A stretch of 64,000 nucleotides of DNA from an uncultured Clostridium sp. (GTDB taxonomy: Bacteria > Bacillota > Clostridia > TANB77 > CAG-508). The stretch spans positions 6,233 to 70,232 of the forward strand of contig USEX01000003.1 in the NCBI GenBank assembly GCA_900553755.1, read 5' to 3'. The notes under the pieces are model-generated. The model was given only the letters and a program-made list of their open reading frames with translations, searched no databases and was not told the DNA's origin. This document shows, piece by piece, positions 1 to 64,000 of this stretch (positions are counted from its first letter, which is position 1; the number at the start of each line of letters is the position of its first letter). Position numbers and translations under genes: made by a program.

Positions 1-97
1 CACTATAATGCTTTTTTCGTCAACTTTGAGCGAAATGTAACAAAAAAGATATAATTGTAATATTTTTGCAATTTATTACAAATTATATCTTTTAACT

Positions 98-1465
98 TTA
101 TATATTTTCTAAAGCCCTATCTGCCAATTTTGTATATCTTAATTTTTTATCTCTTATTTTTTCACCATCTAATTCTGGTAATATTCCAAAATTTGCATTC
201 ATTGGCTGAAATTTTTCGTTTTCTGTGGATATATACTTTGCAAGAGCTCCTATCACAGTTTCTTTTGGAAATTGTTTTTTGCTTTTTCCTAATATCATAT
301 TGGCAGCATTTATTCCGGCTACTAATCCAGAAGAAATTGATTCCACATATCCTTCTACTCCAGTAATTTGTCCTGCAAAAAATATGTTGTTATTACTTTT
401 TAAATTATAAGTATTGTCTAGTAGTTTCGTAGAATTTATAAACATGTTTCTATGCATTACACCATACTTCATAAACTCAGCATTTTCTAAGCCCGGAATC
501 ATACTAAATACTCTTTTTTGCTCACCAAATTTCAAATTAGTTTGAAAGCCCACCATATTGTATAATGTGCCCTCTTCATTATCTTGCCTTAATTGAACAA
601 CTGCATATGGTCTATAACCTGTGCGTAGATCTGTAAATCCCATTGGTTTTAGAGGACCATATCTTAATGTATCCATACCCCTTTTTGCCATTACTTCTAC
701 TGGCATACAGCCTTCGAAAATTTCACTTTTTTCAAATTGATGCAACTCTACAACTTCTGCAGATACAAGTTCATTCCAAAACTTCTCATATTCTTCTTTA
801 TTTAATGGAAGATTTATATAGCTTTTATCAATTTCTTTACACTGTTTTATTTTTTCCTTCCACTCTTCAACATTTTCTTCTTTAGGTCTCTCTTGTTCAT
901 ATCTATTGCCCCAAAATGCTATATTAAAATTTATGCTATCTTTTGATATTATCGGAGCTGCAGCATCATAAAAATGTAAATCTTCTTGTCCAGTAAACTC
1001 TAATATTTCTTTTGATAAATTATCAGATGTTAATGGTCCCGTTGCAATTACTACTATATTATTTTGTATTAATTCCTTTAAAGTAAGACCATTTTCACCT
1101 ATTTCTTGCCTTATTACTTCTATGTTGCTATTGTTTTCTATTTCTGCTGTTACTTTTTGTGCAAATTTTTCTCTATCCACTGCTAAGGCTTGTCCTGCTG
1201 GCACTGATGTTTCATCTGCAATTTTTATTAATAGCGAATCCAAAATGCGTAATTCTTCTTTTAATACGCCACAAGCATTTGTATGTAGATTAGACTTGAA
1301 TGAATTGCTACATACAATTTCTGCTAAATCAGCATTTGAATGTGCTGGAGAAAATTTATATGGTTTCATTTCATAAAGTTTTACTTTTATTCCTCTTTTT
1401 GCAATCTGGTATGCTGCCTCACATCCTGCCAATCCACCACCAATTACTATTATTTCTTTTTCCAT
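98..1465 (-). CDS. trmFO: Folate/FAD-dependent tRNA (uracil54-C5)-methyltransferase TrmFO (Gid family)
   Basis: 455-aa ORF with an N-terminal FAD dinucleotide-binding motif (VIGGGLAGCEAA). Gid/TrmFO-like over its full length. TAA stop. Confidence 0.9.
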   Translation of the reverse strand: MEKEIIVIGGGLAGCEAAYQIAKRGIKVKLYEMKPYKFSPAHSNADLAEIVCSNSFKSNLHTNACGVLKEELRILDSLLIKIADETSVPAGQALAVDREKFAQKVTAEIENNSNIEVIRQEIGENGLTLKELIQNNIVVIATGPLTSDNLSKEILEFTGQEDLHFYDAAAPIISKDSINFNIAFWGNRYEQERPKEENVEEWKEKIKQCKEIDKSYINLPLNKEEYEKFWNELVSAEVVELHQFEKSEIFEGCMPVEVMAKRGMDTLRYGPLKPMGFTDLRTGYRPYAVVQLRQDNEEGTLYNMVGFQTNLKFGEQKRVFSMIPGLENAEFMKYGVMHRNMFINSTKLLDNTYNLKSNNNIFFAGQITGVEGYVESISSGLVAGINAANMILGKSKKQFPKETVIGALAKYISTENEKFQPMNANFGILPELDGEKIRDKKLRYTKLADRALENI

Positions 1466-1481
1466 AAAAGTTCCTCTTTCA

Positions 1482-2081
1482 TTACATTTTACAATATTCT
1501 AGTCCACTAGTTAATTCCATTAGGCTTCCTATATCTATATTTTCATAATAATTATCTAAACTTAAATTATCACTTACCTTTTTTAGTGACAACAATTTTA
1601 TTCCATGGATGCAGCATATTAAGTATATAGAATGTAATTCCATATCAAAAAGTACATCCTCTGATATAGTTGTACCTGTTACAAATTTTTCAGCTGTATA
1701 ACATGGTAATTTACTTATTTTTTCATTTTCAATTTTTACTATTAATTCTTTATTATCAATTCCATCCATGGTATATTTTTCTTCACCAGGAATTTCCCAT
1801 TCATAATTATATATTTCTCTTACATTTACCCATGTTCCTATTTCTGAATTTGTAGAACCCGCATAGCCTAAATTTATGATAATATCAGGCTTTTCATAAT
1901 TTTCCATATATATTGCTAAATTCATCGCAACACGTTGTTTTCCTATTCCAGTTATTAATAAACGTGTTGAGCCTTTTTCATATATTTTAAGCTTGGCGCC
2001 TTCAATCTTTTTTAATTCTAATTCCTTCACTATACCTTTTGCCTCTTTTTCCATGGCAATCACATATAAAATATTCTTCAT
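1482..2081 (-). CDS. Diverged MTA/SAH-nucleosidase-like protein (PNP_UDP_1 fold)
   Basis: Landmarks in Pfs/MtnN order: AMEKEA, ITGIGK, INLGYAGS, DMELHSI, KVSDN. I chose the ATG at 2081 because it has an AAGGGGA RBS; the TTG at 2099 is less likely. It lies 10 nt after the SNF2 stop and 16 nt before trmFO. Confidence 0.6.
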   Translation of the reverse strand: MKNILYVIAMEKEAKGIVKELELKKIEGAKLKIYEKGSTRLLITGIGKQRVAMNLAIYMENYEKPDIIINLGYAGSTNSEIGTWVNVREIYNYEWEIPGEEKYTMDGIDNKELIVKIENEKISKLPCYTAEKFVTGTTISEDVLFDMELHSIYLICCIHGIKLLSLKKVSDNLSLDNYYENIDIGSLMELTSGLEYCKM

Positions 2082-2091
2082 AAAATTCCCC

Positions 2092-5046
2092 TTATTCAAA
2101 TAAACTTAGTATCTCTTCTTTTGATAATTTATTTATAAATGTTTGCTTTGTAGATAACATTGTATCTATTAGTGTTTCTTTTCTTTTTTGTAATTCATAT
2201 ATTTTTTCTTCAATTGAATCTTTGGTTATTAGCTTATAAACTTGTACATTTCTTTTCTGTCCAATCCTGTATGTTCTATCTGTTGCCTGGTTTTCAGCAG
2301 ATAAATTCCACCAAGGGTCGTAATGTATTACCATATCTGCACTTGTTAGATTAAGTCCTGTTCCTCCCGCTTTTAGTGAAATCAAGAAAACTTTAATTTC
2401 GTCATTCTTATTAAACTCATCTACCAAATCCATTCTCTCGCTTACTTTAGTTTGACCTGTTAATTTCAAATATTTTATGTTCTGATTTTTTAATTCTTTC
2501 TCAATAATGTCAAACATTGATGTATAACCAGAAAACAATAATGTTTTATGGTCAGAGTTTATGGCATCTCTTAAAATTTCCAAACACTGATTTAGCTTGC
2601 CGCTTTCGCCTTTATATTTATCTATAAACAAACTTGGGTGGCAACATATTTGTCTTAATCTTGTAAGCAGTGCTAGTATTTTAATCTGACTTTTCTCTAT
2701 ACCATTTTCTTTTATCTCATCTTCAACATTTTTCTTTGCTCTTGCTAGATAAGCCATATATATTTCTTTTTGTTCTTCAGTCATTTGGCTATTTAATACA
2801 GTAACCGTTTTATCTGGCAACTCTGTTAGAACTTCTTTCTTTATTCTTCTTAAAACAAATGGATTTATTAGCCTTTTTAGTTTTTTCATTGCTTCTTGAT
2901 CATTGTCTTTTATTATAGGGGTTTCATATAATTCTTTAAATTTCTTATAAGAAAATAAGTATCCAGGCATTATAAAATCAAAGATAGACCATAATTCAGC
3001 TAATGAATTTTCTATAGGTGTTCCTGTTAAAGCGTATTTTGTTTCTGCTTTTATTTCTTTAATCGTTTTCGCATTTTGAGTATTATTATTTTTTATATAT
3101 TGTGCTTCATCTGCAACTATATATTTAAACTCGTAATTATATTTTTTATACTCTTCTATGTCTCTTTTTAATAATTCATATGATGTGATTATTACATTAT
3201 AATCTAGTATTTCCTTTATCTGTTTTTGTCTTTCTTCTAATGTGCCATGTATTACAAGTGAGCTAATTCCACTTGTAAATTTGTTTATTTCACTTTGCCA
3301 ATTCAACGAAAGCGAGCTTGGGCAAACAATTAATGTTTGTTTTGGATTATTATTGTTTTCAATATATGTTGCAATCACACTCAATATTTGAATTGTTTTT
3401 CCTAATCCCATATCATCTGCTAAAATTCCGCCTATTCCGTATTCATCCAATGCTGTCAACCAGTTAAATCCAATTATTTGATATTCTCTTAATGATGCTT
3501 TCAAATATTTTGACATAGGTTTATTTAATTCTACCTTTGTTTTTGTTAGCCCTCCAACAAATTCCTTATAACTTGCATCTCTATTTGCATTTATAAATTC
3601 GTTTTTCTCCAAAACTTTTTCCAAATAAAATGACCTGTATATAGGCAATTTTATTCTATTATCCTTTATTTTTGAATAATCTATATCTATGTCTTTTGTT
3701 ATGTTCTGAATGAACTCTATATTTTCATTTTCTTCTAAATTTATAAAGCTTCCATCCTTTAATCTATGGAATTTTCTTTTCAATTTATACTTTCGCATTA
3801 TCTCTTGTAATTCTTTTGTATCAAAGTTTAAATTACTTAAATCTATATCTATTAAATTATTCTCTATCTTTACTCCTACAGAAACTCTTTGCTCTTTTTT
3901 TATCTGCTTCTCTTTAAATTTGTCCGTTGCAAGAACTTCAAAGTTCTGCATATACATTTCTATATCTTTAGATAAAAAATCATAAATTCTATTTTCATCT
4001 GCTAGTATCAGCCTGCTGTTCTTTTGATCATACATGAATCCACTCTTTAACAACATATCCACTAATTTAGATTCTTTTACTCCATTTCTTGGAATGTTGA
4101 TATTTTGCTCTATATCTAGCGGATTTATTTCTACATCATCATACACAAACCTTATATCTGCAATTATATAATTTTTTTCATTATAATCTAAAAACATTTT
4201 AGCGTATAACTCAGCTGGTATATATTGCTTTATTTCTTGATATTCCTTATCATCTATTTTTATGTTTTTCTTTATATATGGTTCAACTGTTGCAAAAAAA
4301 TTCGGTAATTCTTTTTGTGGTAAAACTATTTCATTTATAAAGTTTTTTCTATATATTTCAAGCATCTCTAATACTGTTTTATCATATTGCTTGCTGCATC
4401 TGTATATTTTTTTATCCAATAATACATATGTGTATTTTCTTCCTTCAAAAATTTTATAATTTGATTCTTTTATATTTGTAGTTATAGCAAATTCTTTTTC
4501 ACCTTTTTTATTCAAAAAGAATTCAATATTAGGCTCTTTTTCCACAAATTCTACAGATATTGAAGATTTTTCATCTTCCATTATAGCTGTTTTGTTTTTT
4601 AGTACCTCAAATAACTCATCTATTCCCGTATTAGATATTAATATACAATCTTCTCCTAATCTTTTGGTATAATATTCATAATCATTTGAAGCTTCATTTG
4701 AGTATTTTATTATTTCTGCATATTTTAATATATAATCTAACAAAGCTCTATATTCTGGTGCAAACGCTTCCTTTGTATGTATAAACTCTAATTTGCTACC
4801 ATATTTGTAATTTTCCCTTTTTAAGAATCTATCATAAAATTCTGGGAGGCTTTTTACTTTATATAACTGCGTTTCGCCTATTTTTATTTGTATTTTTAAT
4901 GTGTTATTAAATTTGTTATACACTATTTTCGGCTCTATTTTTAAATTTCCTGCGCTTTTTAATTTTTCTTGTTTATCTTCATCATTTGTAATATTTTTAA
5001 ATGTTTTTATCAATTGATTAAAGGCTCTATATATGGAACTAGGCAT
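2092..5046 (-). CDS. SNF2-family helicase with a long N-terminal bacterial SNF2-associated region
   Basis: Helicase motifs LADDMGLGKT (I), DEAQYIKN (II), TGTPIEN, LKAGGTGLNLTSADMVIHYDPWWN and QATDRTYRIGQ (VI). ATG at 5046 is preceded by AAAGGAG. Confidence 0.9.
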   Translation of the reverse strand: MPSSIYRAFNQLIKTFKNITNDEDKQEKLKSAGNLKIEPKIVYNKFNNTLKIQIKIGETQLYKVKSLPEFYDRFLKRENYKYGSKLEFIHTKEAFAPEYRALLDYILKYAEIIKYSNEASNDYEYYTKRLGEDCILISNTGIDELFEVLKNKTAIMEDEKSSISVEFVEKEPNIEFFLNKKGEKEFAITTNIKESNYKIFEGRKYTYVLLDKKIYRCSKQYDKTVLEMLEIYRKNFINEIVLPQKELPNFFATVEPYIKKNIKIDDKEYQEIKQYIPAELYAKMFLDYNEKNYIIADIRFVYDDVEINPLDIEQNINIPRNGVKESKLVDMLLKSGFMYDQKNSRLILADENRIYDFLSKDIEMYMQNFEVLATDKFKEKQIKKEQRVSVGVKIENNLIDIDLSNLNFDTKELQEIMRKYKLKRKFHRLKDGSFINLEENENIEFIQNITKDIDIDYSKIKDNRIKLPIYRSFYLEKVLEKNEFINANRDASYKEFVGGLTKTKVELNKPMSKYLKASLREYQIIGFNWLTALDEYGIGGILADDMGLGKTIQILSVIATYIENNNNPKQTLIVCPSSLSLNWQSEINKFTSGISSLVIHGTLEERQKQIKEILDYNVIITSYELLKRDIEEYKKYNYEFKYIVADEAQYIKNNNTQNAKTIKEIKAETKYALTGTPIENSLAELWSIFDFIMPGYLFSYKKFKELYETPIIKDNDQEAMKKLKRLINPFVLRRIKKEVLTELPDKTVTVLNSQMTEEQKEIYMAYLARAKKNVEDEIKENGIEKSQIKILALLTRLRQICCHPSLFIDKYKGESGKLNQCLEILRDAINSDHKTLLFSGYTSMFDIIEKELKNQNIKYLKLTGQTKVSERMDLVDEFNKNDEIKVFLISLKAGGTGLNLTSADMVIHYDPWWNLSAENQATDRTYRIGQKRNVQVYKLITKDSIEEKIYELQKRKETLIDTMLSTKQTFINKLSKEEILSLFE

Positions 5047-5138
5047 CAAAAACTCTCCTTTTAATCGCAAATTTTAATATGCTTTACTAATGTTCTATTA
5101 TACAATATCTGTTATGGTTTTGCAACCACTATTCATCT

Positions 5139-5169
5139 AAAAAAAGACCTAGCTTTTGCAAGCTAAGCC
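5139..5169 (-). terminator. Rho-independent terminator after the small membrane-protein gene
   Basis: On the minus strand, GGCUUAGCUU-GCAA-AAGCUAGGUC forms a 10-bp stem (two G-U pairs) followed by a U7 run. Confidence 0.7.
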
Positions 5170-5185
5170 TTTTTATTCCGTAATT

Positions 5186-5431
5186 CTAACAGTAGTTTCT
5201 TTCTTTTTTGCATATTTTATAAATTATTGTTATTACTAATATTATTCCAAGCACTATTGCTAGAACTATTACTGCTGCTAATGCTGCCAATATAGTTTCG
5301 CTTATAGCTGCTCCTATTATAGCTCCTATTACTCCGAAGAATAAAACTGCTAATATCGCTATTATTAATGCAAAACAATTTCTTTTCTTGCAACATTTTT
5401 TCTCAAAGTAGCAATTTTCTTGTGGCTCCAT
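5186..5431 (-). CDS. Small membrane protein with two TM helices flanked by Cys-rich tails (hypothetical)
   Basis: 81 aa from the ATG at 5431, with an AGGAGG RBS 8 nt upstream. Hydrophobic core is ALIIAILAVLFFGVIGAIIGAAI...AAVIVLAIVLGIILVITIIY. Cys-rich ends are CYFEKKCCKKRNC and CKKERNYC. Has its own terminator. No family recognised. Confidence 0.5.
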   Translation of the reverse strand: MEPQENCYFEKKCCKKRNCFALIIAILAVLFFGVIGAIIGAAISETILAALAAVIVLAIVLGIILVITIIYKICKKERNYC

Positions 5432-5505
5432 AGAAGTCACCTCCTATATAACATCTCTTGTGATGTTATATTATATACTATGTTTTTTAGACATTTTTTG
5501 ACACA

Positions 5506-7602
5506 TTATTTTGATAATATTCTAATTGCATTTAATACTGTAATAAGTGTTGCTCCTACATCTGCAAAAACCGCTTCCCACATATTTGCAATTCCAAATA
5601 TGCTTAATACCAACACTAATATTTTTATTCCTATTGAGAAAGTTAAATTTTGTTTTATTATTCTACTTGTCTTTTTAGAAATATTAATAGCCTCATTTAT
5701 TTTTTCTATTGCATCAGTCATTATTACAACATCAGAAGCTTCAATGGCCACTTGAGACCCAACTCCGCCCATTGATATTCCAATATCAGATAATGCTAGT
5801 ACTGGTGAATCGTTTATTCCGTCTCCTACAAATGCTACCTTTGCATTCGGTTCTTTATATTTGGCAATTTCTTTTTCTAATTTTGTATATTTATCGTTTG
5901 GCAACATTTCTGCTTTATATTCTTTTATTCCTAATTCTTCTGCTATTTTCGAAGCTACTTCTTTGTTGTCACCTGTAAACATTTTTGTTACTATACCTTT
6001 TTCATTTAATTTTGCTATTGCTTCTTTAGTTCCTTCTTTTATTTCATCTTTTAAATAAATACTACCTGCTAATTCTTCATCTATTTTTACATATATTTTT
6101 GTGCTATCCACTTTTTCAGTTTCTTTACCAACTAAACTGCTATTGCCAACCAAAATTGTTTTTCCATCTATTACATATTTGATACCTTTTCCTGCAATTT
6201 CCTCATAATTACTTACTCTAGATTTATCTGCATTTATATTAAAATGACCAACTATTGATTTTGCAATAGGATGGTTTGAAAAGCTTTCTCCTAAAACTGC
6301 AAATTCTAACACTTCATCTTTTGTAAAATTATTTGTAGATAGTTCTACTTTATCTATTACGAATTCGCCTTTTGTTAAAGTTCCAGTTTTATCAAAAACA
6401 ATTTCTTTTATATCTTTTATTCCATCTAAATAGTCACTACCTTTTATTAATATTCCTTCTTTAGATGATTTTCCTATTCCAGAAAAATAGCATAGTGGTA
6501 CAGATATTGCAATAGCGCATGGGCATGATATTACTAGGAATATTAAAGCTCTATATATACTTCCATTTTCTGTTCCATATGGCACATTAGATATTAATGG
6601 TAAAAAGATTGCAACCAATGCTGCTATTCCTAAAACTATTGGTGTATATATTTTAGCTGCTTTATTTACAAAAGTTTCTGTTTTGGCTTTTTTATCTGTT
6701 GCATTTTCTACTAATTCTAGTATTTTGCTTACAGTACTATTTTCGTATTTTTCTGTAACTTTTATTTCTAGTAGTCCTTCTAGAACAACGCTTCCAGAAA
6801 GCACTTCAGATTCTTCGCTTACATCTTGAGGTTTAGATTCTCCTGTTAATGATGCAGTATTTAAGCTAGCATTTCCTTTTACTACAATTCCATCTAGTGG
6901 TATTTTTTCGCCTTGTTTTACAACAACAATATCACCAATTTCAACATCTGCTGGGCTAACCACTTTTATATCATTATCTGTTTTTAAGTTTGCATATTCT
7001 GGCTTTATATCCATTAAATCAGAAATTGATTTTCTTGTTTTATTTATAGCTTTTTCTTCTAGAATTTTGCCTATTTCATATAAAACAATTACCATAAGGC
7101 CTTCTGAATGCTTACCTACTAGATATGCACCTATACAAGATATTGTAATTAATAAATTTTCATTTATTGTTTTACTCTTGAATAAGAATTTTATTGCATT
7201 TTTTGTTGTTCTATATAGCAATATTGCATATCCTAAAATTATTAAGATTATTGATAATACTTTTGGCATTGGAAGATATAATCCTACAACCGCAACTATA
7301 GTTCCTATCACCAATCTTAATATGTGTAATAAAAATTTAGATTTATTTTCATTTTGTTTTTTCTCATTTTTTAAATCTTTTATTTTGTCTTCTGCACTAA
7401 TTAATTCTACATCTGGTTCTAATGATTTTACAAGTTTTTCTACTTTTTCTCTTGATACCGTATCTGTTTCATAGCTTAGTTTCTGTTTTGCAAAATTAAC
7501 AGATGCATTTTCTATTCCTTTTACTTTACCTAGTTCTACTTGAATTTTATTTGCACAGTTTGCACAATCTAATCCAACTATATCGTATTCGTATTTTTTC
7601 AT
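5506..7602 (-). CDS. P1B-type heavy-metal-translocating ATPase (Zn/Cd/Co class)
   Basis: N-terminal HMA domain (GLDCANCANKI), membrane CPC motif (SCPCAIAIS), DKTGTLT phosphorylation site, and GDGINDSP. Confidence 0.9.
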   Translation of the reverse strand: MKKYEYDIVGLDCANCANKIQVELGKVKGIENASVNFAKQKLSYETDTVSREKVEKLVKSLEPDVELISAEDKIKDLKNEKKQNENKSKFLLHILRLVIGTIVAVVGLYLPMPKVLSIILIILGYAILLYRTTKNAIKFLFKSKTINENLLITISCIGAYLVGKHSEGLMVIVLYEIGKILEEKAINKTRKSISDLMDIKPEYANLKTDNDIKVVSPADVEIGDIVVVKQGEKIPLDGIVVKGNASLNTASLTGESKPQDVSEESEVLSGSVVLEGLLEIKVTEKYENSTVSKILELVENATDKKAKTETFVNKAAKIYTPIVLGIAALVAIFLPLISNVPYGTENGSIYRALIFLVISCPCAIAISVPLCYFSGIGKSSKEGILIKGSDYLDGIKDIKEIVFDKTGTLTKGEFVIDKVELSTNNFTKDEVLEFAVLGESFSNHPIAKSIVGHFNINADKSRVSNYEEIAGKGIKYVIDGKTILVGNSSLVGKETEKVDSTKIYVKIDEELAGSIYLKDEIKEGTKEAIAKLNEKGIVTKMFTGDNKEVASKIAEELGIKEYKAEMLPNDKYTKLEKEIAKYKEPNAKVAFVGDGINDSPVLALSDIGISMGGVGSQVAIEASDVVIMTDAIEKINEAINISKKTSRIIKQNLTFSIGIKILVLVLSIFGIANMWEAVFADVGATLITVLNAIRILSK

Positions 7603-7616
7603 TCTACTCTCCTTCT

Positions 7617-7976
7617 TTAATTTTCTTCTATATGCTCTTTGCCAATTTCAAAAATTTCTTTTACATGTTCATCATCTAAGCTATAATACACAGCTTTACC
7701 ATCTTTCCTTATTTTAACTAATTTTGCTTGCTTTAAAACTCTTAATTGGTGTGATATGGCAGATGGTGTTGAACTTGTAATTGCAGCTATTTCTGATACA
7801 TTTAATTCATCTTGCAACAATGCCGCTATAATTTTCATTCTTGTAGAATCACCAAAAACTTTAAAGCTTTCTGCTACATCGAATATTAATTCATCATCTG
7901 GCATAATATTTTTTATTTTATTTACTTTTTCTAAGTTAATACTTAGCTGTTCAACATTCTCTTCAATATTTTCCAT
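7617..7976 (-). CDS. ArsR/SmtB-family metalloregulator with an alpha5-type site and no cysteines
   Basis: wHTH region is STRMKIIAALL..LNVSEIAA...SAISHQLRVLKQAKLV. C-terminal DEH-x10-H-x2-E (LDDEHVKEIFEIGKEHIEE) matches the SmtB/CzrA alpha5 D-x-H-x10-H-x2-E/H spacing. The ATG at 7976 has an AAAGGAG RBS. Confidence 0.8.
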   Translation of the reverse strand: MENIEENVEQLSINLEKVNKIKNIMPDDELIFDVAESFKVFGDSTRMKIIAALLQDELNVSEIAAITSSTPSAISHQLRVLKQAKLVKIRKDGKAVYYSLDDEHVKEIFEIGKEHIEEN

Positions 7977-7989
7977 TTTCGCTCCTTTC

Positions 7990-8009
7990 ATTTGAATATT
8001 TGTTCATAT
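7990..8009. promoter_or_regulatory. Candidate ArsR/SmtB operator (imperfect inverted repeat TGAAcaaataTTCA)
   Basis: ATTTGAATATTTGTTCATAT matches its own reverse complement at 14 of 20 positions. It lies just upstream of the repressor RBS and resembles the TGAACA-type half sites of CzrA/SmtB boxes. Confidence 0.4.
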
Positions 8010-8100
8010 GTTTATTATATGTTTTATGATACAATTTTGTCAATAGATTTTTATATCTTTTTTAACAAAAAAAACTTATGTCTGCTAATATTTAAAACTA

Positions 8101-8129
8101 TTGTAATATCTCTCTTTCTGTGGTAAAAT
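8101..8129 (+). promoter_or_regulatory. Sigma-A type promoter for tyrS
   Basis: TTGTAA, 17-nt spacer, TAAAAT, with a TGn extended -10 (tgGTAAAAT), about 30 nt upstream of the tyrS RBS. Confidence 0.55.
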
Positions 8130-8161
8130 GTAAATTATATTTGATAATTGGAGGAGATTAA

Positions 8162-9382
8162 ATGGAAAAAGTTAATGTTTTTGACGTTTTAGAAGAACGT
8201 GGATATATAGAGCAAATGACTCATCCTGATGAAATAAAAAAATTATTTGGAGAAAAATCTGTTTCTTTTTATATTGGAATAGACCCTACTGCAGATAGTT
8301 TGCACGTAGGTCACTTTGTTTCATTAATGGTTGCTGGTCATATGCAAAGATGTGGTCATAAACCCATTATATTAGTTGGTGGAGGAACTGCTGTTATTGG
8401 CGACCCATCTGGAAAAACAGATATGCGTAAGATGCTTTCAAGAGAAACTATAGACAATAATGTTAAATGTATAAAAAAGCAAATTGAAAAATTTGTTAGC
8501 TTTGAAGGAGAAAATGCAGCAATTATAGTTAATAATGCAGATTGGCTACTTGATTTAAAATATGTTGATTTCATGCGTGAAATTGGTTCTCTATTTTCAG
8601 TAAATAAAATGCTTTCTGCTGAATGCTATAAAACAAGAATGGAAAATGGTTTAACATTCTTTGAGCTTGGTTATATGCTTATGCAATCTTACGACTTTTT
8701 ACATTTATATAATGAATATGGATGTAAACTAGAGATGGGCGGAAACGACCAATGGTCTAATATAATCGGTGGAGTTGAGCTAATTAGAAAAATTGGAAAA
8801 GATGATTCTTATGGTTTAACATTTAAGCTTCTTACAACCAAAGAAGGCAAGAAAATGGGAAAAACAGAAAAAGGAGCATTATGGTTAGACCCAGAAAAAA
8901 CTTCTCCATATGAATTTTACCAATATTGGAGAAATATAGAAGACGAAAGTGTAAAAAAGGTTCTTTGTCTTCTTACATATTTGCCAATGGAAAGAATTAA
9001 TGAATTAACTTCTGTAAATGATGAAAGAATAAATGAAGCTAAAAAAGTAGCTGCTTATGAAATAACTAAGCTTGTTCATGGAGAAGAAGAAGCAACGAAA
9101 GCCGAAGCTGCAAGTAATGCTTTATTTGAAGGAAAAGGTAACTTGGAACATATACCAACAGTAAAATTACAGAATTCAAATTGCAGCATATTAGATGCAA
9201 TTATAGAATCTGGTATAGCTCCTTCAAAATCTCAAGCAAGAACTTTAATTAACCAGAATGGAATTTCTTTAAATGATAATGTAATTTCTGATGTTAATTA
9301 CACTCTTTCGGATTATGATTTTAAAGAAGGATATGCAATATTAAAGAAAGGCAAAAAAATATTCTATAAATTAGAGAAATAA
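8162..9382 (+). CDS. tyrS: Tyrosine--tRNA ligase
   Basis: HIGH-type motif (SLHVGHF), KMSKS-type motif (KKMGKT) and a C-terminal S4-like domain. GGAGGAG RBS. Confidence 0.95.
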   Translation: MEKVNVFDVLEERGYIEQMTHPDEIKKLFGEKSVSFYIGIDPTADSLHVGHFVSLMVAGHMQRCGHKPIILVGGGTAVIGDPSGKTDMRKMLSRETIDNNVKCIKKQIEKFVSFEGENAAIIVNNADWLLDLKYVDFMREIGSLFSVNKMLSAECYKTRMENGLTFFELGYMLMQSYDFLHLYNEYGCKLEMGGNDQWSNIIGGVELIRKIGKDDSYGLTFKLLTTKEGKKMGKTEKGALWLDPEKTSPYEFYQYWRNIEDESVKKVLCLLTYLPMERINELTSVNDERINEAKKVAAYEITKLVHGEEEATKAEAASNALFEGKGNLEHIPTVKLQNSNCSILDAIIESGIAPSKSQARTLINQNGISLNDNVISDVNYTLSDYDFKEGYAILKKGKKIFYKLEK

Positions 9383-9388
9383 TTCAAT

Positions 9389-9432
9389 AGAAAAACACAA
9401 GTTGCTTAATTTAACAACTTGTGCTTTTTTTA
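9389..9432. terminator. Bidirectional terminator between the convergent tyrS and mnmA genes
   Basis: CACAAGTTG-loop-CAACTTGTG forms a 9-bp stem flanked by an A-run on the left and a T-run on the right. Confidence 0.75.
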
Positions 9433-10500
9433 TAAAATAATTCCTCCACCGATCACTATATCCTCATCATAAAAAACTGCTGATTGACCTGATGTAATTC
9501 GTGGTTGAGGTTCATCGAATATAACTTTTATTTCATTATCTGAAGCCATCTCTATAGTAGCAGGAGCCTCTTTATGTGAATATCTTGTTTTCACCAAAAC
9601 ATGCATCTTACCTTCTAATTTGTCTATTGCCAACAAATTTATATCTTTAACATACATTTCTTTTCTATATAATTCTTTCTCTTCTCCCACTATCAACTCA
9701 TTTTTATTTATATTAAATCCAATTACAAACAATGGTACTGGATTTGAGATTCCCAATCCTTTACGCTGACCTATTGTATATTTATAAAGCCCTGTATGTT
9801 TACCTAATATTTTGCCCTCTTTATTTACTATATTTCCTTCTTTTTCTTTTATATCTGAATTTTCTTGTAAAAATTTCTTATAATCACCATCTGGAACAAA
9901 GCATATATCTTCACTATCTGGTTTATTTGCTACCAACAAGTTGTTCTCTCTGGCAATTTGCCTTATATCCTCTTTCGATTCATAATTGCCTAATGGAAAT
10001 ATTACCTTGTCCAATAGCTCTTTAGGAATAGTATATAAAACATAACTCTGGTCTTTCTGTAAATTTTTTGCTTTTTTTAATACATTTCTTTTATATTTTT
10101 CACTATATTCTATTTTTGCATAATGACCTGTTGCAATATATTCAATTTCTAATTCTTTAGCTTTATTATACATTTCACCAAATTTTAGATATTTATTGCA
10201 TTGTATACATGGATTTGGAGTTCTGCAATTTTTATATTCACAAATAAAATTATTTATTACTTTATCTTTAAACTCATCTTTGAAATTTAAAGTATAGTGT
10301 GGAATTCCAATTTTATCGCAAACTCTTTTTGCATCTGAGGCTGCATCTAAGCTGCAGCAAGCGGTTTGAACTGAGTCTGCACCTTCCCATAATTTCATAG
10401 TAATTCCCACTACATCATATCCCATATTTTCTAGTAATAGTGCTGATACAGAGCTATCTACTCCTCCACTCATTCCTAATAAAACCTTCTTATTTTTCAT
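9430..10500 (-). CDS. mnmA: tRNA 2-thiouridine(34) synthase MnmA
   Basis: PP-loop GMSGGVDSS and catalytic Cys context (CIQCNKYLKF). MnmA-like over its full length. Confidence 0.95.
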   Translation of the reverse strand: MKNKKVLLGMSGGVDSSVSALLLENMGYDVVGITMKLWEGADSVQTACCSLDAASDAKRVCDKIGIPHYTLNFKDEFKDKVINNFICEYKNCRTPNPCIQCNKYLKFGEMYNKAKELEIEYIATGHYAKIEYSEKYKRNVLKKAKNLQKDQSYVLYTIPKELLDKVIFPLGNYESKEDIRQIARENNLLVANKPDSEDICFVPDGDYKKFLQENSDIKEKEGNIVNKEGKILGKHTGLYKYTIGQRKGLGISNPVPLFVIGFNINKNELIVGEEKELYRKEMYVKDINLLAIDKLEGKMHVLVKTRYSHKEAPATIEMASDNEIKVIFDEPQPRITSGQSAVFYDEDIVIGGGIIL

Positions 10501-11281
10501 TAGAAAAATCCTCTTTCTTTAAATATTTTATTACTTCAATGTTACTATTTTTACTTCTGTTTACCATGCAATTATATATTTCATTTCTTAACTTTTGTTG
10601 TTGTTCTTTTATCGTTAACTCCTTATCCGTAAAAAATGGGCCATCAACATAAGATACAATTTTTACTTTATTTTTTTTTCTTCCATAGCTTTGATATGTA
10701 TTAGTAATACAAAATGCTGGTACCTCCATCTTTACAGGGTATTTAAAAGATACCGATTTAAAAGGCCTTATTTTAGTATAATAAGGCCAGATGTGTGCTT
10801 CTGGATATATTGTAATAGATGAATGTGATTCTATTTTTTTATTTATCACATTTAAAAAATTTTCAGCTGCTACTTTATTCCCTGGTACTGGAATTGCACC
10901 TAGCATTTCTATTAACGTCTCCGCACCTTTTATAGATACGTTTTCCGGGTTTACTATAAAAAAATTCCTTTTGGGATAATTTGCCAAGCTTGGTATAAAC
11001 GTATCTGCAAATGGTTGAGTATGGTTTGCATATATGAAATAGCCTGTATTTCTACACTTCTTAAATTTCTTTTTGCCAACAAATTTAATTCTAAATTTTA
11101 TTTTTACATGTAAATATTTTATTGGCATACTGATAAAATTTTGCAAAACATAAGATGCTAAATTCCATAAAATATTATGTTCATATTTATATTTTTCATC
11201 TATTACTCTAGGAATTATTTTTGCAGTCGAAAATTCATCATTCAACTCATCTTCATAGTATATTATCTTCTTTTCTTTCAT
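10490..11281 (-). CDS. Lysophospholipid acyltransferase (PlsC/LPLAT)-like protein
   Basis: 263 aa with an NHTQPFAD region and YPEAH in the positions of LPLAT blocks I and III. ATGA start/stop overlap with the upstream gene. Confidence 0.5.
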   Translation of the reverse strand: MKEKKIIYYEDELNDEFSTAKIIPRVIDEKYKYEHNILWNLASYVLQNFISMPIKYLHVKIKFRIKFVGKKKFKKCRNTGYFIYANHTQPFADTFIPSLANYPKRNFFIVNPENVSIKGAETLIEMLGAIPVPGNKVAAENFLNVINKKIESHSSITIYPEAHIWPYYTKIRPFKSVSFKYPVKMEVPAFCITNTYQSYGRKKNKVKIVSYVDGPFFTDKELTIKEQQQKLRNEIYNCMVNRSKNSNIEVIKYLKKEDFSNEK

Positions 11282-12141
11282 TTAATTTCCTGTTCACAAG
11301 TATATTTTAATGGGATTTTATAAAAATCTTCATAAACTTTTTTCCATACTTGGTAATTCTTTTCTTTCATTATTTCTGTATTTTCTTTTTCTGATAATTT
11401 CTCATCTGGATATACTGGTTCTTTAATATTTACTATATATTCTTGTACTGGGAATCCATCCTCACCAATTATGTCGCTATCTTGCATTGTTATAAATATT
11501 GGTATTACAGGTACATTGTTTCTTGTAGCCATTTTATATGCTCCATCTTTAAGTGGCTTTGGTTTCTTATAATTCCACCATAAACTTTGTTCTGGATAAA
11601 TTAATATAAAATCTCCTCTTTGCAAAATCGTATCCACTGCTTTTATAAAGTTTACCATTGTTCTTTTATTTGAGCTTAAAGGTAATGTATCGCAATTTCT
11701 AAACAAGAAACCATAAAATCCTGGGAAATTTGTATAATTTCCCTCTCTTATTACTTTGTATAATCTTTTATCTTTATTTTTTTCAGCCATTCTAAAAACT
11801 TTTTCTACTGTAAAAGAATCAAATGGATTAAAGTGATTGCATGTTAGCATTGCTCCTGTTTGAACTTTTTCTAAATTTTCTATTCCATTTACTTCTTTAA
11901 TTATTAGTTTATTATCTCTTAAAATCTCATCTAGAAATTTTTCTCCAACCTTGTTTGCAACTCTTCTTTTTATTCTGCTTGTACTTTTTTCCTTTAAATA
12001 ATCAACATTATCTGGCGTTAGAACTATTGTTGGCGGATCTTTTTCAGGATCAACATCAAAACGTCCTTCTTTTTCTAGTTTTGCTATTTCATCTAAAATT
12101 GCTAATCTATCTTGAGACTTTTCAACAATTTGCTCTTTCAT
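11278..12141 (-). CDS. 1-acyl-sn-glycerol-3-phosphate acyltransferase family protein
   Basis: HX4D motif (NHFNPFD) and a YPEQS block. Translationally coupled on both sides. Confidence 0.7.
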   Translation of the reverse strand: MKEQIVEKSQDRLAILDEIAKLEKEGRFDVDPEKDPPTIVLTPDNVDYLKEKSTSRIKRRVANKVGEKFLDEILRDNKLIIKEVNGIENLEKVQTGAMLTCNHFNPFDSFTVEKVFRMAEKNKDKRLYKVIREGNYTNFPGFYGFLFRNCDTLPLSSNKRTMVNFIKAVDTILQRGDFILIYPEQSLWWNYKKPKPLKDGAYKMATRNNVPVIPIFITMQDSDIIGEDGFPVQEYIVNIKEPVYPDEKLSEKENTEIMKEKNYQVWKKVYEDFYKIPLKYTCEQEIK

Positions 12142-13076
12142 TACATTCTCCTATATTTTCTATCATCACCAACACAATCACATTCTTTTTGTGCTAGTTC
12201 TCTCAATTTTTTATCACTTTCCATATCTTTAAATTTTTCTTCTTCTGTATAATTTTCTTTTATGCTTTGTATGATATCAAAGAATTCCGTTTGCTGAGCA
12301 TATTTCCAAAAATATTCTTTATATAATATATCTTCAAAGTGCCAAGGTTTAAAGGCTAGATTGTAGTGTATTAAATGTAAATCTTCTCTTTTTACCGTAT
12401 CTCCACCAATTGGCATTCTGTCCCATGTGTTTTCTATCAATTTTACTCTACCTTTGCACAATCTATTTAGATAATCTTGGTCTTGAGCCACAGAAAATTT
12501 TACTTTACTTAGTAAATACAAAAATTTATCTTGAAATTTGAATTTTCTTAGCTCATCTAGATTCATTAAAAGTATTCCAGCATTAAAATATCTTTTATGA
12601 TCAGTTACTCCAACGACTAATTCTGCATATTCTTGGAAAACTTTTATTGTTTGTATTACGTCATCTGGTGCTGCAGCAACCAAATTATCTTCCATATCTA
12701 TATTATATAAATCTGCTATATCTGATAAAACAACAATATCACTATCTAAATATAAAACCTTATCATATTGTGGATATAAATCCGGAATAAATAATCTAAA
12801 ATATGTAGTTGCTGAATAATAATCTCTTGTATACAACTTATCTTTTACTTTATTTATGTAATAATTTAAATCTACAAATTCTATATCTACATTTTCTTTT
12901 TGGTATTTATTTATTTTTGCTTGGTTTTCTTCACTTATATTCGTATATAATATTTTTATTGAATAATAATTTTTATCTGATGCATTATCTATTAAAGATT
13001 GCAACGCTACAGCTAAAAACGGTATGTAAACATCATCAACTGTAAAGAAAATTGGTATTACTTCTGCTTTTTTCAT
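12141..13076 (-). CDS. Glycosyltransferase family 8
   Basis: GT8 hallmarks: LYLDSDIVV (DxD), FNAGILLMNL, HYN..KPW. Confidence 0.8.
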   Translation of the reverse strand: MKKAEVIPIFFTVDDVYIPFLAVALQSLIDNASDKNYYSIKILYTNISEENQAKINKYQKENVDIEFVDLNYYINKVKDKLYTRDYYSATTYFRLFIPDLYPQYDKVLYLDSDIVVLSDIADLYNIDMEDNLVAAAPDDVIQTIKVFQEYAELVVGVTDHKRYFNAGILLMNLDELRKFKFQDKFLYLLSKVKFSVAQDQDYLNRLCKGRVKLIENTWDRMPIGGDTVKREDLHLIHYNLAFKPWHFEDILYKEYFWKYAQQTEFFDIIQSIKENYTEEEKFKDMESDKKLRELAQKECDCVGDDRKYRRM

Positions 13077-13941
13077 TCTTATCTCCTTTTATTATATTTT
13101 TTTGAAATTTTTGTTTATTTATTTTATTATATTCCTCTTTCCATCTGATATATTCATCTAAGTCTTCATCGAAAGAATAGCATTTCAATATTTTATGAAT
13201 TTCTTCAATTTGCCATTGCTTATAATTTTCAGTACGAGGATATGGAAATAGTAATAATCTCTTACAAAAATGGCATATTACTGTATCCTGTTTATTGAAC
13301 TTTGATTGCTCATTGTAAATTCTTGGTAATAATAGTTTTTTTGTTGTAGACCAGAATATTGCATCTTGATCAGCAAATATTAATTTTCTTCTTTTTAATA
13401 ATCTTCTTGCTTTTTCAAATAGCTTTGTTTCTCTTACTTTAGCCATATTTATCAAAAGCATTCCTGCATTTATATAATCATGTTTAATTATTTTTGAACC
13501 ATATTTTTCTTTAACTGCTGCATATTCATATTCAGATATATCTGTATTATATAGTTCTTCTATATCGCCATTTGCCATCATATCAATATCTAAATATAGT
13601 ATCTTGTCCGGCATATTAGGAACCAAATCTACCAACAGCCTCAACAAAGTATACGGAGTACAATAAGCATTTTCGTTTTTTCCGTTTCCAAATTCCTGCT
13701 CGTACAATTCCGTAACATCGACTTTTATAACTGCATTGTTTTTATTTTTGCTTTTAACGACTTTATTCAGAAAGTCTATTTGCTCATCTGTAATAGCAGT
13801 ATAGTCTGGATTTATCCTTGAAACATCCATTGTAAATATATAGCATCTTATATTTGCTTTGGTTTTATTTGTTATTGAAATAAGCTCTGTAAGAGCTCCA
13901 TCAAATACCTTACTATTACCACTTAAAAGTAAATTTATCAT
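13036..13941 (-). CDS. Glycosyltransferase family 8
   Basis: LYLDIDMMANGD (DxD) and INAGMLLINM. Its 3' end overlaps the next GT8 gene by 41 nt. Confidence 0.8.
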   Translation of the reverse strand: MINLLLSGNSKVFDGALTELISITNKTKANIRCYIFTMDVSRINPDYTAITDEQIDFLNKVVKSKNKNNAVIKVDVTELYEQEFGNGKNENAYCTPYTLLRLLVDLVPNMPDKILYLDIDMMANGDIEELYNTDISEYEYAAVKEKYGSKIIKHDYINAGMLLINMAKVRETKLFEKARRLLKRRKLIFADQDAIFWSTTKKLLLPRIYNEQSKFNKQDTVICHFCKRLLLFPYPRTENYKQWQIEEIHKILKCYSFDEDLDEYIRWKEEYNKINKQKFQKNIIKGDKNEKSRSNTNFLYS

Positions 13942-14031
13942 AACATCCCCTTATACATATAATCATAAATATTATATATTATAAAAGGATTTTTTTCAAC
14001 ATTTTTTGCTAATTTCATATTTACTCTATTT

Positions 14032-14730
14032 TTACTCTTTAAATTCTTTTGCTAATTTTCCTATAGCCTTTGTTTCTATCCTAGATACATAGCTTCTAGA
14101 TATTCCCATCATTTTTGCTATTTGTTTTTGGGTCTTAGGTTTCTTTCCATCTAACCCAAATCTTAACTCTATTATTAATTTTTCTCTATCGTGTAACACT
14201 TCTTTCATTTTCTGATAAAGTCTCTTAATTTTAAATTTCAAATCCACTTCTTCTTCAACATCTTTATCATTGTTTTCTAATACTTCTTTTAATGTAACAG
14301 TATTATCATCTTTATCTTTTCCTATTGTATCTTCCAAATAAACTTCACTATTTGCTTTCTTATTGCTTCTTAGATACATTAATATTTCATTATCTATGCA
14401 TCTTGAAACATATGTAGATAATCTAACTCCTTTTTCTGCATTAAAGCTATTTATACCTTTTATCAAACCTATTGTGCCTATAGAAATTAGGTCATCTTGT
14501 TCTATTTTGGTTGCCATATACTTTTTGCAAACATGGGCAACTAATCTCAAATTTCTCTCAATTAATATATTTCGTGCCTCTTCATCACCATTTTTTAATC
14601 TCTCTAAACATGTTTTTTCTTCATCCGCAGTTAATGGTTCTGGAAATAATGAATTATTTGATATATATCCTAATACAAAAACTGCAGATTGTATAAATGT
14701 AATAAAACCTATAAACGAGATTGCAAGCAT
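14032..14730 (-). CDS. sigK: Sporulation sigma factor SigK (pro-sigma-K, uninterrupted)
   Basis: Hydrophobic pro-sequence MLAISFIGFITFIQSAVFVLG is followed by YISNNSLFPEPL...ARNILIERNLRLVAHVCKKY, closely parallel to B. subtilis pro-sigma-K (YVKNNAFPQPL...LIEHNLRLVAHIVKKF). Region 4 is ISRSYVSRIE. Confidence 0.85.
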   Translation of the reverse strand: MLAISFIGFITFIQSAVFVLGYISNNSLFPEPLTADEEKTCLERLKNGDEEARNILIERNLRLVAHVCKKYMATKIEQDDLISIGTIGLIKGINSFNAEKGVRLSTYVSRCIDNEILMYLRSNKKANSEVYLEDTIGKDKDDNTVTLKEVLENNDKDVEEEVDLKFKIKRLYQKMKEVLHDREKLIIELRFGLDGKKPKTQKQIAKMMGISRSYVSRIETKAIGKLAKEFKE

Positions 14731-14797
14731 TTAAGCACCTCCAACAAATTACTATACCACAATATATGTTCTTTAATTTGTTAAAGTGCATGGCCTT

Positions 14798-15874
14798 CTA
14801 TATTTTTATTTTATGAAGATTGTCTATCTCTGAATTAATTTTGTCAATATTTATTCCTTTTGCCTTTTCATCATTTATTTCATACTTTTTCTTAAAATTA
14901 ATTATTTTATCTACACTTTCATTTATCCTCCTTATATCAATTTTATTCTTTTTTACTTTTTCAGCCACATACTTAATAATTTTATCTAATCTATCTTCTG
15001 TATTGCCTATTACAACCACATCATTTCCAGCTAATATTGCCTTATATACTGCCACTTCTGGTCTATAGTGCAATTTAATTGCTCCCATTTTTAAATCGTC
15101 TGTAATTATTAGTCCTTTAAATTTATATTTTTGTTTTAAATATGTATTGATTATTTTTTTAGATAATGATGCTGGATTAAATCTATCCATAGATTTTACA
15201 ACTAAATGCCCAACCATTATCGCATCACATCCATTTTTTATTGCTTCTTCAAATGGCTTCATATCTTCATTTTCTAGCACTTCCTCATCTACGCTTATTT
15301 TTGGTAAAAAGAAATGAGAATCTTTTTCTGTTTGACCATGACCAGGAAAGTGTTTTACTGCCGCTATTACTTTTTGACTTTGCATTGCTTTCATTACTTC
15401 TATGCCATATTTAGCAACATCTTCCTTATTTTCTCCATAGCATCTATCGCCTATTGCATGGTTATCTTTGAATCTCTTTATATCTAACACCGGTGCATAA
15501 TTAAGGTTTATCCCACTTTCTCGTAATATTTTTCCTATTATTTTTCCACTTTGTTTTAATTTTTCCATATCATTCATCTGTGCAATTTTAAGTGCACTTT
15601 CCATTTTATGAATTTCGTTCGGAAGTCTGTTTACCCTTCCGCCTTCTTGGTCTATGCTAATAAATAGAGGAATTTCGTTTGTACTATTCTTTTCTTTAAA
15701 TGTATTTATTAAATTTATCATACTTAGATAATCCGAATAATTTTTCTTATATACTAGAATTCCGCCAATTTTTCTACTTGCAATAAACTCTGCTGTTTTT
15801 TCTGTTACTTCACTTTTATCTAAGTCCATTATTATCATTTGGGCAATTTTTTCTTCTATTGTTAAACTATGCAT
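14798..15874 (-). CDS. nagZ: Beta-N-acetylhexosaminidase, glycoside hydrolase family 3 (NagZ-like)
   Basis: GH3 motif KHFPGHG plus IITDDLKMGA. TAG stop. Confidence 0.8.
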   Translation of the reverse strand: MHSLTIEEKIAQMIIMDLDKSEVTEKTAEFIASRKIGGILVYKKNYSDYLSMINLINTFKEKNSTNEIPLFISIDQEGGRVNRLPNEIHKMESALKIAQMNDMEKLKQSGKIIGKILRESGINLNYAPVLDIKRFKDNHAIGDRCYGENKEDVAKYGIEVMKAMQSQKVIAAVKHFPGHGQTEKDSHFFLPKISVDEEVLENEDMKPFEEAIKNGCDAIMVGHLVVKSMDRFNPASLSKKIINTYLKQKYKFKGLIITDDLKMGAIKLHYRPEVAVYKAILAGNDVVVIGNTEDRLDKIIKYVAEKVKKNKIDIRRINESVDKIINFKKKYEINDEKAKGINIDKINSEIDNLHKIKI

Positions 15875-15952
15875 GCTTTTTCCCTCCTTAATTTCTCTAA
15901 TTTTATCATATTATTTTATATCTAACAATATTGTATATTGAGGCAAATTCAT

Positions 15953-16753
15953 ATGAATTTTTTTATTAATTTCTGTATTGGTATTTTAATAGGTTTTGGT
16001 GCAATAACTCCTGGTATTAGCAGTGGTGTTTTTTGTGTTATATTTGGAATCTATGAAAAACTAGTAAATAGTACTATAAAATTTTTTAAAGATATTAAAT
16101 CTAATTTTCTTTTCCTATTTCCTATATTTCTAGGTGCTTTGGCAGGTATAGTTTTATTTGGAAATGTTATAAAGTTTTTCTTTACCTTTTATAATTTTCA
16201 AGCACGTTTTGCTTTCATTGGTCTCATTCTTGGCACTACTCCAGCCTTATTTAAGAAAGTATTTAAAAACAAATGCATCCATATAAAAAATATAATTCCC
16301 ATGCTTTTATCTTTTGCTATAGGAATTATACTTATAATTGTTGAAAAAAGATTAGAAATTAATTCTAATTTCATAAGTTTTAATCTGCCATATCTGGTTT
16401 TCTCTGGCTTTATAATGTCTATTGGAATTATAGTTCCTGGTATAAGTAATACAGTTCTACTTATGTGCCTAGGCGTTTACTCTACATATATTTCTGCAAT
16501 AGCCACATTAAATATTGCTATTCTTATACCTATTGGCATTGGTATAATTCTAGGCTCTATTATATGGCTAAAAGGCATTAATTATCTATTAGAGAGACAC
16601 CATAATTCCACATTCTGTGCTATTATAGGATTTTCTTTAGGTTCTATTTTTGTACTATTACCTGAATTTTCTTTTTCTCTTACTGGGGTAGTTTCTCTGA
16701 TAATTTGCTTTATTTGTGCAATTCTATCTTACAAATTATCTTGTAAAGAGTAA
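15953..16753 (+). CDS. DUF368-family polytopic membrane protein (family recently linked to undecaprenyl-phosphate recycling)
   Basis: Duplicated PGISSGV / PGISNTV motifs in a protein with about 8 TM helices. I preferred the ATG at 15953 over the TTG at 15938. Confidence 0.7.
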   Translation: MNFFINFCIGILIGFGAITPGISSGVFCVIFGIYEKLVNSTIKFFKDIKSNFLFLFPIFLGALAGIVLFGNVIKFFFTFYNFQARFAFIGLILGTTPALFKKVFKNKCIHIKNIIPMLLSFAIGIILIIVEKRLEINSNFISFNLPYLVFSGFIMSIGIIVPGISNTVLLMCLGVYSTYISAIATLNIAILIPIGIGIILGSIIWLKGINYLLERHHNSTFCAIIGFSLGSIFVLLPEFSFSLTGVVSLIICFICAILSYKLSCKE

Positions 16754-16755
16754 CT

Positions 16756-17997
16756 TTAGTTAGACTTTTTTCTACGTAAAATCCAACCTTTCTTTAAATC
16801 AAACGGTACTTCCATTTTTACTGTTTGTCCAGCTTTTCCAGGATTTACTGTTTGTATTTCTTCATTTGTATCTGTATCATACAATTTTTCTATCTTGAAT
16901 TTTGGTGCTTCTATTTCATTTGGAATAAGCGCTTCTAATTCATCTCCAACAGTTAGCTTATTTTTTATTTCTATTACCGCTACTTCACCCTTTTTATAAT
17001 CTTCTAATACTTTTCCTCCAAATTCATAATTTGGATTATATTGTTTTCCTTCATATTCTTGAAAATCTTTATTATTTCTATCATTAAAATAGAAAGTTGT
17101 AAGCCCTCTAGTTTTTACTTTTTCTAGTTCTTTTAAATACTTTGTGTAATCATACCCATTTGGATTTGCAATATAATCATCTATTGCATTTCTGTATACG
17201 TTTACTACGCTTGCTAAATAGTATTCAGTTTTTAATCTGCCCTCTATCTTTAAGCTGTCTACTCCCATTTCAACTATTTGTGGAATTTCTTTTATTAAGC
17301 ACAAATCTTTTGAAGATAATATATATGTGCCATTTTCATCTGTTTCTACTGGCATTAAATTCCCTGGCTTATTTTTTTCTTCTAAGTACATATTATAAGC
17401 CCATCTGCAGCTTTGTGAGCAATCTCCTAAATTTGCTGACCTGCAAGATAGATATTCGCTTAAGAAACATCTTCCTGAATACGCCCAGCATAAAGCTCCG
17501 TGTATAAACATCTCCACTTCCAAGTTTTCTGGTTTGTTTTTCATTATTTCTTTTATTTGGTCTTTACTTGTTTCTCTTCCAAGTATTACTCTACTTGCTC
17601 CATTATCGTGCCAAAACTTTGCAGCATGATAACTTACAACATTTGCTTGTGTACTTACATGTATTTCTATATTTGGAGCAATTTCTTTTATTTTTTGTAT
17701 TACTCCTCCATCAGAAGCAATAATTGCATCAACATGTACTTCATCAAGCATTTTTACTTGTTTTTCTATTTCTTCATAATTGCTGTCCCAAGCATATATA
17801 TTTATGGCCGCATAAACTTTTTTGCCTATGGAATGCGCATATTTTATTGTCTTTTCTAAATCATTATCATCTACTTCTGCTCTGCTTCTTAATGATAGCG
17901 ATGCTGTTCCGCAATAAACTGCATCTGCTCCATACATAAACGCTATTTTTGCTTTTTCAAAAGAGCCTGCTGGGGCTAATAATTCTGGTTTTTTCAT
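16756..17997 (-). CDS. U32-family peptidase-like protein (TrhP/YrrO-type, tRNA U34 hydroxylation family)
   Basis: U32 signature EMFIHGALCWAYSGRCFLS. 413 aa. Adjacent to a YrrM-like O-methyltransferase, as in the B. subtilis yrrMNO locus. Confidence 0.85.
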   Translation of the reverse strand: MKKPELLAPAGSFEKAKIAFMYGADAVYCGTASLSLRSRAEVDDNDLEKTIKYAHSIGKKVYAAINIYAWDSNYEEIEKQVKMLDEVHVDAIIASDGGVIQKIKEIAPNIEIHVSTQANVVSYHAAKFWHDNGASRVILGRETSKDQIKEIMKNKPENLEVEMFIHGALCWAYSGRCFLSEYLSCRSANLGDCSQSCRWAYNMYLEEKNKPGNLMPVETDENGTYILSSKDLCLIKEIPQIVEMGVDSLKIEGRLKTEYYLASVVNVYRNAIDDYIANPNGYDYTKYLKELEKVKTRGLTTFYFNDRNNKDFQEYEGKQYNPNYEFGGKVLEDYKKGEVAVIEIKNKLTVGDELEALIPNEIEAPKFKIEKLYDTDTNEEIQTVNPGKAGQTVKMEVPFDLKKGWILRRKKSN

Positions 17998-18041
17998 TTT
18001 TTTATTCCTCTTTTCATTATTTTTAATAACTAATTTTATGC

Positions 18042-18629
18042 TTATTTTTTCCTTGAAATTGCTAAGCCATCTCCTACTTCTAATATCTCTGTTTCTAGTT
18101 CTGGATTCTCTGTCGTTTCTTTTATGTACTGCCTTAAATGTGTTACTGCCGTACGTTGTTTGTGTTTATTGTAATCACTCATTACATAACCTTTATACAA
18201 AATATTATCTGCAAAAATTATTCCATCATCTTTTAACATTCTTAACGCCTGTTCTAAGAAAAATGGATATTTACCTTTAGCCGCATCAATAAATACAACA
18301 TCATACTTATCGTTCATAGTCGGAAGAATCTCTACCGCATCTCCCTCATAAATATTTATTTTTTCTTCTACTCCTACCTTTTTAATATTTTCTTTAGCTT
18401 CTGTAATTCTTTCTTCATCTCTTTCAATTGTATCTATCTTTCCATTATCATTTAAATATTCAGAAAAGCACATTGCTGAATATCCTACTGCTGTACCTAT
18501 TTCAAGTATCTTTTCTGGTTTTCTTTCATTCAAGATTTTTGCGATTACCTCTAATGTATCATCCATTATAATTGGAATGTGTCTCTCAAGTGCATTTGCT
18601 TTTATTTTTAATAATTCTTCCTTGTTCAT
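18042..18629 (-). CDS. Class I SAM-dependent O-methyltransferase (YrrM/TrmR-like)
   Basis: SAM-binding motif ILEIGTAVGYS with a caffeoyl-CoA-OMT-like layout (DVVFIDAAK). Confidence 0.8.
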   Translation of the reverse strand: MNKEELLKIKANALERHIPIIMDDTLEVIAKILNERKPEKILEIGTAVGYSAMCFSEYLNDNGKIDTIERDEERITEAKENIKKVGVEEKINIYEGDAVEILPTMNDKYDVVFIDAAKGKYPFFLEQALRMLKDDGIIFADNILYKGYVMSDYNKHKQRTAVTHLRQYIKETTENPELETEILEVGDGLAISRKK

Positions 18630-18825
18630 TTTGTTTTCCTTCTTAATATAATTATTTTTATAAAACTGTATTTAATTATAGCACCAATTAGTTAAATTTA
18701 GCAAGTTCTATAGTGTTTTCACTTTTTATGCAAACTCACATACTTTGACAAACTTTGCAATTGCTTTATTATATAATACTAATGTGAAAGTACTAAAATC
18801 TATTATTGATTTATTTCAGTAATAG

Positions 18826-18861
18826 AAAAACAGGCATTAATACGAAATGCCTGTTTTTTTG
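18826..18861. terminator. Bidirectional rho-independent terminator
   Basis: ACAGGCATT-AATACGA-AATGCCTGT forms a 9-bp stem flanked by A5 on one side and T7 on the other. Confidence 0.75.
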
Positions 18862-18925
18862 CAATTTTCATTGCGGTGGTTGTTTTCCCCTGATTTAGTG
18901 TAACTTTATGTCTCGCGAATGTTAC
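18826..18925 (-). ncRNA. Candidate small RNA (promoter-to-terminator unit of about 100 nt), class unknown
   Basis: The minus-strand transcript is predicted from the promoter at 18932..18959. It has hairpin 1 (GUAAC-16nt-GUUAC), a single-stranded C/A-rich linker (CAGGGGAAAACAACCACC), hairpin 2 (GCAAU-GAAA-AUUGC), and a 9-bp terminator hairpin followed by a U-run. It contains no credible ORF. Confidence 0.35.
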
Positions 18926-18931
18926 AATAAT

Positions 18932-18959
18932 ATTATACTGCATTTTAATTTTCTTGCAA
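18932..18959 (-). promoter_or_regulatory. Sigma-A type promoter driving the candidate small RNA
   Basis: Minus strand reads TTGCAA, 16-nt spacer, TATAAT. Confidence 0.45.
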
Positions 18960-19045
18960 TAATATTTTACTATTTTCAAAAAAATCCTTCGACATCTTTC
19001 TCCTATTCTCTATACAACGCAAAACAAAATTCAATTTTGTTTATT

Positions 19046-20854
19046 TTATTTTCTTGCTGCTTTTTCTCTATCTTTATTGTTTAATATAATTTTTCTTAAT
19101 CTTATATTTTTTGGTGTTACTTCAACAAGTTCGTCCTCAGCTATAAATTCAATAGCTTTTTCTAGTGATAATTGAATTGGTGGAACCAATCTTAATGCAT
19201 CATCAGATCCTGAAGCTCTTGTGTTTGTAAGGTGCTTTTCTTTACAAACGTTTATAGAAATATCTTCATTTCTAGAGTTTACACCAACTATCATTCCTTC
19301 ATATACGTCTACACCAGGACCTATAAATAATTCTCCTCTTAATTGTGCATTGTATAATCCATAAGTGATTGATGTTCCTTGTTCGAATGCGACCAAAACT
19401 CCTCTTGTTCTTGCTTGGATATCTCCTTTGTATGGCTCATAGCAATCGAATATTGAGTTCATTGTTCCAGTTCCTTTTGTATCTGTTAGGAATTCTGTTC
19501 TATAACCAATTAATCCACGTGCTGGAATCTTGAATTCTATTTTTGTATGTCCAGCTTCAGCTGGTTCCATATTCTTCATTTCAGCTTTACGTCTTCCTAA
19601 TTTTTCTATAACTGTTCCAATTGCATCATCTGGTACATTTACAACTAAATCTTCTATTGGCTCACATTTTACGCCATCGATTTCTTTGTAAATAACCTTT
19701 GGACGAGATACTAAAAGTTCATATCCTTCTCTTCTCATTTCCTCTATTAATATTGATAAATGTAATTCTCCACGTCCACAAACCTCAAAACTATCTGGAG
19801 AAGCTGTTTCTTTAACACGTAAACTTACATTTCTCTCTAGTTCTTTGAATAATCTATCTCTAATATGTCTTGATGTAATGAACTCTCCTTCTTTACCAGC
19901 AAAAGGTCCGTTATTTACACTAAATGTCATAGATACTGTTGGTTCATCTATATTTACAAATGGTATTTTTTCTGGATTTGCTAAATCACAAATTGTATCT
20001 CCAATGCTTATATCTGGAATACCTGATATAGCAACTATATCACCCGCATCAACTTCTTCTATTTCAACTCTTTTTAATCCCATGTATGTGAATAATTTAG
20101 CAATTTTGCCTTGTGCATTTTTATCTTGTTTACAAATTGAAACTGGCATTCCATTTTTTATCTTACCACGTTCAACTCTACCAACTGCAATTCTTCCTAA
20201 ATAATCATCATAATCTATGTTTGATACTAGCATTTGCATTGTTCCATCCATATCACATGCTGGTGGCTCAATTTTATCTATTATTGTATCAAATATACAT
20301 GTTACATTATCAGATTCATCTAACAAATTCATTTTTGCTATTCCATTTTTAGCAGATGCATAAATTACAGGGAAGTCTAATTGTTCATCTGTAGCATCTA
20401 ATTCTATAAATAATTCTATTACCTTATCCAATACTTTCTCTGGCTCTGCACCTGGTCTGTCTATTTTATTTATTACTACTATTGGCTTTAAATTAAGTGC
20501 TAATGCTTTCTTTAAAACTTCTCTTGTTTGGGGCATTGGACCTTCAAAAGCATCTACTAATAATAAAACACCATCAACAGTTTTTAATACACGCTCAACT
20601 TCGCCACCGAAATCAGCGTGACCTGGAGTATCAACTATATTAATTTTTACTCCATTATACATAACAGATGTATTTTTTGAAAGAATTGTAATGCCTCTTT
20701 CCTTTTCAATATCTCCAGAATCCATTACTCTTTCTGCTACTTGTTCATTTTCTCTAAATACATGGCTTTGTTTTAACAAACAATCCACTAATGTAGTTTT
20801 TCCATGGTCAACGTGTGCTATTATTGCTATATTCCTTATATTCTTATTATTCAT
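19046..20854 (-). CDS. typA: Translational GTPase TypA/BipA
   Basis: G1 AHVDHGKTT, G3 DTPGHADF, G4 NKID. 602 aa and BipA-like over its full length. Confidence 0.95.
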   Translation of the reverse strand: MNNKNIRNIAIIAHVDHGKTTLVDCLLKQSHVFRENEQVAERVMDSGDIEKERGITILSKNTSVMYNGVKINIVDTPGHADFGGEVERVLKTVDGVLLLVDAFEGPMPQTREVLKKALALNLKPIVVINKIDRPGAEPEKVLDKVIELFIELDATDEQLDFPVIYASAKNGIAKMNLLDESDNVTCIFDTIIDKIEPPACDMDGTMQMLVSNIDYDDYLGRIAVGRVERGKIKNGMPVSICKQDKNAQGKIAKLFTYMGLKRVEIEEVDAGDIVAISGIPDISIGDTICDLANPEKIPFVNIDEPTVSMTFSVNNGPFAGKEGEFITSRHIRDRLFKELERNVSLRVKETASPDSFEVCGRGELHLSILIEEMRREGYELLVSRPKVIYKEIDGVKCEPIEDLVVNVPDDAIGTVIEKLGRRKAEMKNMEPAEAGHTKIEFKIPARGLIGYRTEFLTDTKGTGTMNSIFDCYEPYKGDIQARTRGVLVAFEQGTSITYGLYNAQLRGELFIGPGVDVYEGMIVGVNSRNEDISINVCKEKHLTNTRASGSDDALRLVPPIQLSLEKAIEFIAEDELVEVTPKNIRLRKIILNNKDREKAARK

Positions 20855-20870
20855 TTTATATCTTCCCCTC

Positions 20871-21965
20871 TTAGTCTTCTTTATATTCTTGGTTTGTTCC
20901 CTCTAACTCTCTTACAGATAATTCTATTTTTTGATGTTCTGTATCTACATCTATGATTTTGGCATTCACCTTTTGCCCTATTCTTAGCTCTTCTTCAGGC
21001 TTTGAAATTTTTCTTTCACATATTTGAGATATATGAATTAATCCTTCTACACCTTTTTCTATTTCAGCAAAAGCTCCAAAAGGCATCAATTTAGAGATTT
21101 TTACTTTTACTACATCCCCAATCTTGTATTTCTCTTCCACTTTTTTCCATGGGTTAGGGCCTTTCTTTTCGTATGATAATTTAAATCTTCTATTTTCCTT
21201 ATCTACTTCTTTTATTCTTACATCTATTTCTTGTCCAACTTCTAATATATCTCTTGGGTTTTCATTTCTTCCCCATGTTATTTCTGAAATGTGTAATAGC
21301 CCTTGGAATCCCCCAATATCAACAAATGCTCCATAGTCACTTAAACTTGTAACTATTCCCTTATACTTTTTATCTACTTCTATTTCATTCCAGAATTTAT
21401 CTGCTTTTTCTTTTTTCTCTGTTTCTACTACATCTTTGATAGAGCCAATAACTTTTCTATTTGTATTTTCTATTATCTTAAATCTTACTTTTTGGCCTTT
21501 TATATCATTTGGATTCTCTTCTCTTCCTATATCTGACAATGATAAGGGAATAAATACTCTTATCAAACCTTTATAGTTTATTATTAATCCCTTATCTGTT
21601 ACTTTATCTACTATTTCTTCAAATATTTCATTATTATTTACTTTTTGCTCAAATTCTGTTTTCACATCCTTTAACATCGCCTTTTTGTAAGACATTAAAA
21701 CATTGCCTTGTCCATCATTTAATTTTATAATATTTGCTTTTATTTTATCTCCAGGCTTAAAATTTTCCATTGGATTTGCATTTGCATCATTTGAATATTC
21801 CTTTTTAGGGATTATTCCGTCTGCTTTATACCCAATGTCTACAAAAATTTCGCCATTATTATTTATATTTATTATTGTTCCCGTTATAGTTGAACCTACT
21901 TTTATCTTCTTAAAAGATTGATTTAATATATCTTCAAAAGTCACATTTTCTTCGTAATTTTCCAT
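20871..21965 (-). CDS. rpsA: 30S ribosomal protein S1-like protein (four S1 domains)
   Basis: Repeated S1/OB modules ([33 protein letters not shown]). Sits downstream of cmk, as in many Firmicutes. Confidence 0.8.
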   Translation of the reverse strand: MENYEENVTFEDILNQSFKKIKVGSTITGTIININNNGEIFVDIGYKADGIIPKKEYSNDANANPMENFKPGDKIKANIIKLNDGQGNVLMSYKKAMLKDVKTEFEQKVNNNEIFEEIVDKVTDKGLIINYKGLIRVFIPLSLSDIGREENPNDIKGQKVRFKIIENTNRKVIGSIKDVVETEKKEKADKFWNEIEVDKKYKGIVTSLSDYGAFVDIGGFQGLLHISEITWGRNENPRDILEVGQEIDVRIKEVDKENRRFKLSYEKKGPNPWKKVEEKYKIGDVVKVKISKLMPFGAFAEIEKGVEGLIHISQICERKISKPEEELRIGQKVNAKIIDVDTEHQKIELSVRELEGTNQEYKED

Positions 21966-22045
21966 ATATACCCTTCATTCCAAAGTTTATTTTTTCTGGC
22001 CGCTTTTATTTAATAGTAGCCAGATTTCAACGTTTTTATTATACA

Positions 22046-23356
22046 TTATTTTCCAATGTTTGTCAACATAATTATATTATCCATAATCTGTTTCGTAGCC
22101 TCATTTAGCTGATCCTTTTCTGGAATTTTATCTTTGTTTTGTGAAAAATCTAGTGGCTTTCCATAATTCAAGTAAACCTTTGAAAAAGGTTTAAAGCTTC
22201 CACTTATTCCTACTGGAACTACCCTTACTCCTGTTTTTAACGCCATATATGCAGCACCATTTTGTACCTTTGCACCTTTCTCAAGGCCTCTTCTAGTACC
22301 TTCTGGGAACAATCCTATGGTTTGCCCATTTTTCAAACATTTTATACATCTCTTCATAGCTTCCATATCTCTCATTCCTCTTTTTATAGGAATAACATCA
22401 AATAAATGACCTATCCAGCTCAAAAAAGCGTTATTGAATAAATCTTCTTTTGCTATAAATATTATCCTTCTTTTGCTACTTACAACAAGTCCAACAGCAT
22501 CCCATATATTCAAATGATTAGCACACACAATTGTTGGTTCATCCAATGGTAGATTTTCTTCGTTAATTTTTTCTATCCTAAACACAATTCTATAAAATCC
22601 ATACAATATCCCTTTAACTACTGCTCTTACAAATTTCTTCCATGGAGTTTCTGGTCTAATTCTATAAATCTTAGCTTCTTTTTTCTTATCTTTTAATTTT
22701 TTATCTATGAGTTTAGAAATTTCTTTTTCTACTTGCTTAATGCTCATATTGGTAGAATCTATCACATGTGCTCCTGGTGCCACTTTTAAAGCCCCATATT
22801 CTTTTTCTTTATCTATTTTATCTCTTTTTCTGATGTTTTCTAAAACCTCTTCATAAGACATATCTATGCCTTTTTCTTGGTTTTGCTTATATCTTCTTTT
22901 TGCTCTTTCTCCATCATCAGCGTCCAAATATATCTTAATATCCGCTGTAGGAAATACTACTGTACAAATGTCTCTGCCTTCCATTATAGTATCTTGCCCT
23001 TGAGCCATTTTTCTTTGAAGCCTTGCCATCTCTAACCTTATTTGTTTTATGCTAGATACTTGCGAAACATTTTGTGATACTTCTTTCCCTCTTATCTCTT
23101 CTGACACATCTTCTCCATCTAAGAAAACATGCAAATTTCCATCTATGTTTTTCATTTCTATATTAATATCTTGAAGCATCTTAGCAATTTTCTCTTCATC
23201 ATCTAATTGTATATTTTTTCTTAGCATTTCTAGAGTTACACATCTATAAGTTGCGCCTGTATCTATATTTAAAAGATTATATTTTTTTGCCAGCCTCTTC
23301 GTTACAGTTCCTTTACCTGTTCCTGATGGTCCATCAATTCCTACTATAAATGACAT
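22046..23356 (-). CDS. cmk: Fusion protein: cytidylate kinase (N-terminal) plus 1-acyl-sn-glycerol-3-phosphate acyltransferase (C-terminal)
   Basis: Residues 1-215 are Cmk-like (GPSGTGKGT, IDTGATYR, EGRDI). A Lys-rich linker follows, then an LPLAT domain with HX4D (NHLNIWD) and FPEGTRR. Confidence 0.85.
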   Translation of the reverse strand: MSFIVGIDGPSGTGKGTVTKRLAKKYNLLNIDTGATYRCVTLEMLRKNIQLDDEEKIAKMLQDINIEMKNIDGNLHVFLDGEDVSEEIRGKEVSQNVSQVSSIKQIRLEMARLQRKMAQGQDTIMEGRDICTVVFPTADIKIYLDADDGERAKRRYKQNQEKGIDMSYEEVLENIRKRDKIDKEKEYGALKVAPGAHVIDSTNMSIKQVEKEISKLIDKKLKDKKKEAKIYRIRPETPWKKFVRAVVKGILYGFYRIVFRIEKINEENLPLDEPTIVCANHLNIWDAVGLVVSSKRRIIFIAKEDLFNNAFLSWIGHLFDVIPIKRGMRDMEAMKRCIKCLKNGQTIGLFPEGTRRGLEKGAKVQNGAAYMALKTGVRVVPVGISGSFKPFSKVYLNYGKPLDFSQNKDKIPEKDQLNEATKQIMDNIIMLTNIGK

Positions 23357-23375
23357 AATTTTTTCCTCCCTTGTT

Positions 23376-24272
23376 TTAGCTTTTTAAAGAATTAAAATGT
23401 ATTCCCTTCGCCACTAAATCTATTTTTACAACATTCATAGCTGTTTGTTTTTCTATTTCTTTTTTTGTTTTCTCTCTAAAAGTTTTTAAAGTTTTTATTA
23501 TATTATTTCCATAGTTTAGCACAGCCTCCATGTATATAGATATTCCGTCCCCATAGTTTTCTACTCTAGTTCTTGTAACACTGTATATTTCAGGCATTCT
23601 GTTTGCTACATTTTCTGCTATTTGTCTAAATACGCTATCAGATATAGTAAACTTTCCTAAATAGCTAAATGTTGGTCTTATCATAGATTTCTCTGATATA
23701 TATGGATTTTCTCCCATTCCTTTTGATTTAAATATTTGCAATGGATCTAATAAATATCCAGAAAAGTCTTTTTTTATCTCAAAGGTTGGCACTGGTATAA
23801 CATGTTTTCCCTGTGTAACACGTATGTTTCTAGCTTTTTCCATTTCTTCTTCAGTTGCCACATCATTTATATATATTGTTTTCTCAAATGGTGGTAAATC
23901 CAGATTTTCTCTTATCTTTTCCACCATTTTATCAGATGTGCCTAATACCAATAAGCTATCTGGCTTATATTTTTTAAATGCTTTTTTCATTTCATCCTGC
24001 TCTTTTTTCTCTAGAAAAAGTGCATGCTTTACAGTCTCGATTTTAGTAGGCGCTTTTTTAGCCGAAGTACCAGCAAGCACTTCGTTTTCATTAATAAATA
24101 AACCATCGTCTATTATATAATGAATATCGTTTGTACTAGCTACAAGCTGAGCTCTATAGCTTTTTCCTGTTCCCGATGGTCCTACAAAAGCATAAATTTT
24201 CATTTTATGTTCTTCAGATTTATTGTTATTTGGTATTTTTAATTTAATATACATATACAACCTTCCCTGCAT
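23376..24272 (-). CDS. P-loop NTPase fused to an Asp23/Gls24-like C-terminal domain (hypothetical)
   Basis: Walker A VGPSGTGKS near the N-terminus. The last 110 aa or so (ISDSVFRQIAENVANRMPEIYSV...VKIDLVAKGIHF) resemble the Asp23 family. The start is uncertain (24272, 24254 or 24203). Confidence 0.55.
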   Translation of the reverse strand: MQGRLYMYIKLKIPNNNKSEEHKMKIYAFVGPSGTGKSYRAQLVASTNDIHYIIDDGLFINENEVLAGTSAKKAPTKIETVKHALFLEKKEQDEMKKAFKKYKPDSLLVLGTSDKMVEKIRENLDLPPFEKTIYINDVATEEEMEKARNIRVTQGKHVIPVPTFEIKKDFSGYLLDPLQIFKSKGMGENPYISEKSMIRPTFSYLGKFTISDSVFRQIAENVANRMPEIYSVTRTRVENYGDGISIYMEAVLNYGNNIIKTLKTFREKTKKEIEKQTAMNVVKIDLVAKGIHFNSLKS

Positions 24273-25797
24273 TTAAATTTTGCATTAATTCATCTTTAGA
24301 ATAATTATATTTTGCCTTGATTTGGCTAATTATACTGTCTGAGTCTACTCCCTCATTGAAAACTAAAACTATACCTTTAGACATATCTTTATCTTTCATA
24401 ACATTTTCAATATTTTCAATACTTGCGTTGCTACTTCTCATAATATAAGAATCTTCAAACTCTGTGAATAAATATATATCATCTAAGAATCTTAAATTAT
24501 TCTCATTTATTATATACATAGCTGGCAAATCTGATTTTTCTGCTATTCTTTCAGCTAAATGATTCATTTTTGTGAATGTGAAGTCTAATTTTGTTTTTGT
24601 TACAATTGGGCTTACGATAACTATTACAAAAGTTAATATAGTTACTAACATCGCATCTTTTTCTTTCAATATATTTTTATATAATATGTAAAATGTATAA
24701 ATCAACCATATTGTAGATACTGATACTATTGGCATGAAATATCTTAACTCTTTATATGGAGACATTTTAGCTACTAATAGAAAGTATATTATAGATGGAA
24801 CAAAAATAAGATTTATTATTTTATCTTTTCCCTCTAAATTTTTAGCTTTTTGCTTTAATATTATATATATCAAAATCAAAAGAAGTCCTAAGTTATTTGC
24901 AGCACCCTTTTGTAATATGTAGAAACACTGCCCAGCGTCCACAAAAAGTGAATCTAAATTAAACAAATTGCTTTTTGCTCCAGCTCCTCTGTATCCTCCA
25001 AACATATGGTATAAAGAGTATGGGAATATTGCCAATGATAACCCTGCAGCAATTGCAAAAGTTGCTACATATTTTGCCAAATTTTTATATTGTTTTTTCT
25101 TTATATATTTTACTGCAAACATCACAAATAATACAAACATATACATGATTGTATAATAATGTGTAAGTGACGCCAATAGTGCTGTTGTTCCTATAAAAAT
25201 AAGGTCATTTAGCTTTAACTCTTCTTTATCAAAAATCTTCATGTGTGCATATGTAATCATTAATATGAAAAGATTAGTCAATTCATACATTCTTATGTAC
25301 GCAGTTGTATCTAAAGCTCCTATTGTTAATCCAGTTATCAATGTTGCAAATAATGCTAAAATTTGATTTTTGAAAAGCTTGCTGCAAATCAAATATATAA
25401 ATATACTTGAAAATACAAAGATAACTATATTTAATATAATTCCCGTCCATTTAGTAAAACTATCTATTGTAAAGCTTGCCGCTATTCTTAGTAGCAAATA
25501 ATAAAGTGGTGGATGAACATCATTTTTCTGATTCTCATATACTGCTCTAAAATCAAATTTTTCATCCTCATTTACTGATAAATAATCTATATAATATTTT
25601 TTATTATGCCAATTATCATAAAAATCACTATTATCTGTAATATCTATTTTATCATAATTCATTAAAGCATATGAATATGCTTCATCTATATGAAAATATT
25701 CTTTTCTATTTCCTACATAAATTCTTACAATTACTTGTAGCAATATTATTAATACCATGCAAATTACTACAGTACTTTTCTTCAATTTGTTTTCCAT
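24244..25797 (-). CDS. GT-C fold membrane glycosyltransferase (ArnT/PMT_2-like)
   Basis: 517 aa with at least 10 hydrophobic helices. N-terminal DEAYSY and HPPLYYLLL motifs are typical of lipid-carrier-dependent GT-C enzymes. AGGAGG RBS. Confidence 0.65.
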   Translation of the reverse strand: MENKLKKSTVVICMVLIILLQVIVRIYVGNRKEYFHIDEAYSYALMNYDKIDITDNSDFYDNWHNKKYYIDYLSVNEDEKFDFRAVYENQKNDVHPPLYYLLLRIAASFTIDSFTKWTGIILNIVIFVFSSIFIYLICSKLFKNQILALFATLITGLTIGALDTTAYIRMYELTNLFILMITYAHMKIFDKEELKLNDLIFIGTTALLASLTHYYTIMYMFVLFVMFAVKYIKKKQYKNLAKYVATFAIAAGLSLAIFPYSLYHMFGGYRGAGAKSNLFNLDSLFVDAGQCFYILQKGAANNLGLLLILIYIILKQKAKNLEGKDKIINLIFVPSIIYFLLVAKMSPYKELRYFMPIVSVSTIWLIYTFYILYKNILKEKDAMLVTILTFVIVIVSPIVTKTKLDFTFTKMNHLAERIAEKSDLPAMYIINENNLRFLDDIYLFTEFEDSYIMRSSNASIENIENVMKDKDMSKGIVLVFNEGVDSDSIISQIKAKYNYSKDELMQNLNAGKVVYVY

Positions 25798-25873
25798 TGT
25801 ATCCTCCTAAAATTATTTTGCATACTGATTTTATCATATAATAGCAATAATGTCACTATTTTGAGTGCATAAA

Positions 25874-25897
25874 GAAAAAACAACCTAATAGGTTGTT
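25874..25897 (-). terminator. Terminator after the prepilin/FGE-fold gene
   Basis: AACAACC-TAATA-GGTTGTT hairpin followed by a U-run on the minus strand. The TAA at 25898..25900 abuts the stem. Confidence 0.65.
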
Positions 25898-27187
25898 TTA
25901 ATAATTAAATTTAAGTCCCACTATTTTATCATTAAAGTAGGGCGAGAGCCAAACTCCGCTGCCTCCACTATTGGCGTACTACCGTAGTGGACGGGCACTC
26001 GCCGGACTGCTCGAGCCACTATATGTATATCTACCACCTCTGCCAGTACGGCTATCTGTGCCGCTCATCTCCTGAGTCCATTCTTGGCAATTTCCGGCTA
26101 AGTCGTATATGTTATTCGCTTTCCATGCTTCATTTGAACCAGTAGCTTTCTTTACTGCACTACCATTTGCATTTTTCTCATAATTTCCTGTATTTGCCGG
26201 CGATATTGAATCTTTATAATTTCCCCATGCTGTAGAATTAGTTATACTTTTTTTCTCTCCTTTTTTAGATATAAAATCACATGCTAAGTCCCACTGGATC
26301 CCCCAGATCATCCTGCTTTCTACTTCATCACTTGCATTTAACATTGTACATTTTTTGTATAAATTATACCAGTTTGTATTTGTTAATGTTGTTTTTTCTT
26401 TTTGTACCCCTTCATTTGATAGTTCATATCTTCCTATATAAAATCCTCCATATTTTTTTATGCTATTTATCATATTTATATAATCACTTGTAAGTGTTTC
26501 AGCCATTATCTTTGTACTATCAAATCCTAATACTGTTTTATAATACTCTTCTGTTTTATCATATTTTACTACTATGTCAGGCTCTCTATAACTTGTCGCA
26601 TTTGGTGTACTTCTTGATATAGTTACTGTATCTCCTGTTCTTCCTATAGTTACCTAATTTGTATACATTTTTGTTGTAACTCCTACATCTCCTGATAAAG
26701 CTATTCCATTATTCGAAGTCACATACATACTTGAAAGTACACTTGCTTCCACTGGCACCCAAACCCATTCATTTCCTGCATCATCTTTTATTACTAGTCC
26801 ATGGTCTACTGAATCTTGTGTTGGGGCAGAGTTTCCATTTCCCCATTTTGCATCTCCTGCGTCTATTGGAGTATATCCTCCAGGGATTACTGGATTATTG
26901 GTTCCAGGTTTTTTCCCATTTATCGTTCCATTCTCTTCGGCTTTCGTATTAACTGGAACTTTTGCTATTCCACTCTCTTTTCCATTTTTATCAACCCAGT
27001 CAGCTAAATCGTTAAAGTATTTTTCTTCCTTCGTGTCTTGAGAGGCATAATCATTTACAGCTGTTTTTGCTCTTTTCATTATTCCTCCATTGTCTATTGT
27101 TAGGCTTAAAGTTACTCCAGCTATAATTATTAGCACTACTATTGTTACCACTAAGGCAACCAATGTGATTCCATTTTCTTTTTTCAT
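25898..27187 (-). pseudogene. Prepilin-type N-terminal helix plus FGE-sulfatase/C-type-lectin-fold protein, interrupted by two in-frame TAG codons and a probable 3' frame switch
   Basis: ORFs 26654..27187 and 25979..26506 and the 147-nt gap between them share one frame (hand-translated). N-terminus is MKKENGITLVALVVTIVVLIIIAG. Domain marks are EWVWVPV, GGFYIGRYE, WGIQWD, GNCQEWTQE and RGG. TAG codons lie at 26654..26656 and 25979..25981. AAGGAGG RBS at the 5' end. Confidence 0.6.
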
Positions 27188-27235
27188 TCTTTTATTTCCT
27201 CCTTTTCATTGGTTTTCTCATTTCAAATATTGCTT

Positions 27236-28471
27236 TTATGCAACATCCTTAATTTTTATATCTCTAACGTGGTCTATTTTCTCCCATTTTGTGTCTCTTA
27301 TAAATAAACATTTAAAGTTAATTAATAGCCATGATCCTAGGAATAATGGGTATAAAACCAATCCTTTTATCATTGGCTTTATTGGTCTTTTATCCAACCA
27401 CATTATTATTATTCCAACAAATATTGGTAGTAAAAATGTTGGTAATAAATATCTAATACAATTTACAATTAAATCTGGTGTAGACATTCCACCAAGTATA
27501 TACATAACAAAGTTAATTATTACTAATACACCTGTTAATATAAACATTGGTATACTTCCTATCATATATAAAAGTCCATCAAAATTCATCACTGTTTTAT
27601 GTTCTTTTACAGCTACTGCTAATGGTTTTGTATATTCGCTTAAGCATTGAATATGTCCAACAGTCCATCTAGATCTTTGTGACCAAGATTGTTTAAATCC
27701 TACTGGCTGTTCATCATAAACTATTGCATCTACTGCCCAGCCAACTTTCTTACCTTTTATAATTGTTTTTAACGAGAATTCTATATCCTCAGTTAAAGTT
27801 TTTGTATTCCAGCCTGTTGGCTTTATTACATCAAACTTAACCATAAATCCTGTACCATTTAATAGTGCAGATAAGCCTAAATTATACCTTGCTAAATGGT
27901 AGAATCTATGCATTGTCCAGTAAAATATTGCGTATCCTGCTGAAACCCAGCTATCTGCAGGGTTCTTGATATCTCTGTATCCTTGAACAACTTCTTCGCC
28001 TTGACATAATTTTTTGTTCATTGCTTTTGTAAAGTTAACATCAACAATGTTATCAGCATCAAATACAAAGAATGCATCATAATCAGCATTTTCTTCAATT
28101 TTTTGTTTTAAAAACCATTGCAAAGCAGCACCTTTAGTTTGTTTTGCTGGGTCTTCTTCATGTCTTTCTAATACTATCGCTCCTGCTTCTTTTGCAATTT
28201 TTACAGTATTATCTGTACAGTTATCAGCTATTACATAAATATCTAATAACTCTTTAGGATAATCCTGATTTTTTAAACTTTCTATTAAATTTCCTATTAC
28301 AGCTTCTTCATTGTGTGCAGGCAAAATAGCCATAAACTTGTGATTTTTATCCACAAGTAATGGCTTATCTTTTAATTTTACTAACGAACAAATACTAACA
28401 ACTAATTGGTATAACCAATATATAGTTATTATCCAGACAATTGCCTGTTGTATAATATATAAATATTCCAT
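27236..28471 (-). CDS. Processive family-2 glycosyltransferase (IcaA/PgaC/NodC-like membrane synthase)
   Basis: 411 aa with an N-terminal TM helix, a GT2 core (AILPAHNEE, FVFDADN), a QxxRW motif (QRSRW) and C-terminal TM helices. Confidence 0.8.
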   Translation of the reverse strand: MEYLYIIQQAIVWIITIYWLYQLVVSICSLVKLKDKPLLVDKNHKFMAILPAHNEEAVIGNLIESLKNQDYPKELLDIYVIADNCTDNTVKIAKEAGAIVLERHEEDPAKQTKGAALQWFLKQKIEENADYDAFFVFDADNIVDVNFTKAMNKKLCQGEEVVQGYRDIKNPADSWVSAGYAIFYWTMHRFYHLARYNLGLSALLNGTGFMVKFDVIKPTGWNTKTLTEDIEFSLKTIIKGKKVGWAVDAIVYDEQPVGFKQSWSQRSRWTVGHIQCLSEYTKPLAVAVKEHKTVMNFDGLLYMIGSIPMFILTGVLVIINFVMYILGGMSTPDLIVNCIRYLLPTFLLPIFVGIIIMWLDKRPIKPMIKGLVLYPLFLGSWLLINFKCLFIRDTKWEKIDHVRDIKIKDVA

Positions 28472-28497
28472 TTATTTTTCTCCTAATATTATAAATA

Positions 28498-30627
28498 TTA
28501 TTCTTCTACGTCTTCTTCTTTGTTGCCAGCTTCTAAGTCTTTCATTGTTAAGTTTATTCTATCTTGGTTATCTATTTCATAAACCTTAACTGTTACTTCA
28601 TCGCCCACAGCAAGTACATCTTCTACTTTTTCTACTCTTTTGCTTGATATTTTAGATATGTGAAGTAATCCTTCTCTTCCTCCACCTATATCTACAAAAG
28701 CACCAAAAGGCATTATTCTCGTGACTTTTCCTTCATATATTCCGCCAACTTCTATGTCTTTTGCTATATCTTCTATCATTTTTAATGCATTTTTTCCTTG
28801 CTCTGAGTCCTCAGTATATATGCAAACTTTTCCGTCTTCTTCTATATCTATTTTTACACCTGTTGCTGCTATTATTTTGTTTATCATTTTTCCGCCAGGA
28901 CCTATTACATCCTTTATTTTATCTACATTTATCGTAGTTGTAATTATTTTGGGTGCATATTTAGATATTTCTTTTCTTGGCTCAGCAATTTGCTTTAACA
29001 TTATTTCATCTAATATATAATCACGAGCTTTTTTGGTTCTTTCAAATGCTTCTTTTATAATATCATATGTTAGTCCATCGTTTTTAATGTCAACTTGTAT
29101 TGCTGTTATACCATCTTTTGTACCACCAACTTTAAAGTCCATATCTCCGAAAAAATCTTCTATTCCTTGTATATCTGTTAGCATTATATATTTATCTGGA
29201 TCTTCTGGATCTGTTACTAATCCTGTTGATATACCGGCTACTGGTTTTCTGATTGGAACCCCTGCATCCATAAGTGCTAAAGTGCTTCCACAAATACTTG
29301 CTTGTGATGTTGAACCATTTGAAGATAATACTTCTGATACAACTCTTATTGTATATGGAAATTCTTCTTCTGAAGGTATTACTGGAACTAAAGCTTTTTC
29401 AGCTAAAGCGCCATGTCCAATTTCTCTTCTTCCAGGTCCACGTGATGGTCTTGCTTCTCCAACTGAATAAGATGGGAAATTGTATTGATGCATATATCTT
29501 TTTGAATCCTCTTCATCTAATCCATCTAATTCTTGCTCTTCTGATTTAGTTCCTAAGGTAACTACTGATAATACTTGAGTTTGGCCTCTTGTAAATATTG
29601 CACTTCCGTGAACTCTAGGAAGAACGCCTACTTCACAAGATAATGGTCTTATTTCGTCTATTTTTCTTCCATCAGGACGAATATGTTCTTTGTATATCAT
29701 TTCTCTTACACATTTTTTCTCTAAATCGTGGATACTTGCTGCTATATCTGCTGCTTTCTCCTCTGCTTCATCTTCACCATATTTTTCAACAAAATATGCT
29801 TGTATATCTTGAGTTAAAGCTTCCATATTAGCATCTCTTACTTCTTTATCTTGCGCTTGTACATCTTTGTACATTCTTTCTTTAAAGTTTGCAGATATTT
29901 CATCAAATACAGCTGAATCTGTAGCAAATGATACATATTCAAATTTTGGCTTTCCTACTTCTTCTTTTATTTTTTCTATAAATGCACATAATTTTTTAAT
30001 TTCACTATGTCCTGCTTTTATAGCTTCAAGCATTGTATCGTTTGGAATTTCATCTGCTCCAGCTTCTATCATTGTTACTTTTTCTAAAGTTCCAGCCACT
30101 GTTAAGTTTAATCTACTTTTTTCTCTTTCTGCAACTGTAGGGTTTATTACAATTTGATTATCCACATATCCTACACTTACTGCTGCTGTTGGTCCTCCAA
30201 AAGGTATATCTGAAATTGAAAGTGCTGCAGATGCACCAATCATTGCACATACTTCTGGGCTATTATCTTGCTCTACAGATAAAACTGTTGCTACAACGCA
30301 TACATCATTTCTAAAATCTTTCGGAAATAGTGGACGTATTGGCCTATCTATTGCTCTTGATGTTAGTATTGCTTTATCTGCTGGTTTTCCTTCTCTTTTT
30401 TGGAAACTTCCTGGTATTTTTCCTACAGCATATAATTTTTCTTCATAGTCTACTGATAGTGGAAAGAAATCCACTCCTTCTTTTGGTTGTTTTGATGCTG
30501 TTACGTTGACCATTACAACAGTATCGCCATAATGTACTATAACATCGCCATTAGCTAATTCTGCAACTTTTCCTGTTTCTATTGTTAGTTTTCTTCCTGC
30601 TAATTCTGTTTCAAATTTTTTATACAT
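28498..30627 (-). CDS. pnp: Polyribonucleotide nucleotidyltransferase (PNPase)
   Basis: Two RNase PH domains plus KH plus S1 ([17 protein letters not shown]). 709 aa. Confidence 0.97.
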
Positions 30628-30715
30628 AGTTTTCTCCTTACTTTTTAATTAAGCATTTTATATTTATTATTTTCTACAAAAAAACAAAAAATATTTAGCA
30701 TTATTTTTTAAAAAT

Positions 30716-30742
30716 GGGCGCTTTATCATTAGTAAAACGCCC
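30716..30742 (-). terminator. rpsO-pnp intergenic hairpin (terminator/attenuator)
   Basis: On the minus strand, GGGCGUUUUA-CUAAUGA-UAAAGCGCCC forms a 10-bp stem (one G-U pair) followed by AUUUUU. Confidence 0.5.
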
Positions 30743-30754
30743 TTTTTAATGTTA

Positions 30755-31018
30755 TTATTTTCTTAAACCTAATTTTGCAACTATATCTCTGTATCTTTGA
30801 ACATCTTTATCTGCTAAATAGTTTAATAAACTTCTTCTATTTCCAATCATCTTGAATAATCCTCTTCTTGAGTGATTATCTTTCTTATGAACTTTTAGAT
30901 GTTCTGTTAATTCGTTAATTCTTTCTGTTAAAAGAGCTATTTGAACTTCTGGTGAACCAGTATCTTTTTCATCTCTTTTGTATGTGTTGATTATTTCTTG
31001 TTTTCTTTCCTTTGTCAT
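30755..31018 (-). CDS. rpsO: 30S ribosomal protein S15
   Basis: 87 aa with an unambiguous S15 sequence ([34 protein letters not shown]). Confidence 0.97.
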
Positions 31019-31226
31019 GTTGTAATTACACCTCCTATTTTACTATTTGCCTTAAACTGAGTTCTAGTGGTGTGTTTGTCTAAAACCAAGTGTAAGGTAC
31101 TAACATATAATATAATACCACAAAATATTTCAAATTACAAGCATTTCTACACAAATATTATTGCATAAATTTTTGAAAAACAATGGACAATATTTAAAAA
31201 GTATGCTAATATAATAAAGTAATTTC

Positions 31227-31308
31227 GCCGATGTGGCGGAATGGTAGACGCACTGGATTCAAAATCCAGCGGGAAACCATGTGGGTTCGAGTCCCACCAT
31301 CGGTACCA
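31227..31308 (+). tRNA. tRNA-Leu (anticodon CAA), CCA encoded
   Basis: Acceptor stem GCCGATG/CATCGGT, anticodon stem-loop CTGGA-TTCAAAA-TCCAG, long variable arm, T-arm GGGTTCGAGTCCC, and a terminal ACCA. Confidence 0.9.
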
Positions 31309-31330
31309 ATCTAAATTATATTTTGGAAAA

Positions 31331-31360
31331 GTCATCTAAAATCAGATGATTTTTTATTTT
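31331..31360 (+). terminator. Terminator after tRNA-Leu
   Basis: TCATCT-AAAATC-AGATGA hairpin followed by TTTTTTATTTT. Confidence 0.6.
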
Positions 31361-31387
31361 GACTTTATTATTCAAACATGCTATAAT
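31359..31387 (+). promoter_or_regulatory. Consensus sigma-A promoter of the orphan gene at 31459
   Basis: TTGACT, 17-nt spacer, TATAAT, with a TGc extended -10. Confidence 0.6.
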
Positions 31388-31421
31388 AGCCGATAGGTGC
31401 TTTGCATCAATTTATATCAAA

Positions 31422-31439
31422 CAGCAACAATTGTTGCTG
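31422..31439 (+). promoter_or_regulatory. Perfect 18-bp palindrome in the 5' UTR (operator or 5' stem-loop)
   Basis: CAGCAACAATTGTTGCTG lies between the predicted transcription start and the AAGGAGG RBS. Confidence 0.5.
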
Positions 31440-31458
31440 CAAGGAGGTTTTTTTACTT

Positions 31459-31764
31459 ATGTCATTTTTTTATGACGGAACATCCGATATGCTCCAAAAG
31501 GAGTATATCGTAGAACGGAGACTTTTTGTTGTACGATTCGCTAAAGACGGAAAGGAAGTCTATATAGGCACACCTCCCGTTCTTTCATCCATCGCAGCGC
31601 AAATGGTGTGCGCCGAGATGATGGCTCCACTTCACTGGGAACCTAATGGGAAGCAGATAACGTTTCTCATTGGAGAAACTTGGAGCCATGGTGTTGGCTA
31701 TCACGTACCTTCACACACTAATGCCGAAAAGGCATTGGACCGGTTATTTCGCAGGTACCTGTAA
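31459..31764 (+). CDS. Hypothetical protein, 101 aa, compositionally foreign
   Basis: ATG with an AAGGAGG RBS 11 nt upstream, its own promoter, and a terminator immediately after the stop. Hand count gives 114/240 G+C (about 47%) inside the ORF. No family recognised. Confidence 0.6.
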   Translation: MSFFYDGTSDMLQKEYIVERRLFVVRFAKDGKEVYIGTPPVLSSIAAQMVCAEMMAPLHWEPNGKQITFLIGETWSHGVGYHVPSHTNAEKALDRLFRRYL

Positions 31765-31774
31765 TGCCTAACGC

Positions 31775-31810
31775 AAAAAATCCACCCTCGTTGGGTGGAT
31801 TTTCTTTTTT
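31775..31810. terminator. Bidirectional terminator shared by the orphan gene and the convergent ABC transporter operon
   Basis: ATCCACCC-loop-GGGTGGAT forms an 8-bp stem flanked by A6 on one side and TTTCTTTTTT on the other. Confidence 0.75.
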
Positions 31811-33669
31811 TACTCTTCTTCTTCTGAAAATTGTGAATTGTATAAGTTTGCATAGAATCCATTTTTTTCAAGCAATTCTTCATGAGAACCCTGCTCTACT
31901 ATATCACCGTGATCCATTACTAAAATTAAGTCTGCATTCTTAATTGTTGATAATCTATGTGCTATTATAAAGCTTGTTCTTCCTTCCATTAGTTTATCCA
32001 TAGCTTTTTGTATTTCTATTTCTGTTCTTGTATCTATTGAACTTGTTGCCTCATCCAATATCAATACTTTTGGATCTGCTAAAATTACTCTCGCTATTGT
32101 TAGCAATTGTTTTTGACCTTGCGATACATTCCCAGATTCTTCGTCTAATATCATATCATATCCATGTGGAAGAGTTTCTATAAAGTGATGTACTCTTGCG
32201 GCTTTTGCTGCTGCAACTACTTCTTCATCCGTTGCATCTAATCTTCCATATCTAATATTTTCTTTAATTGTTCCTTCAAATAACCATGTATCCTGAAGAA
32301 CCATGCCAAATTCCTGTCTCAACTCTCCTCTTTCAAAATCTTTTATATTATTTCCATCAAGCAAAATCGCTCCAGAATTAACATCATAAAATCTCATAAG
32401 AAGTTTTACCATTGTTGTTTTTCCTGCGCCAGTAGGACCTACAATTGCTATTTTTTGTCCCTCATGAACGTCAGCATTAAAGTCATTTATTATTGTTTTA
32501 TCTGCATTATATCCAAAGTTAACATGGTCAAATTTAATATTTCCTTTTAATCCTTCTATATGCTTTGGATTTTCTATTGTTGGAATTTCTTCTTCTTCTT
32601 CCAAAAATTCAAACACTCTTTCAGCTGCTGCCACCATAGATTGCAAAGTTCCCGAAATTTGTGCTATCTCTGCAATTGGTTGTGTGAACTGTTTATTATA
32701 TGTTATGAAAGATTGAATATCACCTACAGTTATTTTTCCTTTTACTGCAAAATATCCTCCAACTATTGCAACTGCTACATATCCTATATTTGATAAGAAA
32801 TTCATCAATGGATGCATTAAACCTGATAAGAATTGAGATTTCCATGCTGATCTATATAATTCGTTGTTTGCTTCTTTAAATTCTTCTATTGCTTTTTCTT
32901 CTCCATTAAAAGCTTTAACTATAATATGACCACCATATATTTCTTCTACTTGCCCATTTACATGACCCAAATAGTCTTGTTGTTTCTTAAAATATTTTTG
33001 TGATTTTCCTACAATTATTTTAACAATTACAGATGCTATTGGTAAAATAATAAGTGATATAAGTGTGATTGTAACATTTATTGATAACATCATTACAAGT
33101 ATTCCAACTAATGCACATACTGACCTTATTATTTCTGTAATACTTTGGTTCATATTTTGTGACATTGTATCAACATCGTTTGTTATTATTGATAGAACCT
33201 CACCATTTGTCTTTTTATCAAAGTATCTCATTGGTAGTTTGTTTATTTTTTTAGCTATATCATTACGTAATTTATATGTTATTTTTTGTGACACATTTGT
33301 CATCAAAAATCCTTCTATAACAGAGCAAAGCATACTAATTCCATAAAGTGTTAATAATATAATAAGTATCTTTCCTATTTTTGCAAAATCAATTCCGCTT
33401 CCTCCATTTATTTTACTTACCAAACCTGTATAAATCTCTGTTGTTGCATTTCCTAGTATTTTAGGACCAACTATTGTTAAAATAGTACTTGCTATTGCAA
33501 ATATTAATACTATTAATATTTGTATCTTGTATTTTGAGAAATAATTCTTTACAAGTTTTTTTGTTGTTCCTTTAAAATCTTTAGGTTTTTCAACAGCTCT
33601 TTGACCTCCAGGTCCTCCCACATTTCTACGTTTCATTGGAGTTTTTTTATTTTCTTGTTCATTTGCCAT
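31810..33669 (-). CDS. ABC exporter, fused permease/ATPase (heterodimer partner B)
   Basis: Six-TM domain plus an NBD with Walker A GPTGAGKTT, signature VSQGQKQLL and Walker B LILDEATSSID. Confidence 0.9.
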   Translation of the reverse strand: MANEQENKKTPMKRRNVGGPGGQRAVEKPKDFKGTTKKLVKNYFSKYKIQILIVLIFAIASTILTIVGPKILGNATTEIYTGLVSKINGGSGIDFAKIGKILIILLTLYGISMLCSVIEGFLMTNVSQKITYKLRNDIAKKINKLPMRYFDKKTNGEVLSIITNDVDTMSQNMNQSITEIIRSVCALVGILVMMLSINVTITLISLIILPIASVIVKIIVGKSQKYFKKQQDYLGHVNGQVEEIYGGHIIVKAFNGEEKAIEEFKEANNELYRSAWKSQFLSGLMHPLMNFLSNIGYVAVAIVGGYFAVKGKITVGDIQSFITYNKQFTQPIAEIAQISGTLQSMVAAAERVFEFLEEEEEIPTIENPKHIEGLKGNIKFDHVNFGYNADKTIINDFNADVHEGQKIAIVGPTGAGKTTMVKLLMRFYDVNSGAILLDGNNIKDFERGELRQEFGMVLQDTWLFEGTIKENIRYGRLDATDEEVVAAAKAARVHHFIETLPHGYDMILDEESGNVSQGQKQLLTIARVILADPKVLILDEATSSIDTRTEIEIQKAMDKLMEGRTSFIIAHRLSTIKNADLILVMDHGDIVEQGSHEELLEKNGFYANLYNSQFSEEEE

Positions 33670-35855
33670 TATTCTAATTCCTCCTTTGATAACTGAGATA
33701 AAGCAATCTGTTGATATACTTCATTGCTTTCCATTAATTCTTTGTGTGTACCTTTGCCCACAATTTTTCCTTCATCTAAAACAATTATTTGATCTGCATC
33801 TAATATAGTACTAATTCTTTGTGCAATAATTATTACAGTTTTACCCTCTGTTTTCTCTTTTAATGCTTCTCTTAATTTGCTATCTGTTTTAAAATCTAAA
33901 GCAGAGAAACTGTCATCAAAAACAAATATTTCTGGATCTTTAGCAATTGCTCTTGCAATAGATAAACGTTGTCTTTGTCCTCCAGATACGTTGCTTCCTC
34001 CTTGTGCTATTTCTGAATTATATTTTTCTGGTTTTGATTCAATAAATTCTGTAGATTGAGCAATTTGAGCTGCATTCTTCATTTGCTCATCACTCATATT
34101 TTCATCTGAGTATTTTATATTAGATTCAATTGTTCCAGAGAATAACATACCTTTTTGTGGAACAAATCCTATAATATCTCTTAGAGCTTTTTGTTTTACA
34201 TTCTTCACATTTACTCCATCAACAAATAATTCACCTTTTGTTACATCATAAAATCTTGGTATTAAATTCACTACTGTTGATTTACCTGAACCGGTGCTTC
34301 CTATTATCGCAGTTGTTTTGCCTGGTTCTGCTGTAAAGTTTATATTTTCTAATATATCTTCTTCTGCATCTGGATATTTGAAAGATACATTTTTAAATTC
34401 TACTAATCCTTTTTTGTTTTTATCAAATTCTTTTGGATTTTCAGGGTCCTTTATACTATCTTCCTTATCCAATACTTCATTTATACGGCTAGCTGATACT
34501 GCTGCTCTTGGAAGCATTATTGATATCATTGATATCATCAAGAAACTCATTACAATTTGCATAGTATATTGAATAAATGCCATTATGTCGCCAACTTGCA
34601 TAACTCCATTATCCACGTTGTGTCCACCTATCCAAATTATTAATAAAGAAATTCCATTCATTACTAATGTTAATGCTGGCCACATTATGCTCATTGCCTT
34701 GTTAACAAACACATTTGCCTTCATGAGTTTGTTATTTTCCACTTCAAATCTTTCTTCTTCGTGTTTTTCCCTACTGAAAGCTCTTATTACTGGAATTCCT
34801 GTTAATATTTCTCTTGAAACTCCATTTACTTTATCTATTAATTCTTGCAATTTTTTGAATTTTGGTATTGCTACAATAAATAGAATTAAAACAATTCCTA
34901 GTATTAATAGTATTGCTAACCCAATAATCCACGCCATTGATGTATTGCTATTTTGTATAACCCTAATTAAGCCTCCAATACCTATTATTGGTGCATATAC
35001 AACAACTCTGAATAGCATAGCTATTAATTGTTGAATTTGTTGTATATCGTTTGTACTACGTGTAATTAAAGATGCTGTTGAAAAATCTCTAAACTCTTTT
35101 CTAGAGAAGTTTAATACTTTTTCAAATACCTTTTCTCTTAATGTTTTTCCTAATCTAGCAGCCACTCTTGATGATAGTAACATTATGCATACTGCTGAAG
35201 CCATACTTATAAATGCTATTCCAAGCATCTGCAATCCAACTTTTATTAAATATTTATTTTGATATGCAGTCATATCTATTCCTACAGTTTCATATTCTTG
35301 CTTAACCCAAGATATCGCTGCTTGCTCTAGCATTGTGCCTGATAAACTACTTAATTTTTCATCTATCATTTCCATCATTTTATTTATTTGTTCTTCATTA
35401 AGCCCATTTACAATATCCATCATAGACATTTGAGCCATCATGGCTTTCTGTTGTTCTGGAACATTTGCTAGCATTTCTTCCTTTATAGCTCCTGCATATG
35501 TTTCACTAGTTAACACTTGATACACCATAATTGGCTTTGCCATTAAATTATTCAAGTTTTCTTGTTCTGCTGAATTCACCTTATTCTGTTTATACATATC
35601 CTCATCTTCCACATATGTATAGTCAGACAAGATAGCTTCATCATCAGAAGTAAATTTTAAAATATTATCCATTTGCGATTTTCTAATAACTTCTGGTGCA
35701 GTACTCTCTACTCCTGATTGTTGAATACCAACATTAACTATTTTTGAGGTATAATCAGGTAGTGCCAAGTCTGCATTGGCTTGCACTATCAATAATAAAA
35801 TAATTGCTATTACTGCTAATGCTGATTCTTTTAAATTTTTTAAAACCTTTAACAT
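33669..35855 (-). CDS. ABC exporter, fused permease/ATPase (heterodimer partner A) with a large loop between TM1 and TM2
   Basis: Walker A GSTGSGKST, signature VSGGQRQRL, Walker B FVFDDSFSALD. A hydrophilic segment of about 170 aa follows TM1. Confidence 0.9.
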   Translation of the reverse strand: MLKVLKNLKESALAVIAIILLLIVQANADLALPDYTSKIVNVGIQQSGVESTAPEVIRKSQMDNILKFTSDDEAILSDYTYVEDEDMYKQNKVNSAEQENLNNLMAKPIMVYQVLTSETYAGAIKEEMLANVPEQQKAMMAQMSMMDIVNGLNEEQINKMMEMIDEKLSSLSGTMLEQAAISWVKQEYETVGIDMTAYQNKYLIKVGLQMLGIAFISMASAVCIMLLSSRVAARLGKTLREKVFEKVLNFSRKEFRDFSTASLITRSTNDIQQIQQLIAMLFRVVVYAPIIGIGGLIRVIQNSNTSMAWIIGLAILLILGIVLILFIVAIPKFKKLQELIDKVNGVSREILTGIPVIRAFSREKHEEERFEVENNKLMKANVFVNKAMSIMWPALTLVMNGISLLIIWIGGHNVDNGVMQVGDIMAFIQYTMQIVMSFLMISMISIMLPRAAVSASRINEVLDKEDSIKDPENPKEFDKNKKGLVEFKNVSFKYPDAEEDILENINFTAEPGKTTAIIGSTGSGKSTVVNLIPRFYDVTKGELFVDGVNVKNVKQKALRDIIGFVPQKGMLFSGTIESNIKYSDENMSDEQMKNAAQIAQSTEFIESKPEKYNSEIAQGGSNVSGGQRQRLSIARAIAKDPEIFVFDDSFSALDFKTDSKLREALKEKTEGKTVIIIAQRISTILDADQIIVLDEGKIVGKGTHKELMESNEVYQQIALSQLSKEELE

Positions 35856-36457
35856 TTCTTTTCTATTCCTTTCTTAATAAATTCTATTTTCTTTAAAAAT
35901 TCTTCCCTCGCTTTTTCTGGTGAGGTATATTTTATGCTTCTTACTACCGATGACATAGTAATTGCATTTAATATTTGTATTATTAAATCAAAATCTAAAT
36001 CTGATTCTATTTTTAATTTGCTTTTATCGATTAGATTTTTAAAATTTTTAAAGTCTTGCTTCTTTTTCTCTTCCATACCTTCAAAAACAGATTCATCATT
36101 GGTTTTAAGATTTTCAAATATCCTTTTGTATATGTCTCGATTCATATTATCAAAACATTTTGAAGTCATGTCGTCATATATCGATATGTATATATTAAAT
36201 ATCTCTCCATCTGACTCTTTTATTATTCTATTTAATTTCTTCTCCATTGTTTCTCTATTTTCTTCTAATATGAAGAATAGTAAGTCTTTTTTGCTTTTAA
36301 AGTACTGGTAGAAGCTTCCTCTGGCAATTCCTGCTTTCTCTGCAATGTTTTTTATAGATGCTTCGTCTAAGCTAACGCTTGAAAATTCATCTTTACCCGC
36401 TTCTATTATCTTTTTTCTTTTTTCCTCAGCAAGTTTAAAAAAAGTTTCGGTTGGCAT
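35849..36457 (-). CDS. TetR/AcrR-family transcriptional regulator
   Basis: N-terminal HTH (SLDEASIKNIAEKAGIARGSFYQYFKSKKDL). The ATG at 36457 has a GAGAGGAG RBS. The 3' end overlaps the ABC gene start. Confidence 0.85.
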   Translation of the reverse strand: MPTETFFKLAEEKRKKIIEAGKDEFSSVSLDEASIKNIAEKAGIARGSFYQYFKSKKDLLFFILEENRETMEKKLNRIIKESDGEIFNIYISIYDDMTSKCFDNMNRDIYKRIFENLKTNDESVFEGMEEKKKQDFKNFKNLIDKSKLKIESDLDFDLIIQILNAITMSSVVRSIKYTSPEKAREEFLKKIEFIKKGIEKKC

Positions 36458-36490
36458 ATTGCACTCCTCTCTCATATATTAAACGTCAAC

Positions 36491-36536
36491 AATGACATAG
36501 TGTCATTATCTTACATGACACTATGTCATTTGTCAA
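36491..36536 (-). promoter_or_regulatory. Promoter with two nested palindromic operators upstream of the TetR-ABC operon
   Basis: Minus strand reads TTGACA, 17-nt spacer, TAAGAT. ATGACActaTGTCAT (36515..36529) fills the spacer and AATGACAtagTGTCATT (36491..36507) covers the predicted transcription start. The two sites are reverse complements of each other. Confidence 0.6.
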
Positions 36537-36572
36537 GTTGTTTTACTCTTTTAAATGTGAATTTTGTGTGAA

Positions 36573-37481
36573 TTACTTTTCTGTTTTCACTAAAATGTGC
36601 TTTCCATCACTAGTAACAGTTATTGTTCCACTTTCATCCGTTCTATAAATTCTAGCTCCTATTTTATTCAACTTATCAAGTGTTTTCTTTGTTGGATGAC
36701 CATATTTATTATTCGTTCCAACAGATATAATTGCTATATCCGGCTTTATTTGATTTAAGAAATCCTGTGATGTACTTGTATTTGAGCCATGGTGTCCCAC
36801 TTTCAATACGTTTATTTTTTCCCAGCTTCTTGATTCTTCATTTTCATTTTCTGCATCGCCAGTAAATAAGAAACTTTTTTCTCCATATGTAGCTTTTATA
36901 ACAATTGATGATAAATTAAGATTGCTTTTTTGTTCTTGCTCAGTTCCGCTTCCGCAAAGTATCACTTCACAGTCTATATCTCCAACTTTAAATGTGCTTC
37001 CCTGCTGTGGAGCTGTAATTTTCAATCCTTTATCTGCAATGGCGTCTAACACATCTTCAAACGTTTTTGTATTAGTTTGAATCTTTGGCATATATACATT
37101 TTCTATATCAAAATTTTTTATTACATCATCCATCCCACCAATATGGTCCTCATGTGGATGGGTTCCTACTACATATTTTAGCTTAGTAATCCCTAGATTC
37201 TTTATATTATTTACTACTAAATCTCCATCATCATTATTTCCCGCATCTATAAGCATTGCCTCATTATTACTTGTTAACAAAATACTATCAGCCTGCCCCA
37301 CATCAAAGTAATATACCTTAATTGTGTCTCCAGTTAATTCAGATTGCTCTACAGAATTATTGCTAACATTATTTCCATTTGCTCCTGCAAATCCTTCTAT
37401 AATTCCTAAAATTAATAAAATTAATATAGTTATAATTGTTCCAATTATACTTTGACTTTTTTTATTTGATTTTTTTTTCAT
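36573..37481 (-). CDS. Membrane-anchored or secreted MBL-fold hydrolase (ComEC C-terminal-domain-like)
   Basis: N-terminal TM/signal segment, HxHxDH motif (HPHEDHIGG), and GHHGS. Confidence 0.8.
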   Translation of the reverse strand: MKKKSNKKSQSIIGTIITILILLILGIIEGFAGANGNNVSNNSVEQSELTGDTIKVYYFDVGQADSILLTSNNEAMLIDAGNNDDGDLVVNNIKNLGITKLKYVVGTHPHEDHIGGMDDVIKNFDIENVYMPKIQTNTKTFEDVLDAIADKGLKITAPQQGSTFKVGDIDCEVILCGSGTEQEQKSNLNLSSIVIKATYGEKSFLFTGDAENENEESRSWEKINVLKVGHHGSNTSTSQDFLNQIKPDIAIISVGTNNKYGHPTKKTLDKLNKIGARIYRTDESGTITVTSDGKHILVKTEK

Positions 37482-37499
37482 GTGTATCCTTCCTCTTCT

Positions 37500-37832
37500 T
37501 TAATTATTCCATAAATTGTCCATTTTTTCTTTAATTCTTTTTTCTACTTTTTCTTCCTCTTCTAAATCCAATTCAAATTTTCCATTCTTTAATTTTAAAA
37601 TACTACCCTCTCGAGAATCTTCTGGCAAATCTTTCCTTTTTATATTAATCATTTCTTTGGTTTCTCTATCTTCGCAAACTGCTAAATCTCCCTCAAATCT
37701 ATCTATGGTATATACCTTTTCTTCTTGCATATTTTTTAACCTACTTTCTATTTCTTTCATAAAATTTTCTATATTTATTTTGCTGTGGGCTTCATTTTCT
37801 AATGTTCTAAAAAAATTAGATATATCTAGCAT
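37500..37832 (-). CDS. DUF3006-like small protein
   Basis: The core IDRFEGDLAVCEDRETKEMINIKRKDLPEDSREGSIL matches the DUF3006 pattern. It is paired with the downstream MBL hydrolase. Confidence 0.6.
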   Translation of the reverse strand: MLDISNFFRTLENEAHSKINIENFMKEIESRLKNMQEEKVYTIDRFEGDLAVCEDRETKEMINIKRKDLPEDSREGSILKLKNGKFELDLEEEEKVEKRIKEKMDNLWNN

Positions 37833-37953
37833 ATCTTCCTTTCCATTTCTTATTTATATTATTTTGTACCTTCATTATATATTGGATTTTAAATTTTTTC
37901 AATTATTTTATTCAAATAGGTTTTGAAGCGCTGACTCTCAGAATATATATTTA

Positions 37954-37982
37954 TTGACTAAAATGGCAAAATATGCTATAAT
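37954..37982 (+). promoter_or_regulatory. Sigma-A promoter for ppaC
   Basis: TTGACT, 17-nt spacer, TATAAT, with a TGc extended -10. Confidence 0.6.
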
Positions 37983-38043
37983 GTAATAGTTAAACATATA
38001 TATTATGTTTATTTTAATTTTACTTTTAAAGGAGATTATGAAA

Positions 38044-38964
38044 ATGGAGAAATTATATGTTATTGGGCATTCAAACCCAGATACTGATTCTATAACATCA
38101 GCAATAGTAGCTGCTAATTTACAAAAAAAATTAGGAAATGATGCTACTGCTTATAAATTAGGAAATATTAATAAAGAAACTGCTTATGCTTTAAAAACAT
38201 TTGAAGTTGATGAGCCTGAAACTCTTGAATCACTTGACGAAGGTTCTAATGTAATAATGGTAGATAATAATGAATTTTCTCAAAGTGTAAAAGGAATAGA
38301 AAAAGCTAATATAAAAATGGTTATCGACCATCACAGAGTGAAATTTGAATATACTGACCCTATTTATTATATTGCTGAACCAGTTGGATGTACAGCTACT
38401 ATTTTATACAAATTATATCTTCAAAAAGGTGTAGAAATTTCTGAAACAATGGCTGGTTTAATGCTTAGTGCAATAATATCAGATACTTTATTATTTAAAT
38501 CACCTACTTGCACAGAAGAAGATAAAGAAATTGCTGAAAAATTATCTAACATCGCTGGTGTTGATTTATATAAATATGGTACAGAAATGTTAAAAGCTGG
38601 AACTGACATTAGCGAATTTACTCCATTTCAAGTAATAAATATAGACTCAAAAGAATTTAATGATAAAAATGCAAAATTTGAAATTTCTCAAGTAAACGCT
38701 ATTGATTTAGATTCAATATTTAGTAGACAAACTGAACTAGAAAATGCAATTCAAGAAGAAATTGATAAGAAAAATCTTGATTTCTATGTATTTGCAGCAA
38801 CAGATATTTTAAATGCTAATTCAAAAATTATAGCATTAGGTAATAAAACTAATACAGTTGAAAAAGCTTTTGGAGTTAATTTAGATAACCACACAGCATT
38901 GCTTGAAAATGTTGTTTCTAGAAAAAAACAAATGTTACCTAACATATTAAATAATTTAGATTAA
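38044..38964 (+). CDS. ppaC: Manganese-dependent inorganic pyrophosphatase (family II, DHH)
   Basis: DHH motifs GHSNPDTDS, DNNE and DHHR, plus a DHHA2-like C-terminal half. The ATG at 38044 lies 9 nt after GGAG. Confidence 0.9.
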   Translation: MEKLYVIGHSNPDTDSITSAIVAANLQKKLGNDATAYKLGNINKETAYALKTFEVDEPETLESLDEGSNVIMVDNNEFSQSVKGIEKANIKMVIDHHRVKFEYTDPIYYIAEPVGCTATILYKLYLQKGVEISETMAGLMLSAIISDTLLFKSPTCTEEDKEIAEKLSNIAGVDLYKYGTEMLKAGTDISEFTPFQVINIDSKEFNDKNAKFEISQVNAIDLDSIFSRQTELENAIQEEIDKKNLDFYVFAATDILNANSKIIALGNKTNTVEKAFGVNLDNHTALLENVVSRKKQMLPNILNNLD

Positions 38965-38996
38965 AAGAAGGTTTTGACCACCTTCTTTTATTTTTG
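38963..38996 (+). terminator. ppaC terminator
   Basis: AAAAGAAGGT-TTTGACC-ACCTTCTTTT hairpin followed by a T-run. Confidence 0.75.
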
Positions 38997-39058
38997 TAAT
39001 ATTTTGTATATTATTGCATATTTAAATATTTTTTTGCGTTCGATTTTTTTATTTTTAT

Positions 39059-39087
39059 TTGAATTTTATGTAAATATGTGCTATAAT
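39059..39087 (+). promoter_or_regulatory. Consensus sigma-A promoter of the orphan gene at 39130
   Basis: TTGAAT, 17-nt spacer, TATAAT, with a TGc extended -10. Confidence 0.6.
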
Positions 39088-39129
39088 ATAAGTTATCCAA
39101 AATTCCACTTATGTTATGGAGGTACTGTT

Positions 39130-39468
39130 ATGAAAAACTGGATAAAAATAACATTCAGCTCGAAGGACAATACGTCGAAACGGGATTTCCCCTCGATAGG
39201 AGATATCGTCTACGACGAAAGTAACAAACGCATTGGTGAAGTTCTTAATGTTTCTTCACCAGAAATGCTTCACGCATCGGGAGTATATTTCAAACCCGAT
39301 GACGGAATAGCACGTTATGCATATCCCGGTTACATCGATCCAGAGGAAAATGAATTTGTTATGTTCTGTGACAAACCTGCATATTATTGCCGGCGGTGCA
39401 CTCTTCGTGACAATGAGCAGTGTTACTTTAATGTTGGTAAGCATGTAGTTTACGCTTACCACAGGTAG
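39130..39468 (+). CDS. Hypothetical protein, 112 aa, with a C-terminal Cys4 cluster, compositionally foreign
   Basis: ATG lies 7 nt after GGAGG. It has its own promoter and terminator. Hand count gives 106/240 G+C (about 44%). Cys cluster is FCDKPAYYCRRCTLRDNEQC. No family recognised. Confidence 0.6.
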   Translation: MKNWIKITFSSKDNTSKRDFPSIGDIVYDESNKRIGEVLNVSSPEMLHASGVYFKPDDGIARYAYPGYIDPEENEFVMFCDKPAYYCRRCTLRDNEQCYFNVGKHVVYAYHR

Positions 39469-39474
39469 TTTTAT

Positions 39475-39513
39475 GGGTAATATCTAGACTTAGATATTAC
39501 CCATTTCCCTTTT
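39475..39513 (+). terminator. Terminator after the orphan gene
   Basis: GGGTAATATCTA-GACT-TAGATATTACCC forms a 12-bp perfect stem followed by ATTTCCCTTTT. Confidence 0.6.
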
Positions 39514-39517
39514 ATGC

Positions 39518-40129
39518 TTAATTTTCGTCTTCAGTATTTCTACATTTATTATTCATGTAAAATCTTTTTTCTGCCAATTTATCCTGTACGCCTCTTAATG
39601 CTTCTCCAAATCTTTGGAAGTGAACAATTTCTCTTTGCCTTAAGTATCTTAAAATATCTACAACTTCGCTATCCTCTGCACATAAATCTATTAATTTTTC
39701 ATATGTTGCTCTTGCTTTTTGTTCTGCAGCTAAATCCTCTTGCAAGTTTGCTATTGGATCACCTTTGCAGGCTAAGCAATTTGCATCAAATGGCATTCCT
39801 GCAGCTGATTGTGGATATATATCTATACCATGATCTGTATAATATGCCCCCAATCCTACTTTTTCTAACTCTTCTGCTGAACATCCATCAGTTAATTGTC
39901 TTACTAAAGTTCCAACCATCTCTAAATGGGCTAATTCTTCAGTTCCTATATCATTCAATGTAGCTTTTGCCTGTAAATCTGGCATTGCAAATCTTTGTGA
40001 TAAATACCTTAAAGATGCTCCTAATTCCCCATCTGGTCCTCCATATTGAGATATAATGTATTTTGCAAGTCTTGGATTTCTGCATTTAATATTTATAGGA
40101 TATTGTAACATTTTATTATAAGTCCACAT
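39518..40129 (-). CDS. cotJC: Spore coat protein CotJC (manganese-catalase family)
   Basis: Mn-catalase/ferritin-like motifs (ELGASLRYLSQRF, EELAHLEMV, REIVHFQRF). TAATG overlap with cotJB. Confidence 0.9.
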   Translation of the reverse strand: MWTYNKMLQYPINIKCRNPRLAKYIISQYGGPDGELGASLRYLSQRFAMPDLQAKATLNDIGTEELAHLEMVGTLVRQLTDGCSAEELEKVGLGAYYTDHGIDIYPQSAAGMPFDANCLACKGDPIANLQEDLAAEQKARATYEKLIDLCAEDSEVVDILRYLRQREIVHFQRFGEALRGVQDKLAEKRFYMNNKCRNTEDEN

Positions 40130-40479
40130 TATAATTCACTTCCTTCCCAAGGCCATGGCTCTTCTAACCATCTCCATTTATTGCATGGGCAGTATATGCT
40201 AAGTGGCCCATATATTCTTTGATACATATCTTTCAATTCATTTAGATTATTACAATATTTACGGTGTAAACAAATTGCTTTTTCATCTGTAGGATGTGTA
40301 TTTAGATATTCTGCTAAATCAGTGATAGCAAATGTTAAACATCTAATTTCTTTTAATAATTTTTGGCAGGTTTCATTATTGTTATTACAGCCACATCCAT
40401 TATTTTCTGTAGTAGCTGGGTTATATCCAAATTGAGCATTTATTCCTGTTACTTCATAATTACAATTTTCATCATTCAT
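40129..40479 (-). CDS. cotJB: Spore coat protein CotJB
   Basis: The core LLKEIRCLTFAITDLAEYLNTHPTDEKA...YGPL...PWPWE is typical of CotJB. The ATG at 40479 overlaps the cotJA stop (TAATG); a GTG at 40494 is an alternative start. Confidence 0.85.
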   Translation of the reverse strand: MNDENCNYEVTGINAQFGYNPATTENNGCGCNNNNETCQKLLKEIRCLTFAITDLAEYLNTHPTDEKAICLHRKYCNNLNELKDMYQRIYGPLSIYCPCNKWRWLEEPWPWEGSEL

Positions 40480-40823
40480 TAGCAAGTTTGACACCCCTTT
40501 CCAAAACTATTTCTAGATCTTAAATATTCAATCTCCATCATACTTTGTCCTGGATAGTACGTAGTAACTAATTCAGGAAATATTGTTCCGTTTTGCAAGC
40601 CACAACAAGGGGTAAAAGTTTTATCCATATATTGAGTTGGTACATAACTCTGTGCAAGCATAGGATTAGTTGGAAATAAATTCATTTCCTGGTCAAAGCC
40701 ACATTGACAAGAATCTTCGTTATTCTCCTCATAGCTTTGAACATCGCTGCAGCTAGTTTCTAGTGGACCAACATCTTCTTCCATATTGTTTTGGCAGCAA
40801 CATTTTTTACAACATTGATACAT
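40479..40823 (-). CDS. cotJA: Spore coat-associated protein CotJA
   Basis: LAQSYVPTQYMDKTF...LQNGTIFPEL matches the CotJA core. It is the first gene of the cotJABC arrangement. Confidence 0.8.
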   Translation of the reverse strand: MYQCCKKCCCQNNMEEDVGPLETSCSDVQSYEENNEDSCQCGFDQEMNLFPTNPMLAQSYVPTQYMDKTFTPCCGLQNGTIFPELVTTYYPGQSMMEIEYLRSRNSFGKGCQTC

Positions 40824-40880
40824 TAATATTCCTCCTTTATTAAATCTTTAGCTTATTGCCTATACTGCATTTTATGACAT

Positions 40881-40913
40881 AAAAAAAGAGATTGTTACAA
40901 TTCGCAACAATCT
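40881..40913 (-). terminator. pyk terminator
   Basis: On the minus strand, AGATTGTT-9nt-AACAATCT is followed by a U7 run. Confidence 0.7.
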
Positions 40914-40930
40914 TCTTTCTTATTTTATAA

Positions 40931-42370
40931 CTATACTTTTAAAACTCCACCTATTGTTTTATTCACAGATGAACCAACGTCTTCCATTATTTTGTCTCCA
41001 CCTGCAATTATTACTAGGTCTCCTTTTTCTAGTATTTCTTTATTCTTTAATTTTTCAATTCCTTTTTCAATTGTTTTATTTACTGTTTCTTCTGCTGGAA
41101 CAAATATTGGTGTTACGTTCCAAGCTAAACCTAATTGATGGAATGTTCTCTTATTATCTGTTATAGCAAGAATTGGGCATCCAGCTCCTAATCCAGCTAA
41201 GTTTCTTGCAGAATTTCCTGTATGTGTATAGCATACTATTGCATCAGCTTTCATGTTTTTAGCTGTTACACAAGTTGCATATGCTACGTTTTCTTCTAAT
41301 GTATCTAGTTTTACATTTTCGTTCTCATCAAATCTCTTCCAGTAATTTATTTCTGGTTCAACTCTGTTTGCTATTTTAACCATTGTTTCAACACATTCTA
41401 CTGGATAATCACCTTGTGCACATTCTCCTGAAAGCATTATAGCACTTGTTCTATCATATATTGCATTTGCAACATCGCTTGCTTCTGCTCTTGTTGGTAA
41501 TGGTTGATGTGTCATTGATTCTAACATTTGTGTTGCTGTAATAGCTGGTTTACATTCTTTATTGCAAAGTTTTATTAATTTCTTTTGAACTACTGGTGGT
41601 TCTGTGAAATCAGTTTCAGTAGCCATATCACCACGGGCAATCATTTGTCCATCAGCTAAATTTACTATAGTTTCTAAATTAGAAAGACCTTCAACATTTT
41701 CTATTTTTGTTATTATTTGAATATCTTTTCCACCATTTTCATCTAATACTTTTCTAACATTTTGAATATCTTCTGCATTTCTCGCAAATGATATTGCTAC
41801 GAAATCATATTCATGTTCGCAAGCTGCTTTTAAATCTGCTATATCTTTTTCAGCTAAACCTGGTAATCTAATAACTGTTCCAGGCAAATTCATAGTTTTT
41901 CTGCTTCCTAAACCATTTCCATGAACAACTGTTGTTACTATATCTTTACCAACAACTTCATCAACTTTTAATTCTATTGCTCCATCATCTATTAAAATTT
42001 TTGTTCCTTGTTTAACATCTTTATATAATTCTTTATATGTTACAGAAACACCTTCTTCGTTTCCTGTTACATCTGCATTATATAATGTGAATTTTTGACC
42101 ATCTTTTAATTGTATTTTTGTATTTTTTCCTGTGTATAGCATTCCAGTTCTTATTTCTGGTCCCTTCATATCCAATAATAATGCTATTGGAAGTTCTTTC
42201 TCTTCTCTTAATTTTATTATTGTTTCTGTTTTCTCTGATTGCTCTTCCCAACTTCCATGAGAATAATTTACTCTTGTTACATTTAAGCCAGCTTCAAATA
42301 ATTCTTCTAATTTGTTTTCACTAGCTGGTCCTATTGTTCCAACAATTTTTGTTTTTCTTAATGCTTTCAT
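40931..42370 (-). CDS. pyk: Pyruvate kinase
   Basis: [15 protein letters not shown]-type motif (NYSHGS), MIARGDM. The ATG at 42370 has a GGTGGAGG RBS. Confidence 0.95.
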
Positions 42371-42518
42371 TAATATTCCTCCACCTTTCAAAATAACGTT
42401 CATATTATATCACTATTTCAGCTTTATTTCAAGCTTTTCTATATTATTTGACAAAATTATGAAATTAATGTATTTTATAATAAAATTATTTAAATTTTTT
42501 ATGGAAAGGATGAACTTT

Positions 42519-43052
42519 ATGTTAAAAGAATTCAAAGAATTTGCAACCAGAGGAAATATTTCAGATTTAGCATTAGGTATTGTAATTGGTGGTGCTTTTC
42601 AAAAAATTGTAACTTCTTTAGTTGAAGATATTATTATGCCTTGTGTTTCTGTACTAATTGGAAAGGTTGATTTCTCAGATTTAGTATTAAATATTGGTGA
42701 AGTTTCTATCAAATATGGTCACTTTATTACTACTATAGTCGACTTTCTAATAATATCTTTTTCTATATTTTTGGTTATTAGATATTTAAATAAATTGAAT
42801 AAAATAGGTGAAAAAGATCTTAATAAATTAGCTAAGAAAATTAATGAATTAGATAAATCTGGAAATTTAAAAAAGTTGAAGAGACTTGGTAAGAAAAAAA
42901 CTGAAGAACATAATGAAACACCAGAAAAGGCAGAACCAGAAACAAAAATATGTCCTTACTGCCTATCTGAAATTAAATATAAAGCAACAAGATGTCCAAA
43001 TTGTACTTCTAAGCTAGTTTATGAAACAAAACCTACTGCACATAAAAAATGA
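42519..43052 (+). CDS. mscL: Large-conductance mechanosensitive channel MscL with a C-terminal zinc-ribbon extension
   Basis: [41 protein letters not shown] is a canonical MscL N-terminus. The C-terminus carries CPYC-x11-CPNC. The upstream part of ORF 42312.. is antisense to pyk and was discarded. Confidence 0.9.
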
Positions 43053-43078
43053 TTAGATTTCTCTAATCATTTTATTTA

Positions 43079-43246
43079 TTATGCATTATAATTGTTATTT
43101 CTTCTTTGTGCTTTTCTTGCTTTTCTGCATTCTGGGCATCTTTGAGGTTCATTTGTGAATCCTTTTTCTGCATAAAATGCTTGTTCACCTTCTGTGAAAA
43201 CAAATTCAGCTCCACAATCTTTGCATACTAATGTTTTGTCTGCCAT
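43079..43246 (-). CDS. Small zinc-ribbon protein
   Basis: 55 aa from the ATG at 43246, with AGGAGG 6 nt upstream. Motif is CKDCG-x25-CPEC with a basic tail. Confidence 0.65.
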   Translation of the reverse strand: MADKTLVCKDCGAEFVFTEGEQAFYAEKGFTNEPQRCPECRKARKAQRRNNNYNA

Positions 43247-43398
43247 GACATTTCCTCCTTCTTTAAATTCATTTAATATATTTTGACACATTGAAACTTT
43301 TTAGAGGAAATAGTCTACTAAATAATTAAATTTTTACAAATTGCTTATAAACAATTTTGTATAATATATCATATTCTTTTTATTTATGCAAGGTTTTA

Positions 43399-44235
43399 TT
43401 ACTTTTCTATTCCGACATATTTCGACTTCTTTGAGAATGCTAATATAGATTCGAATACTGGCCATAGTAGCCATAATCCTAATCCATACGCCTGCCTTTT
43501 ATCAAAAGCTTCTGCTAGCATAAACCTACTTGCTACATGTACTAGCCATAAGATTATCCATCCTACAACAGGTACCAATAACAATAATAGCCACCAAGAA
43601 CTCATTCCACAAATTTGTAACATAACTACATCTTTATATATTGGTATTAAAACTGCCCATGCACGTTTCTTTGCTTTTTTATATATAACACATCTTACAA
43701 ACAATTTATAAATTGCAAGAATTATTACTATTCTTGTAATTATTCTTATTATGTTGGCTGACCAAGCAATCGATACCATTAGACCAACTTTTTCTCTTGT
43801 AGACATATTTGCAGTAGTTTTATTCACGATATCTAATAATGTAGCACCATCTTCTACTTCGCTTATAACTTGCTCCATATCCGTTTTTTCAATTATTGCA
43901 TTTAACTTATCTTTATCAACATTTTTCAATACTTTGCATATATTATCTATGTTTTCTTTAGCCTGTCCATCGCTTTTTATCTTATCTTTATTATTTTCTA
44001 TCATTGTAACAATTTCTTCATTTGTATATTCTTTACTAACGTCCTTATATGTTTTTATTGCTTCAGTTAACCCATCTTTTGTTAGTCCTTGTTCTTCAAA
44101 TAGTTGCATTAAATAAACTATTTTTTCCTCTGAATTATTTTCTGCAAAAGATTTTACATTGCAAATTATCATACTTAAAAATATAATCATTGTTATACAT
44201 AATAATTTTATCCATATTCTATTATTTTTCATCAT
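43399..44235 (-). CDS. Membrane protein with a signal/anchor, a soluble domain and a C-terminal DUF5684-like multi-TM region
   Basis: N-terminus is MMKNNRIWIKLLCITMIIFLSMIICN. The C-terminal WAVLIPIYKDVVMLQICGMSSWWLLLLLVP pattern resembles DUF5684. GGGAG RBS. Confidence 0.5.
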   Translation of the reverse strand: MMKNNRIWIKLLCITMIIFLSMIICNVKSFAENNSEEKIVYLMQLFEEQGLTKDGLTEAIKTYKDVSKEYTNEEIVTMIENNKDKIKSDGQAKENIDNICKVLKNVDKDKLNAIIEKTDMEQVISEVEDGATLLDIVNKTTANMSTREKVGLMVSIAWSANIIRIITRIVIILAIYKLFVRCVIYKKAKKRAWAVLIPIYKDVVMLQICGMSSWWLLLLLVPVVGWIILWLVHVASRFMLAEAFDKRQAYGLGLWLLWPVFESILAFSKKSKYVGIEK

Positions 44236-44371
44236 TTTTCTCCCTTTTTCGCTATCGACTTTTATTATTTTAGCATAACAATTTTTTATCTTCAATACTT
44301 TTGTTTATTTTTGTTTTGTTCAAAAGGAATATTATTACGTATTTCTAATAAAATATCATTAAGGAGGCCTT

Positions 44372-45289
44372 ATGATTGTAAATACTTTTGCTCCTTATGA
44401 TTCTGAATTATTAGAAAATAATATTATTTCTTTATTCAATCAATTTCCTTTTTTAAGAAAGGAAATCGTTGGTTATAGCGTTTGTAAAAATCCAATTTAT
44501 TCAATAGTATTTGGGCACGGAGAAAAGCAAATATTTTATTTTGGTTCTATTCATGCAAATGAATCTATTGTTTCTAAATTGCTTATGAAATTTATAGAAG
44601 AATTGTGTATTGCTTACAAATCAAATTCAAGTATTTTAGGATATTCTGTAGAAAATATTTTTGAAAAGTCTACAATTTATATTGTACCTATGGCGAACCC
44701 AGATGGTGTAGATTTAGTAAATAATCCTTCACTATTACCTCATAAATATTACGTACAAGCAAAATCCATTGCTTATAATTATCCTTCAATTTCTTTTGCA
44801 AATGGATGGAAGGCTAATATAAATGGTGTGGATTTAAATTTACAATTTCCTGCTGGCTGGGAACAAGCAAAAAAAATAAAGTACTCTCAGGGTATAAGCA
44901 CTCCAGCCCCTCGTAATTTTGTTGGATTGGCTCCATTATCTCAACCTGAATCCTTAGCTTTATATAATTATACAAAACAACATAATTTTGATTTAATAAT
45001 TGCTTACCATACTCAAGGTAAAGAGATTTATTGGCAATTTCAAAATTATGCTCCCAAAAATGCTTATAACATTGGATTGCAATTCGCCAAGATTAGTAAT
45101 TACACTTTGGCAGATGTTCCATATATTTCAGGTTTTGCTGGCTACAAAGATTGGTTCTTACAGGAATATGAGAAACCAGCTTACACTATCGAAGCTGGTT
45201 TTGGTGAAAACCCTTTGCCTATATCACAATTTAATGAAATCTACAAAGATAACTTAGGAATCTTATTACTAGGAAGTATCTTGGCTTAA
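44372..45289 (+). CDS. M14-family zinc carboxypeptidase (gamma-D-glutamyl-meso-diaminopimelate peptidase-like)
   Basis: HxxE zinc motif (HANESI), NPDGVDL, HTQGKEIYW. Confidence 0.75.
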   Translation: MIVNTFAPYDSELLENNIISLFNQFPFLRKEIVGYSVCKNPIYSIVFGHGEKQIFYFGSIHANESIVSKLLMKFIEELCIAYKSNSSILGYSVENIFEKSTIYIVPMANPDGVDLVNNPSLLPHKYYVQAKSIAYNYPSISFANGWKANINGVDLNLQFPAGWEQAKKIKYSQGISTPAPRNFVGLAPLSQPESLALYNYTKQHNFDLIIAYHTQGKEIYWQFQNYAPKNAYNIGLQFAKISNYTLADVPYISGFAGYKDWFLQEYEKPAYTIEAGFGENPLPISQFNEIYKDNLGILLLGSILA

Positions 45290-45302
45290 GCTATATACTT
45301 CC

Positions 45303-45881
45303 TTATATATCCAATATCTTTTTTATCTCTTTTTCAACTTCTTCTATAGATTTACTATTTTCAATCTTATAAACTTTTATTTTTGTTGGGTATTTTTCTT
45401 TTATTTCATCTGCCATTTGCAAATACATCTTTTGTTGTTCTACACTCTTTTCAATAGCAAATTTAGCATAACTTAAATTTGCTTTATCTTTTCTTTCTAA
45501 TCTCTTTTTATATAAGTTCTCATCCTTTAAATACAATGTTATGTAATATATATCAAAATCCATTTCACTTAATGATTTTAATAGTTTATTATAAACTTCT
45601 GTAAATGAATATTCTTTGTACCCTAATCTGCAATAATTTTCTTCTGAAAAGAATGTTCTATCAAACAGTAAATTAATTCCTAAATTTTCTAATGTTTTTA
45701 TATACCCCTGTAAATCTGTATACATCTTTGTAGCCTTTTCAAGGCCAGCTTTTGTGCTATCACTTGTACCTGATAATCTATATAAATTTGTATATTTCAT
45801 TGTGTGCCTTATAAAATCCGTTATGGTTGTTTTTCCGACACCTTGTGGACCTTCTACTATTACTAATTTTGAATTTGCCAT
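45303..45881 (-). CDS. P-loop kinase-like protein (dNK/NMP-kinase fold), function unknown
   Basis: Walker A GPQGVGKTT. About 190 aa. The ATG at 45881 lies 8 nt after GGAGG. Confidence 0.5.
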   Translation of the reverse strand: MANSKLVIVEGPQGVGKTTITDFIRHTMKYTNLYRLSGTSDSTKAGLEKATKMYTDLQGYIKTLENLGINLLFDRTFFSEENYCRLGYKEYSFTEVYNKLLKSLSEMDFDIYYITLYLKDENLYKKRLERKDKANLSYAKFAIEKSVEQQKMYLQMADEIKEKYPTKIKVYKIENSKSIEEVEKEIKKILDI

Positions 45882-45951
45882 TTTCATATCCTCCTCTTAA
45901 TTATAAGTATTATAACACAAAAAAAGAAAATTCAAGTATAAATTTTCTTTT

Positions 45952-47169
45952 TTAATTACTACTTCTCATCTGCTTTATTAATAAGTCTCCAAAAATAGCA
46001 TATCCCTTTGTAGGATCTTTTACTAAAACATTTGTTACTGCACCTATAAATTTTCCATTTTGCATTACTGGTGCACCGCTCATCCCTTGTATAATTCCTC
46101 CAGTTTTATTTAGCAGTTCTTCATCAGTAATCTTAATTAACATGCTTTTATTATCAATATTATTATTTAAATATATTCTTTCTATTTCAATTTGATATTC
46201 CTGTGGTGCTCCAGAATCCAATTGACACAAGATTGTAGCCTTTCCGGTTTTTATTTCGCTTCTTTCAGCAACTTCCATCTCATTATAGGTAGTATCTATA
46301 TACTGCATATTCTTTACATTTCCGTATACACCCATTTTGGTATTCTTATATATATCACCTATTGCAACGCCTTTTGTTATTGAGCCTTTTATTTCTCCTG
46401 GTTTATTTTTTTCACCTTTTATAATAGATAAAATATTTGCTGTAACCAATTCTCCCTTAGATATATCTACAATTTCCTCTGTATCTATATCTATTATTCC
46501 GTGTCCTAAGCTCATAAACATATTCGTTGACGGTTCATAAAAAGTTAATGTTCCTATTCCTGCAGCCGCATCTCTAACCCACAATCCTATTTTATAATCT
46601 TCTTTCGTTTTTACTGGCACAATGCTTGTTTCTAATATTTTATCATTTTTCACATACTTTATTTTTAAACTTTCTCCATTACTATTATTCACTTGTTGTA
46701 TCAATTCGTCAGTTGTATTTATTTCTTCATTATTAATTGCTATTATTGAATCTCCCTCTTCTATTCCACTATTTTCATATGGTTTTTCTTTTATTTTTTC
46801 TTCATTTTCAATCTCCGACATTCCCACAACCAACACACCTTTTGTGTATAATTTCATTCCTATTGCTTTTCCTACAGGAATAACCGTTGTTGTTGGAATT
46901 ACACTTACATTTATATCTTTTACAGCTATGCTATTAAATAATTTTAATTCTACTTTGTTATTTCCAACTTTGCTTTTATTTAAATTACTTGATACCCATG
47001 TTGCTTCATAATCATCAGAATTTTGTAATTCCAATCCTAAGGCTAATTTAAAATTAATATTTTCTCCTTCTGACAGTATTATACTTTGCGGAATAGCAGC
47101 TATATTGTATACATATGCATATAAAAAAAATAGGCACACAATTAATAATATTTTAAAAGTCTTTTTCAT
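45952..47169 (-). CDS. spoIVB: SpoIVB peptidase (S55), sigma-K checkpoint signalling protease
   Basis: Signal anchor plus a PDZ domain (GIEEGDSIIAINN), followed by an S55 domain (GIGTLTFYEP...SLGHGI, GMSGAPV). Confidence 0.9.
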   Translation of the reverse strand: MKKTFKILLIVCLFFLYAYVYNIAAIPQSIILSEGENINFKLALGLELQNSDDYEATWVSSNLNKSKVGNNKVELKLFNSIAVKDINVSVIPTTTVIPVGKAIGMKLYTKGVLVVGMSEIENEEKIKEKPYENSGIEEGDSIIAINNEEINTTDELIQQVNNSNGESLKIKYVKNDKILETSIVPVKTKEDYKIGLWVRDAAAGIGTLTFYEPSTNMFMSLGHGIIDIDTEEIVDISKGELVTANILSIIKGEKNKPGEIKGSITKGVAIGDIYKNTKMGVYGNVKNMQYIDTTYNEMEVAERSEIKTGKATILCQLDSGAPQEYQIEIERIYLNNNIDNKSMLIKITDEELLNKTGGIIQGMSGAPVMQNGKFIGAVTNVLVKDPTKGYAIFGDLLIKQMRSSN

Positions 47170-47234
47170 TTTTATCTCCAATTCTTTTTCAATATTATCA
47201 TGCCCATTTTTTTAATTTTTATTTTGTCAATTTT

Positions 47235-48011
47235 TTAATTTGAACTTGATGAATAATAATTATTCATTAACCAATTATAGTAATTAAATGGTTCTATTGT
47301 TTTTGGCTTTCCGTAATCCACTCCATATGTTTCAACTCTTATACTGCTTATAACTGGTGGGCTTACCGGCTTATCAAGCCCTTCTTTTGCATTTTCATCT
47401 CTTGTTACTACTTCAACATTAGCAATCTTATCTACTATATCTAATCCTTCTATAACTTTTCCAAATCCTGCAAACACTCTATTTAAGTTTTGGTTATCTG
47501 CATTCATTATAAAGAATTGTGAATTTGCTGAATTATATCCCTTTGTTTCCAATGAAGAATCAACTTTACTATAATCATATCTTTCCATTGCTATAACGCC
47601 TTTTTCAAATTTTAATGTATTTTCATCATATCCATTAAGGCTAAATTCACCTTCTATTGCATATTTTTTATCCTCAGAGCTACCTTTTTCTATAGAGCTA
47701 TCTATGTTAGATAAAGTTGCAGTTTTGCTACTATCACCTGCTAAAATTCTGTATTGTGGATTTGTTTCGTAAAAAGTTAATCCATCATAGAATCCATTAT
47801 TGGCTAAAGCAATAAAATTTGTTACTGTGTTTGGAGCAACATCTGGGTATAGTTCTACTTTTATTGTTCCATAATCTTTTACTTCTATTGTTGCTACTGG
47901 ATTTTCCGCCTTATAACTTCCTTTATTTACATATCCATATATAAGGAATCCAATTCCTACTAGCATAGCTATTATGCATAATATTAATATAATTTGTTTA
48001 AATGTTTTCAT
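47235..48011 (-). CDS. Membrane-anchored cyclophilin-type peptidyl-prolyl isomerase
   Basis: N-terminal TM helix. Cyclophilin motifs NFIALANNGFYDGLTF and NSQFFIM. Confidence 0.85.
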   Translation of the reverse strand: MKTFKQIILILCIIAMLVGIGFLIYGYVNKGSYKAENPVATIEVKDYGTIKVELYPDVAPNTVTNFIALANNGFYDGLTFYETNPQYRILAGDSSKTATLSNIDSSIEKGSSEDKKYAIEGEFSLNGYDENTLKFEKGVIAMERYDYSKVDSSLETKGYNSANSQFFIMNADNQNLNRVFAGFGKVIEGLDIVDKIANVEVVTRDENAKEGLDKPVSPPVISSIRVETYGVDYGKPKTIEPFNYYNWLMNNYYSSSSN

Positions 48012-48020
48012 TATTTCCTC

Positions 48021-49094
48021 CTATAACATCGAATTTTCAAATACAAATTGTTCTTGCATTCTTCTTAATGATTGTTTTATTGTTCTTGCACGTACTTCGC
48101 CAATTCCTTCAACCTCGTCCAATTGAGGAATATCTGCAGCTAATATATGCTGGAATGATTTAAATGATTTTACAAGATTATCAACAATATTGCTTGGCAT
48201 TCTTGGTATTTTATTTAATACCCTATAACCTTTAGTAAATACACCTACTTCATCATAATTATCAAAATCTCCATAACCTAATAGCTTGGCTATATTTTGT
48301 GATTTCATTAAATCATCTCTTGTTAGTCCTCTTATTGTATCTAGAACTTTTTCTGGCGTTCTTTTTTTACCTGCTGCAATATAATCTTTTACCATTAAAA
48401 GTTCTTCTTTTTCTAAGTCTCCAACCAATTCTTGCAATTGAATTTCTAACAATCTTCCATCTTCGCCCAATTCAAAAATTGCCCTTTGAACTTCTTCTAC
48501 CATATTCATAACCATTTCCGCTCTTTGTATTGCCACTATAACATTTTCTAATGTTACAATATCATTAAACTCATACTCGTTTAATAAGCTTAGCTTACTA
48601 TCAAATACTTTCATGTATTTTTCAACTGTTTGTAAAGCTTGGTTTCCTTTTGATATTACCTTAGAGCTATCTTCTAAAACATATCTACTATTCGCTTTAA
48701 ATATTGTTATTATATTTCTTCTTTGAGATATACTTATTACCAAGTCTCCTGTTTGTTTTGCAGTACGTTCAGCAGTTCTATGTCTTGTCCCTGTTTCAAC
48801 AGTAGTAATTTGAGATGATGGAATTAATTGAGTATTAGCAAATAATATTTTTTTCATATCCGAACTTAATATTATAGCTCCATCCATTTTAGCGAGCTCA
48901 TACAATTTTGCAGGTGTATAATCTACATTTAGGCTAAATCCTCCATCTGCAATATCTAAAACTTCTTTTCCATCTCCTACAACTATTAAAGCTCCCGTTT
49001 TTGCTTTTAATATATTTTCTAATCCCTCTCTTATTTCTGTTCCTGGTGCAATGGTCTTTAATACTTCTAAAATGTCATTTTTATAAGTTGCCAA
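48021..49094 (-). CDS. disA: DNA integrity scanning protein DisA (diadenylate cyclase)
   Basis: DAC domain (GALIVVG, DGAIIL, GTRHRTAERTAKQTG) and a C-terminal HhH (GIGEVRARTIK). The start is probably the TTG at 49094, 7 nt after GGAGGT; the ORF maximum is 49109. Confidence 0.9.
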   Translation of the reverse strand: MATYKNDILEVLKTIAPGTEIREGLENILKAKTGALIVVGDGKEVLDIADGGFSLNVDYTPAKLYELAKMDGAIILSSDMKKILFANTQLIPSSQITTVETGTRHRTAERTAKQTGDLVISISQRRNIITIFKANSRYVLEDSSKVISKGNQALQTVEKYMKVFDSKLSLLNEYEFNDIVTLENVIVAIQRAEMVMNMVEEVQRAIFELGEDGRLLEIQLQELVGDLEKEELLMVKDYIAAGKKRTPEKVLDTIRGLTRDDLMKSQNIAKLLGYGDFDNYDEVGVFTKGYRVLNKIPRMPSNIVDNLVKSFKSFQHILAADIPQLDEVEGIGEVRARTIKQSLRRMQEQFVFENSML

Positions 49095-49125
49095 AATACT
49101 TACCTCCAATCTAATTATAAGAGTT

Positions 49126-50493
49126 TTAGGCTAATCCTACTGCTTTCATAGCGTCATTAATATTTCTAATACCTATTATATCTATTTTATAGCTATCTTT
49201 CAAGAGTTTTTTATTACTTTCTGGTATTATGCATTTCTTAAATCCCATTTTCTCGGCTTCTTTAATTCTTTTTTCAACAAAGTTTACACTTCTTACCTCA
49301 CCTGTTAGCCCAACTTCACCAATGACTATTGCATCTTTCGGAATGCTTTTATTACTAAAGCTTGAAGCTATTACTAATATTGTTCCCAAATCCACAGCAG
49401 GCTCTACTAGCCTAATACCACTTACCACATTTAGATATATATCCTGCGCTCCTAATGGTACTCTTGCTTTTTTCTCGAGTACTGCTATTAGCATAGTTAA
49501 TCTATTATAGTCTACACCATTTGCTGCTCTTCTTGGCAATCCATATACACTTGGAGTCGTTAGAGCTTGTAGTTCTATTAAAAGTGGTCTTGTTCCTTCC
49601 ATGCTAGCTACAATTACTGAACCAGGTGGATTGTCAACTCTATCAGATATTAGTATTGTTGATGGATTGCTAATCTCTACCATGCCTTCGTTTTGCATTT
49701 CAAACATACCAATTTCATTAGTTGATCCAAACCTATTTTTAACACTTCTTAAAATTCTATATGAGAAATACCTCTCTCCTTCTAAATATAAAACTGTATC
49801 TACCATATGCTCTAATACTCTTGGTCCTGCTATATTTCCATCTTTTGTAACATGCCCAATTATTATTGTAGATATTTGATGACCTTTGCAAACTCGCATT
49901 ATTCTTGCAGTTATTTCTCTTACTTGGCTTACTGAGCCAGCGGCTGATGTGATTTCATCCGAATACATTGTTTGTATCGAATCTATTATAACAAGCTTTG
50001 GTTTCATTTCTAATATTACCTGTTCTATCACATCAATATCTGTTTCACCTAAAAAGAATATATTGTTGTTTTTAATATTTAACCTATCTGCTCTTATTTT
50101 TATTTGTTCTGCAGACTCTTCTCCAGACACATACAATACTTTGCCGTTTCCTGTTATTTTATCGCATAATTCAAGTATTAATGTAGATTTACCTATACCT
50201 GGTTCTCCTCCTAATAAAACTAGTGAACCATTAACTAAGCCTCCTCCTAGTACTCTATTTAATTCGGCTATCCCTGTATTCACTCTTGATTCATTTTTTC
50301 CTATTACATCATTTAAAACTTGTGGACTGCTTTTTACTTTAGTTTGTTTAATTCCCTTAATTCCATTTTGGCTTTCCACAACCTTTTCTTCATAAAAAGA
50401 GTTCCAACTATTGCATCCCGGGCATTTTCCTAGCCATTTTGGTGATTCATATCCACATTCACTACACACAAATACTGTTTTAGTTTTATTCAT
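49126..50493 (-). CDS. radA: DNA repair protein RadA/Sms
   Basis: Zn finger CSECG..CPGC, Walker A GEPGIGKST, KNRFG, and a Lon-like C-terminal domain. Confidence 0.95.
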   Translation of the reverse strand: MNKTKTVFVCSECGYESPKWLGKCPGCNSWNSFYEEKVVESQNGIKGIKQTKVKSSPQVLNDVIGKNESRVNTGIAELNRVLGGGLVNGSLVLLGGEPGIGKSTLILELCDKITGNGKVLYVSGEESAEQIKIRADRLNIKNNNIFFLGETDIDVIEQVILEMKPKLVIIDSIQTMYSDEITSAAGSVSQVREITARIMRVCKGHQISTIIIGHVTKDGNIAGPRVLEHMVDTVLYLEGERYFSYRILRSVKNRFGSTNEIGMFEMQNEGMVEISNPSTILISDRVDNPPGSVIVASMEGTRPLLIELQALTTPSVYGLPRRAANGVDYNRLTMLIAVLEKKARVPLGAQDIYLNVVSGIRLVEPAVDLGTILVIASSFSNKSIPKDAIVIGEVGLTGEVRSVNFVEKRIKEAEKMGFKKCIIPESNKKLLKDSYKIDIIGIRNINDAMKAVGLA

Positions 50494-50609
50494 ATTTCCT
50501 CCATTCGTATTTCTATTTTATATCATAATATGTAACTCATTTCAATGTATTTGGCTATTTTGTAACACTTATTTTGCTAAGGCATATATTATATTAGTGG
50601 AGGAAACAT

Positions 50610-50966
50610 ATGGCAAACTTTATTTTTAATGTTGTTTTATGGACTTTAGCTTTATACGGTTTTTTTGAAATTGCAAAAACTTTAATTCGTACATATTATA
50701 AACCAAAAAATCTATCTAGTGGAATCTATCTATTTATAGCTGTAAAAAATCAAGAAAATAAAATTGAAGGTTTTTTAAGGTCTATGCTCTTTAGATTTAT
50801 TTATGGAAAAGAAGAAAATATAGATAATATTTTTGTTGTAGATTTAAATTCTACTGATAAAACTTCTGAAATTTTAAATATGCTCGCTAATGATTATGAT
50901 TGTATTAAATATACTGATATAAAAAATTGTAAAGATATACTAGATTCTATAGGAAAAAAGGGATAA
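50610..50966 (+). CDS. Hypothetical membrane-anchored protein with a truncated GT2-like N-terminal segment
   Basis: Strong RBS (GGAGGAAACAT-ATG) and an N-terminal TM helix. VVDLNSTDKTSEILNMLANDY resembles the VVDDGSTD block of GT2 enzymes, but the ORF ends after 118 aa. Confidence 0.5.
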   Translation: MANFIFNVVLWTLALYGFFEIAKTLIRTYYKPKNLSSGIYLFIAVKNQENKIEGFLRSMLFRFIYGKEENIDNIFVVDLNSTDKTSEILNMLANDYDCIKYTDIKNCKDILDSIGKKG

Positions 50967-51015
50967 AAAAAGACACAGTCACTATTTTATAGAACTGTGC
51001 TTCTATTTATTTTTA

Positions 51016-51549
51016 TTAGATTAACTCTAATATAACTACTTCTGCAGCATCTCCTCTACGAGGACCTTTTTTAATTATTCTTGTATATCCACCTTTATTA
51101 TCTTTGTATTTTGGTGCTAATTCATTAAATAATTTTGCAGGTAAGTCTACTGATTTGCCATCGCTATCTTTTACTTTATTAATATTTCTCATTATTTTTC
51201 TTCTTGCATTTAATTTTGATGGCATATCTTTCATTCTTTTTTCAGTAGTTTCTTCTCTTACTACTTTTAGGTATTCTCTACCGTTTTTACTTTTTACAAG
51301 CTCTGTTACTTTATTTCCTTTTTCATCTAATTTAGCTTTAGAAACTTTTACTTCTACTTCTTCACAATTTCCAGCTTCTTTGATTGCAAGTGATATTAAG
51401 CTATCAGCAATTGCTTTTACTTCTTTTGCTCTAGTTTCAGTAGTTTCTATTTTTTCATGCCATATTAAATCAGTAACTTGAGTTTTAAGCATAGATAAAC
51501 GTATATCTGTTGCTTTACCTAGTTTTCTATTTGTTGCCACTTTTTTCAC
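51016..51549 (-). CDS. rplQ: 50S ribosomal protein L17 (expanded, 177 aa)
   Basis: L17 ends are conserved (RKLGKATD..ETTETRAKE and GGYTRIIKKGPRRGDAAEVVILEL), with an internal insert of about 50 aa. Confidence 0.9.
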   Translation of the reverse strand: MKKVATNRKLGKATDIRLSMLKTQVTDLIWHEKIETTETRAKEVKAIADSLISLAIKEAGNCEEVEVKVSKAKLDEKGNKVTELVKSKNGREYLKVVREETTEKRMKDMPSKLNARRKIMRNINKVKDSDGKSVDLPAKLFNELAPKYKDNKGGYTRIIKKGPRRGDAAEVVILELI

Positions 51550-51555
51550 CTTCCT

Positions 51556-52500
51556 TTAATCATCACTATTTGCAAAGTCTAAACCTAATGAATGTAATTT
51601 ATTGGTTACTTCATCTAATGATTTCTTACCTAAATTTCTTACCTTCATCATCTCTGCTTCTGTCTTATTTGTTAAATCTTCTACAGTTGAAATTCCTGCT
51701 CTCTTTAAGCAGTTAAATGAACGTGCAGATAATTCTAAGTCTTCGATTGAAGTTTCTAGAATTTTTTCTTTCTTAGATTCTTCTTTTTCTATCATAACTT
51801 GTGTATTTTTACTAATTTCTGATAAATCAATAAATAATTCTAAGTGTTCTGTCATTATTTTAGCTGCTAAACTTAATGCTTCATATGGTTTTAAGCTTCC
51901 ATCTGTCCACAATTCAATAGTTAATTTGTCTAAATCAACCATTTGTCCAACTCTAGTATTTTCTACTGAGTAGTTTACTTTCTTTACTGGTGTATAGATA
52001 GAGTCTATAGCTATCATACCTAATGGCATATCAGGGAATTTATTCTTTTCAGCTGTGTTGTATCCTCTTCCACGGTTAGCAGTCATTTCCATTGATAAGC
52101 GACCACCATTTACAGTAGCTATATGTAAATCTGGATTTAAGATTTCAACAGTTCCATCTGTTATGATATCTGCTGCTGTTACTTCTCCTTCACCTTCAAA
52201 ATTAATTCTTAATGTTTTTACCTCATCATCAGAGATTTTTATTTTTACATTTTTTAAATTAACTATAATTTCTGGAACATCTTCTACAACATGTGCTATT
52301 GTAGCAAATTCATGTGCTACTCCAGCAATTTTTACTGATGTAATAGCTGCTCCTGGTAGTGAAGAAAGCAATATTCTTCTTAAAGAGTTTCCTATTGTTA
52401 TACCATATCCACGTTCTAATGGTTCACATGTAAATTTCGCATAATTTGTAGCATTGTCCATTTCCAAGCACTTAATATTTGGCTTTTCAAATTCAATCAT
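51556..52500 (-). CDS. rpoA: DNA-directed RNA polymerase subunit alpha
   Basis: 314 aa with NTD ([14 protein letters not shown]) and CTD ([15 protein letters not shown]). Confidence 0.97.
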
Positions 52501-52646
52501 TTTTACCTCCTATATAGAAGTTATGGATTAGACTTTTAAATTAGTTTCTCTAATTTTGTCTTAAAATACCCTACTTCAATTTAATTTTTACTTTCTAAGT
52601 CTTATTACTTTAGATTGTTAAATTCTAATTGCCTAACTTCTAGTTA

Positions 52647-53273
52647 TTATTTAGAGTAAAGCTCTACTATTAAATGTTCCTCAACAGGTAGGTCAATGTC
52701 TTCTCTTGTTGCTAATTTTAATATCTTTCCACTTAATTTTTCAGCGTCTTTTTCTAACCAAGCTGGAACTGGTCTGCTGCTATTTTCTTCAACAGCTAAT
52801 TTTATTGTTCCGTTATCTTTTCTTATTTCTCTTACACTAATAACGTCTCCAGCTTTTACTAAGTATGATGGTATGTCTACTTTCTTACCATTTACTTCGA
52901 AAGCCCCATGAGTAACTTGCATTCTTGCTTGTGCTCTTGAACTTGCAAATCCTAATCTATATACAACATTATCTAATCTGCTTTCTAATAATTGAAGTAA
53001 TACTTCACCTGTTTTTCCTTTGCTGCTTGATGCCATTTCGAAGTATCTTCTAAATTGTTTTTCGCCTACACCATAGAATGCTTTTGTTTTTTGTTTTTCT
53101 CTTAACTGAGTACCATATTCAGAAATTTTGCTTTTCTTTTGACCATTTTGGCCTGGAGCATAATTTCTTCTAGCTATACTGCATTTGTCTGAGTAGCATC
53201 TTGAACCTTTTAGGAACAATTTTTGACCTTCTTTACGGCAAATACGGCATTGTTCATCTTTATATCTTGCCAT
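52647..53273 (-). CDS. rpsD: 30S ribosomal protein S4
   Basis: [16 protein letters not shown]..; S4 domain; 208 aa. Confidence 0.97.
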
Positions 53274-53299
53274 TTTTTAATATCTCCTTTCTTGTTATC

Positions 53300-53701
53300 C
53301 TATACTCTTCTTCTTTTTGGTGGTCTACAACCATTGTGAGGTATTGGAGTAACATCTTTAATTGATGTTATTTCTAATCCTGCTGTTTGTAATGCTCTTA
53401 TTGCTGCTTCACGTCCTGAACCTGGTCCTTTAACAAAAACATCTACAGTTTTTAGCCCATGTTCCATAGCAGCTTTAGCAGCTGTTTCTGCAGCTTCGCC
53501 TGCGGCAAATGGTGTACTTTTTCTAGAGCCTTTAAATCCTAGTTCTCCAGCACTTGCCCATGATAAAGCATTTCCTTGTGTATCTGTAATTGTAACTATT
53601 GTATTATTAAAACTAGAATGAATATGAGCCATACCTTTTTCTATATTTTTTCTGTCTCTTCTTCTAGTAGTTGGCTTTTTAGCTAAATTCTTTGTAGCCA
53701 T
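53300..53701 (-). CDS. rpsK: 30S ribosomal protein S11
   Basis: [28 protein letters not shown]. Confidence 0.97.
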
Positions 53702-53761
53702 TTAAACTTTCCTCCTTTTGAATCTAGATGCTAAATATTATTTAACTTCTATCTTCCAATT

Positions 53762-54127
53762 TTATTTCTTGCTCTTGCTTACTAATTTTCTTGGTCCTTT
53801 TCTTGTACGAGCATTAGTTTTTGTTCTTTGTCCTCTTACTGGAAGACTCCTTCTATGTCTTAGACCTCTATAACATCCTATTTCAGTTAATCTTTTTATA
53901 TTTAGCGCAACTTCTCTACGTAAGTCACCTTCTAATGTATATCCGTCTATAGCATTTCTTATTGCTTGTACTTGTTCGTCTGTTAAATCTTTAACCCTAG
54001 TATCTGGATTTATTCCAGCTTTTTTTAATATTTCTTGTGAACGAGATAGTCCTATTCCATATATATATGTAAGTCCTATTTCAACTCTTTTTTCTCTAGG
54101 TAAATCAACTCCTCCTATACGAGCCAT
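53762..54127 (-). CDS. rpsM: 30S ribosomal protein S13
   Basis: [26 protein letters not shown]. The ATG at 54127 has a GGAGGTG RBS. Confidence 0.97.
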
Positions 54128-54398
54128 TTTTTGCACCTCCACATGTACTTAATTTTATTTTTTATTTTAATTTGTCTTTTTATTAGTTAAAGGTGAAATG
54201 CACCAATATAAAAGTTATAAACTATATTCTTGGTAAAGGATATTAGAGGTTAATACCTTTATTTGGAGTATAATTCATTAGTTTTAATTAGTCTTCAACT
54301 TTTTATTAGACATGTATATAAACACAAATCATAAAATTTATTAAACTAATGTTAACAGCCGCTAATCGTGATTTGTGTTAATATCAAATTTTGTTCAA

Positions 54399-54512
54399 TT
54401 ATCCTTGTCTTTGTTTATGTTTAGGATTTTCGCAAATTACTCTTGTGACACCTCTTCTTTTTATTACTTTGCATTTGTCACACATAGGTTTTACTGATGG
54501 TCTTACTTTCAT
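54399..54512 (-). CDS. rpmJ: 50S ribosomal protein L36 (zinc-binding form). Absent from the supplied ORF track because it is under 60 aa.
   Basis: Hand translation gives [37 protein letters not shown], followed by TAA. Confidence 0.93.
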
Positions 54513-54553
54513 TTCATTCACCTCTCTTTAAGTTAAGTTATAAGGTTCATATT

Positions 54554-54772
54554 TTATTTAGCTCTCCAAGTGATTCTGCCTCTAGTTAAATCATATGGTG
54601 ATAATTCAACTTTTACTTTATCCCCTGGAAGAATTTTTATATAATTCATTCTTAACTTTCCTGAAATATGAGCTAATATTTGATGCCCATTTTCTAGTTC
54701 TACTTTAAAGTTTGTATTAGGTAGTGTTTCTACTACTGTTCCTTCTACTTCTATAACATCCTCTTTAGACAT
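54554..54772 (-). CDS. infA: Translation initiation factor IF-1
   Basis: 72 aa: [35 protein letters not shown]. Confidence 0.97.
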
Positions 54773-54853
54773 TCAATACCCTCCTAAATTGATATTGCTT
54801 ATAAAATACAATAAATCTATTTTAAGCAATAGCTTATATAGTATATCGCATTT

Positions 54854-55624
54854 TTACAATAAAGTCAATATTTCAGGCTCATTTTCTGTAATTAAAATAG
54901 TATTTTCATAGTGAGCCGCTAGGCTTCCATCCTCTGAAATAATAGTCCACCCATCATCTAATTCTAAAATACCCGGTTTTCCTTCTATAACCATTGGCTC
55001 TATTGCTAGTGTCATTCCAGGTTCTAGCCTAATTCCTCTTCCTGCTTTTCCATAATTAGGTATTCCTGGATCTTCATGCATGCTCTCTCCAATTCCATGA
55101 CCCTGGAATTCTCTTACTACACTGTATCCATGCTTTTCAACATATTCTCCTATTGCATGTGAAATATCTCCTAGTCTATTTCCTTTTTTTGCATATTTTA
55201 TTCCTTCATAAAATGATTGTTTTGTAATTTCTACTAATCTTTTAGCTTTTTCATTTACGTTTCCTACAAAATATGTTCTTGCACAATCACCATTAAATCC
55301 GTTTTTATATGCAACTAGGTCAACACTAATAATATCGCCATCTTTTAATATTTCTCTTTTTGAAGGAATTCCATGGATTACCACATCATTAACTGAGGCA
55401 CATATAGAACCTGGAAATGCAGGTACGCCTTTTACTCCACTTGGGTAACCTTTTTCAGCTGGAATAGCGCCGTTTTCTCTCATTGTTCGTTCAGCAATTT
55501 TATCTAATTCATATGTTGATATGCCTGGTCTAATTGCTGCTTCCACTGCTTTCTGAGCTAGATTTGCTACTCTGCAAGCTTCTTTCATTTTTTCTATTTC
55601 ATTTTTGTTTTTTATGCTTACCAA
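54854..55624 (-). CDS. map: Type I methionine aminopeptidase
   Basis: Metal ligand context (DIISVDL, NGFNGD, GHGIG, EPM) and conserved operon position. Confidence 0.95.
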   Translation of the reverse strand: MVSIKNKNEIEKMKEACRVANLAQKAVEAAIRPGISTYELDKIAERTMRENGAIPAEKGYPSGVKGVPAFPGSICASVNDVVIHGIPSKREILKDGDIISVDLVAYKNGFNGDCARTYFVGNVNEKAKRLVEITKQSFYEGIKYAKKGNRLGDISHAIGEYVEKHGYSVVREFQGHGIGESMHEDPGIPNYGKAGRGIRLEPGMTLAIEPMVIEGKPGILELDDGWTIISEDGSLAAHYENTILITENEPEILTLL

Positions 55625-55643
55625 ATTAATTACCTTCTTTAAT

Positions 55644-56312
55644 TTACATATTTTTTATTCTTTCTAATACATCTGCTGCAGCTTCTTTGCCTATTCTATT
55701 TATTCTTTCGCTAACTTCTTCTGTTACTAATATATTCTTCTTTGTATAGAAGTCTATTAATGGGCTAGTTTTTTCATCATATATTTCTAGTCTTTGTCTA
55801 ATTGCTGCTTCATTGCTGTCATCTTCTCTTTGTACCAATTTTGAACCGCATTTATCACATATTCCTGGTACTTTAGAAGGATGCATTGTTAAATTATAAG
55901 TTGCCTTACAATCTTGATTTGAACATACTCTTCTATTTAAAATTCTTGTAATTATTTCATCTCTTGGAGTGGTTAGATTTACAACTAAATCAACTTTTTT
56001 TCCTTTTTCAGCAAGTATTTCATCTAGTTTTTCTGCTTGCTCTACTGTACGTGGAAATCCATCTAATATTGCACCATTTTCGCAATCTTCTTGGTTTAAT
56101 CTATCTACAACCATAGGTACAGTTATATCATCCGGTACTAAGTTTCCCTTTGATATAAATTCATTTGCCTTTATTCCCAACTCTGTCTTTTCTGCTATAT
56201 TTTTTCTAAAAATATCCCCTGTAGATATTTGAGGCCATCCTGTGTTTTCACTTAAAATTCCTGCAACAGTACCTTTCCCAGTTCCCTGTGCTCCTAACAT
56301 TATTAAATACAT
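55644..56312 (-). CDS. adk: Adenylate kinase (Cys4 zinc lid)
   Basis: P-loop GAQGTGKGT and lid CSNQDC...CDKCG. The ATG at 56312 has an AAAGGAG RBS. Confidence 0.95.
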   Translation of the reverse strand: MYLIMLGAQGTGKGTVAGILSENTGWPQISTGDIFRKNIAEKTELGIKANEFISKGNLVPDDITVPMVVDRLNQEDCENGAILDGFPRTVEQAEKLDEILAEKGKKVDLVVNLTTPRDEIITRILNRRVCSNQDCKATYNLTMHPSKVPGICDKCGSKLVQREDDSNEAAIRQRLEIYDEKTSPLIDFYTKKNILVTEEVSERINRIGKEAAADVLERIKNM

Positions 56313-56426
56313 AATAAAAACTCCTTTCATATTTCCTCTTTAATTAATAGAAAGAAGCTTTTTATACTTGCTTTCTACTAATTAAAAAGGAGAGATTGTT
56401 TTTTGTTGTTCTCTCCTCTATATTAT

Positions 56427-57749
56427 TTATTCTAAGAATCCTTTGTAATGTCTTGTTACAAGTTGAGATTCTAGTTGTTGTACAGTTTCTAGTGCTACAC
56501 CTACTAAAATTAATATAGATGTTCCTCCAAATGCGATATTTAAATTTGTAAATCTTGCAAGCATTGGTATAATAGCAATTGCTGCTAGGAAAAATCCTCC
56601 TACTAATGTTAGCTTAGATATTACAGATGTTAAATAATCTGTAGTTGGTTTACCCGCTCTTATTCCTGGTATGAAACCACCATTTCTTTTAATATTTCCT
56701 GATATTTCAGCTGGGTTAAACATAGCATATGTATAGAAATATGTAAATCCTAAAATTAATAATAAATATACACACGCATTTGCTATTGTATAACCTAATC
56801 CTACACTTGAAGATGATGTTGCAAGTGAGAATTTATATACTCCTGCCCAGAATCCAGTTTGTGCTGCTATGTCTTTTACAAATATTTGTATAATCATAGC
56901 AGGGAAAGTCATAAATGATGATGCAAATATTATTGGCATTACTCCAGCCATTGCTAATTTCAATGGTATATGAGTATTTTGTGCACCAACCATTTTTCTT
57001 CCAACTACTTTTTTTGCATATTGTACTGGTATTCTTCTTTCTGCTAATTGTACAAATACAACTGCAGCAATTAATAAAACTATTCCTAGAATCAAGCCTA
57101 AAGCTTCAATTAATCCAACTGTGCTAAATGTACTTGTTCCAAAAATCAAGTTCCAAACCGTTACAACCCCAGATGGTAATCCAGAAACAATACCAACAAA
57201 TATTAACATAGAAATTCCATTACCTATTCCTTTGTTAGTAATTTGTTCTCCAAGCCATATTAGAAGTGCAGTTCCTGTCATAAGTGATAATACAGTAATG
57301 AATCCTCCTAAAAAGCTTGTATCTAAGAATATCCCTGTTGATTTATATGATAAAAATATTCCCAAACCTTCTACTAACGCAAGAAGTATTGTAAGTATTT
57401 TTGTGTATTTATTTACTTTTATTGTTCCTTCTTCTCCACCTTCTTTAATTAATCTCTCTAAAGATGGAATTACCATTGATAATAATTGAATTACAATAGA
57501 AGCTGTAATGTATGGAGTTATAGACATTGCAAATATAGAAAGTCTTGAGAAAGCTCCTCCTGATATTGTATCAATTAGTCCTGTTACTCCATTTGTTGCA
57601 GAATGCATTTGTTCTGCTAATGTAAAAGTATCCACTCCTGGTACTGTTACAAAACATCCAAATCTAAAAACTACTATCAACAATAAAGTATATAGCAATT
57701 TTTTTCTAACTTCTGGTGTCTTTAAGGCATTTTTTATAGTCTTAAACAA
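56427..57749 (-). CDS. secY: Preprotein translocase subunit SecY
   Basis: 440 aa with 10 TM helices and conserved operon position. TTG start directly after the rplO TAG stop. Confidence 0.95.
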   Translation of the reverse strand: MFKTIKNALKTPEVRKKLLYTLLLIVVFRFGCFVTVPGVDTFTLAEQMHSATNGVTGLIDTISGGAFSRLSIFAMSITPYITASIVIQLLSMVIPSLERLIKEGGEEGTIKVNKYTKILTILLALVEGLGIFLSYKSTGIFLDTSFLGGFITVLSLMTGTALLIWLGEQITNKGIGNGISMLIFVGIVSGLPSGVVTVWNLIFGTSTFSTVGLIEALGLILGIVLLIAAVVFVQLAERRIPVQYAKKVVGRKMVGAQNTHIPLKLAMAGVMPIIFASSFMTFPAMIIQIFVKDIAAQTGFWAGVYKFSLATSSSSVGLGYTIANACVYLLLILGFTYFYTYAMFNPAEISGNIKRNGGFIPGIRAGKPTTDYLTSVISKLTLVGGFFLAAIAIIPMLARFTNLNIAFGGTSILILVGVALETVQQLESQLVTRHYKGFLE

Positions 57750-58184
57750 CTAAATCACCTCTGTCTTTCCACCTAAAGCTTTTATAGCTTCTTCAGCTGC
57801 CTTAGTAAATCTTACAGCTTTTACATTAACTTTTTTATCAAGTTTTCCTGTAGCTAAAACAACTATACCGTCATTAATTTTTCCAATTATTCCTTCTTCT
57901 AGTAAAGTCTCAGCAGTTACATCTTCACTCTTTGATTTTGATAACATTGTTAATGTTACTTCTGTATAATTTTTAGCATGTATATTTGTGAATCCTCTTT
58001 TTGGTAATCTTCTATATAATGGTGTTTGACCACCTTCGAATCCACGTCTTACTCCACCGCCAGATCTTGCTTTTTGTCCTTTATGACCTCTACCAGATGT
58101 TTTACCTAAACCTGATCCAACTCCACGTCCAACTCTTGTTCTTGTTGTATTTTTTTGTGCTGGTTTTAACTCATCTAATTTCAT
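57750..58184 (-). CDS. rplO: 50S ribosomal protein L15
   Basis: [27 protein letters not shown] stop. Confidence 0.97.
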
Positions 58185-58244
58185 TTTGTGATTACACCTC
58201 CTAGTTTTTTATTTCTAAAGTTAAATTACGTTTCATAATTTAGC

Positions 58245-58736
58245 CTACATTATTTCTTCAGCTTTTTTTCCTCTTTTTTTAGCTACTGATTCTAATGTTT
58301 GCATATTCTTTAATCCTTCTAGTGTTGCATATACAACGTTTCTTGGATTGTTTGTTCCAATTATTTTTGTTCTAATATCTCTATATCCTGCAAGTTCTAG
58401 AACTGGTCTAACGCTTCCACCTGCTATAATTCCTGTACCTTCTGCAGCTGGTTTTAGCATAACATTAGCACTACCAAATTTTCCAATAATTTCATGTGGT
58501 ATAGTAGTATCTACTATTGGAACTTCTATTAAGTTTTTCTTTGCTTCTTCTATAGCTTTTCTTATTGCATCTGGAACTTCTGCAGCTTTACCGTTTCCTA
58601 CTCCAACATGTCCTGCTCCGTCTCCAACAACAACTACTGCACTAAATCTAAAGTTTCTACCACCTTTTACAACTTTGGCAACTCTATTAATAGCTACAAC
58701 TTTCTCTTTTAATTCTGTAGAATTTTCTTCTTGCAC
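58245..58736 (-). CDS. rpsE: 30S ribosomal protein S5
   Basis: [27 protein letters not shown]. Confidence 0.97.
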
Positions 58737-58754
58737 TATATTTCCCTCCTTTTT

Positions 58755-59114
58755 TTAGAATTCTAATCCTGCTTCTCTAGCAGCTTCTGCAAATTTTTTT
58801 ACAACTCCGTGATATATATATCCACTTCTGTCAAAAACCACTGATTTTATATTATTTTCAGCTGCTCTTTTAGCTATTAATGTTCCAACTTCTTTAGCAG
58901 CTTCCACATTTGAATGTTTTGTTTTTACTGTTTTGTCAAGTGTTGATGCACTTACTAATGTAACTCCTGCAACATCATCTATTATTTGTGCATATAGGCT
59001 AGTATTGCTTCTGTATATACATAATCTTGGACGTTCTGCAGTACCACTTATTTTATTACGAACACGAATATGTCTTCTTGTTCTTTCCATTTTTCTATCT
59101 GTCTTACTTACCAT
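58755..59114 (-). CDS. rplR: 50S ribosomal protein L18
   Basis: [43 protein letters not shown]. Confidence 0.97.
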
Positions 59115-59183
59115 TCTAACTTTACTCTCCTTCCTAAAAACATTATTATTTCCAAAAATATTACGTTAATTAAGCTTAAAATT

Positions 59184-59717
59184 TTATTTCTTTCCAGCTT
59201 TACCTTCTTTACGTCTAATATGCTCTTCTGCATATTTAATACCTTTTCCTCTATATACTTCAGGTGGTCTTTTTGTTCTTATATTAGCAGCAGTTTGACC
59301 AACTAATTCTTTATCGATTCCTCTAATTACTATATGGTTAGCATCTGGAACATCAAAAGTAATTCCTTCTGGAGCTTCTACTTCAACTGGATGTGAGTAA
59401 CCCAAGTTCATTACTAAGCCGTTTCCTTTCTTTTGAGCTCTGTATCCAACACCATTTATCTCTAATTCTCTTGTAAATTCTTTTTCTACACCTTCAACCA
59501 TGTTATGAATTAGAGTTCTTGTTATTCCATGTAAGTTTCCAAATTCTTCTGAAGCAACTTCTACTATTATTTCTTTGTTTTCAATTCTTGCTGTTACATT
59601 ACTGTTAATTTCTCTTTCTAATGTTCCCTTTGGGCCTTTTACAGTAACGTGTTGACCATTGATTGTTACTTCAACACCATCTGGTATAGCTATAGGTTTC
59701 TTTCCTATTCTTGACAT
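59184..59717 (-). CDS. rplF: 50S ribosomal protein L6
   Basis: MSRIGKKPIAIPDGVEVTING..GYSHPVE. Confidence 0.97.
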   Translation of the reverse strand: MSRIGKKPIAIPDGVEVTINGQHVTVKGPKGTLEREINSNVTARIENKEIIVEVASEEFGNLHGITRTLIHNMVEGVEKEFTRELEINGVGYRAQKKGNGLVMNLGYSHPVEVEAPEGITFDVPDANHIVIRGIDKELVGQTAANIRTKRPPEVYRGKGIKYAEEHIRRKEGKAGKK

Positions 59718-59746
59718 TTTTTATTCTCCTCCTTCTTCATTTAATA

Positions 59747-60148
59747 TTACCATACGTAAGCTAATACTTCTCCACCTAATCCTGCTTCTCTAGCATTCTT
59801 ATCAGTCATTATTCCTTTAGATGTAGAAATTAGAGCTATTCCTAAACCGTTTAATACTTTAGGTAATTCGTCTTTAGATGCATAAACTCTTAATCCTGGT
59901 TTACTAATTCTTCTTAGTCCATCTATTACTCTTTTACCTTTTTCAGAATATTTTAATGTTATTCTTATAATTCCTTGATTATTTTCTTCTTTTATCTCTT
60001 CAAAAGATTTTATATATCCTTCTTCAAATAAAATCTTAGCTATTGCTAATTTCATATTTGATGCAGGAATATCAACAGTTTTATGTTTTGCACTGTTTGC
60101 ATTTCTAATTCTTGTTAGCATATCTGCTATTGGATCTGTAGTTACCAT
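59747..60148 (-). CDS. rpsH: 30S ribosomal protein S8
   Basis: [13 protein letters not shown]...GGEVLAYVW. Confidence 0.97.
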
Positions 60149-60208
60149 AGTTTATCTTTCTCCCTCCTTCTTTTGGAAATCTCCTTTATCGTATCTCCAA
60201 TTTCTATT

Positions 60209-60394
60209 TTACCAGCTTGCCTTCTTTACTCCTGGGATTTCTCCATTGTGAGCTAGCTTTCTAAAGCAAACACGGCATATTCCATATTTCCTAATATAAG
60301 CATGTGGACGGCCACAGATTTTACATCTATTATATTCTCTAGTTTGGTATTTTTGTGGTCTTGCTTGCTTTACTTTTAAAGATTTCTTAGCCAT
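60209..60394 (-). CDS. rpsN: 30S ribosomal protein S14, short zinc-binding (type Z) form
   Basis: 61 aa with CKICG...CRVC. Confidence 0.95.
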
Positions 60395-60425
60395 TAGCTA
60401 TCTCCTTTCTTATCTAATTCTTGTC

Positions 60426-60965
60426 TTAATTTTTAAAAGGCATTCCTAAAAGCTTTAATAATTCTCTTGCCTCTTCGTCAGTCTTTGCTGTTGTTACAAA
60501 AATTATATCCATACCTCTAATTTTATCAATTTTATCATATTCAATTTCAGGGAATATAAGTTGTTCTTTTATACCCATTGAATAATTTCCTCTTCCATCA
60601 AAAGAATTAGTTTCAACTCCTCTGAAATCTCTTACTCTTGGAAGAGCTACATTGAATAGTTTAAATGCAAAATCATACATTTTTCCTTTTCTTAATGTAA
60701 CCTTACATCCTATTGGCACTCCAGCTCTTAATTTAAATGCTGCAATTGCTTTTTTAGATTTTGTTATTATTGGTTTTTGACCTGTTATTTTACTTAAATC
60801 AGCTATAGCATTATCTAATTCTTTAGGATTTTCTTTTGTATCTCCTAAACCTATATTAATAACTATTTTATCTAGCTTTGGCACTTCCATAATAGATTTA
60901 TAGTTAAACTTCTTCATCATAGCTGGTACTATTTCTTTTTCATATTGCTCTTTTAATATTTCCAT
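60426..60965 (-). CDS. rplE: 50S ribosomal protein L5
   Basis: 179 aa: NIGLGD...[10 protein letters not shown]. Confidence 0.97.
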
Positions 60966-60988
60966 AAGTCTTTTTTCTATCTCCTTTC

Positions 60989-61297
60989 TTATTTAATATT
61001 TTCTCCACATTTTTTACATACACGAACTTTCTCATCTTTTTCAACTGAATATCCTATTCTTGTAGCTTTACCACATTTTGGACAAACAACTGCTACTTTG
61101 CTGCTATGTATGCTGAACTCTGAAGGTATTATTCCGCCTTCTTCTCCTTGTTTTCTAGGCTTAATGTGTTTTTTTCTAATATTTATACCTTTTACTATTA
61201 TTTTTTGTGTTTTTGGTATAACTTCTAAAACTTCTCCAGTTTTTCCTTTATCATTTCCAGATAAAACTTTAACTGTATCACCTTTTCTTATTTTCAT
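60989..61297 (-). CDS. rplX: 50S ribosomal protein L24 (Cys4 variant)
   Basis: KOW motif ([23 protein letters not shown]). The C-terminal half carries CPKCG...CKKCG. The ATG at 61297 lies 6 nt after GAGGTG. Confidence 0.95.
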
Positions 61298-61340
61298 TCT
61301 TTTCACCTCACATTTTTAAATTGAAAATTTTCTTCTATTT

Positions 61341-61709
61341 TTATAGAACTTCTGGTGCTAAAGAAAGAATTTTTAAATAATCTTTTTCTCTTAATTCTCT
61401 AGCTACTGGTCCAAATATACGTGTTCCCTTTGGTGTCCCATCTTCTTTTATTATTACTGCTGCATTTTCATCAAATCTTACATAAGAACCATCTACTCTT
61501 CTTATAGGTTTCTTTGTTCTTACTACAACAGCTTTTACAACTTCACCTTTTTTTACAACTCCACCTGGTGTTGCAGTTTTAACAGAAGCAACTATAATGT
61601 CTCCTACTCTTGCATATTTTCTATAAGAACCACCAAGGCATCTGATACACATAATTTCTTTTGCACCTGTATTGTCAGCTACTTTTAATATTGTTTGTTG
61701 CTGTACCAT
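61341..61709 (-). CDS. rplN: 50S ribosomal protein L14
   Basis: [18 protein letters not shown]..; 122 aa. Confidence 0.97.
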
Positions 61710-61747
61710 GAAAGTACCTCCTTTTTAATTATATCTAAATCATAAAA

Positions 61748-62011
61748 CTATTTTATTATAGCTTTTTCTACAACTTCAACAACTCTCCATCTCTTATCTT
61801 TAGATAAAGGTCTTGTTTCCATAACTTTTACTTTATCTCCTATTTTGCATTCATTGTTTTCGTCATGAGCTTTTAATTTATATGTTTTCTTTTTAATTTT
61901 TCCATAGGTTTTATCCATCTCTTTTATTTCAACAGATACAACTACTGTTTTATCCATTTTATCAGATGTAACTTTACCTATCATAACTTTACGAAGATTC
62001 CTTTCTTCCAT
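61748..62011 (-). CDS. rpsQ: 30S ribosomal protein S17
   Basis: [14 protein letters not shown]...[13 protein letters not shown]. Confidence 0.97.
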
Positions 62012-62052
62012 TTTCTATCTCCTTTCTCTAAAAATCAATGAAAACTATCATT

Positions 62053-62256
62053 TTATTTTTTAGATTCTTCTAATTCTCTTTCAGTTAAAACTGTTTTTAT
62101 TTTTGCAATGTCTTTCTTAACCTCTTTAATCTTCATAGGATTGTCTAATCCATTTGTTGCTAAACTGAATCTTAATTTAAATAATTCTGATTTTAATTCT
62201 CCTAATTCTTTTTGTAGGTCTGGTGAAGACATTTCTCTAATTTTATTTATCTTCAT
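62053..62256 (-). CDS. rpmC: 50S ribosomal protein L29
   Basis: [23 protein letters not shown]. The start at 62256 or 62268 overlaps the rplP 3' end. Confidence 0.93.
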
Positions 62257-62686
62257 CTTTTTCACCACCTATTTTAGTTTCCTTTTTTACAAATTTGCAC
62301 TTAACAGATAGTTTGTTTGCAGCTAATCTTAAAGCTTCTCTAGCTATATCTTCTGGAACTTCTGCAATTTCAAACATAACTCTACCAGGTTTTACAACTG
62401 CTACCCAGTATTCTACTGAACCTTTACCTTTACCCATACGTGTATCAGCTGGTTTCTTTGTTATTGGTTTGTCTGGGAATATTGTAATCCAAACTTTACC
62501 ACTTCTTTTTATATATCTGTTCATAGCAACACGGGCTGCTTCAATTTGATTAGAAGTAATATTTCCTGCTTCAGTAGCTTGTAAACCAAATTCTCCATTT
62601 ACAACTACATTTCCTCTTGTTGCCTTTCCTCTATTTCTACCTTTTTGTTGTTTTCTATATTTTGTTCTTTTTGGCATTAATGGCAT
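62243..62686 (-). CDS. rplP: 50S ribosomal protein L16
   Basis: [14 protein letters not shown]...; TAATG coupling to rpsC. Confidence 0.97.
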
Positions 62687-63348
62687 TATTTGTCTCCTCC
62701 TTCCATAACTTTCTTCTTAGCTGGAAGAACTTCTCCTTTATATATCCAAACTTTTACACCTATTTTTCCATAAGTTGTATTTGCTTCTGCAAATCCATAA
62801 TCAATGTCAGCTCTTAATGTTTGTAGTGGTATAGTACCATCTTTATAAAATTCTGTTCTAGCCATATCAGCTCCACCTAATCTTCCAGATACAGCTGTCT
62901 TTATTCCTAGAGCTCCTGCTTTCATTGTTTTTTGCATGCATTGTTTCATTGCACGTCTGAATGAAATTCTTCTCTCTAATTGTCCTGCTATATTTTCTGC
63001 AACTAATTGTGCACTCATATCAGGATTCTTAACTTCTACTATATTTAAATTAACTTCTTTGTTAATCATTTTCTTTAATTCTTCTTTTAAGCTTTCTGCT
63101 AAGTTTCCACCTTTTCCTATTACTAGTCCAGGTTTTGCTGTATATACGTTAACTTTTACAAATTTAGCAGTTCTTTCTATTTCTATTTTAGAAATTCCAC
63201 TAAGGTATAATTTCTTCTTTACATATTCACGGATTTTATGGTCTTCTACTAGATAGTCGCCAAAGTGTTTTGCATCTGCATACCATTTTGAGTTCCAATC
63301 TCTGATGACTCCAACTCTTAATCCATTAGGATCCATTTTTTGTCCCAT
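62686..63348 (-). CDS. rpsC: 30S ribosomal protein S3
   Basis: [22 protein letters not shown]; KH domain; 220 aa. Confidence 0.97.
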
Positions 63349-63371
63349 TTTATTTTAATCCTCCTTTTTTA

Positions 63372-63746
63372 TTAGTCTCTTTCTCTTAAAACTATTGTAA
63401 TATGGCTTGTTCTCTTTCTTATTCTTACAGCTGAGCCTTTTGCAGCTGGTCTAATTCTTCTTAAAGTTGGACCTTGGTTTGCATATACTTCAGCTACATA
63501 TAATTTTTCATGAGCCATGTTATGGTTATTCTCCGCATTGGCTATTGCTGATTTTAATAATTTTTCAATTATTTCAGATGATGCCTTTGGAGTGAATTTT
63601 ACTATTGCTAGGGCTTCGTCTACGCTTTTGCCTCTTATTAAATCTATTACGATTTTTACTTTTCTGCTTGATATTCTAGCATATTTTAAAGTAGCTCTTG
63701 CTTCTGGTACTTCATTTACTATTGTCTCTTCTTTCTTTGCTTCCAC
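63372..63746 (-). CDS. rplV: 50S ribosomal protein L22
   Basis: [29 protein letters not shown]. Confidence 0.97.
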
Positions 63747-63779
63747 TCTACTTACCTCCTTATTTTATTTTCAAATATT

Positions 63780-64000
63780 CTATTTTCCGTTTGTAGTTGT
63801 TTTGTCTCCTGCATGACCTTTGAATGTTCTTGTTGGAGCAAATTCTCCTAATTTATGTCCAATCATTTCTTCAGTAATGTATACTGGAACATGTTTTCTT
63901 CCGTCATGAACAGCGATTGTATGACCAACCATTTGTGGATATATTGTAGAAGCTCTTGACCAAGTTTTTAGAACTTCTTTTTTTCCAGTTTCATTCATTG
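63780..64000 (-). CDS. rpsS: 30S ribosomal protein S19 (5' end lies beyond the window edge)
   Basis: [52 protein letters not shown]. The N-terminal 20 aa or so are missing from the window. Confidence 0.95.

Follow-up and report, generated by a model that had tools for sequence, protein, structure and literature searches.

In gut Bacteroides, diversity-generating retroelements (DGRs) diversify pilus adhesins, the tip proteins of type V pili (bioRxiv 10.1101/2024.11.15.621889). Multiple and remote targets within one genome are known for DGRs (PMC6642488, PMC8144416), and elements carrying nonsense, frameshift and insertion lesions, together with variable regions (VRs) that show non-adenine changes, have been surveyed (Schillinger et al. 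2012, PMC3521204). DGR proteins with a CLec/FGE fold include Mtd of Bordetella phage BPP-1, TvpA of Treponema denticola and TaqVP of Thermus aquaticus, and fall into the Pfam FGE-sulfatase and DUF1566 classes. Here we describe a gene in a 64-kb stretch of DNA (hereafter the window) that a first-pass annotation had read as an unusual frame broken by two TAG codons, missing what appears to be its defining feature, that it is a DGR target gene. The best explanation overall is very probably that the gene is a dormant member of a DGR-diversified family, with one private nonsense change.

Translation of the minus strand reproduced the frame as it had been annotated: 430 codons from 27187 to 25898, with internal stops only at codons 178 and 403 and a terminal TAA at 25898-25900. 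The two ORFs listed for it, of 177 aa (26654..27187) and 175 aa (25979..26506), are indeed joined by a stop-free bridge of 147 nt, and a terminator-like hairpin (25899-25877) adjoins the TAA. The frame is less clean than had been stated, as 15 nt around the second TAG are out of register with the NNY periodicity of the surrounding VR, and near the 3' end the canonical family ending FGSRPTLMIK can be read in an alternative frame that closes at 25921-25923. The reconstructed protein, used as a query, found 7,337 homologues with E<=1e-3, mostly 395-445 aa long. The existence of these homologues argues that the 430-codon frame is a real gene, and one gene. The features of the locus are collected in Table 1.

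Table 1. Features of the gene and its immediate surroundings, in window coordinates.
Feature	Position	Strand	Basis
Full 430-codon frame of the family member	25898..27187	-	Translation
Conserved product in relatives, 402 aa	27187-25982, stop 25979-25981	-	P0001-P0003 (402 aa, 97-99% identical); same ORF in five assemblies
Shine-Dalgarno AAGGAGG, strong, 10 nt 5' of the ATG at 27187-27185	27198..27204	-	Direct reading
Prepilin-like N-terminal motif and hydrophobic helix (G/ITLVALVVTIVVLIIIAGV); Ala, not Glu, at +5	27113..27172	-	N_methyl in 36/69 family members, sub-threshold here; weak PDB matches to the N-termini of MshA and PilE1
First TAG, codon 178; TCG (Ser) to TAG, changed base 26655 (C->A, coding strand)	26654..26656	-	TCG in five assemblies
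Putative FGE-sulfatase / C-type-lectin-like domain, ~residues 225-402; motifs GGFYIGRYE, WGIQWD, NNIYDLAGNCQEWTQE, RGG	25982..26515	-	PF03781 in 23/69 family members, E=0.05 here
Former DGR variable region (VR): GC-rich, NNY periodicity, same in six assemblies	25936..26071	-	Composition; alignment to TRs and paralogue VRs
Out-of-register stretch: extra C (25990), then one nt missing ~16 nt on	25973..25990	-	MAFFT and pairwise alignments to L112 and four TRs
Second TAG, conserved stop of the 402-aa allele, spanning a GGT/AGT junction	25979..25981	-	Six assemblies and the paralogue at L117/L118
Vestigial tail, 26 codons and TAA (YANSGGSGVWLSPYFNDKIVGLKFNY, then stop); homologous to the 'RFSSHFNNKV...' ending of P0004/P0005	25898..25978	-	Alignment
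Canonical FGSRPTLMIK and stop, readable in another frame of the vestigial tail	25921-25953	-	Translation
Intrinsic-terminator-like hairpin (AAAACAACCTATTAGGTTGTTTT and T-rich run), in place of the conserved post-VR element	25877..25899	-	Comparison with cis-targets of active DGRs

Since the ORF tool lists the two ORFs individually, one could also imagine that the gene yields a membrane anchor of 177 aa and, from ATG 26506, a separate lectin fragment of 175 aa, an option that the first-pass annotation had raised. However, ATG 26506, the next in-frame ATG, has no Shine-Dalgarno sequence, which makes it unlikely that the downstream half is expressed separately. The second fragment would moreover have neither signal nor anchor and would lack the first ~50 residues of its domain, and in every relative the product is a single polypeptide. 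We consider two separate products very improbable.

The architecture proposed earlier, a prepilin-like helix followed by an FGE/C-type-lectin-fold domain, holds at the level of the family, but the window protein's own matches are sub-threshold. In 69 diverse members, the only recurrent Pfam families were N_methyl (36 members, best E 1.2e-4) and FGE-sulfatase (PF03781; 23 members at E<=0.01, best E 9.4e-7). The window protein matched PF03781 with E=0.05 and 13.7 bits against a cut-off of 23.3; its relative P0009 reached E=0.0024, and some members carry a precomputed PF03781 assignment. Likewise, the match to N_methyl (PF07963) stayed below the cut-off (E=0.016-0.05), with the motif KKENG/ITLVALVV... 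present. The Glu found at position +5 of mature pilins is absent, being replaced by Ala both in the window protein (G-I-T-L-V-A) and in the family consensus GITL(I/V)ALVVT. The best PDB sequence match was to SUMF2, a paralogue of FGE (1y4j), with E=0.037 over NNIYDLAGN..EWT...R..RGG. AF2 modelling of P0009 from a shallow alignment gave a pLDDT of 35; with a deeper alignment, P0005 gave a pTM of 0.65 and a confident core, residues 360-432 (VR and C-terminus) staying below pLDDT 50. A Foldseek search with this partial P0005 model, whose VR and C-terminus are of low confidence, returned no PDB or BFVD match at E<2. We therefore base the putative FGE/C-type-lectin-like fold on sequence profiles and on the DGR context. 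NCBIfam holds no model for the family. Proteins labelled as YqeK 'fusions' were considered as C-terminal read-through products and rejected: upstream yqeK ORFs run in frame into the family N-terminus.

What points to DGR diversification? In the window, the segment around the second TAG forms a sharp island of 54-56% GC (25950-26100) against ~22-35% nearby, and a comparison of homologues shows strong variability over the final ~45 residues, interspersed with anchor residues that do not change. Downstream of a family gene at the related loci L035 and L036 lie an Avd homologue (NF033474, E=3e-20), an RT carrying the DGR hallmark IGNYTSQ...YLDD and a repeat, 143 nt long, of the gene's 3' end. Mismatches between VR and template repeat (TR) fell at TR adenines in 24/26 cases at L035 and 20/21 at L036; at L099, all 21 of 21 did, with no mismatch at any other base and no gap. 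RT and Avd were found beside family members at L035, L036, L049, L097, L099 and L109. We also used a template-free test, in which A made up 3/46 of the invariant columns of the window's clade inside the VR and 76/154 upstream (Fisher p=3e-8). With a degenerate pattern derived from the template that the VRs predict (GGYTCNAAYAAYCCAGCNTCNAAYCG), 29 TRs were recovered from metagenomes, many with an RT ~430 nt upstream; the same pattern gave 0 matches in a scan of viral contigs. At least 12 scattered paralogues were present in the metagenome-assembled genome CAKOVU01, consistent with remote or multiple DGR targets. By these signatures, the family is a bona fide DGR target family, large and multi-copy, of predicted surface proteins from uncultured low-GC gut Clostridia, and its members may act at the cell surface as adhesins.

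The window copy itself appears dormant. A repeat finder, low-stringency blastn and an RT motif regex detected no RT motif and no TR in the 64-kb window, and the 21 distinct TRs recovered include no cognate of the window VR, each differing from it by at least 24 non-adenine mismatches, plus gaps. For this reason, the involvement of a DGR in this copy rests on its family membership and its composition. Between strains, the VR did not vary: it was nucleotide-identical across six assemblies. The sequence that follows the VR is also altered. Cis-targets share GTAGCACTGAAnnCTAGAGCGTGAGCACCAGTG, a putative target-recognition element like the IMH and hairpin/cruciform found 3' of DGR variable regions, and at this position the window has GATAAAATAGTGGGACTTAAATT... 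running into the terminator.

How did the first TAG arise? A contig from another assembly (L001, ENA ERZ28565668) is 99.54% identical to the window across 8 kb, and over the 1,290 nt of the gene it shows a single difference, TCG (Ser178) where the window has TAG. TCG also stands at this site in four assemblies from other samples (L113, L114, L115, L116), and so in five of five relatives. Because these five assemblies all read TCG, the first TAG is, by comparison, either a private single-base C->A nonsense change, hence a knockout of very recent date, or a base-call error. In the latter case, the intact 402-aa protein of the relatives would be encoded in this genome too. An error of sequencing or assembly would fit a lone difference from L001 in 1,290 nt that no other assembly shares; yet the site, AAATTAGGTAAC, is not a homopolymer and thus offers no typical error context, although the sequence otherwise provides no counter-argument. 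We consider such an error unlikely. The earlier suggestion of a very recent pseudogene or a sequencing error thus suits the first TAG and fails for the second, which is an old, shared stop.

Could both TAG codons be read through? Amber suppression, pyrrolysine insertion or programmed read-through would yield a full-length 430-aa protein, possibly in a condition-dependent manner. In favour of this, both breaks are TAG and the frame beyond them is open as far as the TAA at the terminator. However, TAG is not the notably rare codon it had been taken for: the 64 non-overlapping ORFs of >=100 aa in the window end in TAA (52), TAG (9, two of these being the first and second TAG of the gene) or TGA (3). 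TAG terminates rplO (with secY directly after), rpsE, disA and four more long ORFs. ARAGORN found no CUA tRNA in the 64-kb window, where the sole tRNA is Leu-CAA, and no other gene in the window was found to be split by an in-frame TAG. Two further same-frame TAG junctions, rplO/secY and disA/PPIase, were considered as recoded genes and dismissed as ordinary boundaries. The first TAG is absent from all relatives and therefore is no conserved recoding site, and the second stems from an indel-shifted register (see below). TAG is an ordinary stop in the window's organism and amber suppression very unlikely; as an account of this gene, production of the full-length protein by read-through is hardly credible. 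The likeness to amber recoding (pylTSBCD, suppressor tRNA-CUA, TAG-recoded phages) is superficial and limited to in-frame TAGs in a long open frame. Unlike in those systems, TAG is here the normal terminator of essential genes and no CUA tRNA occurs in the window; the two TAGs, moreover, are not conserved as a pair, one of them being private.

The second TAG has a different history. The 3' ~800 nt of the gene, including the VR and this stop, are nucleotide-identical in six assemblies, and the stop is common to at least eight assemblies and two loci. The three nearest database proteins (P0001-P0003) are 402 aa long and end in '...ASARPLR' at the stop. In alignments to the nearest intact relative (L112, encoding P0005) and to four TRs, two indels were apparent: (i) an extra C at 25990, right after the conserved CGT of 'PASAR'; and (ii) one nucleotide lost ~16 nt beyond it. 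Between them, CAC TAC GGT AGT ACG, which matches the TR sequence AAC AAC AAC AAT CCG, is read as CCA CTA CGG TAG TAC GCC. The second TAG would thus be a by-product of a +1/-1 indel pair that shifts five codons inside the former VR, a model that depends on non-cognate templates and whose details could change with a cognate TR of another codon count. A single frameshift away from '...SRPTLIIK' and its stop was rejected as the origin, since the VR has the full length of the majority, template-encoded 'RFSSHFNNKV' register. Equal length with the shifted register argues for a local +1/-1 pair rather than one shift. The indels may also be what cost the gene its diversification. Alignment of relatives at the two TAGs, a check proposed with the first-pass annotation, thus gave Ser178 at the first and a shared stop within a shifted VR stretch at the second. 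The two had been presented as a matched pair; by their distribution, one is a private substitution and the other an old shared stop from VR indels, and they are unrelated events with ordinary origins.

The register of the VR bears on the endings of the whole family. Members end either in '...SRPTLIIK' and a stop or in '...RFSSHFNNKV' with variable tails, which are two frames of the same DNA; the shifted ending was found in 57 of 85 close homologues and the canonical one in 10. One class of TRs (L084, L086, L088, L094, L097, L098, L099 and L109) ends in ...AACAAACGGTTCTCGTCCCACT, with a net +1 nt relative to canonical TRs, which end in ...AAT-GGTTCTCGCCCTACT or in ...ATCGGTTTCCGTCCAGCT, the latter encoding IGFRPAL. 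The cis-targets of the shifted TR class end in RFSSHFNNKVALNxRA and a stop. From this correspondence, it is the template repeat that encodes the frame shift giving the family its most frequent C-terminus. In total length, the window VR corresponds to the shifted register, and the 430-codon frame matches the 432 aa of the nearest intact relatives, P0004 and P0005.

Is the 402-aa form maintained? The same 3' block, with the truncated VR and the second TAG, recurs in a paralogue beside mreB (P0017, P0021-P0023; L117/L118), the two copies being 95% identical across 975 nt, a sign of gene conversion. Over codons 165-402, past the mosaic boundary, the two paralogous copies differ by 4 synonymous changes and 1 conservative non-synonymous change (binomial p=0.008 against neutrality), a small test of 5 substitutions in 714 nt whose counts gene conversion could bias. 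In the last 61 codons to the stop, which include the VR, they differ by 3 synonymous changes and none that is non-synonymous. When changes were polarised on two intact orthologues, the truncated branch carried 17 non-synonymous and 21 synonymous changes, against 18:25 and 17:18 on the intact ones. Because divergence of the 402-aa form is biased to synonymous changes, the second TAG is probably the real stop of a shortened, non-diversifying variant, and the 402-aa protein may well be functional.

Alternatively, the 402-aa allele could already be dead, the truncation having cut off the final third of the VR together with the C-terminal strand of the putative lectin fold, with the nonsense change at Ser178 as the next step of decay. 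A plain pseudogene of this kind would fit the loss of ~28 residues that intact relatives keep, the invariance of the VR, and the lack in the window of both the conserved post-VR element and a DGR. Frame-disrupted VRs are also common in the family (for example, L003_11057, L038 and L051). However, neither the five assemblies nor the second locus contain additional lesions, divergence shows the synonymous bias described above in the gene as in its VR, and the truncated lineage resembles intact orthologues in its ratio of non-synonymous to synonymous changes. A wholly different, frame-shifted C-terminus is already tolerated in the family, so the extreme C-terminus may be dispensable. The selection counts argue against long-standing decay, and we regard a plain pseudogene as improbable.

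We propose the following sequence of events. In relatives, a DGR composed of Avd, RT and template repeat would rewrite the last ~45 codons by adenine-specific mutagenic retrohoming. In the window's lineage, a 1-nt insertion and a nearby 1-nt loss in the former VR would have put five codons out of register and created the TAG at 25979-81. This TAG would now be the fixed stop of a 402-aa allele, in which the VR stopped varying; gene conversion would have carried the 3' block to a second locus, and purifying selection apparently maintains the allele. On top of this, in the window genome alone, a C->A change would have turned Ser178 (TCG) into the TAG at 26654-6, as a fresh knockout or a base-call error.

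A broader hypothesis can be offered tentatively. A TR with a net +1 nt near its 3' end may have written a frameshifted C-terminus into most paralogues, in place of '...G(F/S)RPxL', and the window's lineage may show a route out of diversification, in which an indel-truncated VR was fixed at 402 aa, spread by gene conversion and kept by purifying selection. If this is true, one frameshift has been spread concertedly through many genes by the retroelement, the lectin-like fold can do without its last strand, and 'domestication' of DGR targets to a fixed specificity is possible. The template-encoded C-terminal frameshift and the truncated, non-diversifying allele, seemingly under selection, are two natural experiments relevant to the minimum lectin scaffold required and to the ways in which DGR targets are acquired, fall silent or become fixed. 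The negative answer on amber recoding removes a false lead, and illustrates that, in an AT-rich genome, in-frame stops that look 'unusual' can stem from a DGR variable region. The locus also draws attention to a very large family, for the most part unannotated (>7,000 members in databases and at least a dozen copies per genome), of apparently DGR-diversified, pilin-like-anchored surface proteins in uncultured low-GC Clostridia of the human gut.

How does this locus compare with described DGR targets? As in the CLec/FGE-fold proteins Mtd, TvpA and TaqVP, the VR lies at the end of a putative FGE-sulfatase-like domain, over its final ~45 codons; AAC and AAT codons abound in the templates, VR/TR mismatches are adenine-specific and related loci have the order target-Avd-RT-TR. 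Unlike those targets, the window copy is accompanied by neither TR nor RT in the 64 kb and lacks the post-VR element; its VR is the same from strain to strain and contains a premature stop as well as indels, and its PF03781 match is sub-threshold. With the DGR-diversified pilus adhesins of Bacteroides, the family shares its origin in gut commensals, a predicted nature as surface- or pilus-associated adhesive proteins, and many DGR targets per community. In contrast to the Bacteroides type V pilins, the proteins described here have a type IV prepilin-like N-terminus (N_methyl) with Ala replacing Glu at +5, and belong to Clostridia. In the survey of Schillinger et al. (2012, PMC3521204), lesions lie mainly in the RT gene, whereas here a remote target carries an indel pair in its VR, and its truncated product is apparently maintained.

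One class of template repeat (TR) of the diversity-generating retroelements (DGRs) has a net +1 nt close to the 3' end (L084, L086, L088, L094, L097, L098, L099 and L109), and therefore its targets end in '...KRFSSHFNNKV...' followed by locus-specific tails, as opposed to the canonical '...G(F/S)RPxL'. Cis-targets of this class, family genes lying beside a DGR cassette, are listed in the table. The frame-shifted ending was found in 57 of the 85 close family members. Thus, a retroelement may have spread the frameshift across a paralogue family.

Two conserved elements were seen, one directly 3' of the TR and the other directly 3' of the target's variable region (VR): (i) an AT-only hairpin with an 8-bp stem, GATTATATATTTTAAGGAATATATAC, follows the TR in all recovered TRs (29 loci, L082–L111), a likely structural element of this lineage's DGR RNA; and (ii) an imperfect hairpin, GTAGCACTGAAnnCTAGAGCGTGAGCACCAGTG, follows the VR in L099, L109, L097, L021 and L048. 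The latter is common to cis-targets and some remote paralogues and is a candidate target-recognition signal. The family gene copy of the window lacks this post-VR element. At two related loci, L083 and L085, the reverse transcriptase (RT) ORF breaks off after '...MDIKKYFENINK', where it is joined directly into mid-TR, giving a 170-aa ORF that ends in '...NNGSNNPASNRNNNNPTNSNNNIGFRPALILF'. The DGR at these loci is dead, and the RT-TR fusion was apparently produced by an internal deletion.

The number of tandem family-gene copies at the window's locus differs among close relatives. In the window and at the related loci L001, L002, L003 and L112, the order is pnp, a GT2 glycosyltransferase gene, the family gene or genes and a PMT_2-like membrane protein gene. 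Tandem copies number one in the window and L001, two in L002, and three in L003 and L112. The window's one gene appears to have arisen by deletion or recombination, its 3' flank matching that of the last tandem copy. Elsewhere, adjoining mreB and an AMP-binding enzyme gene at an unrelated locus (L117/L118), a paralogue has a 975-nt 3' block in common with the window gene; the truncated VR and its TAG lie within this shared block. The first ~150 codons of the paralogue are divergent. This pattern indicates gene conversion between paralogues.

TAG is also the stop codon of two ribosomal protein genes in the window (table). Long ORFs in the window show a strong orientation bias, 56 of 64 lying on the minus strand.

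Coordinates of features at the window and related loci
Feature	Sequence	Position
pnp to PMT_2-like locus	window	24244-28471
975-nt 3' block	window	25922-26898
975-nt 3' block	L117	10386-11359
975-nt 3' block	L118	1742-2715
rplO, TAG stop	window	57750-58184
rpsE, TAG stop	window	58245-58736
cis-target, +1-nt TR class	L099	4321-5460
cis-target, +1-nt TR class	L109	140-1018
cis-target, +1-nt TR class	L097	5901-7043
dead DGR, RT-TR fusion	L083	~5313-5338
dead DGR, RT-TR fusion	L085	5700-6212

Some family members of 610-649 aa (P0053, P0062 and about 10 other clusters) were predicted with the HD-domain protein YqeK fused at the N-terminus. No stop codon separates the upstream yqeK ORF from the family gene, which continues in the same frame ('...LIRRGEIG-MKNKGEKGVTLVAL...'), and these proteins may be either real fusions or gene-calling artefacts. 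In the AF2 model of P0005, one of the nearest intact relatives, encoded in L112, residues ~70-110 and ~130-320 are confidently predicted (pLDDT 70-93). Compared with PDB and BFVD, this middle part gave no significant structural match (best E about 2); the segment linking the anchor to the lectin-like tail may represent an undescribed fold.
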